Positions 1 through 64,000 are shown, numbered from the stretch's first letter. The stretch is DNA of 64,000 nt from Candidatus Poribacteria bacterium (GCA_963665845.2 OY762492.1:2816001-2880000); one strand, 5' to 3'. Made by a program: numbers and translations. Notes: generated by a model from the sequence alone, not told the origin.

Positions 1-1
1 A

Positions 2-2866
2 GAGCTGTTGACGCCGCGCGTTCAGATAACCGAGCTGCAGCCGGAATTGATTGCCGGACCCATGCCGCGGAAGGCTGCGGCGCCCAACGGCGCGCAGAGG
101 CGCGAACAAGCGGCGCGCCTGCTGTTCGCCGCGGCCGACACGGCGCACCCTGAATACACGTTGACGAAGCAATCGACAAGCCATACGCCCGAAGGAATTC
201 AGGAGGCGCTGCGCCCCATCGCCGAGAACGGATTTGAACGTTTCAAGGAAGCGGTCGCAAAAGCGGCGGAGAAACTGAAAGCCGACGGCGCCACCGTCGT
301 CTCGATGGCGGAGCTGATAGAAGGCGGACATCTGCCCGAGGAGGCGCTGATCGATCCATGGGGCAACCGCTTAACGCTGCGATACGATGACTGGAGCCAT
401 TACAGGTACATCGTGAGCCTTGGACCGGACGGCCGCTTAGGAACGGAAGACGACGTTTGGCTATGGATGGACACTTCCCGCAACAATTTCAGCGGCGAAT
501 TGATGCGCGAAGATCTCGGAATGAGAGTCATGACGCAATCGGCGGTAACGGGCGGCGCCATGTTGGGTCGAGGCTCGGTGCGCCGTTCAGCGCGGCTTAT
601 GGAAAGAGCCGCGCTCGAATCGCGCGCCCCTGCGCGCCCCCCAGTGGCTCTTCAAAGGAGGATGAAATACTCGAAGCTTGAATTGGAGGCTGTATTAGAA
701 ACAGACGCTGCGGCGGCTCCGGCGGACAGCGCGGCGCCTCCCCGTCTGCGCGAGTATTTCCCCGAAACGCTGTTTGTCATGCCGTCGCTCTTGACCGACG
801 AAAAAGGGCATGCGCAGCTGAACGTCCCGCTCGCCGACTCGATCACCACATGGCAGCTGGCGGCGTCCGCCTCCACCAAAGGCGGTCTGCTGGGCAGCGC
901 GTCGGCGGGCGTGCGCGTCTTCCAGGACTTCTTCATCGACATCGATCTCCCGTCCAAACTGACGCAGGGGGACGAGGTGAGCATGCCGATCGCGCTTTAC
1001 AACTACCTTGAAACGCCGCAGACGATACGGCTGGAGATCGACGAGGCGGACTGGTTCGAGCCGTTGAGCGGCTTGGAGATGAGCGCCGATCTGCAGCCGG
1101 GCGAAGTGACGGTCAGGTATTTCCGCGTCAAGGCGGAGAAGCATGGGCGGCATGCGTTCACCGCGCGCGCCTACGGCTCCTCCAAGAGCGACGCGGTGCG
1201 CCGAGACCTGCAGGTTACGCCGAACGGACGGAGGTTTGAGCTGACGATGAACGGGCGGCTCGGACCTGAAGCGGCGAAGCGGACGGCGCAGATACCCGCC
1301 TCCGCCGTCCCAGGCGCAAGCCAGCTGTTTTTGAAGGTCTACCCCGGCGCCTTTAGTCAGCTTGCGGACGGGCTGGACGCGATCCTGCGCATGCCGAGCG
1401 GCTGTTTTGAACAGACCAGCTCCTCCACCTACCCGAACATCCTCGCGCTGGACTATATGCGCGAGACGAAGCAGATCTCCCCAGAAATACAGCTGAAGGC
1501 GGAGCAGTACATCAACCTCGGCTACCAGCGCCTGCTCTCGTTTGAGGTGGATGGCGGCGGGTTTTCCTGGTTTGGAAATGCGCCCGCCAACAAGATCTTG
1601 ACGGCGTACGGGCTGATGGAGTTTGCCGACATGTCGCGCGTCCATGAGGTGGACCCCGCGCTCATCAAGCGGACGCAGGAATGGCTCGTTTCAACGCAGC
1701 GCGGAGACGGCTCATGGGCGCCGGACGAGGGGTATCTGCATCGGGGCGTATGGGGGCGCATTCAGTCGAGCGAACTGCTGCCGACCGCGTATATCGTCTG
1801 GGCGTTGGCGTCCAGCGGCTACGAAGGCGAACCGCTGACGAAGGGCGTCGACTATCTGAAGACGCATTGGAAAGCCGCCGAGGATCCGTATATGCTCTCG
1901 ATGGTCTGCAACGCGCTGGTGAACGCGGCGCCGAAAGATTCCGCCGCGGACGATGCGATGGCGCGTCTGGTATCGATGGCGAAGCGCGGCGGCGACGGCT
2001 CCTACTGGGCAAGCGGAATGCAGACGATGACCTACGCCCGCGAGGATGCCGCCAACCTTGAGGCGACCGGCTTGGCGGCGCTGGCGCTCCTGCAGTGGCG
2101 GCGCGATCCGATGTTGACCGAGCGCGCCTTGACCTATCTGATGTCGATGCGCGACCCGCGCGGCACATGGCACACGACGCAGGCGACCGTCCTGGCGCTG
2201 AAGGCGCTGCTGAAGGGATCGTCCGGCGCGGTCGGCGAGGCGGACGGAACCGTGACGGCGCTCCTGAACGGGCGCGAGATTGGAAAGATACAGATCGCGC
2301 CGGAGAACAGCGACGTCGCGCATCTGCTCGCCCTGTCGGACGGAAACGGCGGACTGAAATCTGGAACGCATGAGGTGGAGATTCGCATGGACGGGACGGG
2401 CAAGCCCGCGTTTCAGATATTCGGTCGCTACTATATGCCGTGGGGAAATCAGCCGCAAATAGCGCCGCCGCTGCCGGCGTTCGATGTGTCCGTTTCGTAT
2501 GACAGGTCCCGTTTGGTGAAGGATGAGACGGTCAAGGCAACTTGCGTTTTCCGCAACCCGCAGGACATGGACGCGAAGATGGTTGTCATTGACCTGGGCA
2601 TTCCGCCGGGCTTTGCGGTTCAGCCCGCCGATTTTGAGCGTCTGGTGACGGAGCGGGTCGTTCAGAAGTTTGAGATCGCGCCTCGACAAGTCATCCTGTA
2701 TTTTGACGAGGTCCGCGCCCGTCAGACGGTCGAGTTTGAGTACAGCCTTCGGGCAAAGTTCCCGCTGCGCGCTCAAACGGGGGAGTCGAAGGCGTATGAG
2801 TATTACAACCCGCAGCGCGTCGCCTACTCCGAACCTGTAGAGGTGAACGTGACGCAGGAGCGTTGA
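2..2866 (+). CDS. Alpha-2-macroglobulin family protein (5'-truncated by window edge)
   Basis: LREYFPETLF and LADSITTW motifs; thioester motif MPSGCFEQ; TED-like region; C-terminal receptor-binding-like domain (MVVIDLGIPPGF...AYEYYNP). Reading frame is open to the window start. Confidence 0.9.
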   Translation, partial: ELLTPRVQITELQPELIAGPMPRKAAAPNGAQRREQAARLLFAAADTAHPEYTLTKQSTSHTPEGIQEALRPIAENGFERFKEAVAKAAEKLKADGATVVSMAELIEGGHLPEEALIDPWGNRLTLRYDDWSHYRYIVSLGPDGRLGTEDDVWLWMDTSRNNFSGELMREDLGMRVMTQSAVTGGAMLGRGSVRRSARLMERAALESRAPARPPVALQRRMKYSKLELEAVLETDAAAAPADSAAPPRLREYFPETLFVMPSLLTDEKGHAQLNVPLADSITTWQLAASASTKGGLLGSASAGVRVFQDFFIDIDLPSKLTQGDEVSMPIALYNYLETPQTIRLEIDEADWFEPLSGLEMSADLQPGEVTVRYFRVKAEKHGRHAFTARAYGSSKSDAVRRDLQVTPNGRRFELTMNGRLGPEAAKRTAQIPASAVPGASQLFLKVYPGAFSQLADGLDAILRMPSGCFEQTSSSTYPNILALDYMRETKQISPEIQLKAEQYINLGYQRLLSFEVDGGGFSWFGNAPANKILTAYGLMEFADMSRVHEVDPALIKRTQEWLVSTQRGDGSWAPDEGYLHRGVWGRIQSSELLPTAYIVWALASSGYEGEPLTKGVDYLKTHWKAAEDPYMLSMVCNALVNAAPKDSAADDAMARLVSMAKRGGDGSYWASGMQTMTYAREDAANLEATGLAALALLQWRRDPMLTERALTYLMSMRDPRGTWHTTQATVLALKALLKGSSGAVGEADGTVTALLNGREIGKIQIAPENSDVAHLLALSDGNGGLKSGTHEVEIRMDGTGKPAFQIFGRYYMPWGNQPQIAPPLPAFDVSVSYDRSRLVKDETVKATCVFRNPQDMDAKMVVIDLGIPPGFAVQPADFERLVTERVVQKFEIAPRQVILYFDEVRARQTVEFEYSLRAKFPLRAQTGESKAYEYYNPQRVAYSEPVEVNVTQER

Positions 2867-2900
2867 CGGAGGATGCGGGGGCGCCCGAAGCCGTCAAGGC

Positions 2901-3650
2901 CGTCATTCCCGCGTAAGCGGGAATCCAGAGGCGCCGCCGGGCGCCTGCGTTCACCCCAAGCGTCCGGCGGCCATCTCGTCATTCCCGCGCAAGCGGGAAT
3001 CCAGAGGCGCCGCCGGACGACCGCGTTCACCCCAAGCGTCCGGCGGCCATCTCGTCATTCCCGCGCAAGCGGGAATCCAGAGGCGCCGCCGGACGACCGC
3101 GTTCACCCCAAGCGTCCGGCGGCCATCTCGTCATTCCCGCGCCCCTCTCCCCGTCATTCCCGCGTAAGCGGGAATCTTAGACCGCGCCGCTGTTGTCGCC
3201 TGAACTAGGATTGCCAAGATGGAAAAGATTGCCAAGAGAATTCCCGTGAGCGGCGCTCTTGGCAATCTTGCTAATCCTTCAATCCTAGTTCAAACCTAGC
3301 GCAACCCGCGCGCTCAAAACCCCCCTAGCCCCCCTTTTCAAGGGGGGAACGACCTGCGCTCCCGCGCCCCCATCTCGTCATTCCCGCGTAAGCGGGAATC
3401 TTAGACCGCGCCGCTGTTGTCGTCTGAACTAGGATTGCCAAGATGGAAAAGATTGCCAAGAAAGTTTCCGTGAGCGGCGCTCTTGGCAATCTTACTAATC
3501 CTTCAATCCTAGTTCAAACCTAGCGCAACCCGCGCGCTCAAAACCCCCTGGTTCCCCCTTTTTCAAGGGGGAATCGGACGCGGGCCGCCCGCGCCTTAAA
3601 CCCCCCTAGCCCCCCTTTTCAAGGGGGGAATCGGACGCGCGCCCATCACG
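2901..3650. repeat. Composite intergenic palindromic repeat array: 3 x 76-bp units plus 2 x ~224-bp units
   Basis: GTCATTCCCGCG(T/C)AAGCGGGAATC units start at about 2901, 2977, 3053, 3152 and 3376. Long hairpin GAACTAGGATTGCCAAGA...TCTTGGCAATC...CCTAGTTC occurs twice. CCCCCCTTTTCAAGGGGGG hairpins are also present. Confidence 0.9.
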
Positions 3651-3655
3651 TCGCC

Positions 3656-4600
3656 TTACGGAGCGAGGGCGCGGATATTGTCTTCCGCTTCCCAATGTAT
3701 CGACCATTTTTTGCCGCCGTCTTGGGACATGTAAAGCGTCTTGCCGACCGCAACCCAGGCGGCGCCGTCCGAACTGAACGCGACCCGCTTCGTGTCGATG
3801 TTCTGATCGACGGAGGCGGGGAACCCGTTGACGACATGTACCCAGTCGGCGCCGGCGTTCTCGGATCGGAAGAGCCGCCCGTTTCCGCCGCGCGGTCCGT
3901 CGCTGACGCTCGCCAACACAAGGTCGGGGTTCTCTGGATGAACGGCGACGGCGCGTCCATACCGCGCGGGAAGTCCCTCCCGCCGGTGCGTCCATGTTGC
4001 GCCTCGATTGTCGCTCACATAGACGGCGTTCGCCGTGTTCGCGTAGACGCGGTCGGGGTTCGCCTTGGACACCGCCACCTCATGGACATCGGGATGCAGG
4101 CTCGGTTCGACAGGCTCCCATGTGGCGCCGAAATCGATGGAACGCATGATGCTGCCGACATGGATGTCCGCATATACCGTTCCATCCAGCGTGACAGCGA
4201 AGCGGCGGACGGCGGGAGGTCCTCCCCATGGGGTGTACCATTTTTTTCGCGCCTCTAGGTTGTCGAAATCGACGTTTCGGACGGCGGGTCCGTCGGCGCC
4301 GTTGAGCGCATAGACGAAGGCGCTGTCGTCTGTTCCGATGAGCAGCGCCGGCGCCTCGCCGTTTGGGACAAACGCGAACGCCGCCGTTTCCTCCTGGACG
4401 CCTGTTTTGACGCGCGTCCAGCTGTCCCCATTCTTTGCGTCGGTACGGCGTATGAGAACGGCGCCGCCCTCAAGCGCAACCGCTTCATGGATCTCGTGCC
4501 GGGCGACGGCTTCGACCGTTTCGCCTTCAAAAACAACGGCGGGCGCGGCCGCCCCCGCTGTGTCCAGCGAGAGGGCGGCTGCGGAAAGAGCGATCAACAT
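3656..4600 (-). CDS. Secreted BNR/Asp-box beta-propeller protein
   Basis: Signal peptide; repeated S-x-D-x-G-x-T-W boxes (SIDFGATW, SDNRGATW, SENAGADW, SQDGGKKW). Confidence 0.8.
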   Translation of the reverse strand: MLIALSAAALSLDTAGAAAPAVVFEGETVEAVARHEIHEAVALEGGAVLIRRTDAKNGDSWTRVKTGVQEETAAFAFVPNGEAPALLIGTDDSAFVYALNGADGPAVRNVDFDNLEARKKWYTPWGGPPAVRRFAVTLDGTVYADIHVGSIMRSIDFGATWEPVEPSLHPDVHEVAVSKANPDRVYANTANAVYVSDNRGATWTHRREGLPARYGRAVAVHPENPDLVLASVSDGPRGGNGRLFRSENAGADWVHVVNGFPASVDQNIDTKRVAFSSDGAAWVAVGKTLYMSQDGGKKWSIHWEAEDNIRALAP

Positions 4601-4615
4601 GGAACTGCCTTTCGT

Positions 4616-5992
4616 TTAGAAGTTGTAGCCCGTTTCGCCATGCTCAACCTGGTCAAGTCCGATCTGCTCCTGCTCTTCTTCGACGCGGAAGCCGATGATC
4701 GCGTCCAGCGCCTTGACGATGATGAACGTGACGACAGCGGCGTAAGCGGCCGCAGCGGCAACGCCGATGGCCTGCGACAAAAGCTGTTTGACGCCGTCAG
4801 AGCCGGCGATCAACCCAGTAGCGCCGACGGTCGCAAAGATGCCGGTGGCGATGGCGCCCCATGCGCCGCCGAAGCCGTGGATGCCCATGACATCCAGCGA
4901 GTCGTCGTATTTGAGACGACCTTTGAGCAGGACGCCGCCGTAGCAGATGAATCCTGCGCCGAAGCCGATGACCATCGCCGCCCACGGTTCAACAAAACCG
5001 GCGGCGGGCGTGACTCCGACAAGGCCGGCGACGATGCCGGACGCCGCCCCAAGAGCGGACGCTCTGCCGGTGTGGATGCGTTCGATGATGAGCCAGCCAA
5101 GAGCGCCGCATGCCGCGGCAATCTGCGTCGTTGTGAAGGCGAGGCCGGCGACGGCGTTGGAGGCGAGGGCGCTGCCGGCGTTGAAGCCGAACCAGCCGAA
5201 CCAGAGCAAACCGGCGCCGAGAAGCGTCATCGTCAGGTTATGCGGAAGCATTTCGCCGCTGGGCCAACCGCGCCGCGTTCCGATGATCAGAACGACAATG
5301 AGAGCCGAGATGCCGGAGGAAAGATGAACGACCGTCCCGCCGGCGAAGTCGAGCGGCGCCGTATCCAAGCTGGCAAGCAAGCCGCCGCCCCAGACCCAGT
5401 GCGCCAGCGGGCAGTACACCAGCAGGCTCCACAGGGCGATGAACCAGATGTAGGCGCCGAATTTGACCCGCTCGGCGATGGCGCCCGCAATCAGCGCCGG
5501 CGTGATGATGGCGAACATGCCTTGGAAAATCATGAAGACCAGCTCGGGATAAGCGCTGTCGTCCGCTAGAGCTTCGTAGTCAACGCTTAGCAAGAGCAGC
5601 TTATCCAGCGGGTTGCCGATAAAGCCGCCGAGGGTGTTGCCGAACGCCAGCGAGTAGCCGACGACCGCCCACAAAACGCCGATGACGCCGAGGGCGGCGA
5701 ACGAGTGCATCATGGAGCTGAGTACATTCTTGCGCCGCACCATGCCCGCGTAAAAGAGCGCGAGGCCGGGCAACATGAGCAGGACGAGCGCGGAGGAGGT
5801 GAGCATCCATGCGGTGTCGCCGCTGTCGAGAGCGGCGGCCGCGTCGGCGCCTTCATCCGCTTGCGCCTCGGCGGTTTCGGTGGGCATCGCCTCTTGGGCG
5901 ACTGTTGGAGCGGATACTGCCGCGAAGAGCAGAAGCGCCGCGGCAAAGAGAATCAGGTATCGATTTTTAAATGAGCATCGCAGATGAAACAT
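4616..5992 (-). CDS. amtB: Ammonium transporter
   Basis: DTAWML, PGLALFYAGMVRRKN, DFAGGTVVH, LLWFGWFGFNAGS and HGETGY motifs. Confidence 0.96.
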   Translation of the reverse strand: MFHLRCSFKNRYLILFAAALLLFAAVSAPTVAQEAMPTETAEAQADEGADAAAALDSGDTAWMLTSSALVLLMLPGLALFYAGMVRRKNVLSSMMHSFAALGVIGVLWAVVGYSLAFGNTLGGFIGNPLDKLLLLSVDYEALADDSAYPELVFMIFQGMFAIITPALIAGAIAERVKFGAYIWFIALWSLLVYCPLAHWVWGGGLLASLDTAPLDFAGGTVVHLSSGISALIVVLIIGTRRGWPSGEMLPHNLTMTLLGAGLLWFGWFGFNAGSALASNAVAGLAFTTTQIAAACGALGWLIIERIHTGRASALGAASGIVAGLVGVTPAAGFVEPWAAMVIGFGAGFICYGGVLLKGRLKYDDSLDVMGIHGFGGAWGAIATGIFATVGATGLIAGSDGVKQLLSQAIGVAAAAAYAAVVTFIIVKALDAIIGFRVEEEQEQIGLDQVEHGETGYNF

Positions 5993-6068
5993 AACGATAT
6001 CGCCTTCCTGCGTGATTTATGGATTACTACGTATATCATGGACGGCGGGGCGGGTCAATCAACCATCT

Positions 6069-6363
6069 CTGACCTCATGCTGAAAGCTGGGACATTTGAA
6101 CCGACAATCGCTTTATTTATGGATAAAAGCGCCGGCAACCAAGCCGTCCCCCGCTTCCGCGAGGGCATGCATTCCCGCGCAAGCGGGAATCTAGAGGCGA
6201 CACAGCAGCTGTCCGCGCCTTAAACCCCGCCTACCCCCCCTTTTCAAGGGGGAATCGGACGCGCGCCCATGTCGTCATTCCCGCGTAAGCGGGAATCTAG
6301 AGGCGCCGCAGAAACCGTCCGCGTTCGCCCGCCGCCATGTCCCAACTATAGACGTAAGGTCAG
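6069..6363. mobile_element. MITE-like element with ~26-bp imperfect terminal inverted repeats, carrying palindromic repeats inside
   Basis: Left end CTGACCTCATGCTGAAAGCTGGGACA and right end TGTCCCAACTATAGACGTAAGGTCAG are inverted repeats. An inverted related copy lies at about 62046-62215. Confidence 0.6.
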
Positions 6364-6452
6364 CGATGCGTCTTGCGTCAGCCTTCGAGCGGCTGTATCA
6401 TGACGAGAATCGCATCCGCCGCGCATGGTTTTCATTTCATAAAAAAGGAGAC

Positions 6453-8615
6453 ATGATGAGACGGTCGGCGTTCCTTGTTTTGTCGATATGGTTTGCCGCT
6501 GCGCAGCTTGCGGTCGACAGCGCCGCGCAAAAGAAGGTCGGATGGCATCCGGGGCCGGCAAATGATGTGGAATTCTCGCCGGACGGAAAGACGATCGCCA
6601 GCGCCGGCAGAGACCATACCGTCCGCCTATTTGACGCCGCAACAGGCGAACCGACAGCGGCGCTGAGGGGGCATACAAACAGGGTCAACGCGGTCGCGTT
6701 TTCGCCGGACGGAAAAACGCTCGCCAGCGGCGGATGGGACGATACTGTGCGCATATGGGATGTGTCGACAGGCAAACAGATTGCGGCGCTGGAAGGGCAT
6801 ACAGACTGGATCAACGCGGTCGCGTTTTCGCCGGACGGAAAAACGCTCGCCAGCGGAAGCGACGACTACACCATACGGCTATGGGACGCTTCCACATGGA
6901 CGCGCAAAGGCGCAATTGAATCGCCAGCGTTGTGGATCGAAACGCTCGCGTTTTCGCCGGACGGAAAAACGCTCGCCAGCGGAAGCGATGATGATGCCGT
7001 GCGCATATGGAATGTTTCGACAGGCAAACTGATTGCGGCGCTGGAAGGGCATACAGACGAGATCAATGCGGTCGCGTTTTCGCCGGACGGAAAAACGCTC
7101 GCCAGCGGAAGCGACGACTACACCATACGGCTATGGGACGCCTCTACCTGGACCCATAAAGGCGCGATTGAGTCGCCATGGTTGTGGATCGAAACGCTCG
7201 CGTTTTCGCCGGACGGAAAGACCCTATTGGGCGCCAGCGCCGGATACATTTATCTTTGGGATATGGAAAACGGCGGATTGAAGCAGACCATCGAAGGCAG
7301 CAGAGGGTTCACGTATTCCGTCGCCTATTCTCCAGACGGGCTGCATTTTGTCACCGGGGACGAGAACGGCGTTCTTCTTTGGTACGCCAAGACGGGGCGG
7401 TTGAAGAAGGAGCTGAACGGACATGCCAGCTTCGTTGAGACGATCGCCTTTTCGAAGGACGGCAGGACGCTGGTCAGCTACGGGCGGTGGGACAATTACG
7501 CGCGCGTTTGGAACCTCTCGACAGGGCAGCTCAAAAATGCTGTGGGACACGATAGTTTTCAGGCGTACTCCATGGCGCTGTCGCCGGACAGCAGCATGAT
7601 TGCCCTCGGCTACTTCCATGAAATCACACTCTCGAACGCGGAGACCGGCGCGCTCGAAACAACGATAGCGTTCAACGGTCTGAGTTCCATGTATTCGCTG
7701 GCGTTTTCGCCGTTCAATCAAACGCTCGCCAGCGGAGACCGCGACGGAAATGTGCATCTTTGGAACCCAAATACGGGAAGGAGCGCCGGAACGCTGAAGG
7801 GGCATTCGTCGGCGGTCCGCGCTTTGGCGTACTCTCCGGACGGAAAGACGCTCGCCACCGGAAGCCGCGACAAAACGGCGCGGCTCTGGGGGTCGTCAAC
7901 GCGGCAGATGAAGGCGGTTCTGCTGGGGCATTCAGGCGAGATCAACGCGCTTGCCTTTTCGCCCGACAGCAAAACGCTGGCTACAGGAAGCGGCGACGCG
8001 ACGATACGGCTCTGGGACGGCGACACGGGCGCGCTCAAAGCGACGCTGGCGGGGCATTCCGCGCCTGTCCGCGCGCTCGCCTTTTCGTCCGACGGCAGAA
8101 CGCTCGCCAGCGGCGACTCCGACGGGGCGGTACAGCTCTGGGACCCCGCCGCCGGCGCGCTGAAAGGCTCCATCAACCAGTTTGAATACGGCGTCTATTC
8201 GCTGGCGTTTTCAAAAAGCGGATGGACGCTGGCGGTCGGCGGAGGGGACGGGTTCATTCGGCTGCGCAGCATGCGCACAGGCTTTCTATGGGCGGAAACG
8301 AGGCAGCCCTCATCCAGACTGTTTGAAACGGCGCTTCTGGCGAATTACCCGAACCCGTTCAACCCTGAAACATGGATCCCGTTCGATCTGGCGGAGCCGA
8401 GCCGCGTTCGGATATGGATCTACAACGCGCGGGGAGAGACGGTGCGCGTATTGGATATGGGCAAACTGCCGGCAGGCTCCTACCGCAGCCGAGACTCCGC
8501 CGCCCGCTGGGATGGAAGGGACGCCCTCGGCGCGCCCGCCGCCAGCGGAACCTATTTTGTCCGCTTAGAGGCGGGTTCGTTCACGGCTATTCGGCGGATG
8601 GTTTTGTTAAAATAA
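6453..8615 (+). CDS. Secreted WD40-repeat protein with C-terminal FlgD-Ig/T9SS-CTD-like domain
   Basis: AAGGAG RBS before ATG 6453; signal peptide; many GH...AFSPDG...WD repeats; C-terminal LLANYPNPFNPETWIPF...ASGTYFVRL...RRMVLLK. Confidence 0.9.
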   Translation: MMRRSAFLVLSIWFAAAQLAVDSAAQKKVGWHPGPANDVEFSPDGKTIASAGRDHTVRLFDAATGEPTAALRGHTNRVNAVAFSPDGKTLASGGWDDTVRIWDVSTGKQIAALEGHTDWINAVAFSPDGKTLASGSDDYTIRLWDASTWTRKGAIESPALWIETLAFSPDGKTLASGSDDDAVRIWNVSTGKLIAALEGHTDEINAVAFSPDGKTLASGSDDYTIRLWDASTWTHKGAIESPWLWIETLAFSPDGKTLLGASAGYIYLWDMENGGLKQTIEGSRGFTYSVAYSPDGLHFVTGDENGVLLWYAKTGRLKKELNGHASFVETIAFSKDGRTLVSYGRWDNYARVWNLSTGQLKNAVGHDSFQAYSMALSPDSSMIALGYFHEITLSNAETGALETTIAFNGLSSMYSLAFSPFNQTLASGDRDGNVHLWNPNTGRSAGTLKGHSSAVRALAYSPDGKTLATGSRDKTARLWGSSTRQMKAVLLGHSGEINALAFSPDSKTLATGSGDATIRLWDGDTGALKATLAGHSAPVRALAFSSDGRTLASGDSDGAVQLWDPAAGALKGSINQFEYGVYSLAFSKSGWTLAVGGGDGFIRLRSMRTGFLWAETRQPSSRLFETALLANYPNPFNPETWIPFDLAEPSRVRIWIYNARGETVRVLDMGKLPAGSYRSRDSAARWDGRDALGAPAASGTYFVRLEAGSFTAIRRMVLLK

Positions 8616-8626
8616 GGCGGAGCGGA

Positions 8627-9448
8627 TCATAAAAACGGCCAGAGCGGGGTCAGCTGTTCCAGCTCCGTTTCCGCCTCCTGTTTTGAGCTGTTTTCTAGAC
8701 GCTTGACGAGAAATGCCAGTTTTTGGAGCGCGCCTTTTCGCGCGGCGGGAGAAGCGTTTTCGGCGTCCAGCTCGGCAAGCGCTTTTTCGGTCATCTGGGA
8801 CAAGCGGCGGAGGACGGATGGATCATGCGCCTGCGCCTCCGCAACCAGCTTGCGCATGCCCCGTCGCGTCTCTTGCGCGATTCGCTCCATCAGCCCCGGC
8901 GTATCCTGCCAGACGGCGCGCCGCCCGCGCGTGTCTAGATGCGCGAACTGCTGCGCGCGGTAGTATCCGACTCCGCCGTTGAACTCAAAGCTCCACCCGT
9001 TCTCTTTCTCGGCTGGACGAAGCGAATAGAGCCGCGCGCCGCCGTTTTGGTCCGCCCCGCTTCGTATCGGGACGGGGCAATGGAAACGCCTGCCCTGCCA
9101 GTTGAGAAGCGTTTCGGCGGCGGCTTCCTGTTTGCCGTTGTCAAGATAAAAGTCGACGGCGGAAAAGGCGGTGTGGAGGCTGGCGGGCGCGCCGCCGACA
9201 GCGGCGTTGTACGCGGGCGACCGATACGCCGAGGAGAGGCTGATGGGCGCGTTTATCCGCTCGCGCAGCGCGTCTAGGACGATGAGCGTCGGCGCGATGT
9301 TGCTCCAAAGCGCCGGCGCCGGCGGGCTGTTGCGGACGCCGTTTCGCTCCCTGTGAAAAAGCGCCGTCAGCTCGTTCGCTTTGAAGTTCCGTAGGCGCAG
9401 TTTGTTGATAAACTTCTGAAACTGCGTTTCTGATTTCCAAGCGGGCAT
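8627..9448 (-). CDS. Peptidase M15A-family (D-Ala-D-Ala carboxypeptidase-like) metallopeptidase
   Basis: SSAYRSPAYNAAVGGA..S.H...AVD and F.HLDTR motifs. GGAG RBS favours ATG 9448; the ORF track starts at TTG 9487. Confidence 0.8.
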   Translation of the reverse strand: MPAWKSETQFQKFINKLRLRNFKANELTALFHRERNGVRNSPPAPALWSNIAPTLIVLDALRERINAPISLSSAYRSPAYNAAVGGAPASLHTAFSAVDFYLDNGKQEAAAETLLNWQGRRFHCPVPIRSGADQNGGARLYSLRPAEKENGWSFEFNGGVGYYRAQQFAHLDTRGRRAVWQDTPGLMERIAQETRRGMRKLVAEAQAHDPSVLRRLSQMTEKALAELDAENASPAARKGALQKLAFLVKRLENSSKQEAETELEQLTPLWPFL

Positions 9449-9462
9449 CGGTTTCTCCAGCG

Positions 9463-10857
9463 TTATTTCGCTTTCAGGTTCGCCCAAACGGAGGCAAGTT
9501 TTCCGCGCGGATCAACCTGCGCGACCACTTCGCCGGCGGAAGCGCCCGCGTGTAAAACGCCTTCGATCCCTCCGCTTCCTTCGATGGCGGAGACGGACGC
9601 CGGCTCGTTGAGCGGAAAGTTCGCCTCGTTCGCGTAGATCGTTTCAAGAATCCAGCGCCCGTCCGTAATCTGAATGTTGTCGAAGAAGGCGCGGTAGACG
9701 CCGCCGGGATGTCCGCCCGTCTTAAACGCGAGCGAGAGTTCGACAAGATCGCTTCCGTTGAGCGCGTTGAGAGGGATCTTGCGGTGGTACCATTTGTCGA
9801 CCGCATGGTCGGACAGGTCGGCATTCGGATCTGCCGACAGGTTGTTTTCATCTTTGGCGCCGCTTCCGCTAAGCGTCCGCCCGTCCGCGGCGACCGCGTC
9901 AATGCCGACGCTGTACACGGGGCTTTTGGAGGAGATGCGCGTTTGGTATTCCAAAAACATACCATCTGTAACGGCGAACCGCCCCTCCCATATTTTGATA
10001 TGCGCCTTCGCGTCCGATTCGGCTTGCGGAAGGTTGAAGTAAAAGACGATGAAGGAGCCTTCAGGTTTCCGCACAACGGCGCCGCCAGGGTCCGTTACTG
10101 TAACGGTCAAGGTCGTTTTGGAGGAGGCGCCATGCGCGTCCACAACGGTGAGCGACACCGTATAAACCCCCGCGTTCGGATAGGTATGCGACACATTCGC
10201 GCCCTGCGCCGAGGCGCCGTCTCCGAAGCTCCACATATACGCCGCAATGCCGTAATCGTCCGTCGAGTCGGTCGCGTCCAGTTGAAACGCCGCGCCCGTT
10301 TCAACCTGCGCCGCTCCCTTGATGACAGCGGTAGGCGCTTGATTCGGCTGAAGGGAGGCGTTCGTCAACTTCGCAACGGCAATCTGCTTTTCATCTGAAT
10401 TGAGAAACTTGGGGCGAATCGGTTTCAGCAGCGCCGCTGATTCGGAAAGGACGGTGAAGGAAACGGTACCGAGCAAACCGGAGCCGTCAACGCCGTTTTC
10501 GGTTGAGGTGACGGCGAGAAGAACCGACCCGTCCAGTTGATCAGGATCGTTCTGAATATCTTTCAGGATCGGAGCCACGGCGAAAGTGGAGCCGCCCTGT
10601 TTTAAAAAATCGCCCTCTTGGAACGAATCGAACTCTAGAACCGTTTTGGGATAGGCGACTTCAATCTGCCAGCCGAACAGGTCGACAGCGCCATCAATCG
10701 AAAGGCGTATATCGACTCGGCTGCCAGCGGTCGGCATCGGTCCCGGCGGAGGGGTGAGCGACACATCCGCCCCTGCCGCCTGCTGTAAAGTTGCGGCGCT
10801 CAAAGCGGCGGCAAGGAGCGGAGCGGCAAGTTTCATGAGCGCGTTATGGGTTCGCAT
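9463..10857 (-). CDS. Secreted cohesin-like plus PKD domain protein with conserved C-terminal motif
   Basis: Signal peptide; cohesin-like domain (DLFGWQIEVAY...EGDFL...GSGLLGTVSF); PKD domain (WSFGDG, HTYPNAGVYTVSLTV); ends VDPRGKLASVWANLKAK. Confidence 0.8.
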   Translation of the reverse strand: MRTHNALMKLAAPLLAAALSAATLQQAAGADVSLTPPPGPMPTAGSRVDIRLSIDGAVDLFGWQIEVAYPKTVLEFDSFQEGDFLKQGGSTFAVAPILKDIQNDPDQLDGSVLLAVTSTENGVDGSGLLGTVSFTVLSESAALLKPIRPKFLNSDEKQIAVAKLTNASLQPNQAPTAVIKGAAQVETGAAFQLDATDSTDDYGIAAYMWSFGDGASAQGANVSHTYPNAGVYTVSLTVVDAHGASSKTTLTVTVTDPGGAVVRKPEGSFIVFYFNLPQAESDAKAHIKIWEGRFAVTDGMFLEYQTRISSKSPVYSVGIDAVAADGRTLSGSGAKDENNLSADPNADLSDHAVDKWYHRKIPLNALNGSDLVELSLAFKTGGHPGGVYRAFFDNIQITDGRWILETIYANEANFPLNEPASVSAIEGSGGIEGVLHAGASAGEVVAQVDPRGKLASVWANLKAK

Positions 10858-10960
10858 GGGCGCGTCCTTCCTTTTAAATTAAAGCGCTGCGGTCGTTTTC
10901 CCATGTTGAATTTAACGATCCTCCCGCCCGATGCGTACCGCCGCGTGTTGATATGGGCGA

Positions 10961-12007
10961 TTATGAGGCGGCGCGGATATACTCTTCGCTCACCTCCAGG
11001 TCTTTGACCGCGTCCGCGGCGGGCGCGAGGTTTGGCGCGCCATGCTGTATGGAGGCGGCGAAGGCGCGCGCCTGCTCCTCAAACGCCCATTTCTGCGGCA
11101 GGTAAAGCCGCGTCTCCTGCGGCGGATCGCCCGCGCGGTAGATGGTCGCCTCGCCGGCGCGGTGGCGCGCCATCGGCGCCGGCATCTCCAAATGCACATA
11201 GCCGCTGTCAAAATGCGCCGTGTAGGTTTCAATCCACCGGTATTGAAGCCCGCGCTCCGCCATCTCAAGTAGAATGAGAGCGCCGCTGTCCGACACGGCG
11301 GTCATAACGCGCCCGCCGCTGTCCGCGTATTCGACGCGGTAATCTTCTCCCAGCAGATACCGAATCAGGTTGATCTGATGAATGTAAAAATTGATGAACC
11401 CGACATACCGATTTCCCTGATGCTCATCCATCCATTCGGGCGGCGATTCGCCCGTTTGCCCCGCATACGCAGGCGTATGGTCGCCTCGGTGGATGGGCGG
11501 CTCATGCTCCATCGTCCAGTCGCCGGGCGGCATGCAGACGCGCAGGTAGCTCAGGTTGCCCGCCTCGCCCGTTTCGCGCCACTGCTGAATGGTTTGCCGC
11601 GCCGCCTTCGCGCCGACATCATGCCGTTTCATATACCCGATCTGGTAATGAACGCCCTTCTCTTCGGCAAGCGCGTTCAGTTCCCGCGCGTTGTCGGGTC
11701 GAATGCAGATCGGTTTTTCGGTGATGAGAGGCTTGCCGGCGTTCAAAATATCCCGCGCAAGCGAGTTGAACAGGTGAAAGCCCATGACGGCGACCACCCC
11801 GTCGATGCTCTCATCCTCTAGGAGCGCATGATGGTCGGGATAGATTTTCGGTATGCCGAATTTTTGGGCGACCGCCTTCGCGGTTTCGGCTCTTCCTTCG
11901 GCGAGGGCTGCCAGTTCGCAGCTGTCGATCTTGGCGTAATTCGCCATATGCGCATTTTGACCCATATAACCGGCGCCGACAAATCCGATGCGTACCTTTT
12001 CAGCCAT
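10961..12007 (-). CDS. Gfo/Idh/MocA family oxidoreductase
   Basis: RIGFVGAGYMG Rossmann motif; EKP motif. Confidence 0.9.
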   Translation of the reverse strand: MAEKVRIGFVGAGYMGQNAHMANYAKIDSCELAALAEGRAETAKAVAQKFGIPKIYPDHHALLEDESIDGVVAVMGFHLFNSLARDILNAGKPLITEKPICIRPDNARELNALAEEKGVHYQIGYMKRHDVGAKAARQTIQQWRETGEAGNLSYLRVCMPPGDWTMEHEPPIHRGDHTPAYAGQTGESPPEWMDEHQGNRYVGFINFYIHQINLIRYLLGEDYRVEYADSGGRVMTAVSDSGALILLEMAERGLQYRWIETYTAHFDSGYVHLEMPAPMARHRAGEATIYRAGDPPQETRLYLPQKWAFEEQARAFAASIQHGAPNLAPAADAVKDLEVSEEYIRAAS

Positions 12008-12061
12008 AAAGCATGACTCCCGTTTTTTGACCGATTCATTTTAGCCGATTCTCTCCGCCGC

Positions 12062-12520
12062 GTCATGCGCCCCACCCTGTCATTCCCGCGCCCACCCTGT
12101 CATTCCCGCGCCCCACCCTGTCATTCCGCGCCCCCTTCTCGTCATTCCCGCGCAAGCGGGAATCCAGAGGCGCGTCCCAACGCTCCGCATTCCCCATCTG
12201 CGCCGTTTCCCCGGAGCGTCATTCCCGCGACCCACCCTGTCATTCCCGCGACCCACCTTGTCATTCCCGCGCCCCACCCTGTCATTTCCGCGCCCCACCT
12301 TGTCATTCCCGCGCCCCACCCTGTCATTCCCGCGTAAGCGGGAATCTTAGGCGCCGCCGTTGCCGTCTGAACTAAGATTGCCAAGATAGAAAAGATTGCC
12401 AAGAAAATTCCTGCATACCGCTCTCTTGGCAATCTTAATCATCCTTCAATCTTAGTTCAAAACCAACTTCAACCCGCGCGCTCAAACCCCCCTAGCCCAT
12501 TTTCAAGGGGGAATCGGACG
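12062..12520. repeat. Tandem 20-21-bp half-palindrome units plus composite repeat module
   Basis: CCCACC(C/T)TGTCATTCCCGCG repeated about 8 times in two runs, each ending in a full palindrome, followed by the same long hairpin and C/G hairpin as at 3152-3350. Confidence 0.9.
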
Positions 12521-12576
12521 TTGCGCCGTCAGCCGAATCGGTATAGGATGCGCAGACCTGTTGAACGGAGGAGCCG

Positions 12577-14088
12577 ATGAGTCAGGAACGCCCGAACATA
12601 CTGTTAATCACGAGCGACCAGCAGCATTGGAACACGCTGGGCTGTCTCAACCCGGAGATCGAAACGCCGAACCTGGACCGCCTCGCCGAGCAGGGGACGC
12701 TCTTCAACCGCGCCTATGTCCCGAACCCGACCTGCACCCCGACGCGCGCCTCCATCATCACCGGCATGTATCCGAGCCAGCATGGAGCCTACTCGCTGGG
12801 AACGAAGCTGATGGAGGATGTCCATACTGTCGGCGAGGATTTTTCGGGCGCCGGCTATCAGACGGCTCTTGTCGGGAAGGCGCATTTTCAGCCGCTGCGC
12901 GAACGGGACGGCTACACATCTCTAGAGTCGTATCCGATCATGCAGGACCTAGACTTCTGGCGCGACTTCAACGGACCCTTCTACGGGTTTGAGCATGTCG
13001 AACTGGCGCGCAACCATGTGGACGAGGCGCATGTCGGGCAGCATTACGCGATCTGGATGGAGGAGAACGGGCTTGACAACTGGCGCGACTATTTCCGTCC
13101 GCCGACCGGCAACAACCGTTCGCAGCGGCACAAGTGGCTCATCCCCGAAGAGTTTCATTACGACCGCTGGATTGCGGAGCGTTCCAACGCGCTCATGTCG
13201 GAGTATGCGGAGAACGACGACCCGTTTTTCCTCTGGGCAAGCTTCTTTGATCCGCACCCGGCGTATCTTGTTCCTGAACCGTGGGACACGATGTACGACC
13301 CCGCCGCGTTGACGGTTCCTGAAGCGGCGCCCGGCGAGCATGACCGCAACCCGCCCCATTTTCAGATGACGCAGCAGAGGAAGCCCGACTTTTCACCCTG
13401 GCGGGAAAGCGGGCAGGGCATCCATGGCATGCGCTCGCATCTGTTTGACAAGGAAGCGATGGCAAAGAACATCGCCGTCTATTACGCAATGACGACGCTG
13501 ATGGACAAGTATATCGGCGTCATTTTAGACAAGCTGGAGGCGCTGGGGCTGGCGGAGAACACGCTTGTGCTGTTCACCTCAGACCATGGGCATTTTTACG
13601 GGCAGCATGGCCTCATTGCGAAGGGGCCGTTCCATTATGAAGACCTGATCAAGGTTCCGTATATCGTACGCATGCCAGGGCGGACGCCGGCGGGCGAGCG
13701 TTCAGACGCGCTCCAGACGCTTGTCGATCTGGCGCCGTCCTTCTTGAGCGTCTGCGGAATCGAACCGCCGGGGACGATGACGGGAGTCGACCAAAGCGGC
13801 GTCTGGTTCGGCGAGACCGACGCGGCGCGCGACCATGTCGTGGTGGAGAACCGCCATGAGCCGACGACGATCCATGTCAAGACCTATGTTGACGCGCGCT
13901 ACAAGCTGACGGTCTACTATCAGCAAACCTACGGCGAGCTGTTCGATCTGGAGAGCGACCCCGATGAGACCCATAACCTGTGGGGCGACCCGTCCTATTC
14001 GGCGTTGAAGGCGGAGCTGATCCAGAAGCTGCTGTTCGCCGAGATGGGCAAAGAGCCGCTGCGGATGCCGCGCATATCGGGCGCCTAG
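12577..14088 (+). CDS. Sulfatase (formylglycine-dependent)
   Basis: RPNILLITSDQ; CTPTRAS (CxPxR); GKAH; FTSDHG; ELFDLESDPDE. Confidence 0.93.
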   Translation: MSQERPNILLITSDQQHWNTLGCLNPEIETPNLDRLAEQGTLFNRAYVPNPTCTPTRASIITGMYPSQHGAYSLGTKLMEDVHTVGEDFSGAGYQTALVGKAHFQPLRERDGYTSLESYPIMQDLDFWRDFNGPFYGFEHVELARNHVDEAHVGQHYAIWMEENGLDNWRDYFRPPTGNNRSQRHKWLIPEEFHYDRWIAERSNALMSEYAENDDPFFLWASFFDPHPAYLVPEPWDTMYDPAALTVPEAAPGEHDRNPPHFQMTQQRKPDFSPWRESGQGIHGMRSHLFDKEAMAKNIAVYYAMTTLMDKYIGVILDKLEALGLAENTLVLFTSDHGHFYGQHGLIAKGPFHYEDLIKVPYIVRMPGRTPAGERSDALQTLVDLAPSFLSVCGIEPPGTMTGVDQSGVWFGETDAARDHVVVENRHEPTTIHVKTYVDARYKLTVYYQQTYGELFDLESDPDETHNLWGDPSYSALKAELIQKLLFAEMGKEPLRMPRISGA

Positions 14089-14858
14089 GGACTGGCGCGC
14101 AGGCGTTCGTCCGCGAAAAGCAGCCCCTTGAGCGTCAGATACGGGTCGATGGCGTCCACCAGCTCCGAATGCGGCGCCAGAACGCCCGACAAGCCGCCGG
14201 TCGCTATGACGGTCGGCTTCGCGTTCAGCTCGTCGGCGATCAGCTCAAGCATGCGCTCCATCTGTCCTAGGTAGCCGTAGTAGAGGCCGGACTGTACGCA
14301 TTCGTTCGTGTTTCGCCCTATGACGCGCGGCGGCTTTTCAATTTTTTCAAGCGGTTTCAACATGGACGCTTTTTGAAACAGCGCGTCGATGGAGATCTGA
14401 ATGCCGGGCATGAAGGCGCCGCCGCGGAAGACTCCCCCCTCGCCGACGACATCTAGGTTCGTCGCGGTGCCGAAGTCGACAACGACGGCGGGCAGCGGGT
14501 AAAGGCGGAGAGCGGCAAGGGCGTTCAAGGCGCGGTCGGCGCCGACTTCGCTTGGGTTGTCCACATCCAGCCGAATGCCGAGGTTCGATGCGGTCGCAAT
14601 CAGCGGCTCGCGGCGGAGATACCGGGCGCACGCTTGGGAGAAGGTTTGCGTCAACGCGGGAACGACCGAAGCGGCGCAAACCCGTTCAACCCGCGTCGGG
14701 TCTTGTCCGCCCGCTTGCATGAGGGAGATGAGCAGCGCGCCGTATTCGTCCGCGTTTTTGTTCAGGTCGGTTCGGAGCCGCCACGGTTGAATGAGCCTGC
14801 CGTTTTGGAACAGGCCGAGGGCGATCTCGGTGTTGCCGATGTCAGCCGTTAGCAGCAT
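14085..14858 (-). CDS. coaX: Type III pantothenate kinase
   Basis: LLTADIGNT, GADR, VVDFGTAT and VIATGG motifs. Confidence 0.95.
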   Translation of the reverse strand: MLLTADIGNTEIALGLFQNGRLIQPWRLRTDLNKNADEYGALLISLMQAGGQDPTRVERVCAASVVPALTQTFSQACARYLRREPLIATASNLGIRLDVDNPSEVGADRALNALAALRLYPLPAVVVDFGTATNLDVVGEGGVFRGGAFMPGIQISIDALFQKASMLKPLEKIEKPPRVIGRNTNECVQSGLYYGYLGQMERMLELIADELNAKPTVIATGGLSGVLAPHSELVDAIDPYLTLKGLLFADERLRASP

Positions 14859-14971
14859 AGGTTCTTTCAGGCGGTTGAGGTCGGTTGGCGCCGCTTTGAT
14901 GATGTTAGCCGTTTACGCCGCTTTTTTCCAGCGGGAAGGCGCCGCAGAAACGCCCGCGTTCGCATTCAGGG

Positions 14972-15000
14972 TTGACGCTCGCCGACGGATGCGCTACATT
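14972..15000 (+). promoter_or_regulatory. Sigma70-like promoter of the TPR gene
   Basis: TTGACG-N17-TACATT, 38 bp upstream of ATG 15039. Confidence 0.6.
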
Positions 15001-15038
15001 ATTCAGTGTGATAGAAACGCAACATAGGATGAACAGAC

Positions 15039-15920
15039 ATGAGCCGTCAGAAAACCAAACCGAGAAACGCCGCCGACATCATCGCCTATATCAACCGCGG
15101 CAAAGATCACACCAAAAGGGGCGATTTTGAAGCCGCCATTGCGGATCACACCAAAGCGATAGAGATCAATCCAAACGATGCTGTCCTCTATTCCATCGCC
15201 TATTCCAATCGCGGCGTTGCTTACGCCGAAAAAGGCGATCTGGACAGCGCCATTGCGGATCACGCCAAAGCGATAGAATTCAATCCAAACTCGATCGCCG
15301 CCTACATCAATCGCGGCAGCGCTTACGCCCAAAAAGGCGATTTTGAAGCCGCCATTGCGGATCACACCAAAGCGATAGAACTCGATCCAAACTTGGATGT
15401 CGGCTATTACACTCGCGGCGTTGCTTACGCCCAAAAAGGCGATTTTGAAGCCGCCATCGCAGATTACAGCAAAGCGATAGCGCTGGATCCAAACGACCCC
15501 GACGCTTATTTCAACCGCGGCGTTGCTTACGCCGAAAAAGGCGACTTTGACGACGCCATCGCAGATTACAGCAAAGCGATAGCGCTGGATCCAAACGATG
15601 CGAAAGCCTATTGCAACCGCGGCTCTGCTTACGCCCAAAAAGGCGATTTTGACAAGGTCATCGCGGATTGCAGCAAAGCGATAGAGATCAACCCAAACGA
15701 TGCCGTATCCCATCAAAATCGCGGAGGCGCTTACTTCCAAAAAGGCGATCTGGACGGCGCCATCGCGGAGTACAACAAATCGATAGAGATCGATCCAAAC
15801 GATGCCATAGCCTATCGAAATCGCGCCGATGCGTACTTCAAAAGGGATGGTTTTGCAGCCGCCGTCGAGGATTACAGAAAAGCGCTTGAGCTTGAGGAGG
15901 CTAGCGGAGAGGAATCCTAG
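15039..15920 (+). CDS. Tetratricopeptide repeat protein
   Basis: About 8 34-aa TPR units (AY.NRG.AYA.KGD...AIAD..KAI.LDPN). Confidence 0.93.
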   Translation: MSRQKTKPRNAADIIAYINRGKDHTKRGDFEAAIADHTKAIEINPNDAVLYSIAYSNRGVAYAEKGDLDSAIADHAKAIEFNPNSIAAYINRGSAYAQKGDFEAAIADHTKAIELDPNLDVGYYTRGVAYAQKGDFEAAIADYSKAIALDPNDPDAYFNRGVAYAEKGDFDDAIADYSKAIALDPNDAKAYCNRGSAYAQKGDFDKVIADCSKAIEINPNDAVSHQNRGGAYFQKGDLDGAIAEYNKSIEIDPNDAIAYRNRADAYFKRDGFAAAVEDYRKALELEEASGEES

Positions 15921-15978
15921 AAACCCCGAAGCGTCCGCCCGCCAAGTGACTCCCGGCGCGTCCCCCTTCCCCCGCTTT

Positions 15979-17397
15979 TCACGCCTCCTTTTTCTTTTCG
16001 CCGACGATGCGTTCCTTGAGCCGCTCGGCGAATTGGTCGACGGCGCGGTCTATTTTGCGGTAGATCGGCGTCTTATTAGCGGCGGACGCAAACAGATTAT
16101 GCAGCGAATGGGAAACCGCCGTGACCCAGAAGGCGCGCCAAAGCGACGTTGGATACCAGCGGACAAACGGATAACCGAGATAGACGCCGCCGGGTATGCC
16201 CGCCCCGACCCCCTTTCCGACATGATCAACATAATGCGCCCATGCGAAGAGCGCCGCCGAGACGATGAACTGCGTCCCGGCGCTGAATCCCGCCGCGCTC
16301 AACAATCCGATCGGAAGAGCCTGAAAAAAGAGCGTTTCGCCGATGGGCGCGAACACCATCGGCAAGTAAAACGCTTTGTCATGGGTGAATTCGATCTCTT
16401 CCTTATGATCGTCGTTCGGTTTTTCGTCCGTATCGTCTCCGTTTTTACGATCTTTTTTCGGCTTGTCATCCGTTTCGGCGCTGTCTTTTGTCTCATTTTT
16501 CGGTTTTTTGTCTCGCTTCGGCTTTGTTTGATCTCCGAGGAACGCCACTGCAAAATTCGCCAAAAACCAAAACGGAACCGAAGCGGCGGACCCCTCCAGC
16601 GAAATCAGCAAACAGAATTGCCAGGGTCCGTATTCCGCATACCGCCCCTGAAACCATTCGACGATCCAGCCGCCGGCGCCGCTCCATATGCATAGCCCGG
16701 CGACGAGAACCGCCGCCGTGAACGATCTCCACCGCTTCACCGCCTCTATCGGCGCCATGATGAGCATCGCAACGGAGCCGACGCCCGACAAAAAGAGCGC
16801 GCGAACCGTCGTGTATTGAAAAACGGCGAAAACAAGCGTCGTCATGCCTATAGCCAGCAGCCATGACGAAGCCGCCCAGTGCGCAAAAGCGAACCCGATG
16901 TAGAGAGAGGGCGCGATCATCAATAGAAACGTCAACTTCTGGGATTTCGCCGCTGTGAAGCAGCAAGCGGCGGCGAGCGCCTGCGTTCCCATACCGCAGC
17001 CCGCCAGTTTCATGACCAGAACCGGCGCCGCATGGTAGAGCAGCGCGGATTGAATTGGATCGATCAGGATTTTGCGGACGAGGCTTTTCTTTTTCTTTAG
17101 GCTTTTCGGATCCTCAGGCGCCTTTCGCAGCTTGTTAAGGATGACGACCGAAAGGGATATCACGGCGACGACAGCAAACCGCTCTAAAGAAATGAGCGCC
17201 AAGAGCGTCAACGGCGAAAATCGTTCATACCGCCGAAGCCATCCGACCGCCCATTCATGCTGATTGGCGGCGCCGTCTAGGGCGTACAAAACCGCCATGG
17301 CGGCGAGGGCCGCGGCGGTTCGAAGGATGATATTGCGCGTTTTTTGGCGCGGCTGCGTCTCGTTTTCGGGAGATTCAGCCGCCATCGGCTCGCTCAT
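15979..17397 (-). CDS. Multi-pass membrane protein with C-terminal CPBP (CAAX protease/Abi)-like domain
   Basis: Many hydrophobic segments; APIGETLFFQ, LFAWAH and HSLHN resemble CPBP motifs. Confidence 0.65.
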   Translation of the reverse strand: MSEPMAAESPENETQPRQKTRNIILRTAAALAAMAVLYALDGAANQHEWAVGWLRRYERFSPLTLLALISLERFAVVAVISLSVVILNKLRKAPEDPKSLKKKKSLVRKILIDPIQSALLYHAAPVLVMKLAGCGMGTQALAAACCFTAAKSQKLTFLLMIAPSLYIGFAFAHWAASSWLLAIGMTTLVFAVFQYTTVRALFLSGVGSVAMLIMAPIEAVKRWRSFTAAVLVAGLCIWSGAGGWIVEWFQGRYAEYGPWQFCLLISLEGSAASVPFWFLANFAVAFLGDQTKPKRDKKPKNETKDSAETDDKPKKDRKNGDDTDEKPNDDHKEEIEFTHDKAFYLPMVFAPIGETLFFQALPIGLLSAAGFSAGTQFIVSAALFAWAHYVDHVGKGVGAGIPGGVYLGYPFVRWYPTSLWRAFWVTAVSHSLHNLFASAANKTPIYRKIDRAVDQFAERLKERIVGEKKKEA

Positions 17398-17519
17398 ATG
17401 TAGTAATTTTCGGATGCGCCGTGCGTATTGTTCAGGTCATTATGGCGCCGAACAGGCTGCAGATCAAGCGGAATGGACGGCGTATAGTACACTCATACAG
17501 GGCTATTCGCGGCGCCGCG

Positions 17520-17613
17520 TCCGATTCCCCCCTTGAAAAGGGGGGCTAGGGGGGTTTCCGCGGGCGCGGACAGCGCCTGCGGCGCCTAAGATTCCCGCTT
17601 GCGCGGGAATGAC
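17520..17613. repeat. Palindromic repeat pair (reverse orientation)
   Basis: TCCCCCTTGAAAAGGGGGG hairpin and GATTCCCGCTTGCGCGGGAATGAC. Confidence 0.85.
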
Positions 17614-17738
17614 GCGGAGGAGCGCGAGATGACGGTCAGGTTGGGGGAGCCTTTTCCCAATAACAACGGCGGACGCTGCGTCTTGATTCATCGGGCGGAA
17701 GGCGCTACATTCAGACGCAAAAGCGGAGGCGATAAAAG

Positions 17739-18764
17739 ATGAAACAGCTGCCCCTTAAAATAGGCTTGATCGGATGCGGCGGAATCGTTCAGCGAATCCA
17801 TTCGCCGGCGTATATGAGCATGCCTGAACTGGCGGCCGTCCATGCGTTGTCCGATCCGAGCAAGGCGAGCCGTCAAGCGGTCGCGGAGCGGCATGATGTG
17901 CCGCCTGACCGGCAATACGCCGATTTCCGAGACATGCTCTCGGCGGGCGGGCTGGACGCGGTTGTCGTCGCGACGCCGCACTCGATGCATTGCGCGCAGG
18001 CTGTTGAGGCGTTGAAGGCGGGTGTCGCTGTCGTTTCGGAGAAGCCGATGGCGGTCTCGGTTGAGGAGGCGGACGCGATGATCGAAGCGGCGGAACGCGG
18101 AAAGGCGCCCTACGCGGTTTGCCATAACCTGCTCTTTTCCCCAGCGATGCGGGAGGCGTCTCGTCTTCTGGCGGACGCCGATTTTGGGGAACGCGGGTTA
18201 GGGCGTTCGCAATCAATCTTTTTGAAGCCGCCCGTCCTTGCCGAAAACGACTGGCGCGCGACGCGCAAAGCGGGAGGCGGCTGCCTCATCGATTCAGCCT
18301 ACCATGAGATTTACGCCGTGGAGGCGCTGATGGGTTCGCCCGTCCAGTATGTAGAGGCGCGCGTCAAGACCTCCTTTTATGAGATCGACGTGGACGACTT
18401 GGCGTTTCTGCTGCTTGAGCATGCGAACGGCGCCGTCTCGACCGTCTCCTCCACATGGCGCGCGCCGGCGTTTGGAACGGAAGGCGGGCGGTGGTGCGAG
18501 GTTCACGCGGAAGGCGGCTCGGTGAGAGTGTACCATCGAGAGAAGGCGCCGCTGTCGGTCTTCACGCGCGCCCGCGGCTGGCAAACGCCCATGGAAGCGC
18601 AGGCGGACGGGACGGGGCATACAGGTTTTTTCCGCGCGGCGTTTGAAGCGCTGGCAAATGGAGAAGCGGCGCCTGTTGACGCGCAGGCGGGGCGGCGTCA
18701 GCTGGCGGTCATAGAGGCGGCGCGCCGCGCCACATCGGAACGCAAAGCGGTGGAGATCAAATGA
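17739..18764 (+). CDS. Gfo/Idh/MocA family oxidoreductase
   Basis: KIGLIGCGGI; EKPMA; GGGCLIDSAYH. Confidence 0.92.
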   Translation: MKQLPLKIGLIGCGGIVQRIHSPAYMSMPELAAVHALSDPSKASRQAVAERHDVPPDRQYADFRDMLSAGGLDAVVVATPHSMHCAQAVEALKAGVAVVSEKPMAVSVEEADAMIEAAERGKAPYAVCHNLLFSPAMREASRLLADADFGERGLGRSQSIFLKPPVLAENDWRATRKAGGGCLIDSAYHEIYAVEALMGSPVQYVEARVKTSFYEIDVDDLAFLLLEHANGAVSTVSSTWRAPAFGTEGGRWCEVHAEGGSVRVYHREKAPLSVFTRARGWQTPMEAQADGTGHTGFFRAAFEALANGEAAPVDAQAGRRQLAVIEAARRATSERKAVEIK

Positions 18765-19624
18765 TGCGACCTTATATAGACGTTCACGCGCATATCGGCA
18801 TGACGGTGTCGCGCAGCCCCGCCGTTGGTCAAACGGTCGGGCGGTATATGGGGCGGATGGCGTCCGCGGGCGTCATGGCGGCGGTCCTGTGTCCGACGGC
18901 GGGCGGTCCACAGGCGAACGGCGTCATGGACACGCGCCGCGAGCATGAGGCGGTCTCATCGGCGATGCGCGCCTTCCCTAATAGGTTTCCCGTCGGGCTT
19001 GGAATCGCGGAGGTTCGGCATGGAGAGGCGGGAGTCGACGAGCTGAAACGCGCCATGACGGAGGGCGGGTTGAGCGGTTTTATGTGCCATCCTGGGCTGT
19101 CGGGGCATTCTCTCGGCGCGGAGCTGCACCCGTTTTTGGAGGCGGCGGCGGTTCATTCCGGCCTCTGTCTTCTGCATCAGGCGGGGTCGACAGCGAATAT
19201 CGCGGCGTACGCGCGCCGTTTTCCGTCTGTCACGTTCATCATCGGGCATGTGTCGCTGAATCGAGGAGCGGCGCTGGACGCCGTGAACCATTGCGCCGAC
19301 CTGCCGAACGTATGGTACGACATCGCGCAGATGCCGCCGAACGCGGACGAGTCATGGGACCTGCGCCGTTTGCTGTCCGATCTGGACGGGGGGCGTTTGC
19401 TGTTCGGGAGCGACGCGCCGTATTACGATTTTCGGCTGACGCAGTCGCTCGTTGAGTCGTCCGACATCAGCGAGTCGTCCAAGGATGCTGTCGCCTTTGA
19501 AAACGCCGCCGCGCTCATTCGGCGGTTCGCGCCTGGATGGGAGCTGCCGACGGAGCCTGTCTCCCCGCCGCAGGTCTATACGGAGGAGGAGCTTTGGGCG
19601 GCGAAGGGGGCGCGGTTGTTGTGA
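18761..19624 (+). CDS. Amidohydrolase_2 family metal-dependent hydrolase
   Basis: IDVHAH, IIGH and LLFGSDAP motifs; ATGA overlap with the upstream gene. Confidence 0.88.
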   Translation: MMRPYIDVHAHIGMTVSRSPAVGQTVGRYMGRMASAGVMAAVLCPTAGGPQANGVMDTRREHEAVSSAMRAFPNRFPVGLGIAEVRHGEAGVDELKRAMTEGGLSGFMCHPGLSGHSLGAELHPFLEAAAVHSGLCLLHQAGSTANIAAYARRFPSVTFIIGHVSLNRGAALDAVNHCADLPNVWYDIAQMPPNADESWDLRRLLSDLDGGRLLFGSDAPYYDFRLTQSLVESSDISESSKDAVAFENAAALIRRFAPGWELPTEPVSPPQVYTEEELWAAKGARLL

Positions 19625-19635
19625 TTTAGAAAAGT

Positions 19636-19664
19636 TTGCCATGTCCGTCGATTCCCATTATGAT
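19636..19664 (+). promoter_or_regulatory. Sigma70-like promoter of the DUF262 gene
   Basis: TTGCCA-N17-TATGAT. Confidence 0.55.
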
Positions 19665-19700
19665 ATGGCTTGAACATTTTTTGGAAATTGAGAGAGTCCG

Positions 19701-21560
19701 ATGCCGCTAGAGCTGTATGATGTCAACCAATACAAGGTGCAAAGTTTGCTCTCCAAGATTGAGGAGGGCGAGATCGCCATACCTGAAATTCAACGCCCAT
19801 TTAAGTGGAGCGGGGCAAAGGTGCGCGATTTTATCGACTCGCTCTACCGCGGCTATCCGGTCGGCTACCTGATTGTCTGGAAGACAGAAGACGCGCGGTT
19901 GAAAGGCGGCGGGGCGTCGGGCGGGAAACTTATTTTGGTTGACGGTCAACAGCGTGTGACCGCTTTGAGAACGGCTTTGATCGGAAAGCGCATCCTTGAC
20001 GAGAACTATCAAGAGAAGCGCATTCAAATTGCATTTCATCCGGAAGACGAAAAGTTTGAGGTGGCAAATCCGGCAATCAAAAGAAATCCGGCGTGGATAT
20101 CGGATATCGGCGTTCTGTTTTCTTCGGAAAAGCGGGTTCGGCATTTGCTGAGCGAATATTGCGAGAAGAACCATATTGAGAGCGAAGCGAAAAAAGACGA
20201 GATTGACGACCGCTTGGAGCGTCTTGAATCGATCAAAAACAACCTGCTGGGTCTGATCGAATTGAAGAGCGGGCTGGACGTGGAAATCGTCACGGAAATT
20301 TTCATAAGGGTGAATTCGAAGGCAGTCGCGTTGAACGCTGCTGATTTCGCTATGTCGAAAATGGCGGCGAATGAAAAGTACGGCGGACATCAGCTTCGGA
20401 AATGCATCGATTATTTTTGTCATCTGGCGAGCCGTCCAGAAGCGTACGGAACTCTGGCTCGAGACGTTGATTTTGTAGAGACCGGTTACTTTCAGAAGAT
20501 GTCTTGGTTGAAAACTGAGATGGACGACATCTACGACCCTTCTTACACCGACATGCTGCGCGTCGCGTTCATGTCGGAGTTCAAGCGCGGCCGTTTGGCG
20601 GATTTGGTCGCGCTGCTGTCAGGGCGCGATTTTGAGACGCGCGAATATAAGGAGGAAAGCGCAGAAAAGTCGTTCGACCGGCTTAAAGAATCGGTCTTGC
20701 GTTATATGAATGAGGCGAACTTCAAAAGATTTATCGGCATCCTCCGCTCAGCAGGCATTGTGAAGAGTGCTATGGTCGGCTCCATGAACGCGGTCAATTT
20801 CGCATACGTTGTTTTTCTAACGCTTCGCGCGGGATCCGCGCATCATGAGGAGATTGAGGAATTGACGCGGCGGTGGTATGTCATGTCGGTTCTCACAAAC
20901 AGATATTCCGGCGGCCCAGTAGAGTCCGCTTTTGCGCAGGATATAGCGATGATTGACAGACTAAGCGCAAGAGCGAGTCTTGACCAAATTGAGGGGTCCG
21001 AACTGTCGGATGTCTTTTGGAACGTCAGTTTGCCGGGCCGCCTCAATGTGTCAGTTAAGACCAGCCCCTATTTCAAGGTGTTTTTGGCCAGTTTGGCGAA
21101 GGCTAACGACAAGGGCTTCCTGTCCCGCGACCACACGGTGCGCGATCTGCTGCTCGGCGATTCAGAAATTCATCATGTGTTCCCCAAAAGCTATCTTGCA
21201 AAAAGAGGCTATACAAAAGGGGTGTATAACCAGCTCGCCAACTACGTCGTCGTCCAGAGTGAAATCAACCGCGTCATCAGCGACACCCCGCCGACGGTCT
21301 ACTTCAAGGCGGCGCGGGAACAATGCAGCGCCCATGCGTCCATTGCGCTCGGTTCAAGGCCGCGGAAAATCTACGGGAGCATCGGGGACGCGGAGGAGCT
21401 GCGCGCCAATTACGAACAGCACTGCATCCCCTACGAAATTCTAGAGAATGCGAACGGCAGCTTGAAGGAACTCTACGACGATTTCTGCGAGGAGCGGCGG
21501 AAATTGATGGCGAAAAAGATGAGCGATTACTACCGCGGCTTAAGTTCCGCCGCCCCATGA
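19701..21560 (+). CDS. DUF262 plus HNH-like (GmrSD-type) putative modification-dependent restriction protein
   Basis: PEIQRPFKW, DGQQR and FIRVN motifs of DUF262; C-terminal EIHHVFPK...NQLAN. Confidence 0.85.
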   Translation: MPLELYDVNQYKVQSLLSKIEEGEIAIPEIQRPFKWSGAKVRDFIDSLYRGYPVGYLIVWKTEDARLKGGGASGGKLILVDGQQRVTALRTALIGKRILDENYQEKRIQIAFHPEDEKFEVANPAIKRNPAWISDIGVLFSSEKRVRHLLSEYCEKNHIESEAKKDEIDDRLERLESIKNNLLGLIELKSGLDVEIVTEIFIRVNSKAVALNAADFAMSKMAANEKYGGHQLRKCIDYFCHLASRPEAYGTLARDVDFVETGYFQKMSWLKTEMDDIYDPSYTDMLRVAFMSEFKRGRLADLVALLSGRDFETREYKEESAEKSFDRLKESVLRYMNEANFKRFIGILRSAGIVKSAMVGSMNAVNFAYVVFLTLRAGSAHHEEIEELTRRWYVMSVLTNRYSGGPVESAFAQDIAMIDRLSARASLDQIEGSELSDVFWNVSLPGRLNVSVKTSPYFKVFLASLAKANDKGFLSRDHTVRDLLLGDSEIHHVFPKSYLAKRGYTKGVYNQLANYVVVQSEINRVISDTPPTVYFKAAREQCSAHASIALGSRPRKIYGSIGDAEELRANYEQHCIPYEILENANGSLKELYDDFCEERRKLMAKKMSDYYRGLSSAAP

Positions 21561-21567
21561 AACTCCC

Positions 21568-22806
21568 ATGAGCCTCCGCATCGAACAGGTCAGGGCGCAT
21601 GACCTGCGCTTTCCGCTGGCGCCGGGCGAAGGTTCAGACGCTGTTCACCGCGACCCTGTCTATTCGTACGCCGCCGCTGAATTGACAACGAACGGCGCCG
21701 ACCGCGGCGTCGGCCTCGCCTTCACCCTCGGCGGCGGGAACGATCTCGTATGCCGCGCTATCAAGCTCCTCGGCTCCGCGCTTGTCGGCGAAGAGATCGA
21801 GACGCTCATGGGCAGTTTCGGCGAGATGTCGCGCCGACTTGCCGACCATCCGCAGCTGCGCTGGCTCGGTCCGCATAAGGGGGTCGTTCATCTGGCGCTG
21901 GCGTCGCTGGCGAACGCCTGTTTCGACCTGTGGGCGAAAAGCCGCGGCGAACCGCTCTGGCGCCTGCTGTTGAGCTTGACGCCGGACGAACTGGTCTCGA
22001 CGCTGGACATGAGCTATCTTGAGGATGCGTTGACGCGCGAAGAGGCGGTTGAAATGCTGACCCGCGCGGAGCCGTCCCGCCCTGAACGCATGGCGGTTCT
22101 TGAACAGGGCTACCCAGGCTACGACACCTCCATCGGCTGGATCGGCTTTTCCGATTCGGAGATACGCGAGCGGGTCGCCGAGGCGCTGGAGCGCGGCTTT
22201 CAGGCGGTGAAACTGAAGGTGGGCGCGGGGACGGAGCAGGACATTCGGCGCGCCTATCTTGTCCGCGAGTTGGCAGGCGAGGAGCGGCTTGTCATGCTGG
22301 ACGCGAACCAGTCATGGACGCTGCCGCAGGCGGTCGAGATGTGCGGCGAGCTGGCTGGCATGCGCCCCTACTGGATCGAAGAGCCGACGCATCCGGACGA
22401 TGTCGCGGCGCACCGCTCCTTAGTCGAGGCGATTGATCCGATGCGCGTCGCCGCGGGAGAACATCTTCCGCACCGCGTAGCGTTTAAAAACTTTCTCCAG
22501 CTCGGCGCCTTCCATTTCAATCAGGTTGATTGCGTTCGCGTCGCCGGGGTCGGCGAGTTCATCGCCGTCAGCCTCATGTCCAAGAAGTTCGGCGTCCCCG
22601 TCGTCCCGCATGTGGGCGACATGGGGCAGATCCATCAACATTTAACCCTGTTCAACCGTATCGCCGTCGGGCATGAGCGGCTGTTTTTGGAGCATATCCC
22701 GCACCTGCGCGAGCATTTTGAGCGTCCCGCGCAGGTTATGGACGGCGTTTATCTCACGCCTGAAGCGCCCGGCTCCAGCTCCGATTTAAAGGCGATGCCG
22801 CGCTAA
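21568..22806 (+). CDS. Enolase-superfamily L-fuconate dehydratase-like protein
   Basis: GSDAVH.DPVYS, RWLGPHKGVVH, KLKVG, DANQ, WIEEPT and AGEH motifs. Confidence 0.85.
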   Translation: MSLRIEQVRAHDLRFPLAPGEGSDAVHRDPVYSYAAAELTTNGADRGVGLAFTLGGGNDLVCRAIKLLGSALVGEEIETLMGSFGEMSRRLADHPQLRWLGPHKGVVHLALASLANACFDLWAKSRGEPLWRLLLSLTPDELVSTLDMSYLEDALTREEAVEMLTRAEPSRPERMAVLEQGYPGYDTSIGWIGFSDSEIRERVAEALERGFQAVKLKVGAGTEQDIRRAYLVRELAGEERLVMLDANQSWTLPQAVEMCGELAGMRPYWIEEPTHPDDVAAHRSLVEAIDPMRVAAGEHLPHRVAFKNFLQLGAFHFNQVDCVRVAGVGEFIAVSLMSKKFGVPVVPHVGDMGQIHQHLTLFNRIAVGHERLFLEHIPHLREHFERPAQVMDGVYLTPEAPGSSSDLKAMPR

Positions 22807-23888
22807 TCGGACAGCTGTAAAAACTGAACGCAAACAGGTTTCGGGATGTTCAAGCCGCTTCCCGTTGGGGTCAGCTCGCCTGTCTCTTGATCAATGCGAA
22901 AGCTGTACAGGTCGTCCGAGTTCTGATTCGCCGCGATCAAAAATTGCCCCGTCGGGTCGATGCCAAAGTTGCGCGGCGTGTCCCCCCGCGTCGATTCATG
23001 TTCAACCAACTGAACCGTCCCTTTTTCGCCGTCGATGCGGTAGACGGCGACGCTGTTATGTCCGCGGTTAGAGCCGTAGACAAAGCGCCCGTTCGGCGCG
23101 ACTCGCACTTCGGCGGTGTAATTCGTCCCGTCAAAACCGCTTGGAACTGTCTCGATGGTTTGAAGCAGCGTCAGCGCGCCGCTTTCGGCGTCCACGCTAA
23201 AGGCGTTCAGCGTCGAATCCAGCTCGTTGATGACATAAGCGAAGGCGCCGTCTGGACAAAAAGCGAAGTGGCGCGGACCTGCCCCAGGGCGCGTCTCGGC
23301 GTAGGGCGGATTGTTGGGCGGAATCTTTCCGTTTTCCAGATCCACGCTGTATATCAGTATCTTGTCGAGGCCCAGGTCCGCGGCGTAGGCGAAACGCCCG
23401 TTCGGATGAATGTTGATCGAATGGGCATGCGGCCCCTGCTGCCGACTCGGGTTGACGCTGGAGCCTGCGTGCTGGACGAAGTCGGAGGGCGGCGCCAGCG
23501 ACCCGTCCTCGTTGATCGGAAGAATGGAGACGCTCCCGCCGCTGTAGTTGGCGGCGAACGCATACCGCCCGTTCGGATGAATGGAGATATGGCACGGGCC
23601 GCGCCCGCCGGACGGCTGCGCATTCACCAACTCCAGCGCGGCGCTCTCTGGGTCGATGGCAAAGGCGGCGACGCCCCCCGTTTGCTGATTGTTGAAATCG
23701 CCGATCTCGGCGACAGCGTACAGATGCCGCCCGTCCGGATGAACGGCAAGGAAAGACGGGTTGCCGACCCCCTTGACAGCGGAGATTTGGCGCAATTCGC
23801 CGGTCGACATATCCAGCGCGCAAACGAAAATGCCGTTCTGGTCGGCGGGCGCGTAGGTTCCAATGAACGCGATCATGGCGGGCAGCAT
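22803..23888 (-). CDS. pgl: 6-phosphogluconolactonase (lactonase family)
   Basis: NPSFLA, ANYSGG, HAH, DLGLD, GPRH, NELDST, SNRGH and PRNF motifs. Confidence 0.9.
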   Translation of the reverse strand: MLPAMIAFIGTYAPADQNGIFVCALDMSTGELRQISAVKGVGNPSFLAVHPDGRHLYAVAEIGDFNNQQTGGVAAFAIDPESAALELVNAQPSGGRGPCHISIHPNGRYAFAANYSGGSVSILPINEDGSLAPPSDFVQHAGSSVNPSRQQGPHAHSINIHPNGRFAYAADLGLDKILIYSVDLENGKIPPNNPPYAETRPGAGPRHFAFCPDGAFAYVINELDSTLNAFSVDAESGALTLLQTIETVPSGFDGTNYTAEVRVAPNGRFVYGSNRGHNSVAVYRIDGEKGTVQLVEHESTRGDTPRNFGIDPTGQFLIAANQNSDDLYSFRIDQETGELTPTGSGLNIPKPVCVQFLQLSD

Positions 23889-23964
23889 AGCTCCTCTTTC
23901 GGTTGAAGTTGAGTTATGTTATCCGTTCGCGCCGTCCATGTCATCCCCGCCTATTTCCCCCTCG

Positions 23965-24056
23965 GTCATTCCCGCGCAATCGGGAATCCAGAGGCGCCGC
24001 AGACGGCGTCCGCGTTCGCCAAGCGGAATGTCCCAACTAAAGCGGTAAGGTCAGAG
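23965..24056. repeat. Palindrome plus MITE-like right end
   Basis: GTCATTCCCGCGCAATCGGGAATC followed by TGTCCCAACTAAAGCGGTAAGGTCAG. Confidence 0.8.
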
Positions 24057-24129
24057 ACGCGCGCTGTTGAACTCCCGCGCCGTATCGGTTAGCCTTAACC
24101 CGTTGCTTTGATCATGAGAGAGGGAGAGA

Positions 24130-24948
24130 ATGTTTACAGAAGAGCAGCGGGCGCATTTTCATGAACGCGGATATGCGCATATCGGAAAGGTATGGTCGGA
24201 CGAGCGGTTCGCGCAGCTTCGCCGGCGGTGTACCGACATCACGCAGGGGCGCGTGCTTCATCCGTCCATGTGGTTTCAAAAGGACATCGGCGGAGACGAG
24301 TATAAACTGGCGCCCGGCGGCAAGTTTCAAGGACCCTCGGACAACTACCGAAAAATCGAAGGCTGGGAGGTGGACCCGGTCTTTTTGGCATACATGCAAG
24401 ACCCGATCTTTCGCGGCATCACGCGCGAATGGATCGGCGGCAGCGTGTCGATCTACCGCGCCATGTTCATGAACAAGCCGCCGAACAAAGGCACCGTCCT
24501 GCCGTACCACCAGGACGGCGGCGACGGCTGGCGCCTGTCCAGCGCCGCGGAGCGCGATTTTCTCACCATCTGGACGGCGGTTGACGACGCGGCCGTCGCG
24601 AACGGCTGCGTCGAAGTGGTTCCCGGAAGCCACAAACTCGGTCTGCTTTCCAAACGCGGGCATACGATCTCCAAAGAGCATGAATCGAAACATGCGGAGA
24701 ACGCCGACTCGGTCTTCTTGGAGCTGAAAGCGGGCGAGGTCGTTGTCCTGCATAACTTCCTGCTGCACCGCTCTGGGGTGAACGAGACGCCGAATTCGCG
24801 GCGCGGATTCAGCGTTTGCTACATCAACGGCGCGATTCATCGGACGAACGACCCGCAGAAGAAGCCGTTCCCGCGCGTCTTTGGACCGGACGCCCTGAAG
24901 GTGGAAGACGCCGAGGCGCGTATGGCGGAAGCTGCCGAGAGCGCATGA
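24130..24948 (+). CDS. Phytanoyl-CoA dioxygenase (PhyH) family Fe(II)/2OG oxygenase
   Basis: YHQD, NGC..VVPGSH and LLHRS motifs. Confidence 0.9.
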   Translation: MFTEEQRAHFHERGYAHIGKVWSDERFAQLRRRCTDITQGRVLHPSMWFQKDIGGDEYKLAPGGKFQGPSDNYRKIEGWEVDPVFLAYMQDPIFRGITREWIGGSVSIYRAMFMNKPPNKGTVLPYHQDGGDGWRLSSAAERDFLTIWTAVDDAAVANGCVEVVPGSHKLGLLSKRGHTISKEHESKHAENADSVFLELKAGEVVVLHNFLLHRSGVNETPNSRRGFSVCYINGAIHRTNDPQKKPFPRVFGPDALKVEDAEARMAEAAESA

Positions 24949-24980
24949 ACTGAACAGCGCGAAGCGTTGGTCGGCGCGCG

Positions 24981-25610
24981 TCAAGCGCGTTTATGTCGGA
25001 GAAACCAGGCGTACAGCTCTGGGTTGTCGTAGGTTTCCGTCCAGGAGTCATGCCCCGCTTCGGGATAGACGGTCAGCTGGACGTTTCCGCCCGCCTGTTT
25101 CACCGCGTCGACCATCGCCTCGCTGCGTTCCAGGGGGACGACTTCGTCCTTCGCGCCGTGGAACGCCCAGATAGGCAGGTTGATCAGTTTCAGGGCGGTT
25201 TCAGGGTCGCCGCCTCCGCAGATGGGAGCGGCGGCGGCAAAGGTTTCCGGCGACTGCGCCGCCAAAGCCCATGTACCATACCCGCCCATGCTCAGCCCCG
25301 TCAGATAGACGCGGTCGGGATCAACGGGATGCTGCGCCTTGATCGCGTCCAGCAGCGCCGACAGCTCCGTCAAATGCGCCGTCCACCAGCTTTCGGCGGG
25401 GCATTGGGGCGAGACGGCGATGTACGGCAGATCGCCGCCCTGCGCCGCCCGCTTCGCTATCCCATGTTTCAAAACGGCGGACAGATCGTCTCCCCGCTCT
25501 CCCGCTCCGTGTAGAAAAAGTATGAGGGGTATCGGCGCCTCAATCCGCTTCGGGCAATACAGCAGAAAGCGGAGCGCGCAGCCGTCTATTTTTTCTTCGG
25601 TTTGAGCCAT
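24981..25610 (-). CDS. Alpha/beta hydrolase (phospholipase/carboxylesterase or peptidase)
   Basis: LHGAGERG, GLSMGG, FHGAKD and GHDSW motifs. Confidence 0.88.
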   Translation of the reverse strand: MAQTEEKIDGCALRFLLYCPKRIEAPIPLILFLHGAGERGDDLSAVLKHGIAKRAAQGGDLPYIAVSPQCPAESWWTAHLTELSALLDAIKAQHPVDPDRVYLTGLSMGGYGTWALAAQSPETFAAAAPICGGGDPETALKLINLPIWAFHGAKDEVVPLERSEAMVDAVKQAGGNVQLTVYPEAGHDSWTETYDNPELYAWFLRHKRA

Positions 25611-25751
25611 GACATCTTTCTTTACTTTAGAGGATTCTCCCCGCTAAGATACTCAAGAACGGGACGGAACGCAACCCGTAAAGGCGGAAGGGCGGTACGC
25701 CCATGCGGAGATATTCATTTTCACCTTAAAGCGTTCGCGCCGCCTGTCGCT

Positions 25752-25850
25752 GTCATTCCCGCGTAAGCGGGAATCTTAAAGCATCGCAGCCGCCGCGCCC
25801 GTCCTTTAAACCCCCCTAACCCCCCTTTTCAAGGGGGGAATCGGACGCGG
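25752..25850. repeat. Palindromic repeat pair
   Basis: GTCATTCCCGCGTAAGCGGGAATC and CCCCCTTTTCAAGGGGGG. Confidence 0.85.
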
Positions 25851-25902
25851 CGCCGCGAATATCCTGTATGAACGTACTGCCAGGCGGAAGGGGCTGATCA
25901 GT

Positions 25903-26664
25903 TTGAAAGCGTTGAAAAGGTTTGTTTTGGCGTGTTTTGTTTTGGGCGCGGCTGTTTCTGCGGCGGCGGAGATATCGATGGACGATTTTGCCGCTGTCTG
26001 GCTCTTTAACGAGGACGGGCGGGACGCAACGGAGAACGGGTTTCATGCCGAGTTAAACGGCGCGCAGATCAAGAACGGATCGCTCATGCTGGATAAGGGA
26101 AAGTGGGCTGAAGCGGCGAACCAAGCGGCGTTTCAAGCGCAGGGCGGCGTCACGCTCATCGCGCGCGTTTTTCCGACGCAGATCAACCGAGACGACGATT
26201 TTATCGCGCATATGATTCTGGCGAAGGGTAACGAGTATCTGCTGCGCATCGACCCGCCTGACCAAGGCAGCCGCTTCGCCGCGTTTTTCTATCTGGATGA
26301 AAATTGGCGTCCGGAGGCAAGCGCCGTCGCGCCGCAGGAAAATGCGTGGGCGACCGTCGCCGCGACCTATGAACCGACCGAGAACGGCGCCGCAAATGTG
26401 AAGCTGTATGTCGACGGCGAACTGAAGGCGGAGGCGAACCGTCCAGGGATGGTCTTGACGACCGACAACCCTGTAGAGATTGGGCGCTGGCAAGATTTTT
26501 CATATTTTATCGGCGCCATTGACGAAGCGGCGGTCATGACGCGGGCGGCGTCGGCGGAGGAGATCGCGTTTCTCTACAAGATCGGCTTGGAGGCGTTCAG
26601 CCAGGGCCTCGCGGTTGATCCAGCGGGGCGTTTAGCTGTATCATGGGGAAACCTGAAAGAGTGA
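25903..26664 (+). CDS. Secreted LamG-like jellyroll protein with conserved C-terminal motif
   Basis: Signal peptide; AVWLFNE, KLYVDGE and F.GAIDE motifs; ends AVDPAGRLAVSWGNLKE. Confidence 0.85.
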   Translation: MKALKRFVLACFVLGAAVSAAAEISMDDFAAVWLFNEDGRDATENGFHAELNGAQIKNGSLMLDKGKWAEAANQAAFQAQGGVTLIARVFPTQINRDDDFIAHMILAKGNEYLLRIDPPDQGSRFAAFFYLDENWRPEASAVAPQENAWATVAATYEPTENGAANVKLYVDGELKAEANRPGMVLTTDNPVEIGRWQDFSYFIGAIDEAAVMTRAASAEEIAFLYKIGLEAFSQGLAVDPAGRLAVSWGNLKE

Positions 26665-26685
26665 AATGCATGAAGGAGTCGTCAG

Positions 26686-27354
26686 ATGCGCAGGCTTCCG
26701 CCTTATTCAGAAGAAGCGACGGAGGAGATCTGGGAGCGGCTTGACGCGCAGATCGAACGCGCGCGGCAGAAGATCATTGAGCCGGCGCGCGAGCGGCTTG
26801 AACGAGAGGTGGAGCTGCGCGGCGAGACGCTTCATCTATGGGACGAGGGCAGGCTGTTTCGACCGGAGCATCCTGTCACGGTGGATGTGTTCGTCGCCGG
26901 CTTTCCTGAACATCTGATCCGAGCGTTTGCGACGCGGATCATGGGCCTCGGCTTGACATGCAACGGTCAAACGCATAATGCGGACGCGCTGGCGATGCTT
27001 TCGGTGCATCATGCGCGCGTTCTTGTTTGGAACGCGGACAATCGGACGCCTGGGTCGTTTTTCCGTTTGGCGAAGACGCGGCAGCCGCATCTAAAAGGGG
27101 TCGCCATCGGAAACGCGCGCAACCGGACGGTGTTTGAGCGTCTGCAGCGTTCGGGGGCGGCGGCGTTTGTGCCGAATGAGAGCGCGCCGCGCCGTTCCGC
27201 TGAAATGTCGACGCTTGAGCGGTGCGTCATACAGACCTTGACGCGGCGCGAGCGGGTCTGTCCGAATTTTGAGGAGGGGCATCCGTGCCGAGGGGAATGC
27301 GCCAGTTTTGAAGACCCGCCGCGTTTGACCCAATTGAAGCGCATTGCGCATTAG
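26686..27354 (+). CDS. Hypothetical protein (possible degenerate receiver-like fold, C-terminal Cys cluster)
   Basis: AAGGAG RBS; operonic with the LamG gene. Confidence 0.6.
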   Translation: MRRLPPYSEEATEEIWERLDAQIERARQKIIEPARERLEREVELRGETLHLWDEGRLFRPEHPVTVDVFVAGFPEHLIRAFATRIMGLGLTCNGQTHNADALAMLSVHHARVLVWNADNRTPGSFFRLAKTRQPHLKGVAIGNARNRTVFERLQRSGAAAFVPNESAPRRSAEMSTLERCVIQTLTRRERVCPNFEEGHPCRGECASFEDPPRLTQLKRIAH

Positions 27355-27372
27355 AGACGTCGCGCCCACGCA

Positions 27373-27460
27373 GTCATTCCCGCCCTTGCGGTAAAACGTG
27401 CGGGAATCTAGAGGCGCCGCAGAAGACGTTCGCGTTCGCCAAACAGAATGTCCCCACTAA
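27373..27460. repeat. Variant palindrome plus degenerate MITE-like end
   Basis: GTCATTCCCGC...GCGGGAATCTAGAGGCGCCGCAGA...TGTCCCCACTAA. Confidence 0.7.
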
Positions 27461-27634
27461 AAACATGTTGCCGTATGAATTCCGTTTGCGTTAAAATGAT
27501 CATACTTCTGGATGTTCTGTAAGCGGCGGGCGCGCTCGTACGCGGCTCTTCGTTTCGATGGCGTTTCAAAAAAGCGGTTGACGTTTGAGCAGACGGTCAA
27601 CATAGAAATCAGCAGGTCTAACGGAAGGAAAGCA

Positions 27635-29818
27635 ATGAGCGTACGATTGATCACTCGCATGTTCGCGCTGGCGTTGTGTTTTGCAGCCGCCTTGTCGTGC
27701 GGCAAAAAGACCTCTGATCATGAACGTTACGATTCGCTGTTCAGCGGCGCGCGTCTTGAAAATCTGCCCGACGATCTTGAGAAAGACATCCGCAGCTTTT
27801 TGGAAAAGGCGGACGACAAGGCGCTCCGCAGCCGCGCGGCCTACCGATACGGAATGACGCTGGAGCGGCAGGAGCGCTGGGCGGAGGCGTCCGAGGCGTA
27901 TGCGGCGGCGGACGAGGGGGAGTTCCTGCTCCGCGACTTCGCCCGATTTTACCGCGCCAAGGCGGAGCATCAACTCGGCAATTACACCGAAGCGATTCGC
28001 CTTTACCAGTCCATTTTAAACGAGTTCCATGATTTTCCGCTGCCGGCGACAGCGCGCCTTAACATCGGACGCGCCTACTCGGCGGCGGAAGAACATGAGA
28101 AAGCGCTCGCGGTCTTTGAGACGTTGACAGGCGACCCCGATTTTGGACGCAACGCCCGTTTCCGCGTCGGGACAACGCAGACGCTGCTGAACCGCCCGCA
28201 GAAAGCGTTCGAGGCGTTTCAAAAGCTGATTGACGAATCCAGCAGGGACGATTACGCCAAGCGCGCCGTTGAGCAGATTCAGAAGTTGGCGTCTCAACAC
28301 CCTGAACTGAAACTGACCCGCTCCAAAGCGATGGCGCATGGGCGCGTGTTGTATGGACATGGCGACCGAAGCGGCGCCCGCTCCATGTGGCTCTCGGCGG
28401 CGCGCGGACATAACGATGAGATGGCGGCGCAGGCGCGGTATGAGATCGGACGCTCCTATCTGCGCGACCGAGAATACGACAAGGCGATCGAAACGTTTGA
28501 AGCAATCTTGACGCGCGGACATGCCAACTACCGCACGCGGGCGCAGTATCAGCGCATCCTTGCGCACCGGCGGAAAGGTTATAGAACGCGCGCGCTGCAG
28601 CTGTTTCAGGAGTTTGTCGACCAGAACCCGCGCTCAACCTTGATGGACGATGTCCTCATGGAGTATGGATGGACGCTGCGCGACAGCGGCAACTACGCGG
28701 CGGCGAAGGATCAATACGCCAAACTTGCGCGGCGGTATTCGTCCAGCCGCCTCGCGCCGGAAGCGGCATGGATGGCAGCCTGGTGCGAGATTCAGTTGGG
28801 ACGGCACGCGCAGGGACTCGAAACGCTGCATCAGCTGGTGGAGAGCTACGCCGACAGCGACTACGCCGGGCAAGGCATGTTCTGGGTCGGAAAAATGAAC
28901 GAACGCCTTGGGCGATGGGACAAAGCGGCGAAGGCGTACGAAAAAACCCTTGAGAAAAACGCTTGGTATTACGGAGCGCGCGCGGAGGAGCGGCTTCAAG
29001 AAATGGAGCGGGAGGGGCGCGTCAAAAAAGGCAGGATGGAAAAGACGCGCCGCATGATCGCCAAAGCCTCCGTATCGATTGAAGACCTGGAGCGCATGCC
29101 GTATGAACGGGTGACGCTCATGCGCTCGCTGGGCGACCTGGACGCCGCGATTGCCGAGATGACCGCGATGCTGGAAGACAACGACCCTGACAACCGCGCC
29201 CGCCTCTGCTATCATCTGCGGGATGTGTATGAGCAGGCGGGGCAAGGTCACCGCTCCTATCTGATGGCGTACCGTTTTTCGCAGCTGCCTGAAACGCAGT
29301 GGGACCGCGAGACCGCCCCGGTGGAGATCGGAAAGCTGCTTTACCCGATGCCGTATCAGGACGCGATCAACCGCGCGGCGAAGGAGTTCGATGTGGACCC
29401 GCGCTACCTGGCGGCGATGATGCGCGAGGAGAGCCATTTTCGGCGGACAGTCGCCTCTAACGCCGGCGCGAGGGGACTCATGCAGGTCATGCCGGAAACA
29501 GGGCGCTGGATCGCCCAGAATATCGGCATGAAGTCGTTCGATACCAAAATGCTTTTAGACCCAGAGGTGAATATACGGTTTGGGGCATGGTATATTCGTT
29601 TTCTGCTGGATCGTTTTGGGGACGATTTTGCGCTGGTGTCGGGAGCTTACAACGCGGGGGCGGGGCGCATGGGCGAATGGCGCGAGCGTTTTCAGAACAA
29701 CGACCTGGACGAATTCATTGAGCAGCTGCCGTTCGACGAAACGCGGCGGCACATCAAGAAGGTGATGCATACCTACGACGTCTACCGCGCGCTGTACGAC
29801 GACGGCGAGTCAGGATGA
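27635..29818 (+). CDS. TPR-containing soluble lytic murein transglycosylase (lipoprotein)
   Basis: LSC lipobox; TPR repeats; MREESHF, GARGLMQVMP and AYNAG motifs of the SLT domain. Confidence 0.9.
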   Translation: MSVRLITRMFALALCFAAALSCGKKTSDHERYDSLFSGARLENLPDDLEKDIRSFLEKADDKALRSRAAYRYGMTLERQERWAEASEAYAAADEGEFLLRDFARFYRAKAEHQLGNYTEAIRLYQSILNEFHDFPLPATARLNIGRAYSAAEEHEKALAVFETLTGDPDFGRNARFRVGTTQTLLNRPQKAFEAFQKLIDESSRDDYAKRAVEQIQKLASQHPELKLTRSKAMAHGRVLYGHGDRSGARSMWLSAARGHNDEMAAQARYEIGRSYLRDREYDKAIETFEAILTRGHANYRTRAQYQRILAHRRKGYRTRALQLFQEFVDQNPRSTLMDDVLMEYGWTLRDSGNYAAAKDQYAKLARRYSSSRLAPEAAWMAAWCEIQLGRHAQGLETLHQLVESYADSDYAGQGMFWVGKMNERLGRWDKAAKAYEKTLEKNAWYYGARAEERLQEMEREGRVKKGRMEKTRRMIAKASVSIEDLERMPYERVTLMRSLGDLDAAIAEMTAMLEDNDPDNRARLCYHLRDVYEQAGQGHRSYLMAYRFSQLPETQWDRETAPVEIGKLLYPMPYQDAINRAAKEFDVDPRYLAAMMREESHFRRTVASNAGARGLMQVMPETGRWIAQNIGMKSFDTKMLLDPEVNIRFGAWYIRFLLDRFGDDFALVSGAYNAGAGRMGEWRERFQNNDLDEFIEQLPFDETRRHIKKVMHTYDVYRALYDDGESG

Positions 29819-32149
29819 GGCGCCGCCGGCGCGCAGCTGCCGTTCGGCGTCAACGACCCCGCGGTTGAGACGGCGCGCCGCTTCGTTCAGCTTCTCGGGC
29901 AGCGTTGGATGTTCGGCGGCGGCGCGCCGCATCTGCCGAAGCAGATCGGAACCGCACCGAAACGCGCGCACAATATCTCCCTCGGAACTGCTGGTATGGT
30001 CAATCAGCTCCTCAAACGCGCAGCCCTGCGACCATGCCAGAACGGCAGAGGTCAACTTGATATCCATCGGCTGCGACAGCGGTTCCACCCCATGCTCCTC
30101 CTCAACGTCGCGCATCTTGTCGATCTCTTTCGCTGCTTCTTTCAGCATGTTTAAAACGGACCTGCCGCCTGCTGTTGGGGACGGGCGGCGAAACCATGCG
30201 TCCCGTTTCGACTCAAAACACATCGCGACCGCCAGCGCGTTCATCGCGTCAGGGTCCGCCTTTTCAAAAAAGCCTGCCAGCAGAAGCTGCGTCACCTGCA
30301 TCTCATATCCATGGACGCGCTTGGCGATCTCGCCTCTCGGCAGCGCCTCCATTCCGTCCACATATCCGAGCGTTTCTAGGACGCGCAGCCGGCTTTCGAT
30401 CTGCTCGCGCTGCCGCCGCGCCGCTTTGTTCATGCGCTCTTTGATCGAGTCGGCTTTCGCGCCGATGCGCTTGTGGGCGGAAAACGCGATCTGGCAATCC
30501 CCAAGATGCGGGCATCCGTGGCACACGGCGTCATGGTACGCCTTTTTGGCGACCGCCTCGGCGCGTTTGAGCCGTTTTAAAGCGCGGTCGCGGCGCGAAC
30601 GTCCATCCCGCCCTCTGTAACGCCGCTTCGCGTCTCGGCGCAAGCCGCTCATCTTGCGCAGCTGTTCACCAACATCGTAATGGATCTCTCGGTATTGACC
30701 GATGGCATGGACAGGGTCATGTCCAAAACGGCACTCCAGCGTCGGAGCCGCCCGCCGCTCCTCTTCCACCGCTTGAAGCTGCTGTCCAAGATGCTGCGCG
30801 ACGGAAGCGTTTTGGTAGTTGCTGAAACTCTGCTCGGCAACCTCAAAGATCATCTCCTCGTACTGCTCTAGCAGGTTCAGAATGCTGGAGTAGGAGAGGT
30901 TGAACTGGCTTTCAATCGGCTCTGGCTTGCCGGTCAGCGTGTGCTGGACGGCGGAGAAGTCGACGGAGCGGGGGTTGACGGAGGCGTAAACATATCCTTT
31001 GGCGTCGATGCCCCGCCTCCCCGCCCGCCCCGCCATTTGTTGATATTCCAGCGCTTTGAGCGGGCGGACCGAGACGCCGTCATATTTTTGCAGGCTCTCA
31101 AAGATCGCCGACCGCGCCGGCATGTTGACGCCGACCGCAAAGGTCTCCGTCGTAAAGAGCAGGCGAACCAAGCCGCGCGTGAAAAGCCGCTCAACCGCCT
31201 CTTTGAGCGTCGGCAGCATCCCAGCGTGATGATACGCGATGCCGCGCTCCAGCAGCGACCGAAACTCTTCGGCGCGCGCGTTGTCGCCGATGTTGAACAT
31301 GCCGCATAGTTCGTCGTACGCTTTCAGCATCTCGCGCGACTCTTCGGTCGTCAAAAAGGAGCCTTCCGATTGAAAGCTGCGGGCGCGCTCTTCGCACCCT
31401 TTTCGGCTGAAGCAAAAGTAAAGCGCGGGGAGTCTGTCATGTTCGCGCAGATCGTCAACCAGCTGCGTTGTGTTGAAGTCGGCGGAGGAGTGTCGGCGGC
31501 GCCCCTTGCTTCCGCGCCGCGCTCTTTCCACCGCCTTTTTGAGGTCGTTGATCGAACCGGCGCCCTGTTTCGGCATATAGACGACATGCTCAAGCGGAAC
31601 GGGGCGCTTCGTTTCAGAGACGACGCGCAGCGGAAGGTCGCGCGCGCTTTGAATCCACCCCGCAAACTGTTCGAGGTTCGGTATCGTCGCGCTGAGGCAA
31701 ACGATCTGCATGGCTTGCGGGGCGAAGATGATCGACTCTTCCCAGACGGTTCCGCGTTCGATGTCGTTGATAAAATGGATCTCGTCGAAGATGACGCATT
31801 CGACGTTTTGCAGCTGGCGCGCGTTTTCAAAGACCGCGTTTCGAAAGATTTCGGTCGTCATGGCGAGCAGCGGCGCATGCGGGTTCAGGACGACGTCGCC
31901 TGTGACGATGCCGACGTTTTCGTCTCCGAAGGCGGCTCTAAAATCGCGGTATTTTTGGTTGCTGAGCGCTTTGATGGGGGCGGTGTAGATGACGCGCTTG
32001 CCGAGCCGCTGGCACCGCTCGGCGGCGTATTCGGCGATGACCGTCTTGCCGGCACCCGTCGGGGCGGAGACGATGACCGATTCGCCAGCGTCAACGGCGC
32101 GGCATGCCTCTTCTTGGAACGGGTCGAGCCGCCAGTTTCCGTAGCGCAT
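29810..32149 (-). CDS. Ski2/HelY-like DEAD/DEAH-box RNA helicase
   Basis: APTGAGKT, PIKALSNQK, DEIH, LSAT and QMAGRAGRRG motifs; DSHCT-like C-terminus; GGAGG RBS before ATG 32149. Confidence 0.92.
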   Translation of the reverse strand: MRYGNWRLDPFQEEACRAVDAGESVIVSAPTGAGKTVIAEYAAERCQRLGKRVIYTAPIKALSNQKYRDFRAAFGDENVGIVTGDVVLNPHAPLLAMTTEIFRNAVFENARQLQNVECVIFDEIHFINDIERGTVWEESIIFAPQAMQIVCLSATIPNLEQFAGWIQSARDLPLRVVSETKRPVPLEHVVYMPKQGAGSINDLKKAVERARRGSKGRRRHSSADFNTTQLVDDLREHDRLPALYFCFSRKGCEERARSFQSEGSFLTTEESREMLKAYDELCGMFNIGDNARAEEFRSLLERGIAYHHAGMLPTLKEAVERLFTRGLVRLLFTTETFAVGVNMPARSAIFESLQKYDGVSVRPLKALEYQQMAGRAGRRGIDAKGYVYASVNPRSVDFSAVQHTLTGKPEPIESQFNLSYSSILNLLEQYEEMIFEVAEQSFSNYQNASVAQHLGQQLQAVEEERRAAPTLECRFGHDPVHAIGQYREIHYDVGEQLRKMSGLRRDAKRRYRGRDGRSRRDRALKRLKRAEAVAKKAYHDAVCHGCPHLGDCQIAFSAHKRIGAKADSIKERMNKAARRQREQIESRLRVLETLGYVDGMEALPRGEIAKRVHGYEMQVTQLLLAGFFEKADPDAMNALAVAMCFESKRDAWFRRPSPTAGGRSVLNMLKEAAKEIDKMRDVEEEHGVEPLSQPMDIKLTSAVLAWSQGCAFEELIDHTSSSEGDIVRAFRCGSDLLRQMRRAAAEHPTLPEKLNEAARRLNRGVVDAERQLRAGGASS

Positions 32150-32255
32150 GGAACCTCCCTGCATTCGCTAGACGATTGTAATGTTGGCAGGGGGGATGGG
32201 GAAGGTCAAGGCGAAGCGCCGCCGGCTTGTTCCACTTCAAGCGTCAAGGTTCGTT

Positions 32256-32738
32256 TTATGCGCCCGCGCAAAGATGGGTGTCAAGAATTCGTTGACGCTC
32301 TTTTCTCTCCCTTGCTACAGGATAGACGACGCCGTTTTTTATCAGCGCATTGTTCTTGAAATCTTGTTGGAGATCCTTGTCTTTGGAGTATAAAAGGCGC
32401 GCCCCGCTCACTTGCGCAAGGGCGATCACATGCGCGTCGTTCGACTTGCAGACATCCTCTTGAATCAGCCGCTTTTCCGCGTCGTCAACTTTGCTTTTGT
32501 CAGGTTGAATAAGCCTTCCTGATTGAAGTCCATCACTAATCCAATCTCTGGCGTAGGGGCCGGACCTTTCGATCTCGTTCAGAAGCTTCCCTTCGGCTAC
32601 AAGGATTCCCTTCCCTTTATTAAGCCATTTTAAAATCATGCCACCCGCTTCGGAACTTTTCTGCCATGTTTCCATATTACCTTTGAAACGTTTTGGGAAT
32701 ATCTCATGGACGATATTCGCGTCAATGATGAAGCACAT
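32256..32738 (-). CDS. PIN-domain-like protein
   Basis: FIIDANI at the N-terminus; SNDAHVIALA...LLYSKDKDL acidic pattern. Confidence 0.7.
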   Translation of the reverse strand: MCFIIDANIVHEIFPKRFKGNMETWQKSSEAGGMILKWLNKGKGILVAEGKLLNEIERSGPYARDWISDGLQSGRLIQPDKSKVDDAEKRLIQEDVCKSNDAHVIALAQVSGARLLYSKDKDLQQDFKNNALIKNGVVYPVARERKERQRILDTHLCAGA

Positions 32739-32741
32739 AAA

Positions 32742-34043
32742 TTACAGCCCTATAGACCTTGTTGTTTCTTCCATGAAAAACTGGCGGTAGCCTTCAGGCG
32801 CGTCCTTTACGTTGCCGAGTTCGTCGAACCGTATCGGATAGATGCGCACATCTAAGCCGTCCCGCTCAAAATAGAGAATCCTGACATCGTCGGACGTCAG
32901 ACCGCCGATCTGGTCGCGGACATCCATGCGCACCCTGTTCATCAGATAATCGCTGTGCGTTTCTACAATCAGCTGGTTGCCTTCCGACGCGGTCCGGCAC
33001 AGCTGGCTGCCGAGAGCCGCCTGCGCGGACGGGTGCAGATGCGTTTCCGGTTGCTGCAGCAGATACAAAACCGGCTCGGGTTGAAAAAACAGCTCTGTCG
33101 CTGTTGGAAGGATCTGGCTGACGCCGTAGCCGACATCCTTCAAGTTGCGCCATGGACTTTCTATCCCGCCGTTTGTTTTTCGTACCCGAATTTGGAACGG
33201 CGCGCTGTCAAATTCTTCGAGCGGTCTGATCACCTTAATCTCATCAAACAGCCCCGACTCTTTGCCAAACGCCTCCAGATTCTCTTTAAGGCGATTCCAC
33301 TGATCCGTCTTATGAGCGGACAGATGCGCAAACAGGGACGGAATATAGGAGCCTTCAGGGTCTCGGGCAACAGGCGCGGGGTCGTAGGTTCGCTTTGGAT
33401 TCGAACGAACTGGAGCGGACGATACGACTGGCGGAAAAAGCGTTTCTTCCCCGGCAAGCAATCTTCCATGGGGCCATAACTTTTTGAATCCAGCTTTTTC
33501 TTCCTTGCCAGCTTCAGGGGCGCCTTCATTCGGGATTAAGCCGATCTTGATACCTTCGTCGCCGGTTTGAACTTTCCATTCCCAAACGCCTCTGGAGCTG
33601 CCTAGCCGCCCCGATTTTGGAAGCAGAGATGCGGCGGATTCGGTCAAGGGGTCGTACTCCGCTTCAACCCAAACGCCTTTGCGTTCGGAGCGCGTTTTAG
33701 ATCTAAAGGGCGCGCCTGCATTCTTTTTAAAGGTGTACTCAATGCGATAGGGAATGTTCTCTTTGTCGGCAGGCCGGAGTTCGCATCCGCCGATAAAATA
33801 GTCTGCCTGTCCGCCTCTTCCGCCGCGAGAGTGGGCAATCTCGTCAAAGCTGCCGAGGTCATACGGCTCTTTGAAGTTGGGAATTCCAATCATCTGTGTT
33901 TTCTGATCAATGAGAGCGTTGATCATGGCGAGGAAGGAGGTTTTGCCCGTACTGTTTTCGCCGACAAGCAGCGTCAGCGGCTTGAGCGGCACATCCTGTT
34001 TTTCGCGGAAACAGCGAAAATTTTCAACCCAAATTCTATCCAT
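32742..34043 (-). CDS. ABC-type (AAA_21/DUF3696-like) ATPase
   Basis: VENFRCF; Walker A GENSTGKT; GYGVSQ signature; LLQQPETHLHP; VETHS. Confidence 0.88.
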   Translation of the reverse strand: MDRIWVENFRCFREKQDVPLKPLTLLVGENSTGKTSFLAMINALIDQKTQMIGIPNFKEPYDLGSFDEIAHSRGGRGGQADYFIGGCELRPADKENIPYRIEYTFKKNAGAPFRSKTRSERKGVWVEAEYDPLTESAASLLPKSGRLGSSRGVWEWKVQTGDEGIKIGLIPNEGAPEAGKEEKAGFKKLWPHGRLLAGEETLFPPVVSSAPVRSNPKRTYDPAPVARDPEGSYIPSLFAHLSAHKTDQWNRLKENLEAFGKESGLFDEIKVIRPLEEFDSAPFQIRVRKTNGGIESPWRNLKDVGYGVSQILPTATELFFQPEPVLYLLQQPETHLHPSAQAALGSQLCRTASEGNQLIVETHSDYLMNRVRMDVRDQIGGLTSDDVRILYFERDGLDVRIYPIRFDELGNVKDAPEGYRQFFMEETTRSIGL

Positions 34044-34070
34044 GATCGGCTCTCCTGCGTCTGTCTATTA

Positions 34071-34099
34071 AGCGTACCACGCGGGAAAGTTATTTGCAA
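34071..34099 (-). promoter_or_regulatory. Sigma70-like promoter for the ATPase-PIN pair
   Basis: Minus strand TTGCAA-N17-TACGCT. Confidence 0.5.
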
Positions 34100-34111
34100 G
34101 GAGCGGCAGGG

Positions 34112-35404
34112 CTATTCGTTAGGCGGCGGCTGTTTGGAACGGCGGTTGCCGTGAGCGATGATTTCTTGCCGCCGCTTGATCCAGCCCTTGTCGGTCAGCA
34201 GCTTGATCAGCTCCTCATGCGACTTTGTGCCTTTATGCGCGTTGCAGGACGCGCACAGCAGCTGCAGGTTGCTGATATGGTCGTTGCCGCCATTCGCGCG
34301 CGGAATGATATGATCCACCTGAAAATGCCGCGGCTCAAAATGCGTCCCGCAGGCGGAGCAGTAACCGCCCTGCTGCCCGTAAAGATAAAGGCGGTTCTCG
34401 GCGCAATTGTATTTCGGGATTTTGCCCAAGTCGGTTCGTTTGGGAATGTCGGTTCGATGCGCGCCTCGGTACATCAGCCCGACCTCCTCCTGCAAACGCG
34501 ACTTTACAAGATCCGCCGCCTTCTCGGAGATGTCGATGCCAGCCCATCGGCGGCCGAGCTGCTCAGCGGCGACGCATGTCGTCGCGCAGCCGCAGAACGG
34601 ATCCAAAACCATATCGCCCTCGTTCGAGGACGCCTCTATGACGCGATGAAGAAGCGCCAGCGGCTTTTGCGTTGGATAGCCGGTCCGCTCCTTTGACCTC
34701 GACGAAAGCGTGATCTCCCATACGTTGTCCATACGCTTTCCTTCGGGATCGATGTAGTACTTCTTGCCGGCGTTCATTCGGTAAATTCCGCGCTCATCCC
34801 GCTGCCATTTTCGGAGCGTAGATTCTGGCCACGGTTCTCGAAGAACATTGAAAGTAGATTCGCCCGATTTGGCATAAAAAAAGAGCGTGTCGGTATTTCG
34901 AAGAAAATGCTGTTTCGGCTTCCCTGACGATGTTCTATACCGCCAAACGATTTCATTCCGAAAATTCGCCTTGCCGAAAACCGAATCCATCAGCAGTTTC
35001 AGATAGTGGCTCGCGGTCGGATCGCAGTGGAGGTAGATGGAGCCGTCCGGTTTCAGCAGCCTGCGCATCTCCATGACGCGAATCGCCATGTAAATCAGGT
35101 AGCTCATCATGGAGGCGCCGTGTATGTCGCGCGTCGCGGTCAAGAGCGCGTAGAGACCAGGGTATTCATGCTTGATCTCGCCGTGCCAGACCAGATTCAC
35201 ATCGTCCAGCCCCCATGTGTCTTTGAAGGCGGCGCCTGCCGCTTTGCTTCCGATGGGCGCGGCGTAATTCGCCTTGCTGTTGAACGGCGGATCTAGGTAG
35301 ATCAGGTCAACGCTGTTAGAGTTCATGCCGCGCATGATGTCCAGGTTGTCGCCTGTCCATATCGTCTGCGAGGCGAAATTGGCGGCGCGCGTTTCTTGTT
35401 TCAT
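34112..35404 (-). CDS. N6/N4 DNA methyltransferase (beta class) fused to a C-terminal HNH endonuclease
   Basis: DLIYLDPPF, YPTQKP and DPFCGCATT motifs; C-terminal CSAC...VDHIIP...GG.D...NLQLLCASCNAHKG. Confidence 0.92.
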   Translation of the reverse strand: MKQETRAANFASQTIWTGDNLDIMRGMNSNSVDLIYLDPPFNSKANYAAPIGSKAAGAAFKDTWGLDDVNLVWHGEIKHEYPGLYALLTATRDIHGASMMSYLIYMAIRVMEMRRLLKPDGSIYLHCDPTASHYLKLLMDSVFGKANFRNEIVWRYRTSSGKPKQHFLRNTDTLFFYAKSGESTFNVLREPWPESTLRKWQRDERGIYRMNAGKKYYIDPEGKRMDNVWEITLSSRSKERTGYPTQKPLALLHRVIEASSNEGDMVLDPFCGCATTCVAAEQLGRRWAGIDISEKAADLVKSRLQEEVGLMYRGAHRTDIPKRTDLGKIPKYNCAENRLYLYGQQGGYCSACGTHFEPRHFQVDHIIPRANGGNDHISNLQLLCASCNAHKGTKSHEELIKLLTDKGWIKRRQEIIAHGNRRSKQPPPNE

Positions 35405-35419
35405 CAGCCCCCTGCAGAA

Positions 35420-36304
35420 TCAGCCTCTGCGGATCATGTCAAAAAACTCGCGGCGCGCCTCCGGGTCGTCCTTTAGTACGCCCATCGCGCAGCTGGAGGA
35501 AGCGCGCGAATGCTGCTTTTCAACGCCGCGCATCATCATGCATAAGTGGGACGCTTCCGTCGCCACGACAACGCCCAGCGGGTTCAGAGTCTCCTGCAGC
35601 GCCTCGGCGATCTGGCGCGTCATCCGCTCCTGAACCTGATACCGCCGCGCAAACAGATCCACAAGGCGCGGTATCTTGCTGAGACCGATGATCTGACCGT
35701 TCGGAATATAACCGACATGGCACCGCCCGAAAAACGGCAGCATATGATGCTCGCACAGGCTGTAAAATTCGATGTTCGGAACCGTCACAAGCCCGCCCGC
35801 ATCCTCCTTAAAGAGAGCGTCGCCGACCGCCTCTTCAACCGAGGAGCGGTATCCCTGCGTAAAGAAAAGGGCGGCTTCAGCGGCTCTCTGCGGCGTTTTT
35901 CGCATGCCGGATCTATTGACGTTTCCGCCCGTCATTTCAAGTATTTGCGCATACATCGCGGCGGCAACCTTCTGCATACTCTGCTGCGATGCGGCTCCAA
36001 ACGCCCTCGCGTCTTCGCGCGGCGCGCCCTCTCCCAGCCGTTCTTGGAGATGCTCCTGCAGACGCTGAAAGTATTCCACATACTGCCTGCCGACGCCTTT
36101 TAAAGCCAGAATGGACTCTGGATCCACGCCCAGAACGTCGCTTGTCAAGAGCGGGCGCCCCGCGGCGTTTTCAAGGCGCAGCGCCACCTTCCGCAGCATA
36201 GAGTTTTTCGGCTCTCCGTCCAGAAGGGCGCGGACAAGCAATTTCGGGGCGGATTCGTTCGTTTCGTTCTCTTGCGCGGCGTCCGTATCCAACGTCAAGT
36301 CCAT
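35420..36304 (-). CDS. folE: GTP cyclohydrolase I with N-terminal extension
   Basis: TPQR, SLCEHHMLPF, GLSKIPR, QVQER and HLCMMMRGV motifs. Confidence 0.92.
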   Translation of the reverse strand: MDLTLDTDAAQENETNESAPKLLVRALLDGEPKNSMLRKVALRLENAAGRPLLTSDVLGVDPESILALKGVGRQYVEYFQRLQEHLQERLGEGAPREDARAFGAASQQSMQKVAAAMYAQILEMTGGNVNRSGMRKTPQRAAEAALFFTQGYRSSVEEAVGDALFKEDAGGLVTVPNIEFYSLCEHHMLPFFGRCHVGYIPNGQIIGLSKIPRLVDLFARRYQVQERMTRQIAEALQETLNPLGVVVATEASHLCMMMRGVEKQHSRASSSCAMGVLKDDPEARREFFDMIRRG

Positions 36305-36325
36305 AAGCGCTCCGTAAAGATTTTT

Positions 36326-36655
36326 CTAATTTATAGGCGAAAAATCGGTCGGTTTCAAGATTTTTACGTCCACTTCAGCCACAATCTGCCCGTCTTTTTC
36401 GGTCTCCTCCCGAACGGCGAGCCATTCAGGGTCGCGCCGAAACGACTCCCAGGCGCGCTGCCGGGCGGCAAGGTCCTCATAGACGCAGAGATAGATCAGC
36501 TCGCGCTGCGTCCCGGATCCGATCTCCGGCGTCCAGAAACCGACCACCTCAATGCCGTGCCGCGGAAAAATGCGCATGGTATGTTCGCGGAAGCGGGACA
36601 GGACCGCCTCGCGGCGGCCGGGCATGGATGTATAAACGCGCATTTCGTAAATCAT
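36326..36655 (-). CDS. NIPSNAP family protein
   Basis: YEMRVY, RHGIEVVGFW, W..F..DPEW and PTDFSP motifs. Confidence 0.9.
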   Translation of the reverse strand: MIYEMRVYTSMPGRREAVLSRFREHTMRIFPRHGIEVVGFWTPEIGSGTQRELIYLCVYEDLAARQRAWESFRRDPEWLAVREETEKDGQIVAEVDVKILKPTDFSPIN

Positions 36656-37533
36656 GCGTTCCTTTCCTCGCGCTGCGCGATGGGCGCGTCCCGCCGTTCT
36701 CGGACGCGCCGGTTGTAGAGCTGGCTTATCGTTTGGGCGATCCGCCCAGGCTTTCCGCCGCCGAGGGGCTTGCCGTCAGCGAAGACGACGGGGCATATTC
36801 CAAGCGTCGTTCCGGTTAAAAACGCTTCGTCGGCGCTGCGAAATTCATCCAGCGTATAGGCGCATTCGCGGACGCGCAGACCCGCCTCCTCCGCGCATTC
36901 GATGGCGATCTCGCGCGTGACGCCAGGGAGAATATGCGGTCCGTTTTCGCGCGTGATAACCGTCCCGCGCCGCGCAATAAAAAGGCTTGAACTGGCGCCC
37001 TCGGTCATGACGCCGCGGTCATTGACGAGAACCGCTTCGTCGGCGCCGCATTCCTGCGCCTCTTTTTTCGCCATCATATTCGCCATCAGGTTGAGGCTCT
37101 TGATGTCGACGCGCCCCCAGCGCAGGTCTCGCCTTGTGATGACGCGCGCGCCTCGGCGATGCAGCTCGCGGTCTTCTTGAAGCGCGCGGACGGTCATAAC
37201 AACGGTGGGGCGCGGGTCTTTCGGCAAGGGGTAATCCCTCTCGGCGGGTCCGCGCGTGATCTGAATGTAGAGGCGGGCGTCGGGCAATTCGCTTTGGCGG
37301 TAAAGGTCGGCGGCGGCGCGCCGTATCTGCTGAAGGTCGACATTGTCGATCCAGATGTGCCGCAGGGAACGTTCAAGGCGGCTCATGTGGCGGTCAAACG
37401 CCCATAGGCGCCCGCCGTAGCTGCGCAGAACCTCATAGACGCCGTCGCCGAAGAGAACTCCGCGGTCGGCGATGGAGAGGGTCGCTTCGCCTGGAGGGGC
37501 GACGGTTCCGTTGATGTAATCGAGCTGTTTCAA
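36652..37533 (-). CDS. Class IV aminotransferase (D-amino-acid aminotransferase-like)
   Basis: DRGVLFGDGVYE, YIQITRG, IKSLN, EGASS and LPGVTR motifs. Confidence 0.9.
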   Translation of the reverse strand: MKQLDYINGTVAPPGEATLSIADRGVLFGDGVYEVLRSYGGRLWAFDRHMSRLERSLRHIWIDNVDLQQIRRAAADLYRQSELPDARLYIQITRGPAERDYPLPKDPRPTVVMTVRALQEDRELHRRGARVITRRDLRWGRVDIKSLNLMANMMAKKEAQECGADEAVLVNDRGVMTEGASSSLFIARRGTVITRENGPHILPGVTREIAIECAEEAGLRVRECAYTLDEFRSADEAFLTGTTLGICPVVFADGKPLGGGKPGRIAQTISQLYNRRVRERRDAPIAQREERNA

Positions 37534-37654
37534 AAGCGCGCTCTTTCACATAGCGGCATTGGATTGACGATATGATAGCGCATTTTTGGGAGGAACGCTA
37601 TCTGCTCATTCATACCCTCCGGCGTCCAGCGCATGGCGGCGCCGAGGAATCGCC

Positions 37655-38488
37655 CTATCGGGTTGGGATGTCGTCCCGCTCCGGACGCGGGCAAAAACCC
37701 CAATGCCCATGGGCGTCCCCGCCGCGCGCCAGGATGCTCTGCTTCCCCCAAGAACGCAGCGGGCGAACCTCCGGCGGCGCAAACCGAAGCGTCAAACCGC
37801 AACGCCGACGCGAAGAATGGTTCGGCTCCGATCCATGCAGCAGCAGATCCGAATGCAGCGAAATCTGACCCGCCTTCATCTCCACCGAAACGGGCGCGCG
37901 TCCGTACTGCCCGGCGTCCTGGACAGACTGATTCAGCACATTGTTTTCTTCCGCCTTGCTCCATTCAAAATCGATCTGCCCATGCCGGTGCGAACCCGGT
38001 ATGAACTGCATCGCCCCGTTCTCCACATCAACATCGTCGATTGCAAGCCAGACCGTCACGGTCTTGCTGGGCGTCAACGGCCAGTAGGAAGCGTCTTGGT
38101 GCCAGCTGACCCGCTTGCCGTCCCGCGGCATCTTCGCAAAATAGTGAGTCGCCCAGCAGATAAGGTTTTCTCCGAGCAGGTCCTGGACATAATCGAGAAT
38201 GCGCGGCTCCATCGCAATGTCGTAAATGCCGGGGCAGCGGGTCTGCCAGCCGTTGATGGAGTAGCTGTTCCAGCCCTTCGCTTCCGCTTCCGCCATCAGC
38301 CGCTCAAAGTACGCGCGCCGCTCCGCAATCTCATCGCCGTCGTAAAGGTCCAGCGGAAAAAGGTACCCGTCCGCGTTGAACCGCGCAATCTGCTCCGTTG
38401 TCAGCTTCTGCGGGTTAGGGTTGTTCGCCTCGTAAAAGGTCAAATCCCGCTCCAGATCGGGCATCGCGTTCTCAATGGGCGCCATCAT
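37655..38488 (-). CDS. PhyH family Fe(II)/2OG dioxygenase
   Basis: WHQD, NGAMQFIPGSH and LLHGS motifs. AAGGAG RBS before ATG 38488; the longer ORF in the track overlaps the tRNA. Confidence 0.9.
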   Translation of the reverse strand: MMAPIENAMPDLERDLTFYEANNPNPQKLTTEQIARFNADGYLFPLDLYDGDEIAERRAYFERLMAEAEAKGWNSYSINGWQTRCPGIYDIAMEPRILDYVQDLLGENLICWATHYFAKMPRDGKRVSWHQDASYWPLTPSKTVTVWLAIDDVDVENGAMQFIPGSHRHGQIDFEWSKAEENNVLNQSVQDAGQYGRAPVSVEMKAGQISLHSDLLLHGSEPNHSSRRRCGLTLRFAPPEVRPLRSWGKQSILARGGDAHGHWGFCPRPERDDIPTR

Positions 38489-38533
38489 GTCTCCTTTCTG
38501 CGGCGATTCGGCGTCTAACGGACGAAAATACGC

Positions 38534-38562
38534 TTGCGTTTCCCGCCGCTTTGACGCATAAT
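38534..38562 (+). promoter_or_regulatory. Promoter of the tRNA gene
   Basis: TTGCGT-N17-CATAAT, 9 bp before the tRNA. Confidence 0.5.
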
Positions 38563-38571
38563 ACTGAACAC

Positions 38572-38647
38572 GCGCCCGTAGCTCAGTGGATAGAGCGTCA
38601 GACTCCGGATCTGAAGGCCGTGGGTTCAAGTCCCCCCGGGCGCGCCA
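38572..38647 (+). tRNA. tRNA-Arg (anticodon CCG)
   Basis: Acceptor stem GCGCCCG/CGGGCGC; D arm GCTC..GAGC; anticodon arm TCAGA-CTCCGGA-TCTGA; GTTCAA T loop; encoded CCA; 76 nt. Confidence 0.96.
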
Positions 38648-38698
38648 TTGACCTTATCTTACCGCCGTCCGCCGCATTTTGCATCTCGCCGCGCTTCG

Positions 38699-38728
38699 TT
38701 GACATGCCCGCCCGCCGCGCGTTAGACT
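38699..38728 (+). promoter_or_regulatory. Sigma70-like promoter
   Basis: TTGACA-N18-TAGACT upstream of 38773. Confidence 0.45.
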
Positions 38729-38772
38729 ACAATGTACTTGCTTGTCTGTCCACATGAAAGGCGCGAAACGCG

Positions 38773-39804
38773 ATGCGATTGCCTTTACGAGCGGCTCTGT
38801 TCAGTCTATCGGCGTTGTTTCTGTTCTCATCCGCCGGATGCGTCCCTTACCTCGGCGGAGTACCCGGCGGCGAGGAAGAGAAGAATCTCATTCTCTACAA
38901 GTACCGCTTTTCGCCGCAGAAGCGGCATCCATACCAACTCGCCGTCAACGGCAACATGCGCATTCAGACCAGCGCTCTCGGAACCGAGATCGACATGCAG
39001 CAGAAAACATATCTGAAGGCGCTCGTGCAGTTCAAAGGGAGCGGGTTCAAAGCGGACAGCGCGGAATACACGTTTTTCGAAACGTCGGTTGATCCGAACG
39101 TCTGGGCGAATTATCCGCTCCCGCCAGACGCGCTCTCGCCTGTCATTGACATTTACAACTTTCTCTCCGGGCAGAGTTTCCAGACCTATCTGGACGGCAG
39201 CGGGCGCGCTTTGGAGCTTCGCGGTCTTCGAGATATGGCGGGGGGTCTGCAGCGGCGCGTTGACCTGCCTGAACGAGCGCGCCCTGTCGCCGCGATGACC
39301 GTCCAACGCGCCCTCGGCGAGGAGCCGCTCATCGAGACGATTGCGCAGCTGTACCCGTATCTGCCGGACGGGTTGATGGAAGCAGGCGCTGAATGGGAGT
39401 CGATCTTTGCCGTTCAAGGATTCGCGGTCAAGGCGCGGTGCGTTCTGACAAAACGGGAAGACGGAAAAGCGCATATTGAGGTGAGCGGCGTTTTCCTGCC
39501 CGCCGAATCGCGCCCGTTCGACATCCCAGGCGTCAGCGGGATGGAGACGGAATACGCAAAATTGGACGGCTCCTACAAGGCGGTTTATGTACTGGTAGAA
39601 TCGACCGGCATCGCGCTCCATTTCACGATGGAGATGACGGCGGACGCGGAGCTTCGGCTGAAGGAGGAGGCGTTCCCTGGACCGCAAGGGGAGTCGAAGC
39701 CGATCATCGTCCGCTTTCGTTCCAAGATGTCCGGCAGCCACACCGAGCCGGAAGAGCCTGAATCGATAGGTCCATCCCGCGTTCCTATCGGCAAGATAAG
39801 ATGA
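38773..39804 (+). CDS. Putative lipoprotein (beta-rich, DUF6263-like)
   Basis: SAGC lipobox after a hydrophobic stretch; AAAGG RBS. The family resemblance is tentative. Confidence 0.6.
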   Translation: MRLPLRAALFSLSALFLFSSAGCVPYLGGVPGGEEEKNLILYKYRFSPQKRHPYQLAVNGNMRIQTSALGTEIDMQQKTYLKALVQFKGSGFKADSAEYTFFETSVDPNVWANYPLPPDALSPVIDIYNFLSGQSFQTYLDGSGRALELRGLRDMAGGLQRRVDLPERARPVAAMTVQRALGEEPLIETIAQLYPYLPDGLMEAGAEWESIFAVQGFAVKARCVLTKREDGKAHIEVSGVFLPAESRPFDIPGVSGMETEYAKLDGSYKAVYVLVESTGIALHFTMEMTADAELRLKEEAFPGPQGESKPIIVRFRSKMSGSHTEPEEPESIGPSRVPIGKIR

Positions 39805-39921
39805 ATCCGGGCGGTCTCTACAGAGAATGATGTACGAATCAGGCGGGCATGTTGACGTTCGGCGCCGCGTCCGATTGCCCTTGAAAGGGGTTTAAAGGAT
39901 GGGCGCGGCGGCGACGCCTTG

Positions 39922-40017
39922 AGATTCCCGCTTGCGCGGGAATGACTGGGTGGAAGAAAATGGGAATGACTGGGCGGAAGAAAATGGGAATGACTGGGCG
40001 GAAGAAAATGATGACGG
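39922..40017. repeat. Palindrome followed by 24-bp tandem units
   Basis: GATTCCCGCTTGCGCGGGAATGAC followed by GGGAATGACTGGG(T/C)GGAAGAAAAT three times. Confidence 0.85.
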
Positions 40018-40028
40018 GCGGCGGGCGT

Positions 40029-41903
40029 CTATTCAGGCGGCTCGGCGAGGAGATAGATGCGCCCGCTGTAGTCCGTATCGGCGGCGGCGAGGCTCCTGCC
40101 GTCCGGCGAAAACGCCAGCGACCGTATCGGCGCCCCCTCCGCCGAAAACGTCTGAACAACCTTGCCCGTCTCAACATCCCAAACTCGTATAACCTTCTCT
40201 TCGCCCGCTGACGCGAGCAGCTTGCTGTCAGGAGAAAAGGCGGCGGCGAATATCTTCCCCGCGCCGGCGACGAGCGTTTTCAGCGGCGCCTCTGTTTCAA
40301 CATCCCATAGATGAACTGCCCCGCCGCCCGCCCAGGCGAGCGTCTTGCCGTCCGGAGAATAGGCGGCGTCGTAAACGACCGCTTTTTTCTCTCCAAGCGT
40401 TTTTAAATGTTGACCCGTCTGCGCGTTCCATATTCGTACCGTCTTGTCCTGTCCGCCTGTGGCGAGCGTTTTTCCGTCCGGCGAATACGAAACGGCGTAC
40501 ACAAAACTGACATGCCCGCGCAGGGTGTTGAGCAGACCGCCTGAATTGACGTTCCAGATCCTCGCCGTGTCGTCCATTCCGACGGAGGCGAGACGCTTGC
40601 CGTCCGGCGAGAAGGCGACGTCCGCCACTTCGCCTTGATGCCCCACAAGCGGTCGAAGATACGCCTGCGTCTGCGCGTTCAAAAGCCAAACCCCCATGCT
40701 GCTTGCGACCGCCAGCGTCTTGCCGTCCGGCGAATAAGAGACGGCGCGCGGAGGGCTGGGCAGATCGTCCAGCTTCCAAAGATACGCCCCCGTCTGCGCG
40801 TCCCAAACGCAAACCGCCGGACCGCTTCCGCCCGTGGCGAGCGTTTTGCCGTCCGGCGAATAGGCAGCCGCGCGCAGCTCCTTGGACCGGTGACCATGAA
40901 GCGTTTGCAGATGCGCCCCCGTCTGGACATCCCAGACGCGGATTGTTCTGTCAAAGCAGGCGGACGCGAGGCGCTTGCTGTCCGGCGAATAGGCGATCGA
41001 CACCACATAACTTTCATGCCCCAACAAGGTTCGCAACGCGGCGCCTGTTTGGACGTCCCAGATGCGAACTGTTTGGTCGTCGCTGGCGGACGCGAGCGTT
41101 TTGCCGTCCGGCGCGTATTTGACATCGGTAACATAATGCGCGTGTCCGGTAAACGCGTTCAGATGCGCGCCGGTCTTCGCGTCCCAAAAGCGTATCGCGT
41201 TGTCTTCCGCCCCGCTGGCGAGCGTTGCGCTGTCGGGTGAAAAGTACACGGTTCGCACTTTCGCCGTATGTCCCAGGAGCGTATTGAGCGGGGCGCCTGT
41301 TTTGCCGTTCCAGAGGCGGACCGTGTTGTCGTCGGCGCCGGTGGCAATCATAGAGCCGTCGGGCGAATAGGCGATCGCGTAAATGTCGTCCGTATGCCCC
41401 GTGAGCGTTTGAAGATGAGCGCCGGTTTGAACGTTCCAGAGGCGTATCGTGTCGTCGTTACCTGCGCTCGCGAGCGTCTTGCCGTCAGGAGAAAAAACCA
41501 TGCGCCCGATCCATTCCGTATGCCCTTCAAGCGCCTTGAGAGCCGCGCCGGTCTGAACGTTCCATAGCCGAACCTTCATGTCCCGTCCGCCGCTGGCGAG
41601 CGTCTTGCTGTCCGGGGAAAAGGCGATGCCGTAGATAGAGCCTTCATGCCCCAAGAGCGTGTGAAGGAGGCCGCCCGTCTTAGCGTCCCAGAGGCGTACG
41701 GTGTGGTCCCAGCTGCCGGAGGCGATCGTCTTGCCGTCGGGAGAATAGGCAACCGCGACGATAAAGCGCGTATGCCCCGCGAGCGTTATGAACGGATGTT
41801 CAGGCGCGTTTTCCTGGGCGGGCGCGCTGTCCATCAAAAACAGCGTAACGAGCGGCAGGGCGAAGCGCAGAATGTTGGAACGGATACGGCTCTTTTGGGT
41901 CAT
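40029..41903 (-). CDS. Secreted WD40-repeat protein (about 14 repeats)
   Basis: Signal peptide; repeated GH...YSPDGK.LAS...D..VR.W units. Confidence 0.93.
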   Translation of the reverse strand: MTQKSRIRSNILRFALPLVTLFLMDSAPAQENAPEHPFITLAGHTRFIVAVAYSPDGKTIASGSWDHTVRLWDAKTGGLLHTLLGHEGSIYGIAFSPDSKTLASGGRDMKVRLWNVQTGAALKALEGHTEWIGRMVFSPDGKTLASAGNDDTIRLWNVQTGAHLQTLTGHTDDIYAIAYSPDGSMIATGADDNTVRLWNGKTGAPLNTLLGHTAKVRTVYFSPDSATLASGAEDNAIRFWDAKTGAHLNAFTGHAHYVTDVKYAPDGKTLASASDDQTVRIWDVQTGAALRTLLGHESYVVSIAYSPDSKRLASACFDRTIRVWDVQTGAHLQTLHGHRSKELRAAAYSPDGKTLATGGSGPAVCVWDAQTGAYLWKLDDLPSPPRAVSYSPDGKTLAVASSMGVWLLNAQTQAYLRPLVGHQGEVADVAFSPDGKRLASVGMDDTARIWNVNSGGLLNTLRGHVSFVYAVSYSPDGKTLATGGQDKTVRIWNAQTGQHLKTLGEKKAVVYDAAYSPDGKTLAWAGGGAVHLWDVETEAPLKTLVAGAGKIFAAAFSPDSKLLASAGEEKVIRVWDVETGKVVQTFSAEGAPIRSLAFSPDGRSLAAADTDYSGRIYLLAEPPE

Positions 41904-41942
41904 GTTGACGACGCTTTTCTGGTTGAGGCTCTCTTAACAAAG

Positions 41943-41971
41943 AGTGTAAGCGGAAGGCAAAGCGCTGTCAA
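41943..41971 (-). promoter_or_regulatory. Sigma70-like promoter of the WD40 gene
   Basis: Minus strand TTGACA-N17-TACACT. Confidence 0.65.
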
Positions 41972-41991
41972 GGATGTTGGGCGGCGGGCAG

Positions 41992-42105
41992 TCTCTATAG
42001 GCGATGATGTACGAAAATTCTGTTTGAGTCGAGCTGCTTGTCCCCCGCTTCTGCAAGGACATGCATTCTGCGATGCCCTAAGATTCCCGCTTGCGCGGGA
42101 ATGAC
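41992..42105. repeat. Dispersed motif CTATAGGCGATGATGTACGAAA plus palindrome
   Basis: Motif also present inverted at about 62017-62042 and degenerate at about 39815-39840. Confidence 0.65.
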
Positions 42106-42241
42106 AGCGAGTTGCGCGAACGCTTTAGGTGTCAAAGAATGAATATCTCCGCATGAGCGTACCGCCCATTTACATGCGCTTTTATTTTTCAAGCAAAGGC
42201 GGTATCCTAGCGGGGCGTTATTCTCGTGAAAGGAGAGCCGC

Positions 42242-43030
42242 TTGAAAAAAGGCATTTGTATCGGGACAGTCCCTGGCGGATTGTCCGACGACGGATTCGC
42301 GCTCGCAAAAGAAGCGGGCTTTGACGGCATCGAGCTCGGAACCATGAACGACGGCGACACGCGCGCCCAAGCAGCCGCGCTCGCCAAGAAACATGCGCTC
42401 GCCGTCCCAAGCATCATGAACGCCGCTCACTGGGGACACCCGCTCTCGGACCCCGACCCCGATGTCCGCAAAGCGTCGGTGGAGGGCATGCTCGCCTCCT
42501 TTGCCTCGGCGGAAGCGACCGGCGCCGAGACGGTGCTGCTGGTGCCGGCGGTGGTGACCGATCAGGTGACCTATTCGGACGCTTGGATACGCTCGCAGGC
42601 GGAGATACTGGAGCTGCGCGCCGTCGCTGAAGAGAAACAGGTTGACATCGCCTTAGAAAACGTATGGAACCGCTTCCTGCTCAGCCCCTCCGAGTTTGCC
42701 CAGTATATCGACCAGTTCAACAGCCCGATGGTGACCGCCTATTTTGATGTCGGCAACATCGCGCTGTACGGCGTTCCGCACCACTGGATACGCGCCTTGG
42801 GCAGCCGCATCAGCAAGGTGCATGTGAAGGGGTTCGACACCGGCTCGCGCCAGTTCACCTCCACGCTTCTCGGCGGAAACCTGAACTGGAACGCGGCGAT
42901 GCAGGCGCTGGAGGAGATCGGCTACGACGGATGGGTCACCGCCGAGATGCCGCAGAACCGCGACGATCCGCGCGCCGGCATCTTCCATCTCAGCGAGGAG
43001 ATGGACGCCATTTTTGCTGGAGAGGTCTAA
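42242..43030 (+). CDS. Sugar phosphate isomerase/epimerase (TIM barrel)
   Basis: GFDGIE, ENVWN, DVGN, H.K and GYDGW.TAE motifs. Confidence 0.88.
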   Translation: MKKGICIGTVPGGLSDDGFALAKEAGFDGIELGTMNDGDTRAQAAALAKKHALAVPSIMNAAHWGHPLSDPDPDVRKASVEGMLASFASAEATGAETVLLVPAVVTDQVTYSDAWIRSQAEILELRAVAEEKQVDIALENVWNRFLLSPSEFAQYIDQFNSPMVTAYFDVGNIALYGVPHHWIRALGSRISKVHVKGFDTGSRQFTSTLLGGNLNWNAAMQALEEIGYDGWVTAEMPQNRDDPRAGIFHLSEEMDAIFAGEV

Positions 43031-45389
43031 GTTTCAACGCCGCCCGATGATCCCGCTGGCGGCGGCGTTCACAGCGGGAGTTGTCGGCGGCTATTACTCG
43101 CTCCATTCGGCGCTGGCTTTCGGCGGGGTTGCGGTTGCCGCGCTGGCGTCATGGCATGCGCGCGACTGGAAAATTGGCGCCTATGCGCTTCTTGCGTTCG
43201 TCGGCTGGGCGCGCTGGCACGCGCATATCGATACCCCCATTCGCGCGCTTGAAGACCGCCAGCCTGTCCAAGCGGAGGGGTATGTCGTTGAGCGGGCGGA
43301 ACGCGCCTTCGGCGTGGAGCTGACGGTTGTCGGGAAGGTTCTGCCGTCTGGGGAGCGCGGACGGCTGCTGCTGCGCTGTCCGGCGGAATTGCCGGCGGAG
43401 TTTTCCGCCGGCGCGATGGTCTCTGCGGGCGGAGAATTGCGCCAACCGACCCTGATGCGCAACCCGAACGGGTTCAACCAGGAGCTGTTTTTCAACGCGA
43501 AAGGAATCGCCGCCGCCGTTCGGATTCGCAAGCTGTCCGACATTGAGCGAGTCGGCGTCGGCGGTCCGTTCTGGATGCGCTCGGCGTACCGCATTCGACA
43601 GGCGTTGCTCGCGCGTTTTTCCACCGCCCTAAGTCCGCCGAACGACGCCCTCCTGGCAGGCATTCTGATTGGGGAGCGGCGCGCCATTCCCGAAGAGATA
43701 CTGGAAGCGTTCCGCGATGGCGGCGTCATCCATGTACTGGTCGTCTCCGGCGCCAATTTTGCGCTCATCGTCTCCATCGCATATATGCTCTTGCGGGCGT
43801 TGGGCGCGCCGATGCGCGCGGTATACGCCGCCTCGCTGTTTCTATGCTGGGCGTTCGCTTTCTTTGTCGGCTTTCATCCGTCCGTCGCGCGGGCGGGGAC
43901 GCTCATCGCGCTTTTCATGCTGGGGCGGCTGCTGAATCGGGAAGCGGACCTGATGAACCTGCTGGCGGCAAGCGCGCTCGCGCTGCTCATCTACCGCCCC
44001 GCCAATATGTTCGACATCGGCTTTCAGCTCTCCTTCGCCGCCACCTTCGCCATCGTCTTTTTTGTGCCGAAATGGAACGACGGGCTTGAGCAAACGCGCC
44101 TCCGCCTCTTGAAACTGCCCGGCGGAAAGCTGCTGTGGACATGGGGCGTTCAAACGGCGCTCGTTTCATCCGCGGCAAATATCGCGACGATGCCGATCAT
44201 CGGCTTTCATTTTCAAAAGATATATCTGGCGGGCTTCGCGGCAAACCTGGTTGTGATCGCGATGATCGCGCTCATCACCGCGTCCGGCCTCATCACCGCC
44301 GCGGCGTCGTTGATATGGACGCCGCTCGGACGCTTTTACGGCGGCGCGACGGAGCTGGGATTCGATCTGCTGCTGCCGATGGTGCGCGCCTTTTCGGAGC
44401 TGCCTTACGCCGTGATGAACGCGCCTCGAACATGGGCGGGATACTATTTCGTCGGCATGTTTCTTCTTTTGTCGATCACATACGCCCGCTATGTTCAGGC
44501 GCGTCTGCGGGAGTGGACGCTGCTCGCGGGCGCGTGCGTCCTGCTTTGGATGCAAAGCCAAACCGCCGGCGCGCCGAACGGTCTGCTTGAAACGACTTTT
44601 TTAGATGTCGGGCAGGGAGACGCCGCCTTCGTTCAGCTGCCCGACAACACGCGCATTCTGATCGACGCCGGTTCCGCCTCCGAGTTCTGGGACAACGGCG
44701 AGCGGGTCGTCGTTCCGTATCTGTTGAGCCGCGGAATCGACCGCCTCAACACGGCGCTCATCACCCATTCCGACATTGACCATGCGGGCGGCATCCCGTA
44801 TGCGGTACGCAACCTGCGGATCGACACGATTCTGGGCGCGCCGCCGGGGAAAAGCGGACTGATAGAAGAAGCGGCGCGGGAGAGAGGAAGCCGCGTACGC
44901 TACGGCGCAGGAGAAACGATCGCAGAAGGCATAGCGCGCGGAAAGCCGTTTAGCGTCAAGACGCTTTATCCGCGCACGGAGGCGGAGGTGGACCTTGAGG
45001 ACTCAAACCATAACGCAGATTCGTTTGTCGTCATGCTGGAGTACGGCGATTGCCGAATTCTGATGACCGGCGACATTGACGCGCAGACCGAGGAGGAGCT
45101 GACAAGACGCCATCATCGCGGCGAGATCGACCTGTCGGCGGATATACTGAAGACGCCGCACCATGGCAGCAAGTCGTCCAGCGGGGAGCCGTTTTTGCGC
45201 GCCGTGTCGCCGCGCGCCGCGGTCATTTCCGCCGGACGCGGAAATATCTACGGACATCCGCATCCGTCCGTTTTAGAACGGCACGCGGCGTTAGGCATTC
45301 AAACCTACCGAACCGACCTGTCAGGCGCGATCCGAATCCTCTCGGACGGACGGCGCATATGGATCCAGCCGACAATACGCCAACCTTAG
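43014..45389 (+). CDS. comEC: DNA internalization competence protein ComEC/Rec2 (start may be ATG 43047)
   Basis: HVLVVSG, GFQLSFAA, LDVGQGDA, THSDIDHAGG, HHGSKSSS and YGHPH motifs. Confidence 0.93.
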   Translation: MLERSKFQRRPMIPLAAAFTAGVVGGYYSLHSALAFGGVAVAALASWHARDWKIGAYALLAFVGWARWHAHIDTPIRALEDRQPVQAEGYVVERAERAFGVELTVVGKVLPSGERGRLLLRCPAELPAEFSAGAMVSAGGELRQPTLMRNPNGFNQELFFNAKGIAAAVRIRKLSDIERVGVGGPFWMRSAYRIRQALLARFSTALSPPNDALLAGILIGERRAIPEEILEAFRDGGVIHVLVVSGANFALIVSIAYMLLRALGAPMRAVYAASLFLCWAFAFFVGFHPSVARAGTLIALFMLGRLLNREADLMNLLAASALALLIYRPANMFDIGFQLSFAATFAIVFFVPKWNDGLEQTRLRLLKLPGGKLLWTWGVQTALVSSAANIATMPIIGFHFQKIYLAGFAANLVVIAMIALITASGLITAAASLIWTPLGRFYGGATELGFDLLLPMVRAFSELPYAVMNAPRTWAGYYFVGMFLLLSITYARYVQARLREWTLLAGACVLLWMQSQTAGAPNGLLETTFLDVGQGDAAFVQLPDNTRILIDAGSASEFWDNGERVVVPYLLSRGIDRLNTALITHSDIDHAGGIPYAVRNLRIDTILGAPPGKSGLIEEAARERGSRVRYGAGETIAEGIARGKPFSVKTLYPRTEAEVDLEDSNHNADSFVVMLEYGDCRILMTGDIDAQTEEELTRRHHRGEIDLSADILKTPHHGSKSSSGEPFLRAVSPRAAVISAGRGNIYGHPHPSVLERHAALGIQTYRTDLSGAIRILSDGRRIWIQPTIRQP

Positions 45390-46144
45390 CGGCGTTTCAA
45401 ACGCGCCCAGGTCGAGGCGGCTTTGCCTTTAGGCGAGACGGAAAGCCCGCTGTTTGCCATATTCTCCTCAAGATCGCCCAGCGTCAGCGCGCGGTTGTAG
45501 ATGGCGATCTCGTCCATGCGCCCCATCATGCTGGTCAACCCTGTCTGCCCCTGCCCGATTCGGTAGGGTACCTCAATGCTGTCCAGCGGCGCGGCGACCG
45601 CAACTTCCGCATCCACCCCGTTGTTGATATACTGCCGCGCCTTCGCCCCGTCATAGACCGCCGCGATGTAATGCCATTTATTCAACGGCGGGGAAATATC
45701 CTGCCGGTCCCGTGTGCCGTTCCATCCGCCTTTATGCCACCACGTTTCAATCTGCGGCCTCCCTGTGAACTGGGAGCTCCACTGCATGGCGTGTCCGCCT
45801 TGGTTGCCGGCGTTGCGCCTTCCCATGATGGAGGAATCGCCCTGGTCCTGAGTCGGATAAATCCAGACGGTGATCGTGAGCTCCTCGGTCAGATCCAGTA
45901 TCGGCGTCGGGTCAATGAGTATGTGATCGCCGGGCGCATCGAATATGACGCATCCGCCGTTTTGGCCGTCTTTTGACCAGCCGACGCCGTTCAGAGTACC
46001 GACCAGTTCGCTTTCGCTCAAGTCGTTAGCCGTGTCGCCGGCGCCTTCATCGAACGGAAAATAGAGAACCAGCCCGTCCTCCTGTATCGCCTGCGCTGTC
46101 CACGCGGTCATGACAAGCGCGGCTAAAATCGTGATCCGTTTCAT
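45386..46144 (-). CDS. Secreted LamG-like jellyroll protein with conserved C-terminal motif
   Basis: Signal peptide; LVLYFPFDEG, WHYIAAVYDG and MDEIAIYNRAL motifs; ends SVSPKGKAASTWARLKRR. Confidence 0.88.
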   Translation of the reverse strand: MKRITILAALVMTAWTAQAIQEDGLVLYFPFDEGAGDTANDLSESELVGTLNGVGWSKDGQNGGCVIFDAPGDHILIDPTPILDLTEELTITVWIYPTQDQGDSSIMGRRNAGNQGGHAMQWSSQFTGRPQIETWWHKGGWNGTRDRQDISPPLNKWHYIAAVYDGAKARQYINNGVDAEVAVAAPLDSIEVPYRIGQGQTGLTSMMGRMDEIAIYNRALTLGDLEENMANSGLSVSPKGKAASTWARLKRR

Positions 46145-46211
46145 GTTGCCTCCTCTTTTAATCGAGCCTCACTTCTTTCCCTGTTTCAGACGACTGTTCC
46201 ACCGCAAGCAG
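46042..46211. repeat. Left 170-bp direct repeat bounding the island
   Basis: Matches 48903-49072 with 8 mismatches. Confidence 0.95.
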
Positions 46212-46457
46212 CGAACCAAGTCGGCGCAAATGTAAACGGTCAAAACAGACTCCCATGCGCGCCTCTATTTTAACCCGATCGGCGCGTTGATGTAACCCGA
46301 CCTCCTGACCCTTCGCCTGCGCCGGACAGCATGAACAATGATACAGCCTAGACCCCTCCCGTCGCCATTGCGGTTAATGCGCCAGCGGATCACTGTTAAG
46401 ACACGATACAGAAGCGGAGGAATTGGAGGCGGAGTTCGTTGCGCTATGAAAAAGTTG

Positions 46458-46486
46458 TTGCCGCGCCAAAGAATCTCCGCTATAAT
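46458..46486 (+). promoter_or_regulatory. Strong sigma70-like promoter of the island operon
   Basis: TTGCCG-N17-TATAAT with an upstream A tract. Confidence 0.7.
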
Positions 46487-46553
46487 CAATGGGAGAGTTC
46501 AGGTCGGGACGGTCTCGATTGCTGAACGCCGAACACCGTGAAAGGAGCAAACA

Positions 46554-46658
46554 TGAAACGATACACAATTGCTGCAGCGGCAGCGCCCTTGATGGCGTTC
46601 ACGCCTATGGCGGACGCGCATCAAATGCTTCTGGAAAGGAGCCCTCATGTCTTTTGAC
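46554..46658 (+). pseudogene. Short ORF or remnant consisting mostly of a signal-peptide-like leader (MKRYTIAAAAAP...)
   Basis: GAAAGGAG RBS; DNA similar to the 5' ends of the genes at 47515 and 48094; 34 codons, overlapping the next start. Confidence 0.4.
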
Positions 46659-47450
46659 GCTTTGAATGAAAAGCACGCAGATCAGCCCTACCTGTGGGCG
46701 AAGGAAGTGCTTGGAGTGGAATTATACTCTGTCCAAAAGCGCCTGCTGGAGGAACTTCAATCTCCACAAGATGAACCCGTCAGGATGGCGATCAGAGGTG
46801 GGGTTGCCACAGGCAAAACCTTCTTAGGAGCGGTGGCTGCCCTACACCACTTCTTCACGCGACCTGGGTCGCTGGTCATCTGCTCGTCTCCTGGTCAGTT
46901 ACCAAGTAGCCAACCGCTGTTCGGTGAAATCAGGTCACTTCTTGAAAGGTCTCCCGTGCGGGCGTTTGAACAAGTCCGAGTTCGGCACGATGAAATTCGA
47001 ATGTTGGATGCAGATGGTGAGGAGTATGCAGATGGTGAGGAGTACCCTGAGTGGAAAATTCAGGCGATCCTTGCGGAACGTTTCCATGCCTTTGAAGGCA
47101 TACTCTCTGATGGCGGGACTTTCGTGATCTTGGATAACGCGGCTGAAATCAAAAACCGCACCTTCAAAACCTTACTCTCCCAAGGACATGCGGTCGAGAA
47201 GGTGATGCTTATTTCCGCTCCTTATAGCAGTGATGGCTTTTTCTTCAACGCCGCTCAAGGAGAGAAAGGTTTCCGCCCCCACAAGATCAGCGCGTTTGAC
47301 ACCCCTGCGTTTACGGAGGAGTCCTGGGCGCCTCCAGGTCTTGTCAGTAAGGCATGGGTTTCATCTATGGAAAATGAGCACGGCAAGGAAAGTGCTTTCT
47401 ACACCGGGATGGTGGAAGGGGAATTTCAAGAGGACGACAGGGAGACCTGA
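46647..47450 (+). CDS. Phage terminase large subunit ATPase-domain-like protein lacking the nuclease domain
   Basis: LYSVQ adenine-binding-like motif; Walker A GGVATGKT; Walker B-like FVILDNA; ISAP motif III; ends shortly after GEF. Confidence 0.7.
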   Translation: MSFDALNEKHADQPYLWAKEVLGVELYSVQKRLLEELQSPQDEPVRMAIRGGVATGKTFLGAVAALHHFFTRPGSLVICSSPGQLPSSQPLFGEIRSLLERSPVRAFEQVRVRHDEIRMLDADGEEYADGEEYPEWKIQAILAERFHAFEGILSDGGTFVILDNAAEIKNRTFKTLLSQGHAVEKVMLISAPYSSDGFFFNAAQGEKGFRPHKISAFDTPAFTEESWAPPGLVSKAWVSSMENEHGKESAFYTGMVEGEFQEDDRET

Positions 47451-47464
47451 AATCTTTTCAGATA

Positions 47465-47490
47465 GGGCGGGCTACGGCTCGCCCTTCTTC
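47465..47490 (+). terminator. Stem-loop with C(UACG)G tetraloop; weak terminator or processing site
   Basis: GGGCGGGC-TACG-GCTCGCCC followed by TTCTTC. Confidence 0.45.
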
Positions 47491-47514
47491 AAACGCTCTA
47501 TGAAAGGAGCGAAC

Positions 47515-48039
47515 ATGAAACGATACGTAATTGCTGCAACTGCAGCGTTCATCCTGGCAGGGATTTGCGGTGTCGTAAACGCTGCGCCCAAAGACGACCT
47601 GGCAGCTAAGAAAATAAAACTGGCGGCTATGTCGGAAGGTATTTTAACGCCCCAGTATAACGAAAAATCGCCGAGAACGGCTTTTCTGCTTTCAGTGGCG
47701 CTGCCTGGCGGCGGTCAGTTTTATAATGGAGAGGCGGGCAAAGGGGCGGCTTTTCTTCTGACCTCTGCCGCTGGTTTTCTTGCATTCGTCTATCCTGAAG
47801 AAGTCCTAGACTTGTTTACAGACGAAGAATATTCCCGCTGGAGCAGTGATGACGATATCAGGTTCATCAAAATTATGGGGGCAATTACCTGGGCAGGATA
47901 CGCGATCTGGTCTGTAATAGATGCTCCAATCCAAGCGAGTAAGATCACCGCGCGGAACAAGCACCGCCATGAAATCAACGCCTTTCTATCGACGCCAAAA
48001 AATCCAAAATTTGGCGTCCTGATTTCAACGCGATTTTGA
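47515..48039 (+). CDS. Exported/membrane protein, TM2/DUF5683-like
   Basis: GAAAGGAG RBS; signal peptide; KSP..A.LLS..PGGGQFYNG motif; hydrophobic segments; C-terminal Phe. Confidence 0.7.
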   Translation: MKRYVIAATAAFILAGICGVVNAAPKDDLAAKKIKLAAMSEGILTPQYNEKSPRTAFLLSVALPGGGQFYNGEAGKGAAFLLTSAAGFLAFVYPEEVLDLFTDEEYSRWSSDDDIRFIKIMGAITWAGYAIWSVIDAPIQASKITARNKHRHEINAFLSTPKNPKFGVLISTRF

Positions 48040-48093
48040 GAGATAACCGCGGGAGGAGAAAATCCTCCCGCCGCACTAACGAAAGGAAGAAAA

Positions 48094-48870
48094 ATGAAAA
48101 AAATCATCGTTGCTGCAGCGGCAGCGCTCATCACTTTATCAGGCTGTTCGTCAGCAACGAATATGGTGGAAATGACCATGGAGGACAGGGTTCTGTTTGC
48201 TCCTGAGTTGTACGAGGTATGGCAAGATGCGCTCTTGGCGTTGGAGGAGCGGTACCAAGAGCAGGAAGGCGCGTCCAAGAAACTTCAGGCTGCTTTGTCG
48301 GAAGATACTTGGGATCTTTTATCTCTCGCTTTTGAGACAGTCCAAGACGCGAAAGATCCTTCCTCCCGCCAACTGGCTACTGAAACTCTCGAAATTGCCA
48401 AAAGAGCTGCAGAAGATGAGGCGCCGTTGGAATTGGGTGTATTCTGGGCGGCATACTCTAAAACTGTCGATGCGAACAAAATAGTTGAGAGGGAATTGAT
48501 GACGTTTTATGCTGGCACCGCAGGAGCGGAGAAGGGCGTTACGGCGTTAAAAAGTCTGCAATCTAAAAATCCGGGAGCTTTTGACAAATTCCAAACAGCG
48601 AGGAAGTATCTCTTTGAAATCGCCCGTAAAGAATGGGACGATCTCGAATTGAGCCGCGCCAGATATGTGAATATTCTCAATGGATCTGCGCCCAAGGGAG
48701 CTTCCGTGAGTCAGGCGAAGGAGAAATACAGCGCCGCCAAGGATGCTCTGGCAAAAGTGGCCCCTCAGGAATGGTCCGAATATATTGCAGCAACGATGGA
48801 GATCCGCAGGCTACATCCTGAAGTTTGGCATGACTACGTAGACGCCAAGGCTCGCGTGTACGTGAGGTAA
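48094..48870 (+). CDS. Putative alpha-helical lipoprotein
   Basis: MKK plus hydrophobic stretch plus LSGC lipobox; GAAAGGA RBS. Confidence 0.75.
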   Translation: MKKIIVAAAAALITLSGCSSATNMVEMTMEDRVLFAPELYEVWQDALLALEERYQEQEGASKKLQAALSEDTWDLLSLAFETVQDAKDPSSRQLATETLEIAKRAAEDEAPLELGVFWAAYSKTVDANKIVERELMTFYAGTAGAEKGVTALKSLQSKNPGAFDKFQTARKYLFEIARKEWDDLELSRARYVNILNGSAPKGASVSQAKEKYSAAKDALAKVAPQEWSEYIAATMEIRRLHPEVWHDYVDAKARVYVR

Positions 48871-48882
48871 TGCGTCGCGCAA

Positions 48883-49005
48883 TCAGGGGGCGGGATTCTG
48901 ATCGCCTTCATCGAATGGGAAGTAGAGAACCAGCCCGTCCTCCTGTATCGCCTGCGCTGTCCACGCGGTCATGACAAGCGCGGCTAAGATCGTGATCCGT
49001 TTCAT
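48883..49005 (-). pseudogene. Truncated duplicate of the LamG gene 5' end (40 aa)
   Basis: MKRITILAALVMTAWTAQAIQEDGLVLYFPFDEG followed by DQNPAP-stop. Confidence 0.85.
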
Positions 49006-49072
49006 GTTGCCTCCTCTTTTAATCGAGCCTCACTTCTTTCCCGGTTTCAGACGATTGTTCAACCGCCAGCAG
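48903..49072. repeat. Right 170-bp direct repeat bounding the island
   Basis: Matches 46042-46211 with 8 mismatches. Confidence 0.95.
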
Positions 49073-50005
49073 TATTTCAACGACATGCGTCGAATGTTCG
49101 TTTGAAATCGGGGGCGGCGCGCCGTTTTCAACCGCTTCCACAAACGCGGCAACTTCAGCGGCAACGCCGCCTCCCTTCGGAACCTCCACAGGCTCATACT
49201 CCTCATCGGTCATGAGCCAGACATTTCCGCGGTACGGCTCGGTTCGTATGCAGCCCTCCGTCCCGACGATCTCGCCGATATATCCCGGCTTTTCCATCAT
49301 CCGTTCGGGTCGGCGATGTCCAGCATGAACGATGACAGCGCATGTTCCATTTTCAAAATGGAGCAGCGCGGCAACCGCGTCGTCCGCTTTCTGCCGCATG
49401 ATTTTATGGGAGATGATGCCCTTCGCCGAAACGACTCGGCTTTCCAAAAGAAAAAGGAGACGGTCCACCATGTGCGACCCGTTCATGAACCACATACCGC
49501 CGCCTTTGGCGCGGTCGTTGAACCATGCGGGCCGCCCCTCCAAGCCGTAGGATTTATGCCAGCATTCGTCCGCCATGACGATGTCCCCGATCCGCCCTTC
49601 GCGCAGCAGCCGCCGCGTGACAAGATTCGCCTGAAAAAACTGCTGCGTATGCCCGACCATCAGCTGAACGCCGTTGGCGTCCGCCGCCGCGGTCATCTCG
49701 CCGCACTCTTCAAGGGAGACCGCCATCGGCTTCTCGACCAGCGTATGAACGCCGGCGTTGAGGCAATCGATGGCGATCGGGGCGTGGAGCCAGTGAGGCA
49801 ACCCCAGCAGCGCCAGATCAATCTCCCCGTCCGAAAGCATCTCGCGGCGGTCGGCGTAGGCGGCGCAGCCGTGCCGTTGAGCGAACGCTTCGCGCCGTTC
49901 CTCATGCGGCTCCGCGACGGCATGCAGCCGCAGCCCTGGAACCGATTTGACAGCGGCGGCATGCCCGCTTGATACGCGGCCTGCGCCGATGACGCCTACG
50001 CGCAT
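49019..50005 (-). CDS. Gfo/Idh/MocA family oxidoreductase
   Basis: RVGVIGAG, EKPMA and GGGM motifs. Confidence 0.92.
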   Translation of the reverse strand: MRVGVIGAGRVSSGHAAAVKSVPGLRLHAVAEPHEERREAFAQRHGCAAYADRREMLSDGEIDLALLGLPHWLHAPIAIDCLNAGVHTLVEKPMAVSLEECGEMTAAADANGVQLMVGHTQQFFQANLVTRRLLREGRIGDIVMADECWHKSYGLEGRPAWFNDRAKGGGMWFMNGSHMVDRLLFLLESRVVSAKGIISHKIMRQKADDAVAALLHFENGTCAVIVHAGHRRPERMMEKPGYIGEIVGTEGCIRTEPYRGNVWLMTDEEYEPVEVPKGGGVAAEVAAFVEAVENGAPPPISNEHSTHVVEILLAVEQSSETGKEVRLD

Positions 50006-50016
50006 TTGTTTTCTCC

Positions 50017-51141
50017 TTAGAACATCTTGTGCCAGTATGCCGCTTCAGCAATCAGCTGTTTCACTTCAGCGCGCGAGGAGCCTTCCGCGGCAATCAGATC
50101 GTCCGCGTCCACATGGTTCTTCGCGTCCGGTCCGCGGCCGGCGTCCAGAATGCAATTCGTGAGCCAGCTGGTGCGGATTCCGTTGACCCCGGAGGTGTAA
50201 TTCGTGTCGTAATCGCCTTTGACGAGACCGACCAGCTGGTCAACCTTGCCGCTCGGGTACCCTTCCGGGCGGGAGGTTTGAACCGCTTCGCGCTTGCCGT
50301 CCGGCGTGACGAGCGTCAAGCCGCCGCGTATCTCCAGCGTCGCCTCTTCGCCTTCCAAAATGACCCACTCTTGGAACCCGACATGCGTGTTGCCGCAGAT
50401 GGTGACGGTTCCTTCGGCGCCGTTCTCCATGACCACATCCGAGTAGGAGTTGATCTCGACATATTTATCGATCACTTTTCCGTTCTCTTCAAAGATCTTG
50501 TCGGTCGTTCCGTAGACCGATTTGGGAAGGAAGCCGGTCATCCACATGAAGATGTCTTGGAGGTGGCTGCCGGAGTCGTTCGGCTGTCCGCCGCCTGAGA
50601 ATCGCGGGTCGCCGCGCCAGCCGCCGGCTCCCCATCGCTGCGCCATGTACACTTCGAACCGCTTCAATTCGCCCAGCTTGCCGGACTGGACGACGCTTCT
50701 GCCGGTCACATAGTTCGGTTCGTAATGGCGCTGGTATCCGCCGACCAGATGAAGCCCGCCGCCGACCGCCATTTTCTGCATGTGTACGGCGTCGCCGACT
50801 CGGTTCGCCATCGGTTTTTCAACGATGACGGAGCATCCCGCGCGGAAGGCGGCGCGAACCTGGATGTCATGCAGCGAGTGGGGCGAGAAGATGCCGACCA
50901 TGTCCAGGTCTTCTTTGTCGAGCATTTCCAGGTATTCGTAGTCGCCGATGTAGCGGGCGACGCCGCCTTTTTTGAACCCTTCGACCCGCTGCTCCATCGC
51001 GTTTTCAAGCGCGTCAATGCTGCCGGGGCTGACATCGGCGGCTGCCACCACTTCGCAATCGTCTCGAGTCGCAAATCCGAGCGTGTTGCCCCGCCCGGCT
51101 CCGCCTGGTCCGATGACGCCGACTTTCAATTTATCTGCCAT
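50017..51141 (-). CDS. Gfo/Idh/MocA family oxidoreductase
   Basis: KVGVIGPGG, EKPMA and SGGGQ.NDSGSH motifs. Confidence 0.9.
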   Translation of the reverse strand: MADKLKVGVIGPGGAGRGNTLGFATRDDCEVVAAADVSPGSIDALENAMEQRVEGFKKGGVARYIGDYEYLEMLDKEDLDMVGIFSPHSLHDIQVRAAFRAGCSVIVEKPMANRVGDAVHMQKMAVGGGLHLVGGYQRHYEPNYVTGRSVVQSGKLGELKRFEVYMAQRWGAGGWRGDPRFSGGGQPNDSGSHLQDIFMWMTGFLPKSVYGTTDKIFEENGKVIDKYVEINSYSDVVMENGAEGTVTICGNTHVGFQEWVILEGEEATLEIRGGLTLVTPDGKREAVQTSRPEGYPSGKVDQLVGLVKGDYDTNYTSGVNGIRTSWLTNCILDAGRGPDAKNHVDADDLIAAEGSSRAEVKQLIAEAAYWHKMF

Positions 51142-51186
51142 GGTTCTCCGTTTTCTGCTGATAGCCGTATTGAGCGTTCAGGATGG

Positions 51187-51215
51187 AGTCTATACGAAGG
51201 CGGGCGGCATGTCAA
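51187..51215 (-). promoter_or_regulatory. Sigma70-like promoter of the oxidoreductase operon
   Basis: Minus strand TTGACA-N17-TAGACT. Confidence 0.6.
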
Positions 51216-51294
51216 CGGGCGGCAATTTGCGGTAGTACGCTCATACGATAATGTTGATAGGAGACGCGATATGGACGGCGTCTGCGACGCCTAA

Positions 51295-51318
51295 GATTCC
51301 CGTTTTCACGGGAATGAC
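51295..51318. repeat. Single palindrome copy
   Basis: GATTCCCGTTTTCACGGGAATGAC. Confidence 0.75.
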
Positions 51319-51432
51319 GACCGGCGGCGCCGACGCATTAGGATTAAAAACAACGACTATCATCGCATGGGCGTACTGCCCAATTTGCGAATCCGCCCCC
51401 GGCATGTTATGATGTCGAAGGAGGGCTGATGG

Positions 51433-51678
51433 ATGAGGCGGCAAAAAAGTATCCGTGAAAGCGATTTTAGAGCGGTCAGGGGCAATTACCGTTACCTTGC
51501 GCTCAAAGTGCTAGACCATGCGCTGCGCGACGCGGCGGGAACGCGCCAAACCTCGCATGAAACGCAGCGGGAAGCGCGCGAATTTATCCATTCCAAAGAG
51601 GCGGAATTCTGGGCGGACGCATCCGGCGTCAACATTCGAAAGCTGCGCCAAGCATACAAGCGGCGCCTGCGTCAGTAG
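51433..51678 (+). CDS. Small basic hypothetical protein
   Basis: AGGAGG upstream; fills the intergenic gap; 81 aa. Confidence 0.55.
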   Translation: MRRQKSIRESDFRAVRGNYRYLALKVLDHALRDAAGTRQTSHETQREAREFIHSKEAEFWADASGVNIRKLRQAYKRRLRQ

Positions 51679-51722
51679 CCGGCGGCTCCAACGCCTTGCT
51701 CTGACAGCGCGGGCGGTTTATG

Positions 51723-54700
51723 TTAGAAGCGGGAGCGGCCGAGGCTTCCGCCTGTGAAGGTCGGCGGGACGCCTAACGGCAGGCTGCCGAAGCCCCATTC
51801 GTTCGTCACGGCGTCATGCCCAACGCCCAGCGTCAGGGTCGGATCGGCAATCAGGTTGATCTGATAGGTGAACTCTTTGCGGACATTGCCGAGGCTTCCG
51901 AATCGGCGCCATGTGATGCGCATATCCCAGTCGCGCAGATTTCGGCGCAGACGTATCTCCTGCGAATACGGATGAATATGCGCGATTCCAATCGCCTTCG
52001 CAATCGAATTGGAGCGCCAGGCGGGAGGATTTTCAAGTCGGTCGCGGTCATATTCCCACCGCGCGCTCACATCAATGTTGAACAACTTGCTGGGGCGCCA
52101 CGAAAAACTGGTGAACGCGCTGCGGGGAGAACGGGAAGAGAGCCGCTGATACTGCGTGCCTACATTGACGCTCCATCCTTTCGTGTAGTCGCCGGAGCGG
52201 TAACGGACGCTTGATGAAAACGAAACCATCGTGAACGGATCGCGCTGAATGGCGGAACCGGGGCTGTACGTGTTCGGATCCCAGTTGCCGGTGACGGTCG
52301 TCGTCAGCCGTCCGCTGGACAGAGGCTGCGAGCTCATCTCCATGCGCAGAAAATCCCATTTCCGATTGCCGAGATAAGGGCGGTTCGTGAAATCGCGCTT
52401 CACGCCCGCATCAAAACGCAGCGCCTGAAACTCCTTATTCAGCTTCGTCTTCACCCGAATGGTGGAGCCGAAACGCAGCCCGACCTCCTTCCGCTCATAC
52501 ACATAGACGCTGGAGCCGAACGGGTACAGCAAAATATCGTTCGGGTCGGGATGGTCAGGGTCTTCCGCTTCGTCGTTGACCGACGGAGACCAGTCAAAAT
52601 CGGCGGAGGTTGCGATTTCATGGCGGAGACGGCTTGCGCCGGGGATAAAGCTGATGTCGTACACGCGCGCCAGCGTGTTGTTCGCATTCACATTTCCGCT
52701 CACTACGCCGCGCAAAATATGCCGATTTCCCTTCTGATCCTCTTCATTATACACGAGCCGCCCGGCGCCGTACATTCTGAAAGTGATTGCGCGGGAACTT
52801 GTAACTGTGACGGTTGTGTCTTTGTCGATATTGAGGCTTGCGTCCGTTGTCCAGAGCGACACATCCTGCGTTTGCTCGCCCTTCAGACCGCGCGCTTGAC
52901 GAACGGCGTACACCGCGTCCGAAAAACGGTATAGATCGCGTTTCAGGTTCGTCGCGCCGCCGTTTAACGAAAATTCCATATCGTCCAGCGTCGGAACCTT
53001 CAGGATCGGAACGTTCAGCTTGTCCCATTTGATCGACAGATCGCGCAGCGTCCGATTGAGCCGCCTGAGGCCGTAAATGCGCGACAGCTGCCCGCCCCAA
53101 GACATGTCCAGCTCCGGCTGCTTATGCGTCGAACCGAGACCCTCGGCAAAATCGAAGCTCTTGTCGACTGTTAGACGCGACCGAAACGTCGGACTGGGAT
53201 TGTTGTAACTGGTCGGATTGGAATCGAAGACGATCGTCCCGAAGGCGCGCATCTCCGAGCTCTCTTGAATATAGGCGTTGCCTTCCGAATCGGTGCGCGG
53301 AATGCGGTTGTTGTAATCCAGCCGCGACCAGAACGCCAGCCGTTTGCCGTCGCGTTCCCATCCGAGCGGAATATCCTGCTGATGCCGCAGATACGCCGCA
53401 TACTGATCGCCCGTTTTGAAAGCGTTGTTTCGGCTGTAGGAGCGCAGGTCTTGGCGGGAGACCGTCGCTTCGCCGGTGATGTTGCGCCGCCCCTCCGACT
53501 TCGTCATCACAAACGCCTCCTCCGTCTCGATGACGCCGGCGCTCACCTCGCCCTGTTCAAGAGCGCGCGACGCGCTATAGACGTTGCGCGGCAGATCCCC
53601 CGGGCCGACCCATCCCAGGTAGCCTCCGTTATTGCGCGTCTCTTCGTCGTCCGACAGCTGCTCGGCGAGAGCGTTGAAATCGGGCGTCTCCGACCTTCCG
53701 AGCATCTTCAAGATGAGCAGCCCCTCCCGAAACTGAATCGGGGTTGACACGTTGTCGAGCTGCATTTTGCGCAGCTCCTGCTGCTGCCCCCACTCATACT
53801 GGTTCAGCGGCAGGTTCGCCTCCGTTGACGCGCCGCCGTCCGCCGTCGGCTCTTCCGTCTCGCCGAGAACCGATTCGGGCGGGTCCGCCCCGTATTCGTC
53901 GATCAGCTCGCGAAAATAGACGCCCGAATTGGCGCGGTCCATGAGCGACTCGGCGAGGTTGCGCGTCGTCTCTCGAGACTCCTCGCTCGCCTCAACGGCG
54001 ATATGGATCATCTGCGTCTGTTTTTCGACGCGCCCATGCGTTTCCAGAATGTCGTTCACTCGGAAAAAGTAGTACCCGTCTTCCGTTTCGATCTTTTCGC
54101 TCGTTTCGCCGTATTCAAGAGAGAGCGCCGCCGCTTCCAGATTGGGGGGAAGGATGCCGTCTCCCGCCGCCATATACCCCAAGAAACCTTTGTTCTGGGC
54201 GGAGGTTGATTCGGAGGAGTAACGCCCCGCCAGAGCGCCGAAATCCTCGCCCTGCGCCAGCGCGTCTTGTACCTCCTGCGCTCTAGATCGGGCGCGGTCG
54301 ATGTCCTCCGCCCCTACTGTGTACGGCAGGAAAAGCCGAAGGATGCGCCGATTGTCAAAATCGCCTCGGAGACGGGCATGCACCTGCACAGCTTTTTTGC
54401 GCAGATCGGACAGCTCGGCGGCGGTCGCGTCCAGCGGTTTTTTAAAAACGATCCAGCGCAGATTCACATCGCGCACATTGTAGGTCGTCTCAAAGCCCTG
54501 CCCCGTTCCTCTAGACGCTGACCAGTCGAACTGAAGAACGCTGCGAATCCGCTGAGTGCGCCGCAGCGGCAAAATAAAGGTCGCCCAATGCCCCATATAG
54601 CTGTCGTGGCCGACCTTTACAATCAACGGCGCCGGCTTTTTTTCGCGCAAGCTGCGCCGGTAAACAGGTATCCAGAGCAGCGGGACGCCGCCAATGATGA

Positions 54701-55346
54701 ACACCACGTTTTTGGCGATGATTTCCTGCTCTAAATGGACGAAGATCTGCGACGCCTTGAAGTAGGTATGCGGATATTTGAGCGAACTGGTCGACAAGAT
54801 GCCGTTGTTGATGAGCGACTCCCGCTCCGAGACGCGGACAATCTTGACCCCCTGATAGTACCAAGGCTCGCCGTATGCCGCGCCGCCGTATGCGACTCCC
54901 TGTTTGGTTTCAAAGTTGAAGATCAGCTCGTCAGCGTAGGTGATTTCGTTTTCGACCGTCAGGCGGACGTTGCCTTTGGCGCGCAGAGCCTTCTTTTCCA
55001 TGTGCATCCACACATCGTCCGCCTGCAGCGTCATATCGGAAAATCGGATATAAGCGTCGCCGCGCACATGGGCGCCTTCTTCGGTCCAAATGACCGTGTC
55101 GCCCGCGTCAATATACACCTCGTCCGATTTGAGACGCATGTCCCGGTCTAGGATGGACACCTCGGACGCAGCGCCGATATCCTCCTCTTGGTCCGCCTCT
55201 CCGTTTTGCCCGTTCTCCTGCGTTGGCTCCGCCGTTGAATCGTTTGCCTCGGCGTTGGCAGGGGGGGCGGTCGGCGTCTCCTCCGTCCAGGCGATACGCG
55301 CCGAGAAGAGAATCGGGAGACAGATGATGAGCGCGGCGAGTCGCAT
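51723..55346 (-). CDS. lptD: LPS-assembly protein LptD-like with inserted parvulin (rotamase) domains
   Basis: N-terminal OstA-like jellyroll (LQADDV...AKGNV...GVPLLWIP); beta-strand-rich C-terminal half; internal F.ALA...S....GG.LG motifs. Confidence 0.75.
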   Translation of the reverse strand: MRLAALIICLPILFSARIAWTEETPTAPPANAEANDSTAEPTQENGQNGEADQEEDIGAASEVSILDRDMRLKSDEVYIDAGDTVIWTEEGAHVRGDAYIRFSDMTLQADDVWMHMEKKALRAKGNVRLTVENEITYADELIFNFETKQGVAYGGAAYGEPWYYQGVKIVRVSERESLINNGILSTSSLKYPHTYFKASQIFVHLEQEIIAKNVVFIIGGVPLLWIPVYRRSLREKKPAPLIVKVGHDSYMGHWATFILPLRRTQRIRSVLQFDWSASRGTGQGFETTYNVRDVNLRWIVFKKPLDATAAELSDLRKKAVQVHARLRGDFDNRRILRLFLPYTVGAEDIDRARSRAQEVQDALAQGEDFGALAGRYSSESTSAQNKGFLGYMAAGDGILPPNLEAAALSLEYGETSEKIETEDGYYFFRVNDILETHGRVEKQTQMIHIAVEASEESRETTRNLAESLMDRANSGVYFRELIDEYGADPPESVLGETEEPTADGGASTEANLPLNQYEWGQQQELRKMQLDNVSTPIQFREGLLILKMLGRSETPDFNALAEQLSDDEETRNNGGYLGWVGPGDLPRNVYSASRALEQGEVSAGVIETEEAFVMTKSEGRRNITGEATVSRQDLRSYSRNNAFKTGDQYAAYLRHQQDIPLGWERDGKRLAFWSRLDYNNRIPRTDSEGNAYIQESSEMRAFGTIVFDSNPTSYNNPSPTFRSRLTVDKSFDFAEGLGSTHKQPELDMSWGGQLSRIYGLRRLNRTLRDLSIKWDKLNVPILKVPTLDDMEFSLNGGATNLKRDLYRFSDAVYAVRQARGLKGEQTQDVSLWTTDASLNIDKDTTVTVTSSRAITFRMYGAGRLVYNEEDQKGNRHILRGVVSGNVNANNTLARVYDISFIPGASRLRHEIATSADFDWSPSVNDEAEDPDHPDPNDILLYPFGSSVYVYERKEVGLRFGSTIRVKTKLNKEFQALRFDAGVKRDFTNRPYLGNRKWDFLRMEMSSQPLSSGRLTTTVTGNWDPNTYSPGSAIQRDPFTMVSFSSSVRYRSGDYTKGWSVNVGTQYQRLSSRSPRSAFTSFSWRPSKLFNIDVSARWEYDRDRLENPPAWRSNSIAKAIGIAHIHPYSQEIRLRRNLRDWDMRITWRRFGSLGNVRKEFTYQINLIADPTLTLGVGHDAVTNEWGFGSLPLGVPPTFTGGSLGRSRF

Positions 55347-56020
55347 CAGAACTTGATCAGCGCCTTCACAAACGCTTTTTGACGCAAACGGGCGATGTAG
55401 GCTTCCCTTTCCTCTAGAAAACGCTGTTCGCGCAGGGCGCGGCGCGCTTCGTCTTTGGAGGCAAACGCCTCTTTGTTCGCCTCATAATACGCCTCCGCGT
55501 CGTTGTCGGTCACGTTCAAGCGCGGTATCAGCTCGCGCGTCAACAGCTCCCGTATCCGCAGCGTGCGCAGCATCTCTTCGCGAAACGCCTCCTGGGTCTG
55601 ATTTCGCTGACGCAGCGCTATGGCAAATTCCGCGTCGTCGGTCAACTGCCGCTCCATTCGAAAGGCGCGGATGAAATCGTCCAGAGTCGTTTGCGCGATC
55701 TGATACTGCGGATTTTCCAGCTCCTGACGGCGCGCCTCCTGAACGAGCAGGCTGGTCGCAATCAGCTCCTGTAGATGCGCCTCCGACTGCGCTTCAGCGG
55801 CGCGCTGCGCTTCCGCCGGACTGAGACGTTGAAACGCCTGCAGCAGCTGCGCATGGTCTCGAATCAATTTCTGAAGATCGCCCATGGTCAACGCCTCCGC
55901 GTTCACAAACGCGACGATGCGGTCCACGATCTTTGCGTTCGAAGGCGTCGGAAACGCCATGAACGCGCACAGCAGTAACGCCGCGATCCAACCAATCCGC
56001 TTTTGACATTCCGCTTTCAT
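55346..56020 (-). CDS. SurA N-terminal domain chaperone protein
   Basis: IVDRIVAFVN, LQELI...LLVQEA and YIARLRQKAFV motifs; no parvulin domain. Confidence 0.8.
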   Translation of the reverse strand: MKAECQKRIGWIAALLLCAFMAFPTPSNAKIVDRIVAFVNAEALTMGDLQKLIRDHAQLLQAFQRLSPAEAQRAAEAQSEAHLQELIATSLLVQEARRQELENPQYQIAQTTLDDFIRAFRMERQLTDDAEFAIALRQRNQTQEAFREEMLRTLRIRELLTRELIPRLNVTDNDAEAYYEANKEAFASKDEARRALREQRFLEEREAYIARLRQKAFVKALIKF

Positions 56021-56023
56021 CAA

Positions 56024-58387
56024 TTACTCCGATGATTCTTCGTCATTCGTTTCCGCCTCTTCTCCATCGATCTCTGCCGCGTCCCCTTCGACATTGATTT
56101 CGATGATCTCGTTCTCGACCGAGTTGTCGTCTCCCTCAACGTTCTCGATGTTTGAGGGATCGGTCTCGGCGTCGGTCGATTCGTCGCCGCTTTCGGTTGC
56201 GCCTTCGGGCGCCTCTTCGACGTTTTCTTCAGGCGGCGGATCTTCGGGCAGACGCTCTGGATAGACCATCAGATTCGTCCGCTCCTTCAACGCTGCCAGC
56301 CATTCGTTCAGCCGTTCCTCGCGAGCGATCTTTCCGACCGCCTTCTCTATAGTGGAACGAACCTCTTCAAAGGTTTGTTGACGCTCCGGCTTTTTTTCTT
56401 CGACTCTGAAGATCATGTAGTAGGTGACGTCTTCGCCCAGCGGTTGAACGACCACCTCGGAAACGATCTGCCCCGCCTCTGTGGAGAAAACGGCTTCGGT
56501 GAACGCCTCCGCCTGCGCGAAGGTGTTTCGGGTGATGAAGCCTGTATCGCCGTTGTTGCGTCCGCCCGGTCCCTGATTCTTCTCCGCTTCCGAGAGGGTT
56601 TGCGCCGCTTCAGCGATGTCCCGTCCGTCGGCGAGTTCGGCGAACAGCTTGTCTGCCGCCTCTTTGTCGTCCAGCAAGGTGATGCAGGTCAAGCGCGCCT
56701 TTTCAGGCTCTATATACTCGGACGCATGCTCCTCATAGTACGCTATGAGACGCTCCTCGGAGGTGTCCGCCATCCCTGAAATCTCTTTTTCATACAGCTG
56801 CTCAATCATCAGCTGGCGCCGGTATTCCGCCAGTTGGGCGATGTCCTTTTCGGTCTTTCCGAGGTTCAACGCTTCCGCTTCCAGAATCTTCAGCTCCTCT
56901 AAGGCGCGCTCTTTGACCAGCTTTGTCCATCCCTCCACGCCGGCGTATCGGCTCTTGCGGTAGGGGGGCAGCCCGTCAAAATGCTCCTGCAGTTGCCCCC
57001 ACGTGTAGGTGTGCTGAATCCCGTCCCATGTCCATTCCGCCAGCACGGTCGCAGCGTCCATCTCCAGATCGCCTAACACGACTTCGTCGGCGGGAACCAG
57101 CTCTTTCTCTTTTTCGGCGGTCGGCGGGGTGTTTACAATGTCGCCGTTGACGCTGATATTGATACCGTTTCCATCTCCCTGATTATTGTTTCCGGTATCG
57201 ACATCTACGATGTTTATTTGTAGATTTTTCGACGTTTTCTTCTTGGAAGAAGACTCAGAATCGGTCGATTCTTCGTCGCTTTCGGGCGTCTCTTCAACCG
57301 CATCTCTCATGGGCGGCTCCGGCAGCCTGTCCGGGTACAGCGTCAGCTGCCCAATCTGCTCCAGCTCCTCCGCCCAGGCGGCTTCGCGCGCTTCGGTGAT
57401 CTCTCTTTCAGCGGAGCTGTGGACGCGGTCCTTCACCTCTTCCAGCGTCTGCTGGTACGGCTCCGCCCGTTCTTCAAGCCGAAACAGCATGTAGTACGTC
57501 TCGTCGTTATACTCCAACGAAAACACCTCTTGGGTCATCTTTCCGACCTCAAGCGCGAAAGCGGCTTCGGCGAACGGCTCCGCCCCAACAAACGAATCGC
57601 GCGCAAAGAGACCCGTGTCGCCGTTGTTGCGTCCGCCCGGACCTTCGTTTAGCCCGTCTTCAGACAGCTGCTTCACAATCTCATCGAACGTGCGCGTCCC
57701 GTCCTGGACCTCTTTCAGGTAGCCGTTCGCCTGCTCCTCGTCCTTCACCGCCAAACTAAGCAGCCGGACGCGCTCTTTCAGATGGTATTTTTCAAGGTTG
57801 CGGTTGTAGTAATCTTCCGCCGCCTCGTCCGTGACGACCGCCTTGTCCTCCACCTCCAGTTTTTCAACCGCGTCCAGCATGATCTTGCGGCGCAGCTCTT
57901 CCGTCTTCGCTTCTACGACAGGGTCGTCTTCCAGCCCCAGCTCCATGGCGCGCTCAAGGGCGATGCGGCTCTCCGCCATCAAGACGAGGTAGGTTTCCCG
58001 CCCCTTTCGCCCTTCATACCGCCGCTTGTGGTAGGAGGGCAGCTCCTCTATCTCCTGCAGCAGCTCCGCCAAGTTGATCGTATGCTCATCGCCTTTCCAG
58101 GCGAAGGTTGCCAGCAGGACATCTTCCGCGTTTGCGTCCGCTTCCGACGCTTCTTCCGCTGTCGTTGTTTCTTCCGTTTCAGATTGCTCTGCTGTCGTCT
58201 CTTCCGTTTCCGATTGCGGACGCCGCCGCAAGTCTTCTGAAACGAGCGGCTCCTCCGCCGTCTCTTCTGAAACGATCGGCTCCTCCACCGCCGATTCATG
58301 CGACGCGCCGCATGCAATCAGCATGGATGAGAGAGCTGCCGCAGCAATGAATTGAACCCAATGAAACCGTTTCCATAATCTGTTCAT
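56024..58387 (-). CDS. Lipoprotein peptidyl-prolyl isomerase with two PrsA/SurA-like modules
   Basis: LIAC lipobox; duplicated GPGGRNNGDTG.F..AE.F..A.F...YYM.FR.EE; acidic linkers. Confidence 0.85.
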   Translation of the reverse strand: MNRLWKRFHWVQFIAAAALSSMLIACGASHESAVEEPIVSEETAEEPLVSEDLRRRPQSETEETTAEQSETEETTTAEEASEADANAEDVLLATFAWKGDEHTINLAELLQEIEELPSYHKRRYEGRKGRETYLVLMAESRIALERAMELGLEDDPVVEAKTEELRRKIMLDAVEKLEVEDKAVVTDEAAEDYYNRNLEKYHLKERVRLLSLAVKDEEQANGYLKEVQDGTRTFDEIVKQLSEDGLNEGPGGRNNGDTGLFARDSFVGAEPFAEAAFALEVGKMTQEVFSLEYNDETYYMLFRLEERAEPYQQTLEEVKDRVHSSAEREITEAREAAWAEELEQIGQLTLYPDRLPEPPMRDAVEETPESDEESTDSESSSKKKTSKNLQINIVDVDTGNNNQGDGNGINISVNGDIVNTPPTAEKEKELVPADEVVLGDLEMDAATVLAEWTWDGIQHTYTWGQLQEHFDGLPPYRKSRYAGVEGWTKLVKERALEELKILEAEALNLGKTEKDIAQLAEYRRQLMIEQLYEKEISGMADTSEERLIAYYEEHASEYIEPEKARLTCITLLDDKEAADKLFAELADGRDIAEAAQTLSEAEKNQGPGGRNNGDTGFITRNTFAQAEAFTEAVFSTEAGQIVSEVVVQPLGEDVTYYMIFRVEEKKPERQQTFEEVRSTIEKAVGKIAREERLNEWLAALKERTNLMVYPERLPEDPPPEENVEEAPEGATESGDESTDAETDPSNIENVEGDDNSVENEIIEINVEGDAAEIDGEEAETNDEESSE

Positions 58388-61300
58388 GAACGGTACGCCT
58401 CCTCTTTAGGTACTTCCAGCATGTCAAAAATAGTATGCAACTGTGAAAAGATGTCGTCTGCTCGGTTTGAAGGCAAGGGCGCCGACAGCTGCGAGGGCGG
58501 TATCAGCCGCGCCTTTGCGTCCGAGTTGACCAGCGCCAACACGCGCTCCACCTCCACCTTCGCCAGTTTTTCGTCGAACGAGATTCGCGCCTCGCCGCCG
58601 ACCGCCGACAGCGACGACGCGCCGAGAGCCGACGCCCTCCCCTTTAAGCATGCAATCTCCAGCAGACAGCGCGCCTCGTCAGGCAAGGGACCGTATCGGT
58701 CGCGCATTTCATCGATGATCATGTCCCGATCCTCCATCGTACGGACGCGCGCAACGCGCCTGTAAAGCGCGAACTTGGCGCCGTTGTCCGCGATGTACTC
58801 GTCCGGCAGATACGCCGCCATCGGAAAGCGCATCTTTGTTTCCAGCTCCTGTTCAATCTCCTCGCCTTTCAGCTCGGCTACAGCGTTTTTCAACAGGCGG
58901 CAATACAGATCATACCCGACCGACGCCATATGTCCATGCTGCTCCGGTCCGAGCAGGTTGCCGGCGCCGCGTATTTCCATATCGCGCAGAGCTATTTTAA
59001 ACCCTGCGCCCAGTTCTGTAAACTCTTCAATGACGCGGAGCCGTTTTAGGGAGGTTTCGCCAAGCGTTCGGTCGTTCGGATACATCAAAAAGCCGTACGC
59101 CCGCCGGTCGGAGCGCCCGACGCGGCCGCGGAGCTGATACAGCTGCGCCAAGCCGAGGGCGTCCGCGCGGTTCACAAGGATCGTGTTGACATTTGGGATG
59201 TCCAAACCGGACTCGATGATCGTCGTGCATACGAGAACGTCGCTTTCATGCTGAATAAAGCGGAGCATGGCGTCCTCCAAAACGCGCGCCCGCATCTGTC
59301 CATGCGCGACCGAGAAGCGCGCCTCCGGAACCAGCTGGCGCAGATTTTCGGCGACCGCCTCAATGCCTTTAACGCGGTTATGCACAAAGAACGCTTGACC
59401 CTCCCGACCCAGCTCGCGCAGGATGGCGGCGCGCACCAGATCCGGCCGGTATTCGGTCACATACGTTTCAATCGGCAGGCGGTTTTCAGGCGCCGTCGCG
59501 ATGACGCTCATATCCCGCGCGCCCGACACCGCCATATGGAGCGTCCGCGGAATCGGCGTCGCGGTGAGCGTCAACGTGTCAACCCCCTTCTTGAGCTGCT
59601 TCAACCGCTCCTTCTGCTTCACTCCGAACCGATGCTCCTCGTCGATCACCAGCAAGCCGAGCTGCCGAAACTGCACATCCGCCGACAGCAGGCGGTGCGT
59701 CCCGACGACCAGATCGACCGTTCCGTTGGCGAGATGGGCGATCGTCAGCTTGTTCTCTTTAGGAGGAGTCAAGCGGCTTAGCAGGCGCGCCTGTATCGGA
59801 AATTCTTTAAAACGCTCCTGGATCGTGTGGTAATGCTGCTGCGCCAGAACGGTTGTCGGGGCTAAAAAGGCGGCTTGGGCGCCGTCCATGACCGCTTTGA
59901 ACGCGGCGCGCATGGCGACCTCCGTTTTGCCGTATCCGACATCGCCGCAGATGAGCCTGTCCATGGGGCGCGCCCGCTCCATATCCTCTTTCACATCCTC
60001 AATCGCGGTTGCCTGGTCGGGCGTTTCTTCATACGGAAATGCCGCTTCAAACTCTTTTTGCCAGAGCGTGTCGGACGAATAAGCGCGCCCCGGCATCGCC
60101 TCCCGCTGCGCATAAAGAGACAGCAGCTCCTTCGCCAACAACTCGGCGGAACGCTTCGCCCGCGCGGACGCCCGTTTCCATGCGGTCCCGCCGATGCGGT
60201 CTAGCGCGGGTCCTTTTTCTCTCTGCGGACCGACATACCTTTGTACCAGCTCAATGTTATGGACCGGCACATAAAGCATGTCGCCGCCGGCATATTCTAA
60301 CAGGAGAAAATCTTGCGCCTGCCCGTCGGAACTCATGCGCCGTATTCCCCTGTATCGACCGATGCCATGCGCGATATGGGCGACATAATCCCCCTCGCCC
60401 AGCTCCATAAGGCTCAACAGGGGAACGCCTTCTCGGCGCCGCGACCGGGTCGGCAGGCTGCGCGCCCGTCCAAAAGCGGCTTCATGCGACACCACGGCGG
60501 ACTGCATCTCTTCGCTCACGAAAGAGGCGGAGAGCGGCATCGATTCGACCGCGACTGTTTCTTTGAGCAGACCGCGCTCTTTTAACAGATCGCGCAGCTG
60601 CATGCTGGACGCCTCGTCCGCGCAGCCGACCAGCGTTTGCCAGCCGTCCGCCAGCCATGCGTTCAGCGCCTCAAAGAAGGGCTGAAGCCCGCCCTTGCCT
60701 AAAACGACCGGCTGCGTTTGAAAATCGATGCGGGTCGATTCGCCGCTCCCGTCCACCGGCGTCAAAGAGGAGCGAATCGTTTTGAAACGGGACATTGCCT
60801 CCCGCAGACGCTTTTCGTTGAGGTACGTTTCCTCCGCTGTCGTCCAGAGCCTGTCTTCGCCGCGCGCCTGCTCGGCTAGCGCGTCCACTTTTTCATGAAA
60901 GCGGTTCAGCTCGCGGAACATCCAGCGCGGCTCCGACATGATCAGAATGGAGTTGTCGGGCGCCATGTCTAAAAGCGTTTTTCCGTTTGGGAACAGCAGC
61001 GGATAATAACGCTCCATTCCGATTGGCGCGTCCGATTCATAGATCTGCTCGGTGAGCTCGTCGATTTCGGCGCGCAGACGGGCGGAGGGGTTTTCGGCGG
61101 CTCTGGCGTTGGCGCGCGTCGTCCATTCTTGCCGCGCGTCGTCGGTCAACAGCGTCTCGCCCGCCGGCGTCAAACGCAGCGACTCCAGCGCATGCATCGA
61201 CCGCTGCGTTCCCTCGTCAAATGCCCGTATCGATTCGATGTCGTCGCCCCAGAATTCGATGCGGGCGGGGCGGTCGAAGGTTGGGGGGTAGATGTCCACG

Positions 61301-61845
61301 ATGCCGCCGCGCACGGCAAACTCGCCCCGCGCCTCCACCGTATCGCGCCGGCGGTAACCGAGGCGGGTCAGCGAATCCGCGAGCTTCTGAAAGTCGAAAG
61401 TTTTACCGACCTCAAGAACGGGCGGCGCCTTGAGCGGTTCGTCTATCGGCGGAAGCCGCTGCGCAAGCGCATACGCCGACGCCGCGACGACGCCCCCGCT
61501 GATCAGCGTTTCCGCCGCCTCGATACGGTCGGCGCGCAAAGCCCAGAGCGAGTCGGAGCCGAGCTCGCCGTAGATGTCCGGCACAAGAGGGAAGCATGCC
61601 GCGTTGGAGACGCCGAACGTTTTGAGGTCGTTCTGCCATTTTCGAGCGTCCGCCTGCGTCGGCAGCGCGCAGAGAATGGAGGCGCCGGGCGGAAGCGTTT
61701 GACGCAGGGCGGCGGTGAGCATCGCGCCCGCCGATCCATGAAGCCCTGTTATATCCACAACGAGCGGGGCGTCCGAAGCGTCTAAGTGGCGCAGCAGCGC
61801 ACGGAACGGCTCAAACTTGAGAAGACGGTCTATGAAGGCGCGCAT
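58384..61845 (-). CDS. mfd: Transcription-repair coupling factor
   Basis: RGGIVDI; HGIGRY; GDVGYGKTE; DEEH; TATPIPRT; QLRGRVGR; TRCF domain. Confidence 0.97.
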   Translation of the reverse strand: MRAFIDRLLKFEPFRALLRHLDASDAPLVVDITGLHGSAGAMLTAALRQTLPPGASILCALPTQADARKWQNDLKTFGVSNAACFPLVPDIYGELGSDSLWALRADRIEAAETLISGGVVAASAYALAQRLPPIDEPLKAPPVLEVGKTFDFQKLADSLTRLGYRRRDTVEARGEFAVRGGIVDIYPPTFDRPARIEFWGDDIESIRAFDEGTQRSMHALESLRLTPAGETLLTDDARQEWTTRANARAAENPSARLRAEIDELTEQIYESDAPIGMERYYPLLFPNGKTLLDMAPDNSILIMSEPRWMFRELNRFHEKVDALAEQARGEDRLWTTAEETYLNEKRLREAMSRFKTIRSSLTPVDGSGESTRIDFQTQPVVLGKGGLQPFFEALNAWLADGWQTLVGCADEASSMQLRDLLKERGLLKETVAVESMPLSASFVSEEMQSAVVSHEAAFGRARSLPTRSRRREGVPLLSLMELGEGDYVAHIAHGIGRYRGIRRMSSDGQAQDFLLLEYAGGDMLYVPVHNIELVQRYVGPQREKGPALDRIGGTAWKRASARAKRSAELLAKELLSLYAQREAMPGRAYSSDTLWQKEFEAAFPYEETPDQATAIEDVKEDMERARPMDRLICGDVGYGKTEVAMRAAFKAVMDGAQAAFLAPTTVLAQQHYHTIQERFKEFPIQARLLSRLTPPKENKLTIAHLANGTVDLVVGTHRLLSADVQFRQLGLLVIDEEHRFGVKQKERLKQLKKGVDTLTLTATPIPRTLHMAVSGARDMSVIATAPENRLPIETYVTEYRPDLVRAAILRELGREGQAFFVHNRVKGIEAVAENLRQLVPEARFSVAHGQMRARVLEDAMLRFIQHESDVLVCTTIIESGLDIPNVNTILVNRADALGLAQLYQLRGRVGRSDRRAYGFLMYPNDRTLGETSLKRLRVIEEFTELGAGFKIALRDMEIRGAGNLLGPEQHGHMASVGYDLYCRLLKNAVAELKGEEIEQELETKMRFPMAAYLPDEYIADNGAKFALYRRVARVRTMEDRDMIIDEMRDRYGPLPDEARCLLEIACLKGRASALGASSLSAVGGEARISFDEKLAKVEVERVLALVNSDAKARLIPPSQLSAPLPSNRADDIFSQLHTIFDMLEVPKEEAYRS

Positions 61846-61889
61846 ACGGGTTTATGTTAACCGAGAGAACGCCGTATGTAAAGTTCAAC

Positions 61890-62310
61890 CTCTGACCTTA
61901 GCGCTTTAGTTGGGACATTCCGCCTGGCGAACGCGGACGTCTTCTGCGGCGGGTAGGGCGCGGGGTTTCTGGACTCCCCCCTTGAAAAGGGGGGCTGGGG
62001 GGTTTTAGCTGCGCGCAGAATTTCGTACATCATCGCCTATAGGGGCTGCCGCCTTACGTCTTAAGTTGGGACATGTCGGCATGGGAACGCGGACGTCTTC
62101 CGCGGCGCCTCTAGATTCCCGCTTACGCGGGAATGACCGTCTGATTGGCGGAGCCTTTTCCCATAAATAAAGGCTTTGTTCGTTCAAATGTCCCAACTTT
62201 AGGCATGAGGTCGGCAACCCTACTAAAGAATCGCAACAGCCTCTGAAAAGGTTTGCCAATCAGATCGTCACTCCTGCCCCTGCGGTAAATGTGCGGGAAT
62301 CTTAGGCGCC
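61890..62310. repeat. Composite cluster of MITE-like ends and palindromes
   Basis: CTGACCTTA..AGTTGGGACA at 61892, a second such end at about 62046, the opposing end at about 62188-62213, plus palindromes and a C/G hairpin. Confidence 0.8.
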
Positions 62311-62316
62311 GCGTCA

Positions 62317-62889
62317 TTATGGAACGCCGTCTGCCCAGTCGGATGCTGTCAGCGGCTCTGCGGGATGCGCGATCAGGTTGAGACGCTGCCCAGGGTCCTC
62401 ATCCCGTTCAAACGACAGCTCCCCCGCCGACGCCAGCGCCGCGCGGATGTCCGCCTCTAGAGCCGCCGCCGTCTCCGCGTCGTTCGGAAAGCCGAGGCGG
62501 TCGTTCATGACAAACTCCAGCCGATCCGTCTGTACCTTGACGCCGATGTCCGCCTCTTCCAGCAGGCATGCATACCGCGCCGTCTCCGCGACCAGCTGTT
62601 GAAGCCGCTCAACGTTCGTTCCGCTGAACGGCTCGCGCCGGCTGTACAACAACCCCAGCTCCCCGCGCCGGTCATCGATGCTCACATGCTTTTCCGTACC
62701 GATGATGAGAACGCCCGGCCCCTGCGGCATATGCGTGTAGTCGGCGATGTCCAGCCACTCTTCGTTGTCGGGATCCGCCTTCAGCCAATGTGTGAAGACC
62801 TGAACGCACTTTTCCCAGTCCACCTCGACCGAATCGTCCAAAAACAGCTTCAGGTCGATTCGGTCGAGGTTCAGCGTGTCGTTGTTCAT
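62317..62889 (-). CDS. Hypothetical protein coupled to the reductase gene
   Basis: 4-bp overlap with the upstream stop; IADYTHMPQGPGV and NDRL motifs. Confidence 0.7.
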   Translation of the reverse strand: MNNDTLNLDRIDLKLFLDDSVEVDWEKCVQVFTHWLKADPDNEEWLDIADYTHMPQGPGVLIIGTEKHVSIDDRRGELGLLYSRREPFSGTNVERLQQLVAETARYACLLEEADIGVKVQTDRLEFVMNDRLGFPNDAETAAALEADIRAALASAGELSFERDEDPGQRLNLIAHPAEPLTASDWADGVP

Positions 62890-63998
62890 TCCGCTTTCCG
62901 TATGATGAGCCGGTAATGGTCGCCGATCTTCTTCGTGTCGACGATCTCTTGCCCGTCGTTTTTGAGGCTGGCGGGAACGTTCCGAATCGGCTCGCCGTCA
63001 TCGATCGTGATCTCCAGCAGCTCGCCGACGTTCATCTGCTCCATGCGCAGCTTCGTGCGGACGTAGTTGTAGGGGCAGGCGACGCCTTTCAGGTCAAGGC
63101 TGTCGACGATCTCTTCAACCTTCTCCGCCGGTTTGGCGGGAGCCTTCGGAGCCGTTTTGACAGCTTTCTTCGGTTTCTTCTCCGTCTGAACCTGCATGCG
63201 CCCGTACACCTCATGCGCCTGCTCGACAAACAGGGTCGCTTCTTCGATGGCGATGTGGGCGCGCTCTTCGTCCAGCGCCGACTTGTCCATCTCGATGTAC
63301 TTGTCGAAGAACTCGGCGAACGGCGCCCAGAACTGCGCCGTCTCCACAAACTCGCGCTTGAAGTCCGCGGCGGTCGTCTGCAGGTCTTTCTGCTGAATGC
63401 CTTTCGTCGTCAGCAGGGCGTCCGCGGCGCGCTGCATCCCTTGCAGCGTGTGCAGCGCGGTCGCTTCGTACTGATCTTTTTCAAAGCGCAGCGCCGCCTC
63501 GTAGAGCCAGCGGTCCGCTTCCGTCAGCATGAACTCAACCAGATCAACCAGTTCGCCGGCGCATTCGCCCGTCCCCGACTGGAGCGAGAACTCGCGCGCA
63601 TGCCCCCAGTCGAAGTAGAAGCTGTCGTCGTCGTCAAAGTCCGGCAGGTCGTTGAATTCGGTCAGGTTCTCCTTGACCGTTTGAACGCCGATGCGCTCAA
63701 CGAAGTTGGCGAACGCTTCGCCCTCCTCCGCCTGCGCCCGGTAAAGTTCCAGGAGCCTGTCCGCAAACGCCGGCGCCTGTTTGGACGGCACCTTGCCGAT
63801 TGCAAGCCCGAACGACTGCGCATTCCCCTGCTGCTGCCCGCCGAGAACGACCTGGAAATGCGGCGACACATGCCCGCTTTTCCGCATGACCGACCCAAAG
63901 AAGCCGATGTCGGCGATGTGATGCTGACCGCATGAGTTCGGGCAGCCGCTGATCTTGACGCTCAAATGGCGGACATCGTCGTACGACTCGTCCAAAAA
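62886..63998 (-). CDS. Nitrite/sulfite reductase (siroheme) C-terminal part fused to a TusA/SirA domain (5'-truncated)
   Basis: KISGCPNSCGQHHIADIG; C-terminal LDLKGVACPYNYVRTK...DDGEP..NVP. Confidence 0.88.
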   Translation of the reverse strand, partial: FLDESYDDVRHLSVKISGCPNSCGQHHIADIGFFGSVMRKSGHVSPHFQVVLGGQQQGNAQSFGLAIGKVPSKQAPAFADRLLELYRAQAEEGEAFANFVERIGVQTVKENLTEFNDLPDFDDDDSFYFDWGHAREFSLQSGTGECAGELVDLVEFMLTEADRWLYEAALRFEKDQYEATALHTLQGMQRAADALLTTKGIQQKDLQTTAADFKREFVETAQFWAPFAEFFDKYIEMDKSALDEERAHIAIEEATLFVEQAHEVYGRMQVQTEKKPKKAVKTAPKAPAKPAEKVEEIVDSLDLKGVACPYNYVRTKLRMEQMNVGELLEITIDDGEPIRNVPASLKNDGQEIVDTKKIGDHYRLIIRKAE

Positions 63999-64000
63999 CT

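Follow-up and report, generated by a model that had tools for sequence, protein, structure and literature searches.

A stand-alone terminase ATPase domain, predicted to be hydrolysis-dead, in a foreign insertion of a Candidatus Poribacteria genome

Several described systems bear on what the ATPase domain of a large terminase (TerL) might do when it stands alone or cannot burn ATP, including T4 vs.8, the Gpi protein of Vibrio cholerae PLE satellites, and the packaging motors of lambda, T4 and P74-26. In lambda TerL, replacing the catalytic glutamate with asparagine (E179N) gave no detectable phage, as did every catalytic-Glu substitution tested, and the E179A and E179Q proteins are reported to fold and assemble normally with ATP hydrolysis all but lost (PMC6379665). 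The T4 motor tolerates inactive subunits, whereas the lambda motor is reportedly strictly coordinated and not tolerant (PMC8589836). The isolated ATPase domain of P74-26 TerL is described as gripping DNA (10.1101/080440).

Here we describe a 267-aa TerL-like ATPase protein encoded within a 64,000-nt stretch of a Candidatus Poribacteria chromosome (the window, i.e., the whole stretch that was analysed, in which positions are counted from its first letter). Stand-alone TerL-ATPase homologues are already in print (vs.8), and what sets this case apart is the TerL family, the pattern of residue losses, and the location in a chromosomal insert of a lineage with its own packaging module. As far as the literature outside subscription journals shows, neither a dead terminase-ATPase on a chromosome nor the Poribacteria head module has been described. 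The explanation that we favour, tentatively and at somewhat less than an even chance, is that the protein is a selected, hydrolysis-dead terminase mimic which would act by binding partners and thereby damp packaging.

A foreign insertion with three genes

The cassette is a discrete foreign insertion with a 170-bp target duplication. The insert is 2,691 bp long (46212..48902) with a GC content of 51.4% (genome 59.7%), it contains no integrase, and it lies between two 95%-identical copies of a 170-nt direct repeat. The left copy (46042..46211) covers the upstream region and first 34 codons of a host LamG-domain gene, which is intact on that side, and the right copy (48903..49072) holds a 34-codon stub of the start of that gene. 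In the congener G001, which is collinear on both flanks, the repeat is single copy, i.e., the same site is empty. Third-position GC is 0.49-0.55 in insert genes versus 0.70-0.77 in host genes, and one of the eight genomes of the family carries the insert. As an integrase is absent, we infer that a small circle entered by a single crossover, or that this is the leftover of a larger island. The target LamG-domain gene (window 45386-46144) is one of a family for which tblastn gives more than 30 matches across the genome.

Along the plus strand, the insert runs from a promoter-like site through a 34-codon signal-peptide stub to three genes with strong hairpins between them, and the gene leaders share a GAAAGGA-containing RBS block. 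The Sigma70-like promoter (TTGCCG-17-TATAAT, 46458..46486), a consensus match only, sits inside a recurrent leader sequence. The 34-codon ORF (46553..46657), whose signal-peptide-like start resembles that of the TM2-like gene, overlaps the start of the terminase-like ORF by 11 nt and is probably a gene remnant. After it come the terminase-like ORF (46647-47450), a 174-aa TM2/DUF5683-like signal-peptide protein (47515-48039), an intergenic hairpin of nine pairs (48049..48071), and an orphan predicted lipoprotein of 258 aa (48094-48870). An earlier note on this DNA had described three co-oriented ORFs (46647-48870), the motifs LYSVQ, GGVATGKT, LDNA, ISAP and GEF in the first of them, and its strong RBS, and all are as claimed; the RBS is AAGGAG, 5 nt upstream of the ATG. 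Within the terminase-like ORF there is also an exact, in-frame tandem duplication of 18 nt (47008..47043, plus strand), which gives ADGEEY twice.

Beyond the stop codon of this ORF lies a gene-end module (47451..47514, plus strand). It comprises four in-frame codons with a second stop (NLFR-stop), a strong hairpin of -29 kcal/mol at 47460-47488, and the RBS of the following gene. A second islet of low GC content elsewhere in the genome has a junction with about 80% identity to this module. The islet's upstream gene ends in LFR-stop and the 267-aa ORF reads RET-stop-NLFR-stop in frame, which suggests that the 3' end of the ORF is probably a deletion or recombination joint. Judged by sequence, the format of the gene (own RBS, downstream hairpin) matches that of its neighbours and of the second islet, unlike a packaging operon.

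Similar arrangements occur elsewhere. The second islet (G000:C1:2570048-2571549) has two orphan genes with the insert's hairpin-RBS junction; it is 91% identical in G001, but a different upstream gene adjoins it there, and a gene near the islet is one that we take to be radC-like. The promoter-containing leader (window 46426-46540) has one further copy in the genome and recurs at several G001 sites, ahead of secreted-protein genes, and at two of the G001 sites it is tandemly duplicated; the shared leader motif gave no matches in metagenome contigs. Another low-GC segment, 2.3 kb between 80-nt repeats (G000:C1:2207618-2210118), appears by eye to encode a methyltransferase-like protein and possibly a restriction enzyme.

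The two envelope genes bear on the proposal of the earlier note that the cassette is an anti-phage unit, in which a dead TerL poisons packaging and two envelope proteins block phage entry. In its favour, all three genes point the same way downstream of one promoter-like site and belong to one insertion unit, and inhibition of packaging is a real strategy, known from Gpi, which blocks TerL by binding to it (10.1101/2024.04.22.590561). However, strong hairpins separate the genes, and the three occur together in one genome only, with no recurrence elsewhere. The similarity of the 174-aa protein to TM2/DUF5683, which the note had pointed out, is below the Pfam cut-offs (E 6.6e-5 and 0.0025), and four paralogues of it occur in this genome, with further matches in four of the seven other family genomes (five of eight in all), in ordinary host contexts where inspected. 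The lipoprotein does have an LSGC lipobox (LPAM_1, E 0.032), but the homologue search returned only the protein itself, with Atlas matches below 0.9 that serve as leads only, and its phage matches are either confined to the signal peptide (Cor, residues 1-21, E 0.014) or weaker than E 0.05. PADLOC 2.0 assigned none of the three proteins to a family at E<=0.1. Nothing found links the envelope genes to phage defence or entry exclusion, and they are probably fellow cargo sharing a gene format rather than parts of one system, so we regard the three-gene anti-phage cassette as very unlikely.

The terminase domain and its conserved residues

The 267-aa gene has the fold and ancestry of TerL, has lost the nuclease domain, and has kept its reading frame. 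In a profile search, residues 5-262 of the protein align with phrog_5902 (E 1.2e-10), and there is a weak match to PHROG 2, the profile for the large subunit of terminase; its full-length relatives match PHROG 5902 and PHROG 2 alike, and strongly. An AlphaFold2 model built from 147 sequences has a mean pLDDT of 92, and the PDB structures most similar to it are those of the T4 gp17 (2o0j) and P74-26 TerL (4znl) ATPase domains. A single-sequence PDB search gave no match. The model predicts an ASCE ATPase fold with the lid subdomain, i.e., a complete ATPase domain. Its top viral fold matches are large terminases, and the same search returned 231-235-aa viral models, which are stand-alone TerL-ATPase homologues. 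The terminase identity given in the earlier note, which had been based on motifs, therefore stands.

The note had also claimed a clean stop where the nuclease domain would begin, and the alignment agrees: the TerL family profile aligns best with Sf6 gp2 (PDB 4idh), and the ORF ends at the ATPase-nuclease linker of that alignment. There is no RNase H-like nuclease domain in the ORF, and a nuclease-domain profile run against all six frames of the genome found only a separate full-length TerL, which excludes a frameshifted nuclease downstream. The claim that portal, capsid and small-terminase genes are missing nearby agrees with the immediate surroundings, where no small terminase or portal adjoins the ORF. 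Farther off, the genome does have a portal (its sole portal match, about 595 kb off), a capsid gene and a full TerL elsewhere.

Which residues the domain has kept and lost was assessed against an alignment of 156 relatives, using the first 330 residues of each. The nucleotide-binding positions are kept, i.e., Q30 (154/156 relatives), the GKT at 56-58 with G56 and K57 (the latter 156/156), and D163. The catalytic glutamate is replaced (E164N; 154 of the 156 relatives have Glu and none Asn), as the LDNA in place of DEA had implied. The motif reading SAP instead of GNP, presumably the coupling motif in this TerL family, has lost its asparagine (N191A; 151/156 Asn, no Ala). Further changes are Q86P (143/156 Gln, no Pro), H153L and R255M. 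Given the behaviour of catalytic-Glu mutants of lambda TerL, loss of hydrolysis is a well-grounded expectation: the domain should be unable to hydrolyse ATP and, from what is known of the family, probably still binds it. The view of this protein as a stand-alone, terminase-derived, hydrolysis-dead ATPase domain is thus borne out by profile, fold and E164N. Its net charge is -12, compared with -0.9 +/- 4.4 among the relatives, of which two of 156 are equally acidic, and this acidity argues against the domain gripping DNA.

Sequencing reads support the sequence as given. The 2.8-kb stretch was reassembled without a differing letter in the ORFs from four of four full-share runs (three samples, one study), so neither the stop nor E164N is an assembly error. 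Small-share runs from three other studies yielded short low-depth pieces only, identical within the ORFs, and across all seven runs there were no ORF variants.

Close relatives of the 267-aa ORF are missing from every set searched. A library of 1.84 billion 50% representatives gave 866 proteins at E<=0.001, but nothing above 97 bits; this best match is a full-length TerL at 30% identity, and the best 150 are nearly all 420-590 aa. Full-length TerLs as closest homologues are one of two outcomes that the earlier note had set against its own reading, the other being neutral decay. A word-index search (lengths 146-468 aa) added two full-length matches at 28%, scans of viral, metagenome and genome contigs found no close relative in any of the three, and 59 GenBank phage records match, of which the best 20 are all annotated as terminase (26-28%). 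Among the aligned relatives, 14 of 156 are shorter than 380 aa. Seven short ones were examined: two are labelled partial, three are singletons on short contigs, and two fall into clusters of uniformly short proteins (P0062 and P0129, 28 and 6 members, 249-266 aa, some on long contigs). All 21 sequences compared from these two clusters retain DE and GNP, and the proteins are probably active halves of split terminases. Truncation of this kind was not seen among 105 same-family TerL loci, where one ATPase match was present in 92, two in none, and a stop after the ATPase domain in none.

The 267-aa ORF is strongly diverged. Two quick trees (61/157 and 24/157 rows, the first without P0036, P0058, P0046 and P0060-P0152) gave it branches of 1.71 and 1.87, where the medians were 0.76-0.77, i.e., over twice the median, and a branch of this length is also compatible with relaxed constraint. 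At columns conserved to at least 70%, it has lost 19 of 47, more than any of the 156 relatives. The losses are unevenly spread at the strictest threshold: among the 14 columns conserved to at least 90% (picked post hoc), three of six polar residues are lost (Q86, E164, N191) and none of the eight Gly/Pro/Phe positions (Fisher p 0.055). At a second strict threshold, the counts are 5/9 polar versus 2/14 structural (p 0.052), and at looser thresholds the contrast weakens (p 0.11-0.12).

These patterns must be weighed between the partner-binding mimic that we favour and its main rival, a functionless relic, which we consider somewhat unlikely. According to the latter, the gene is what deletions have left of a decayed prophage or a split terminase, carried with the envelope genes, any selection on it being past. 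An orphan on a very long branch, in an insert found in one of eight family genomes, is what a relic would look like, and the natural ATPase-only halves with intact motifs could be its source. The insert also has signs of deletion, namely the 34-codon stub before the ORF, the foreign gene end after it and the missing integrase, and the in-frame NLFR-stop counts against the mimic for the same reason. However, a relic would have to have kept a frame of 267 codons and all eight near-invariant structural residues despite the 19 lost columns. We simulated neutral mutation at several indel rates, with 4,000 runs for each setting: once 21% of the amino acids had changed, a frame of this length was still open in 0.03-4% of the runs (P 0.0003-0.04), and at 10% change in 1-23%. 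The result speaks for past selection on the fold and makes pure neutral decay unlikely, although it must be borne in mind that this ORF had been chosen for being open.

The mimic reading draws on the same observations, i.e., on polar losses beside retained structural and nucleotide-binding residues and on the open frame, and on three more: E164N (codon AAC) and N191A (codon GCT) each need two base changes, the sole recent indel is in-frame, and the predicted complete domain has its own RBS and hairpin. Stand-alone homologues of the TerL ATPase in phages (T4 vs.8, as described in PMC13601566, and the 231-235-aa viral models) also fit it. Against it stand the branch length, the acidity, and the lack of a second member. 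There being no close relative, second member or ORF variant to compare, we infer from the conservation pattern and the simulation that the fold stayed under purifying selection once catalysis was gone, and the donor mobile element is the likeliest place for this.

Possible partners and sensors

The mimic that we favour would have evolved in a donor mobile element, under selection for its fold once catalysis was lost. The dead domain would then bind the partners of a packaging motor of the same family, either the small terminase or the motor subunits, and this binding would damp DNA packaging. Poisoning of the motor ring is the less sure version of this mechanism, because the protein is without the C-terminal tail thought to bind the portal (10.1101/080440) and because T4 motors tolerate inactive subunits, though those of lambda reportedly do not. 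More specifically, the bacterium may have captured a purpose-evolved pseudo-terminase, able to bind ATP and unable to burn it, that would serve its host as a dominant-negative motor mimic: it would join or sequester same-family motors and stall them, acting against incoming phages or on the lineage's own capsid system of the gene transfer agent (GTA) type. This we rate as unlikely.

A motor of the same family is encoded in the same cell, which adds to the case for the mimic. The resident TerL (C1:2,250,926-2,252,359) is intact, single and 477 aa long, is syntenic in G001, and has a dN/dS versus G001 of 0.105 (control gene 0.239); TerL is present in four of the eight family genomes. Fifteen kilobases from it, at host GC, lies a module of portal, protease, capsid, neck, tube-like and small membrane genes (C1:2267117-2272781). 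The capsid gene is 69-71% identical between G002 and each of G000, G001 and G003 (four genera) and was not found among 53 genomes of other families. Loci assigned to the module or its TerL lie in G000, G001, G002, G003 and G004. The module is contiguous with tail-side genes in G002 and split in G000 and G001, the G002-type tail-side genes were not found in G000, and no integrase was seen beside the head module. From its genes, it looks like a domesticated GTA-like system or a candidate gene transfer agent. Also near the resident TerL are low-GC genes (G000:C1:2243338-2246900) with an ORF that is MazF/PemK-like by eye and unannotated, possibly defence-related ORFs.

The resident TerL is a possible target of the 267-aa protein, and the dead domain could accordingly be a brake, binding the resident TerL or its partners and limiting GTA-like packaging. 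The conserved, intact TerL and its head module speak for such a role, and an origin from the resident Poribacteria TerL clade is not rejected (AU test, p 0.077). However, in the best quick trees, which have a log-likelihood better by 20, the ORF branches outside that clade, its identity to the resident TerL is 25-29%, which also counts against the mimic in general, and G001 retains the module without having the insert. Particle formation by the module is itself putative, and we hold this role to be highly improbable.

A further reading takes up the decoy for terminase-sensing Avs systems that the earlier note had named as its alternative: the donor phage or element may have used the dead domain as a counter-defence decoy that occupied a terminase-sensing Avs or Upx protein without triggering it. 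The ATPase domain is the part of terminase that Avs2 and Upx recognise, and contacts between Avs2 and the terminase-bound ATP are described (PMC13601566), so an ATP-binding dead domain would be a ligand of the right shape. The same source reports that ATPase-only fragments of TerL and vs.8 activate Avs2 and Upx rather than blocking them, and that activation of Upx mostly persists when the Walker B Asp is mutated, both of which weaken the idea. Searches of the genome (90% complete) for Avs2, Avs3a and NACHT found no match, with the proviso that the Avs3a control matched nowhere, and a chromosomal copy would disarm its own host. We therefore consider a decoy distinctly unlikely.

Comparison with known systems

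As it stands, this is a single orphan gene from an uncultured lineage and a modest lead, and the conserved GTA-like head module is perhaps a more tractable subject. If the protein is active, a chromosomal dead terminase would be a simple new way of interfering with DNA packaging and would give a testable handle on the role of stand-alone terminase-ATPase genes, such as T4 vs.8.

Large terminases share with the 267-aa protein the fold, the adenine-motif Gln, the Walker A GKT, the Walker B Asp and a lid ending in GEF. They differ in having a nuclease domain, a C-terminal tail, the catalytic Glu and GNP, where the 267-aa protein has Asn and SAP and is acidic, and its gene, unlike theirs, has no small terminase or portal adjoining. 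The ATPase-only members of P0062 and P0129 come from the same TerL family, at about 250-265 aa and with a constant length per cluster, but their DE and GNP are intact, whereas the 267-aa protein is without both.

T4 vs.8, too, is a gene of its own with homology to the ATPase domain of TerL. By its description in PMC13601566, however, it keeps Walker A and B, belongs to a lytic phage with an intact TerL alongside, and activates EcAvs2, while the 267-aa protein derives from another TerL family, is without the Glu and is encoded on a bacterial chromosome. Gpi resembles the proposed mimic in being a mobile-element protein which blocks packaging by binding TerL; the two differ in that the abstract describing Gpi (10.1101/2024.04.22.590561) does not describe terminase homology, and in that the activity of Gpi is experimental whereas the role of the 267-aa protein is predicted.
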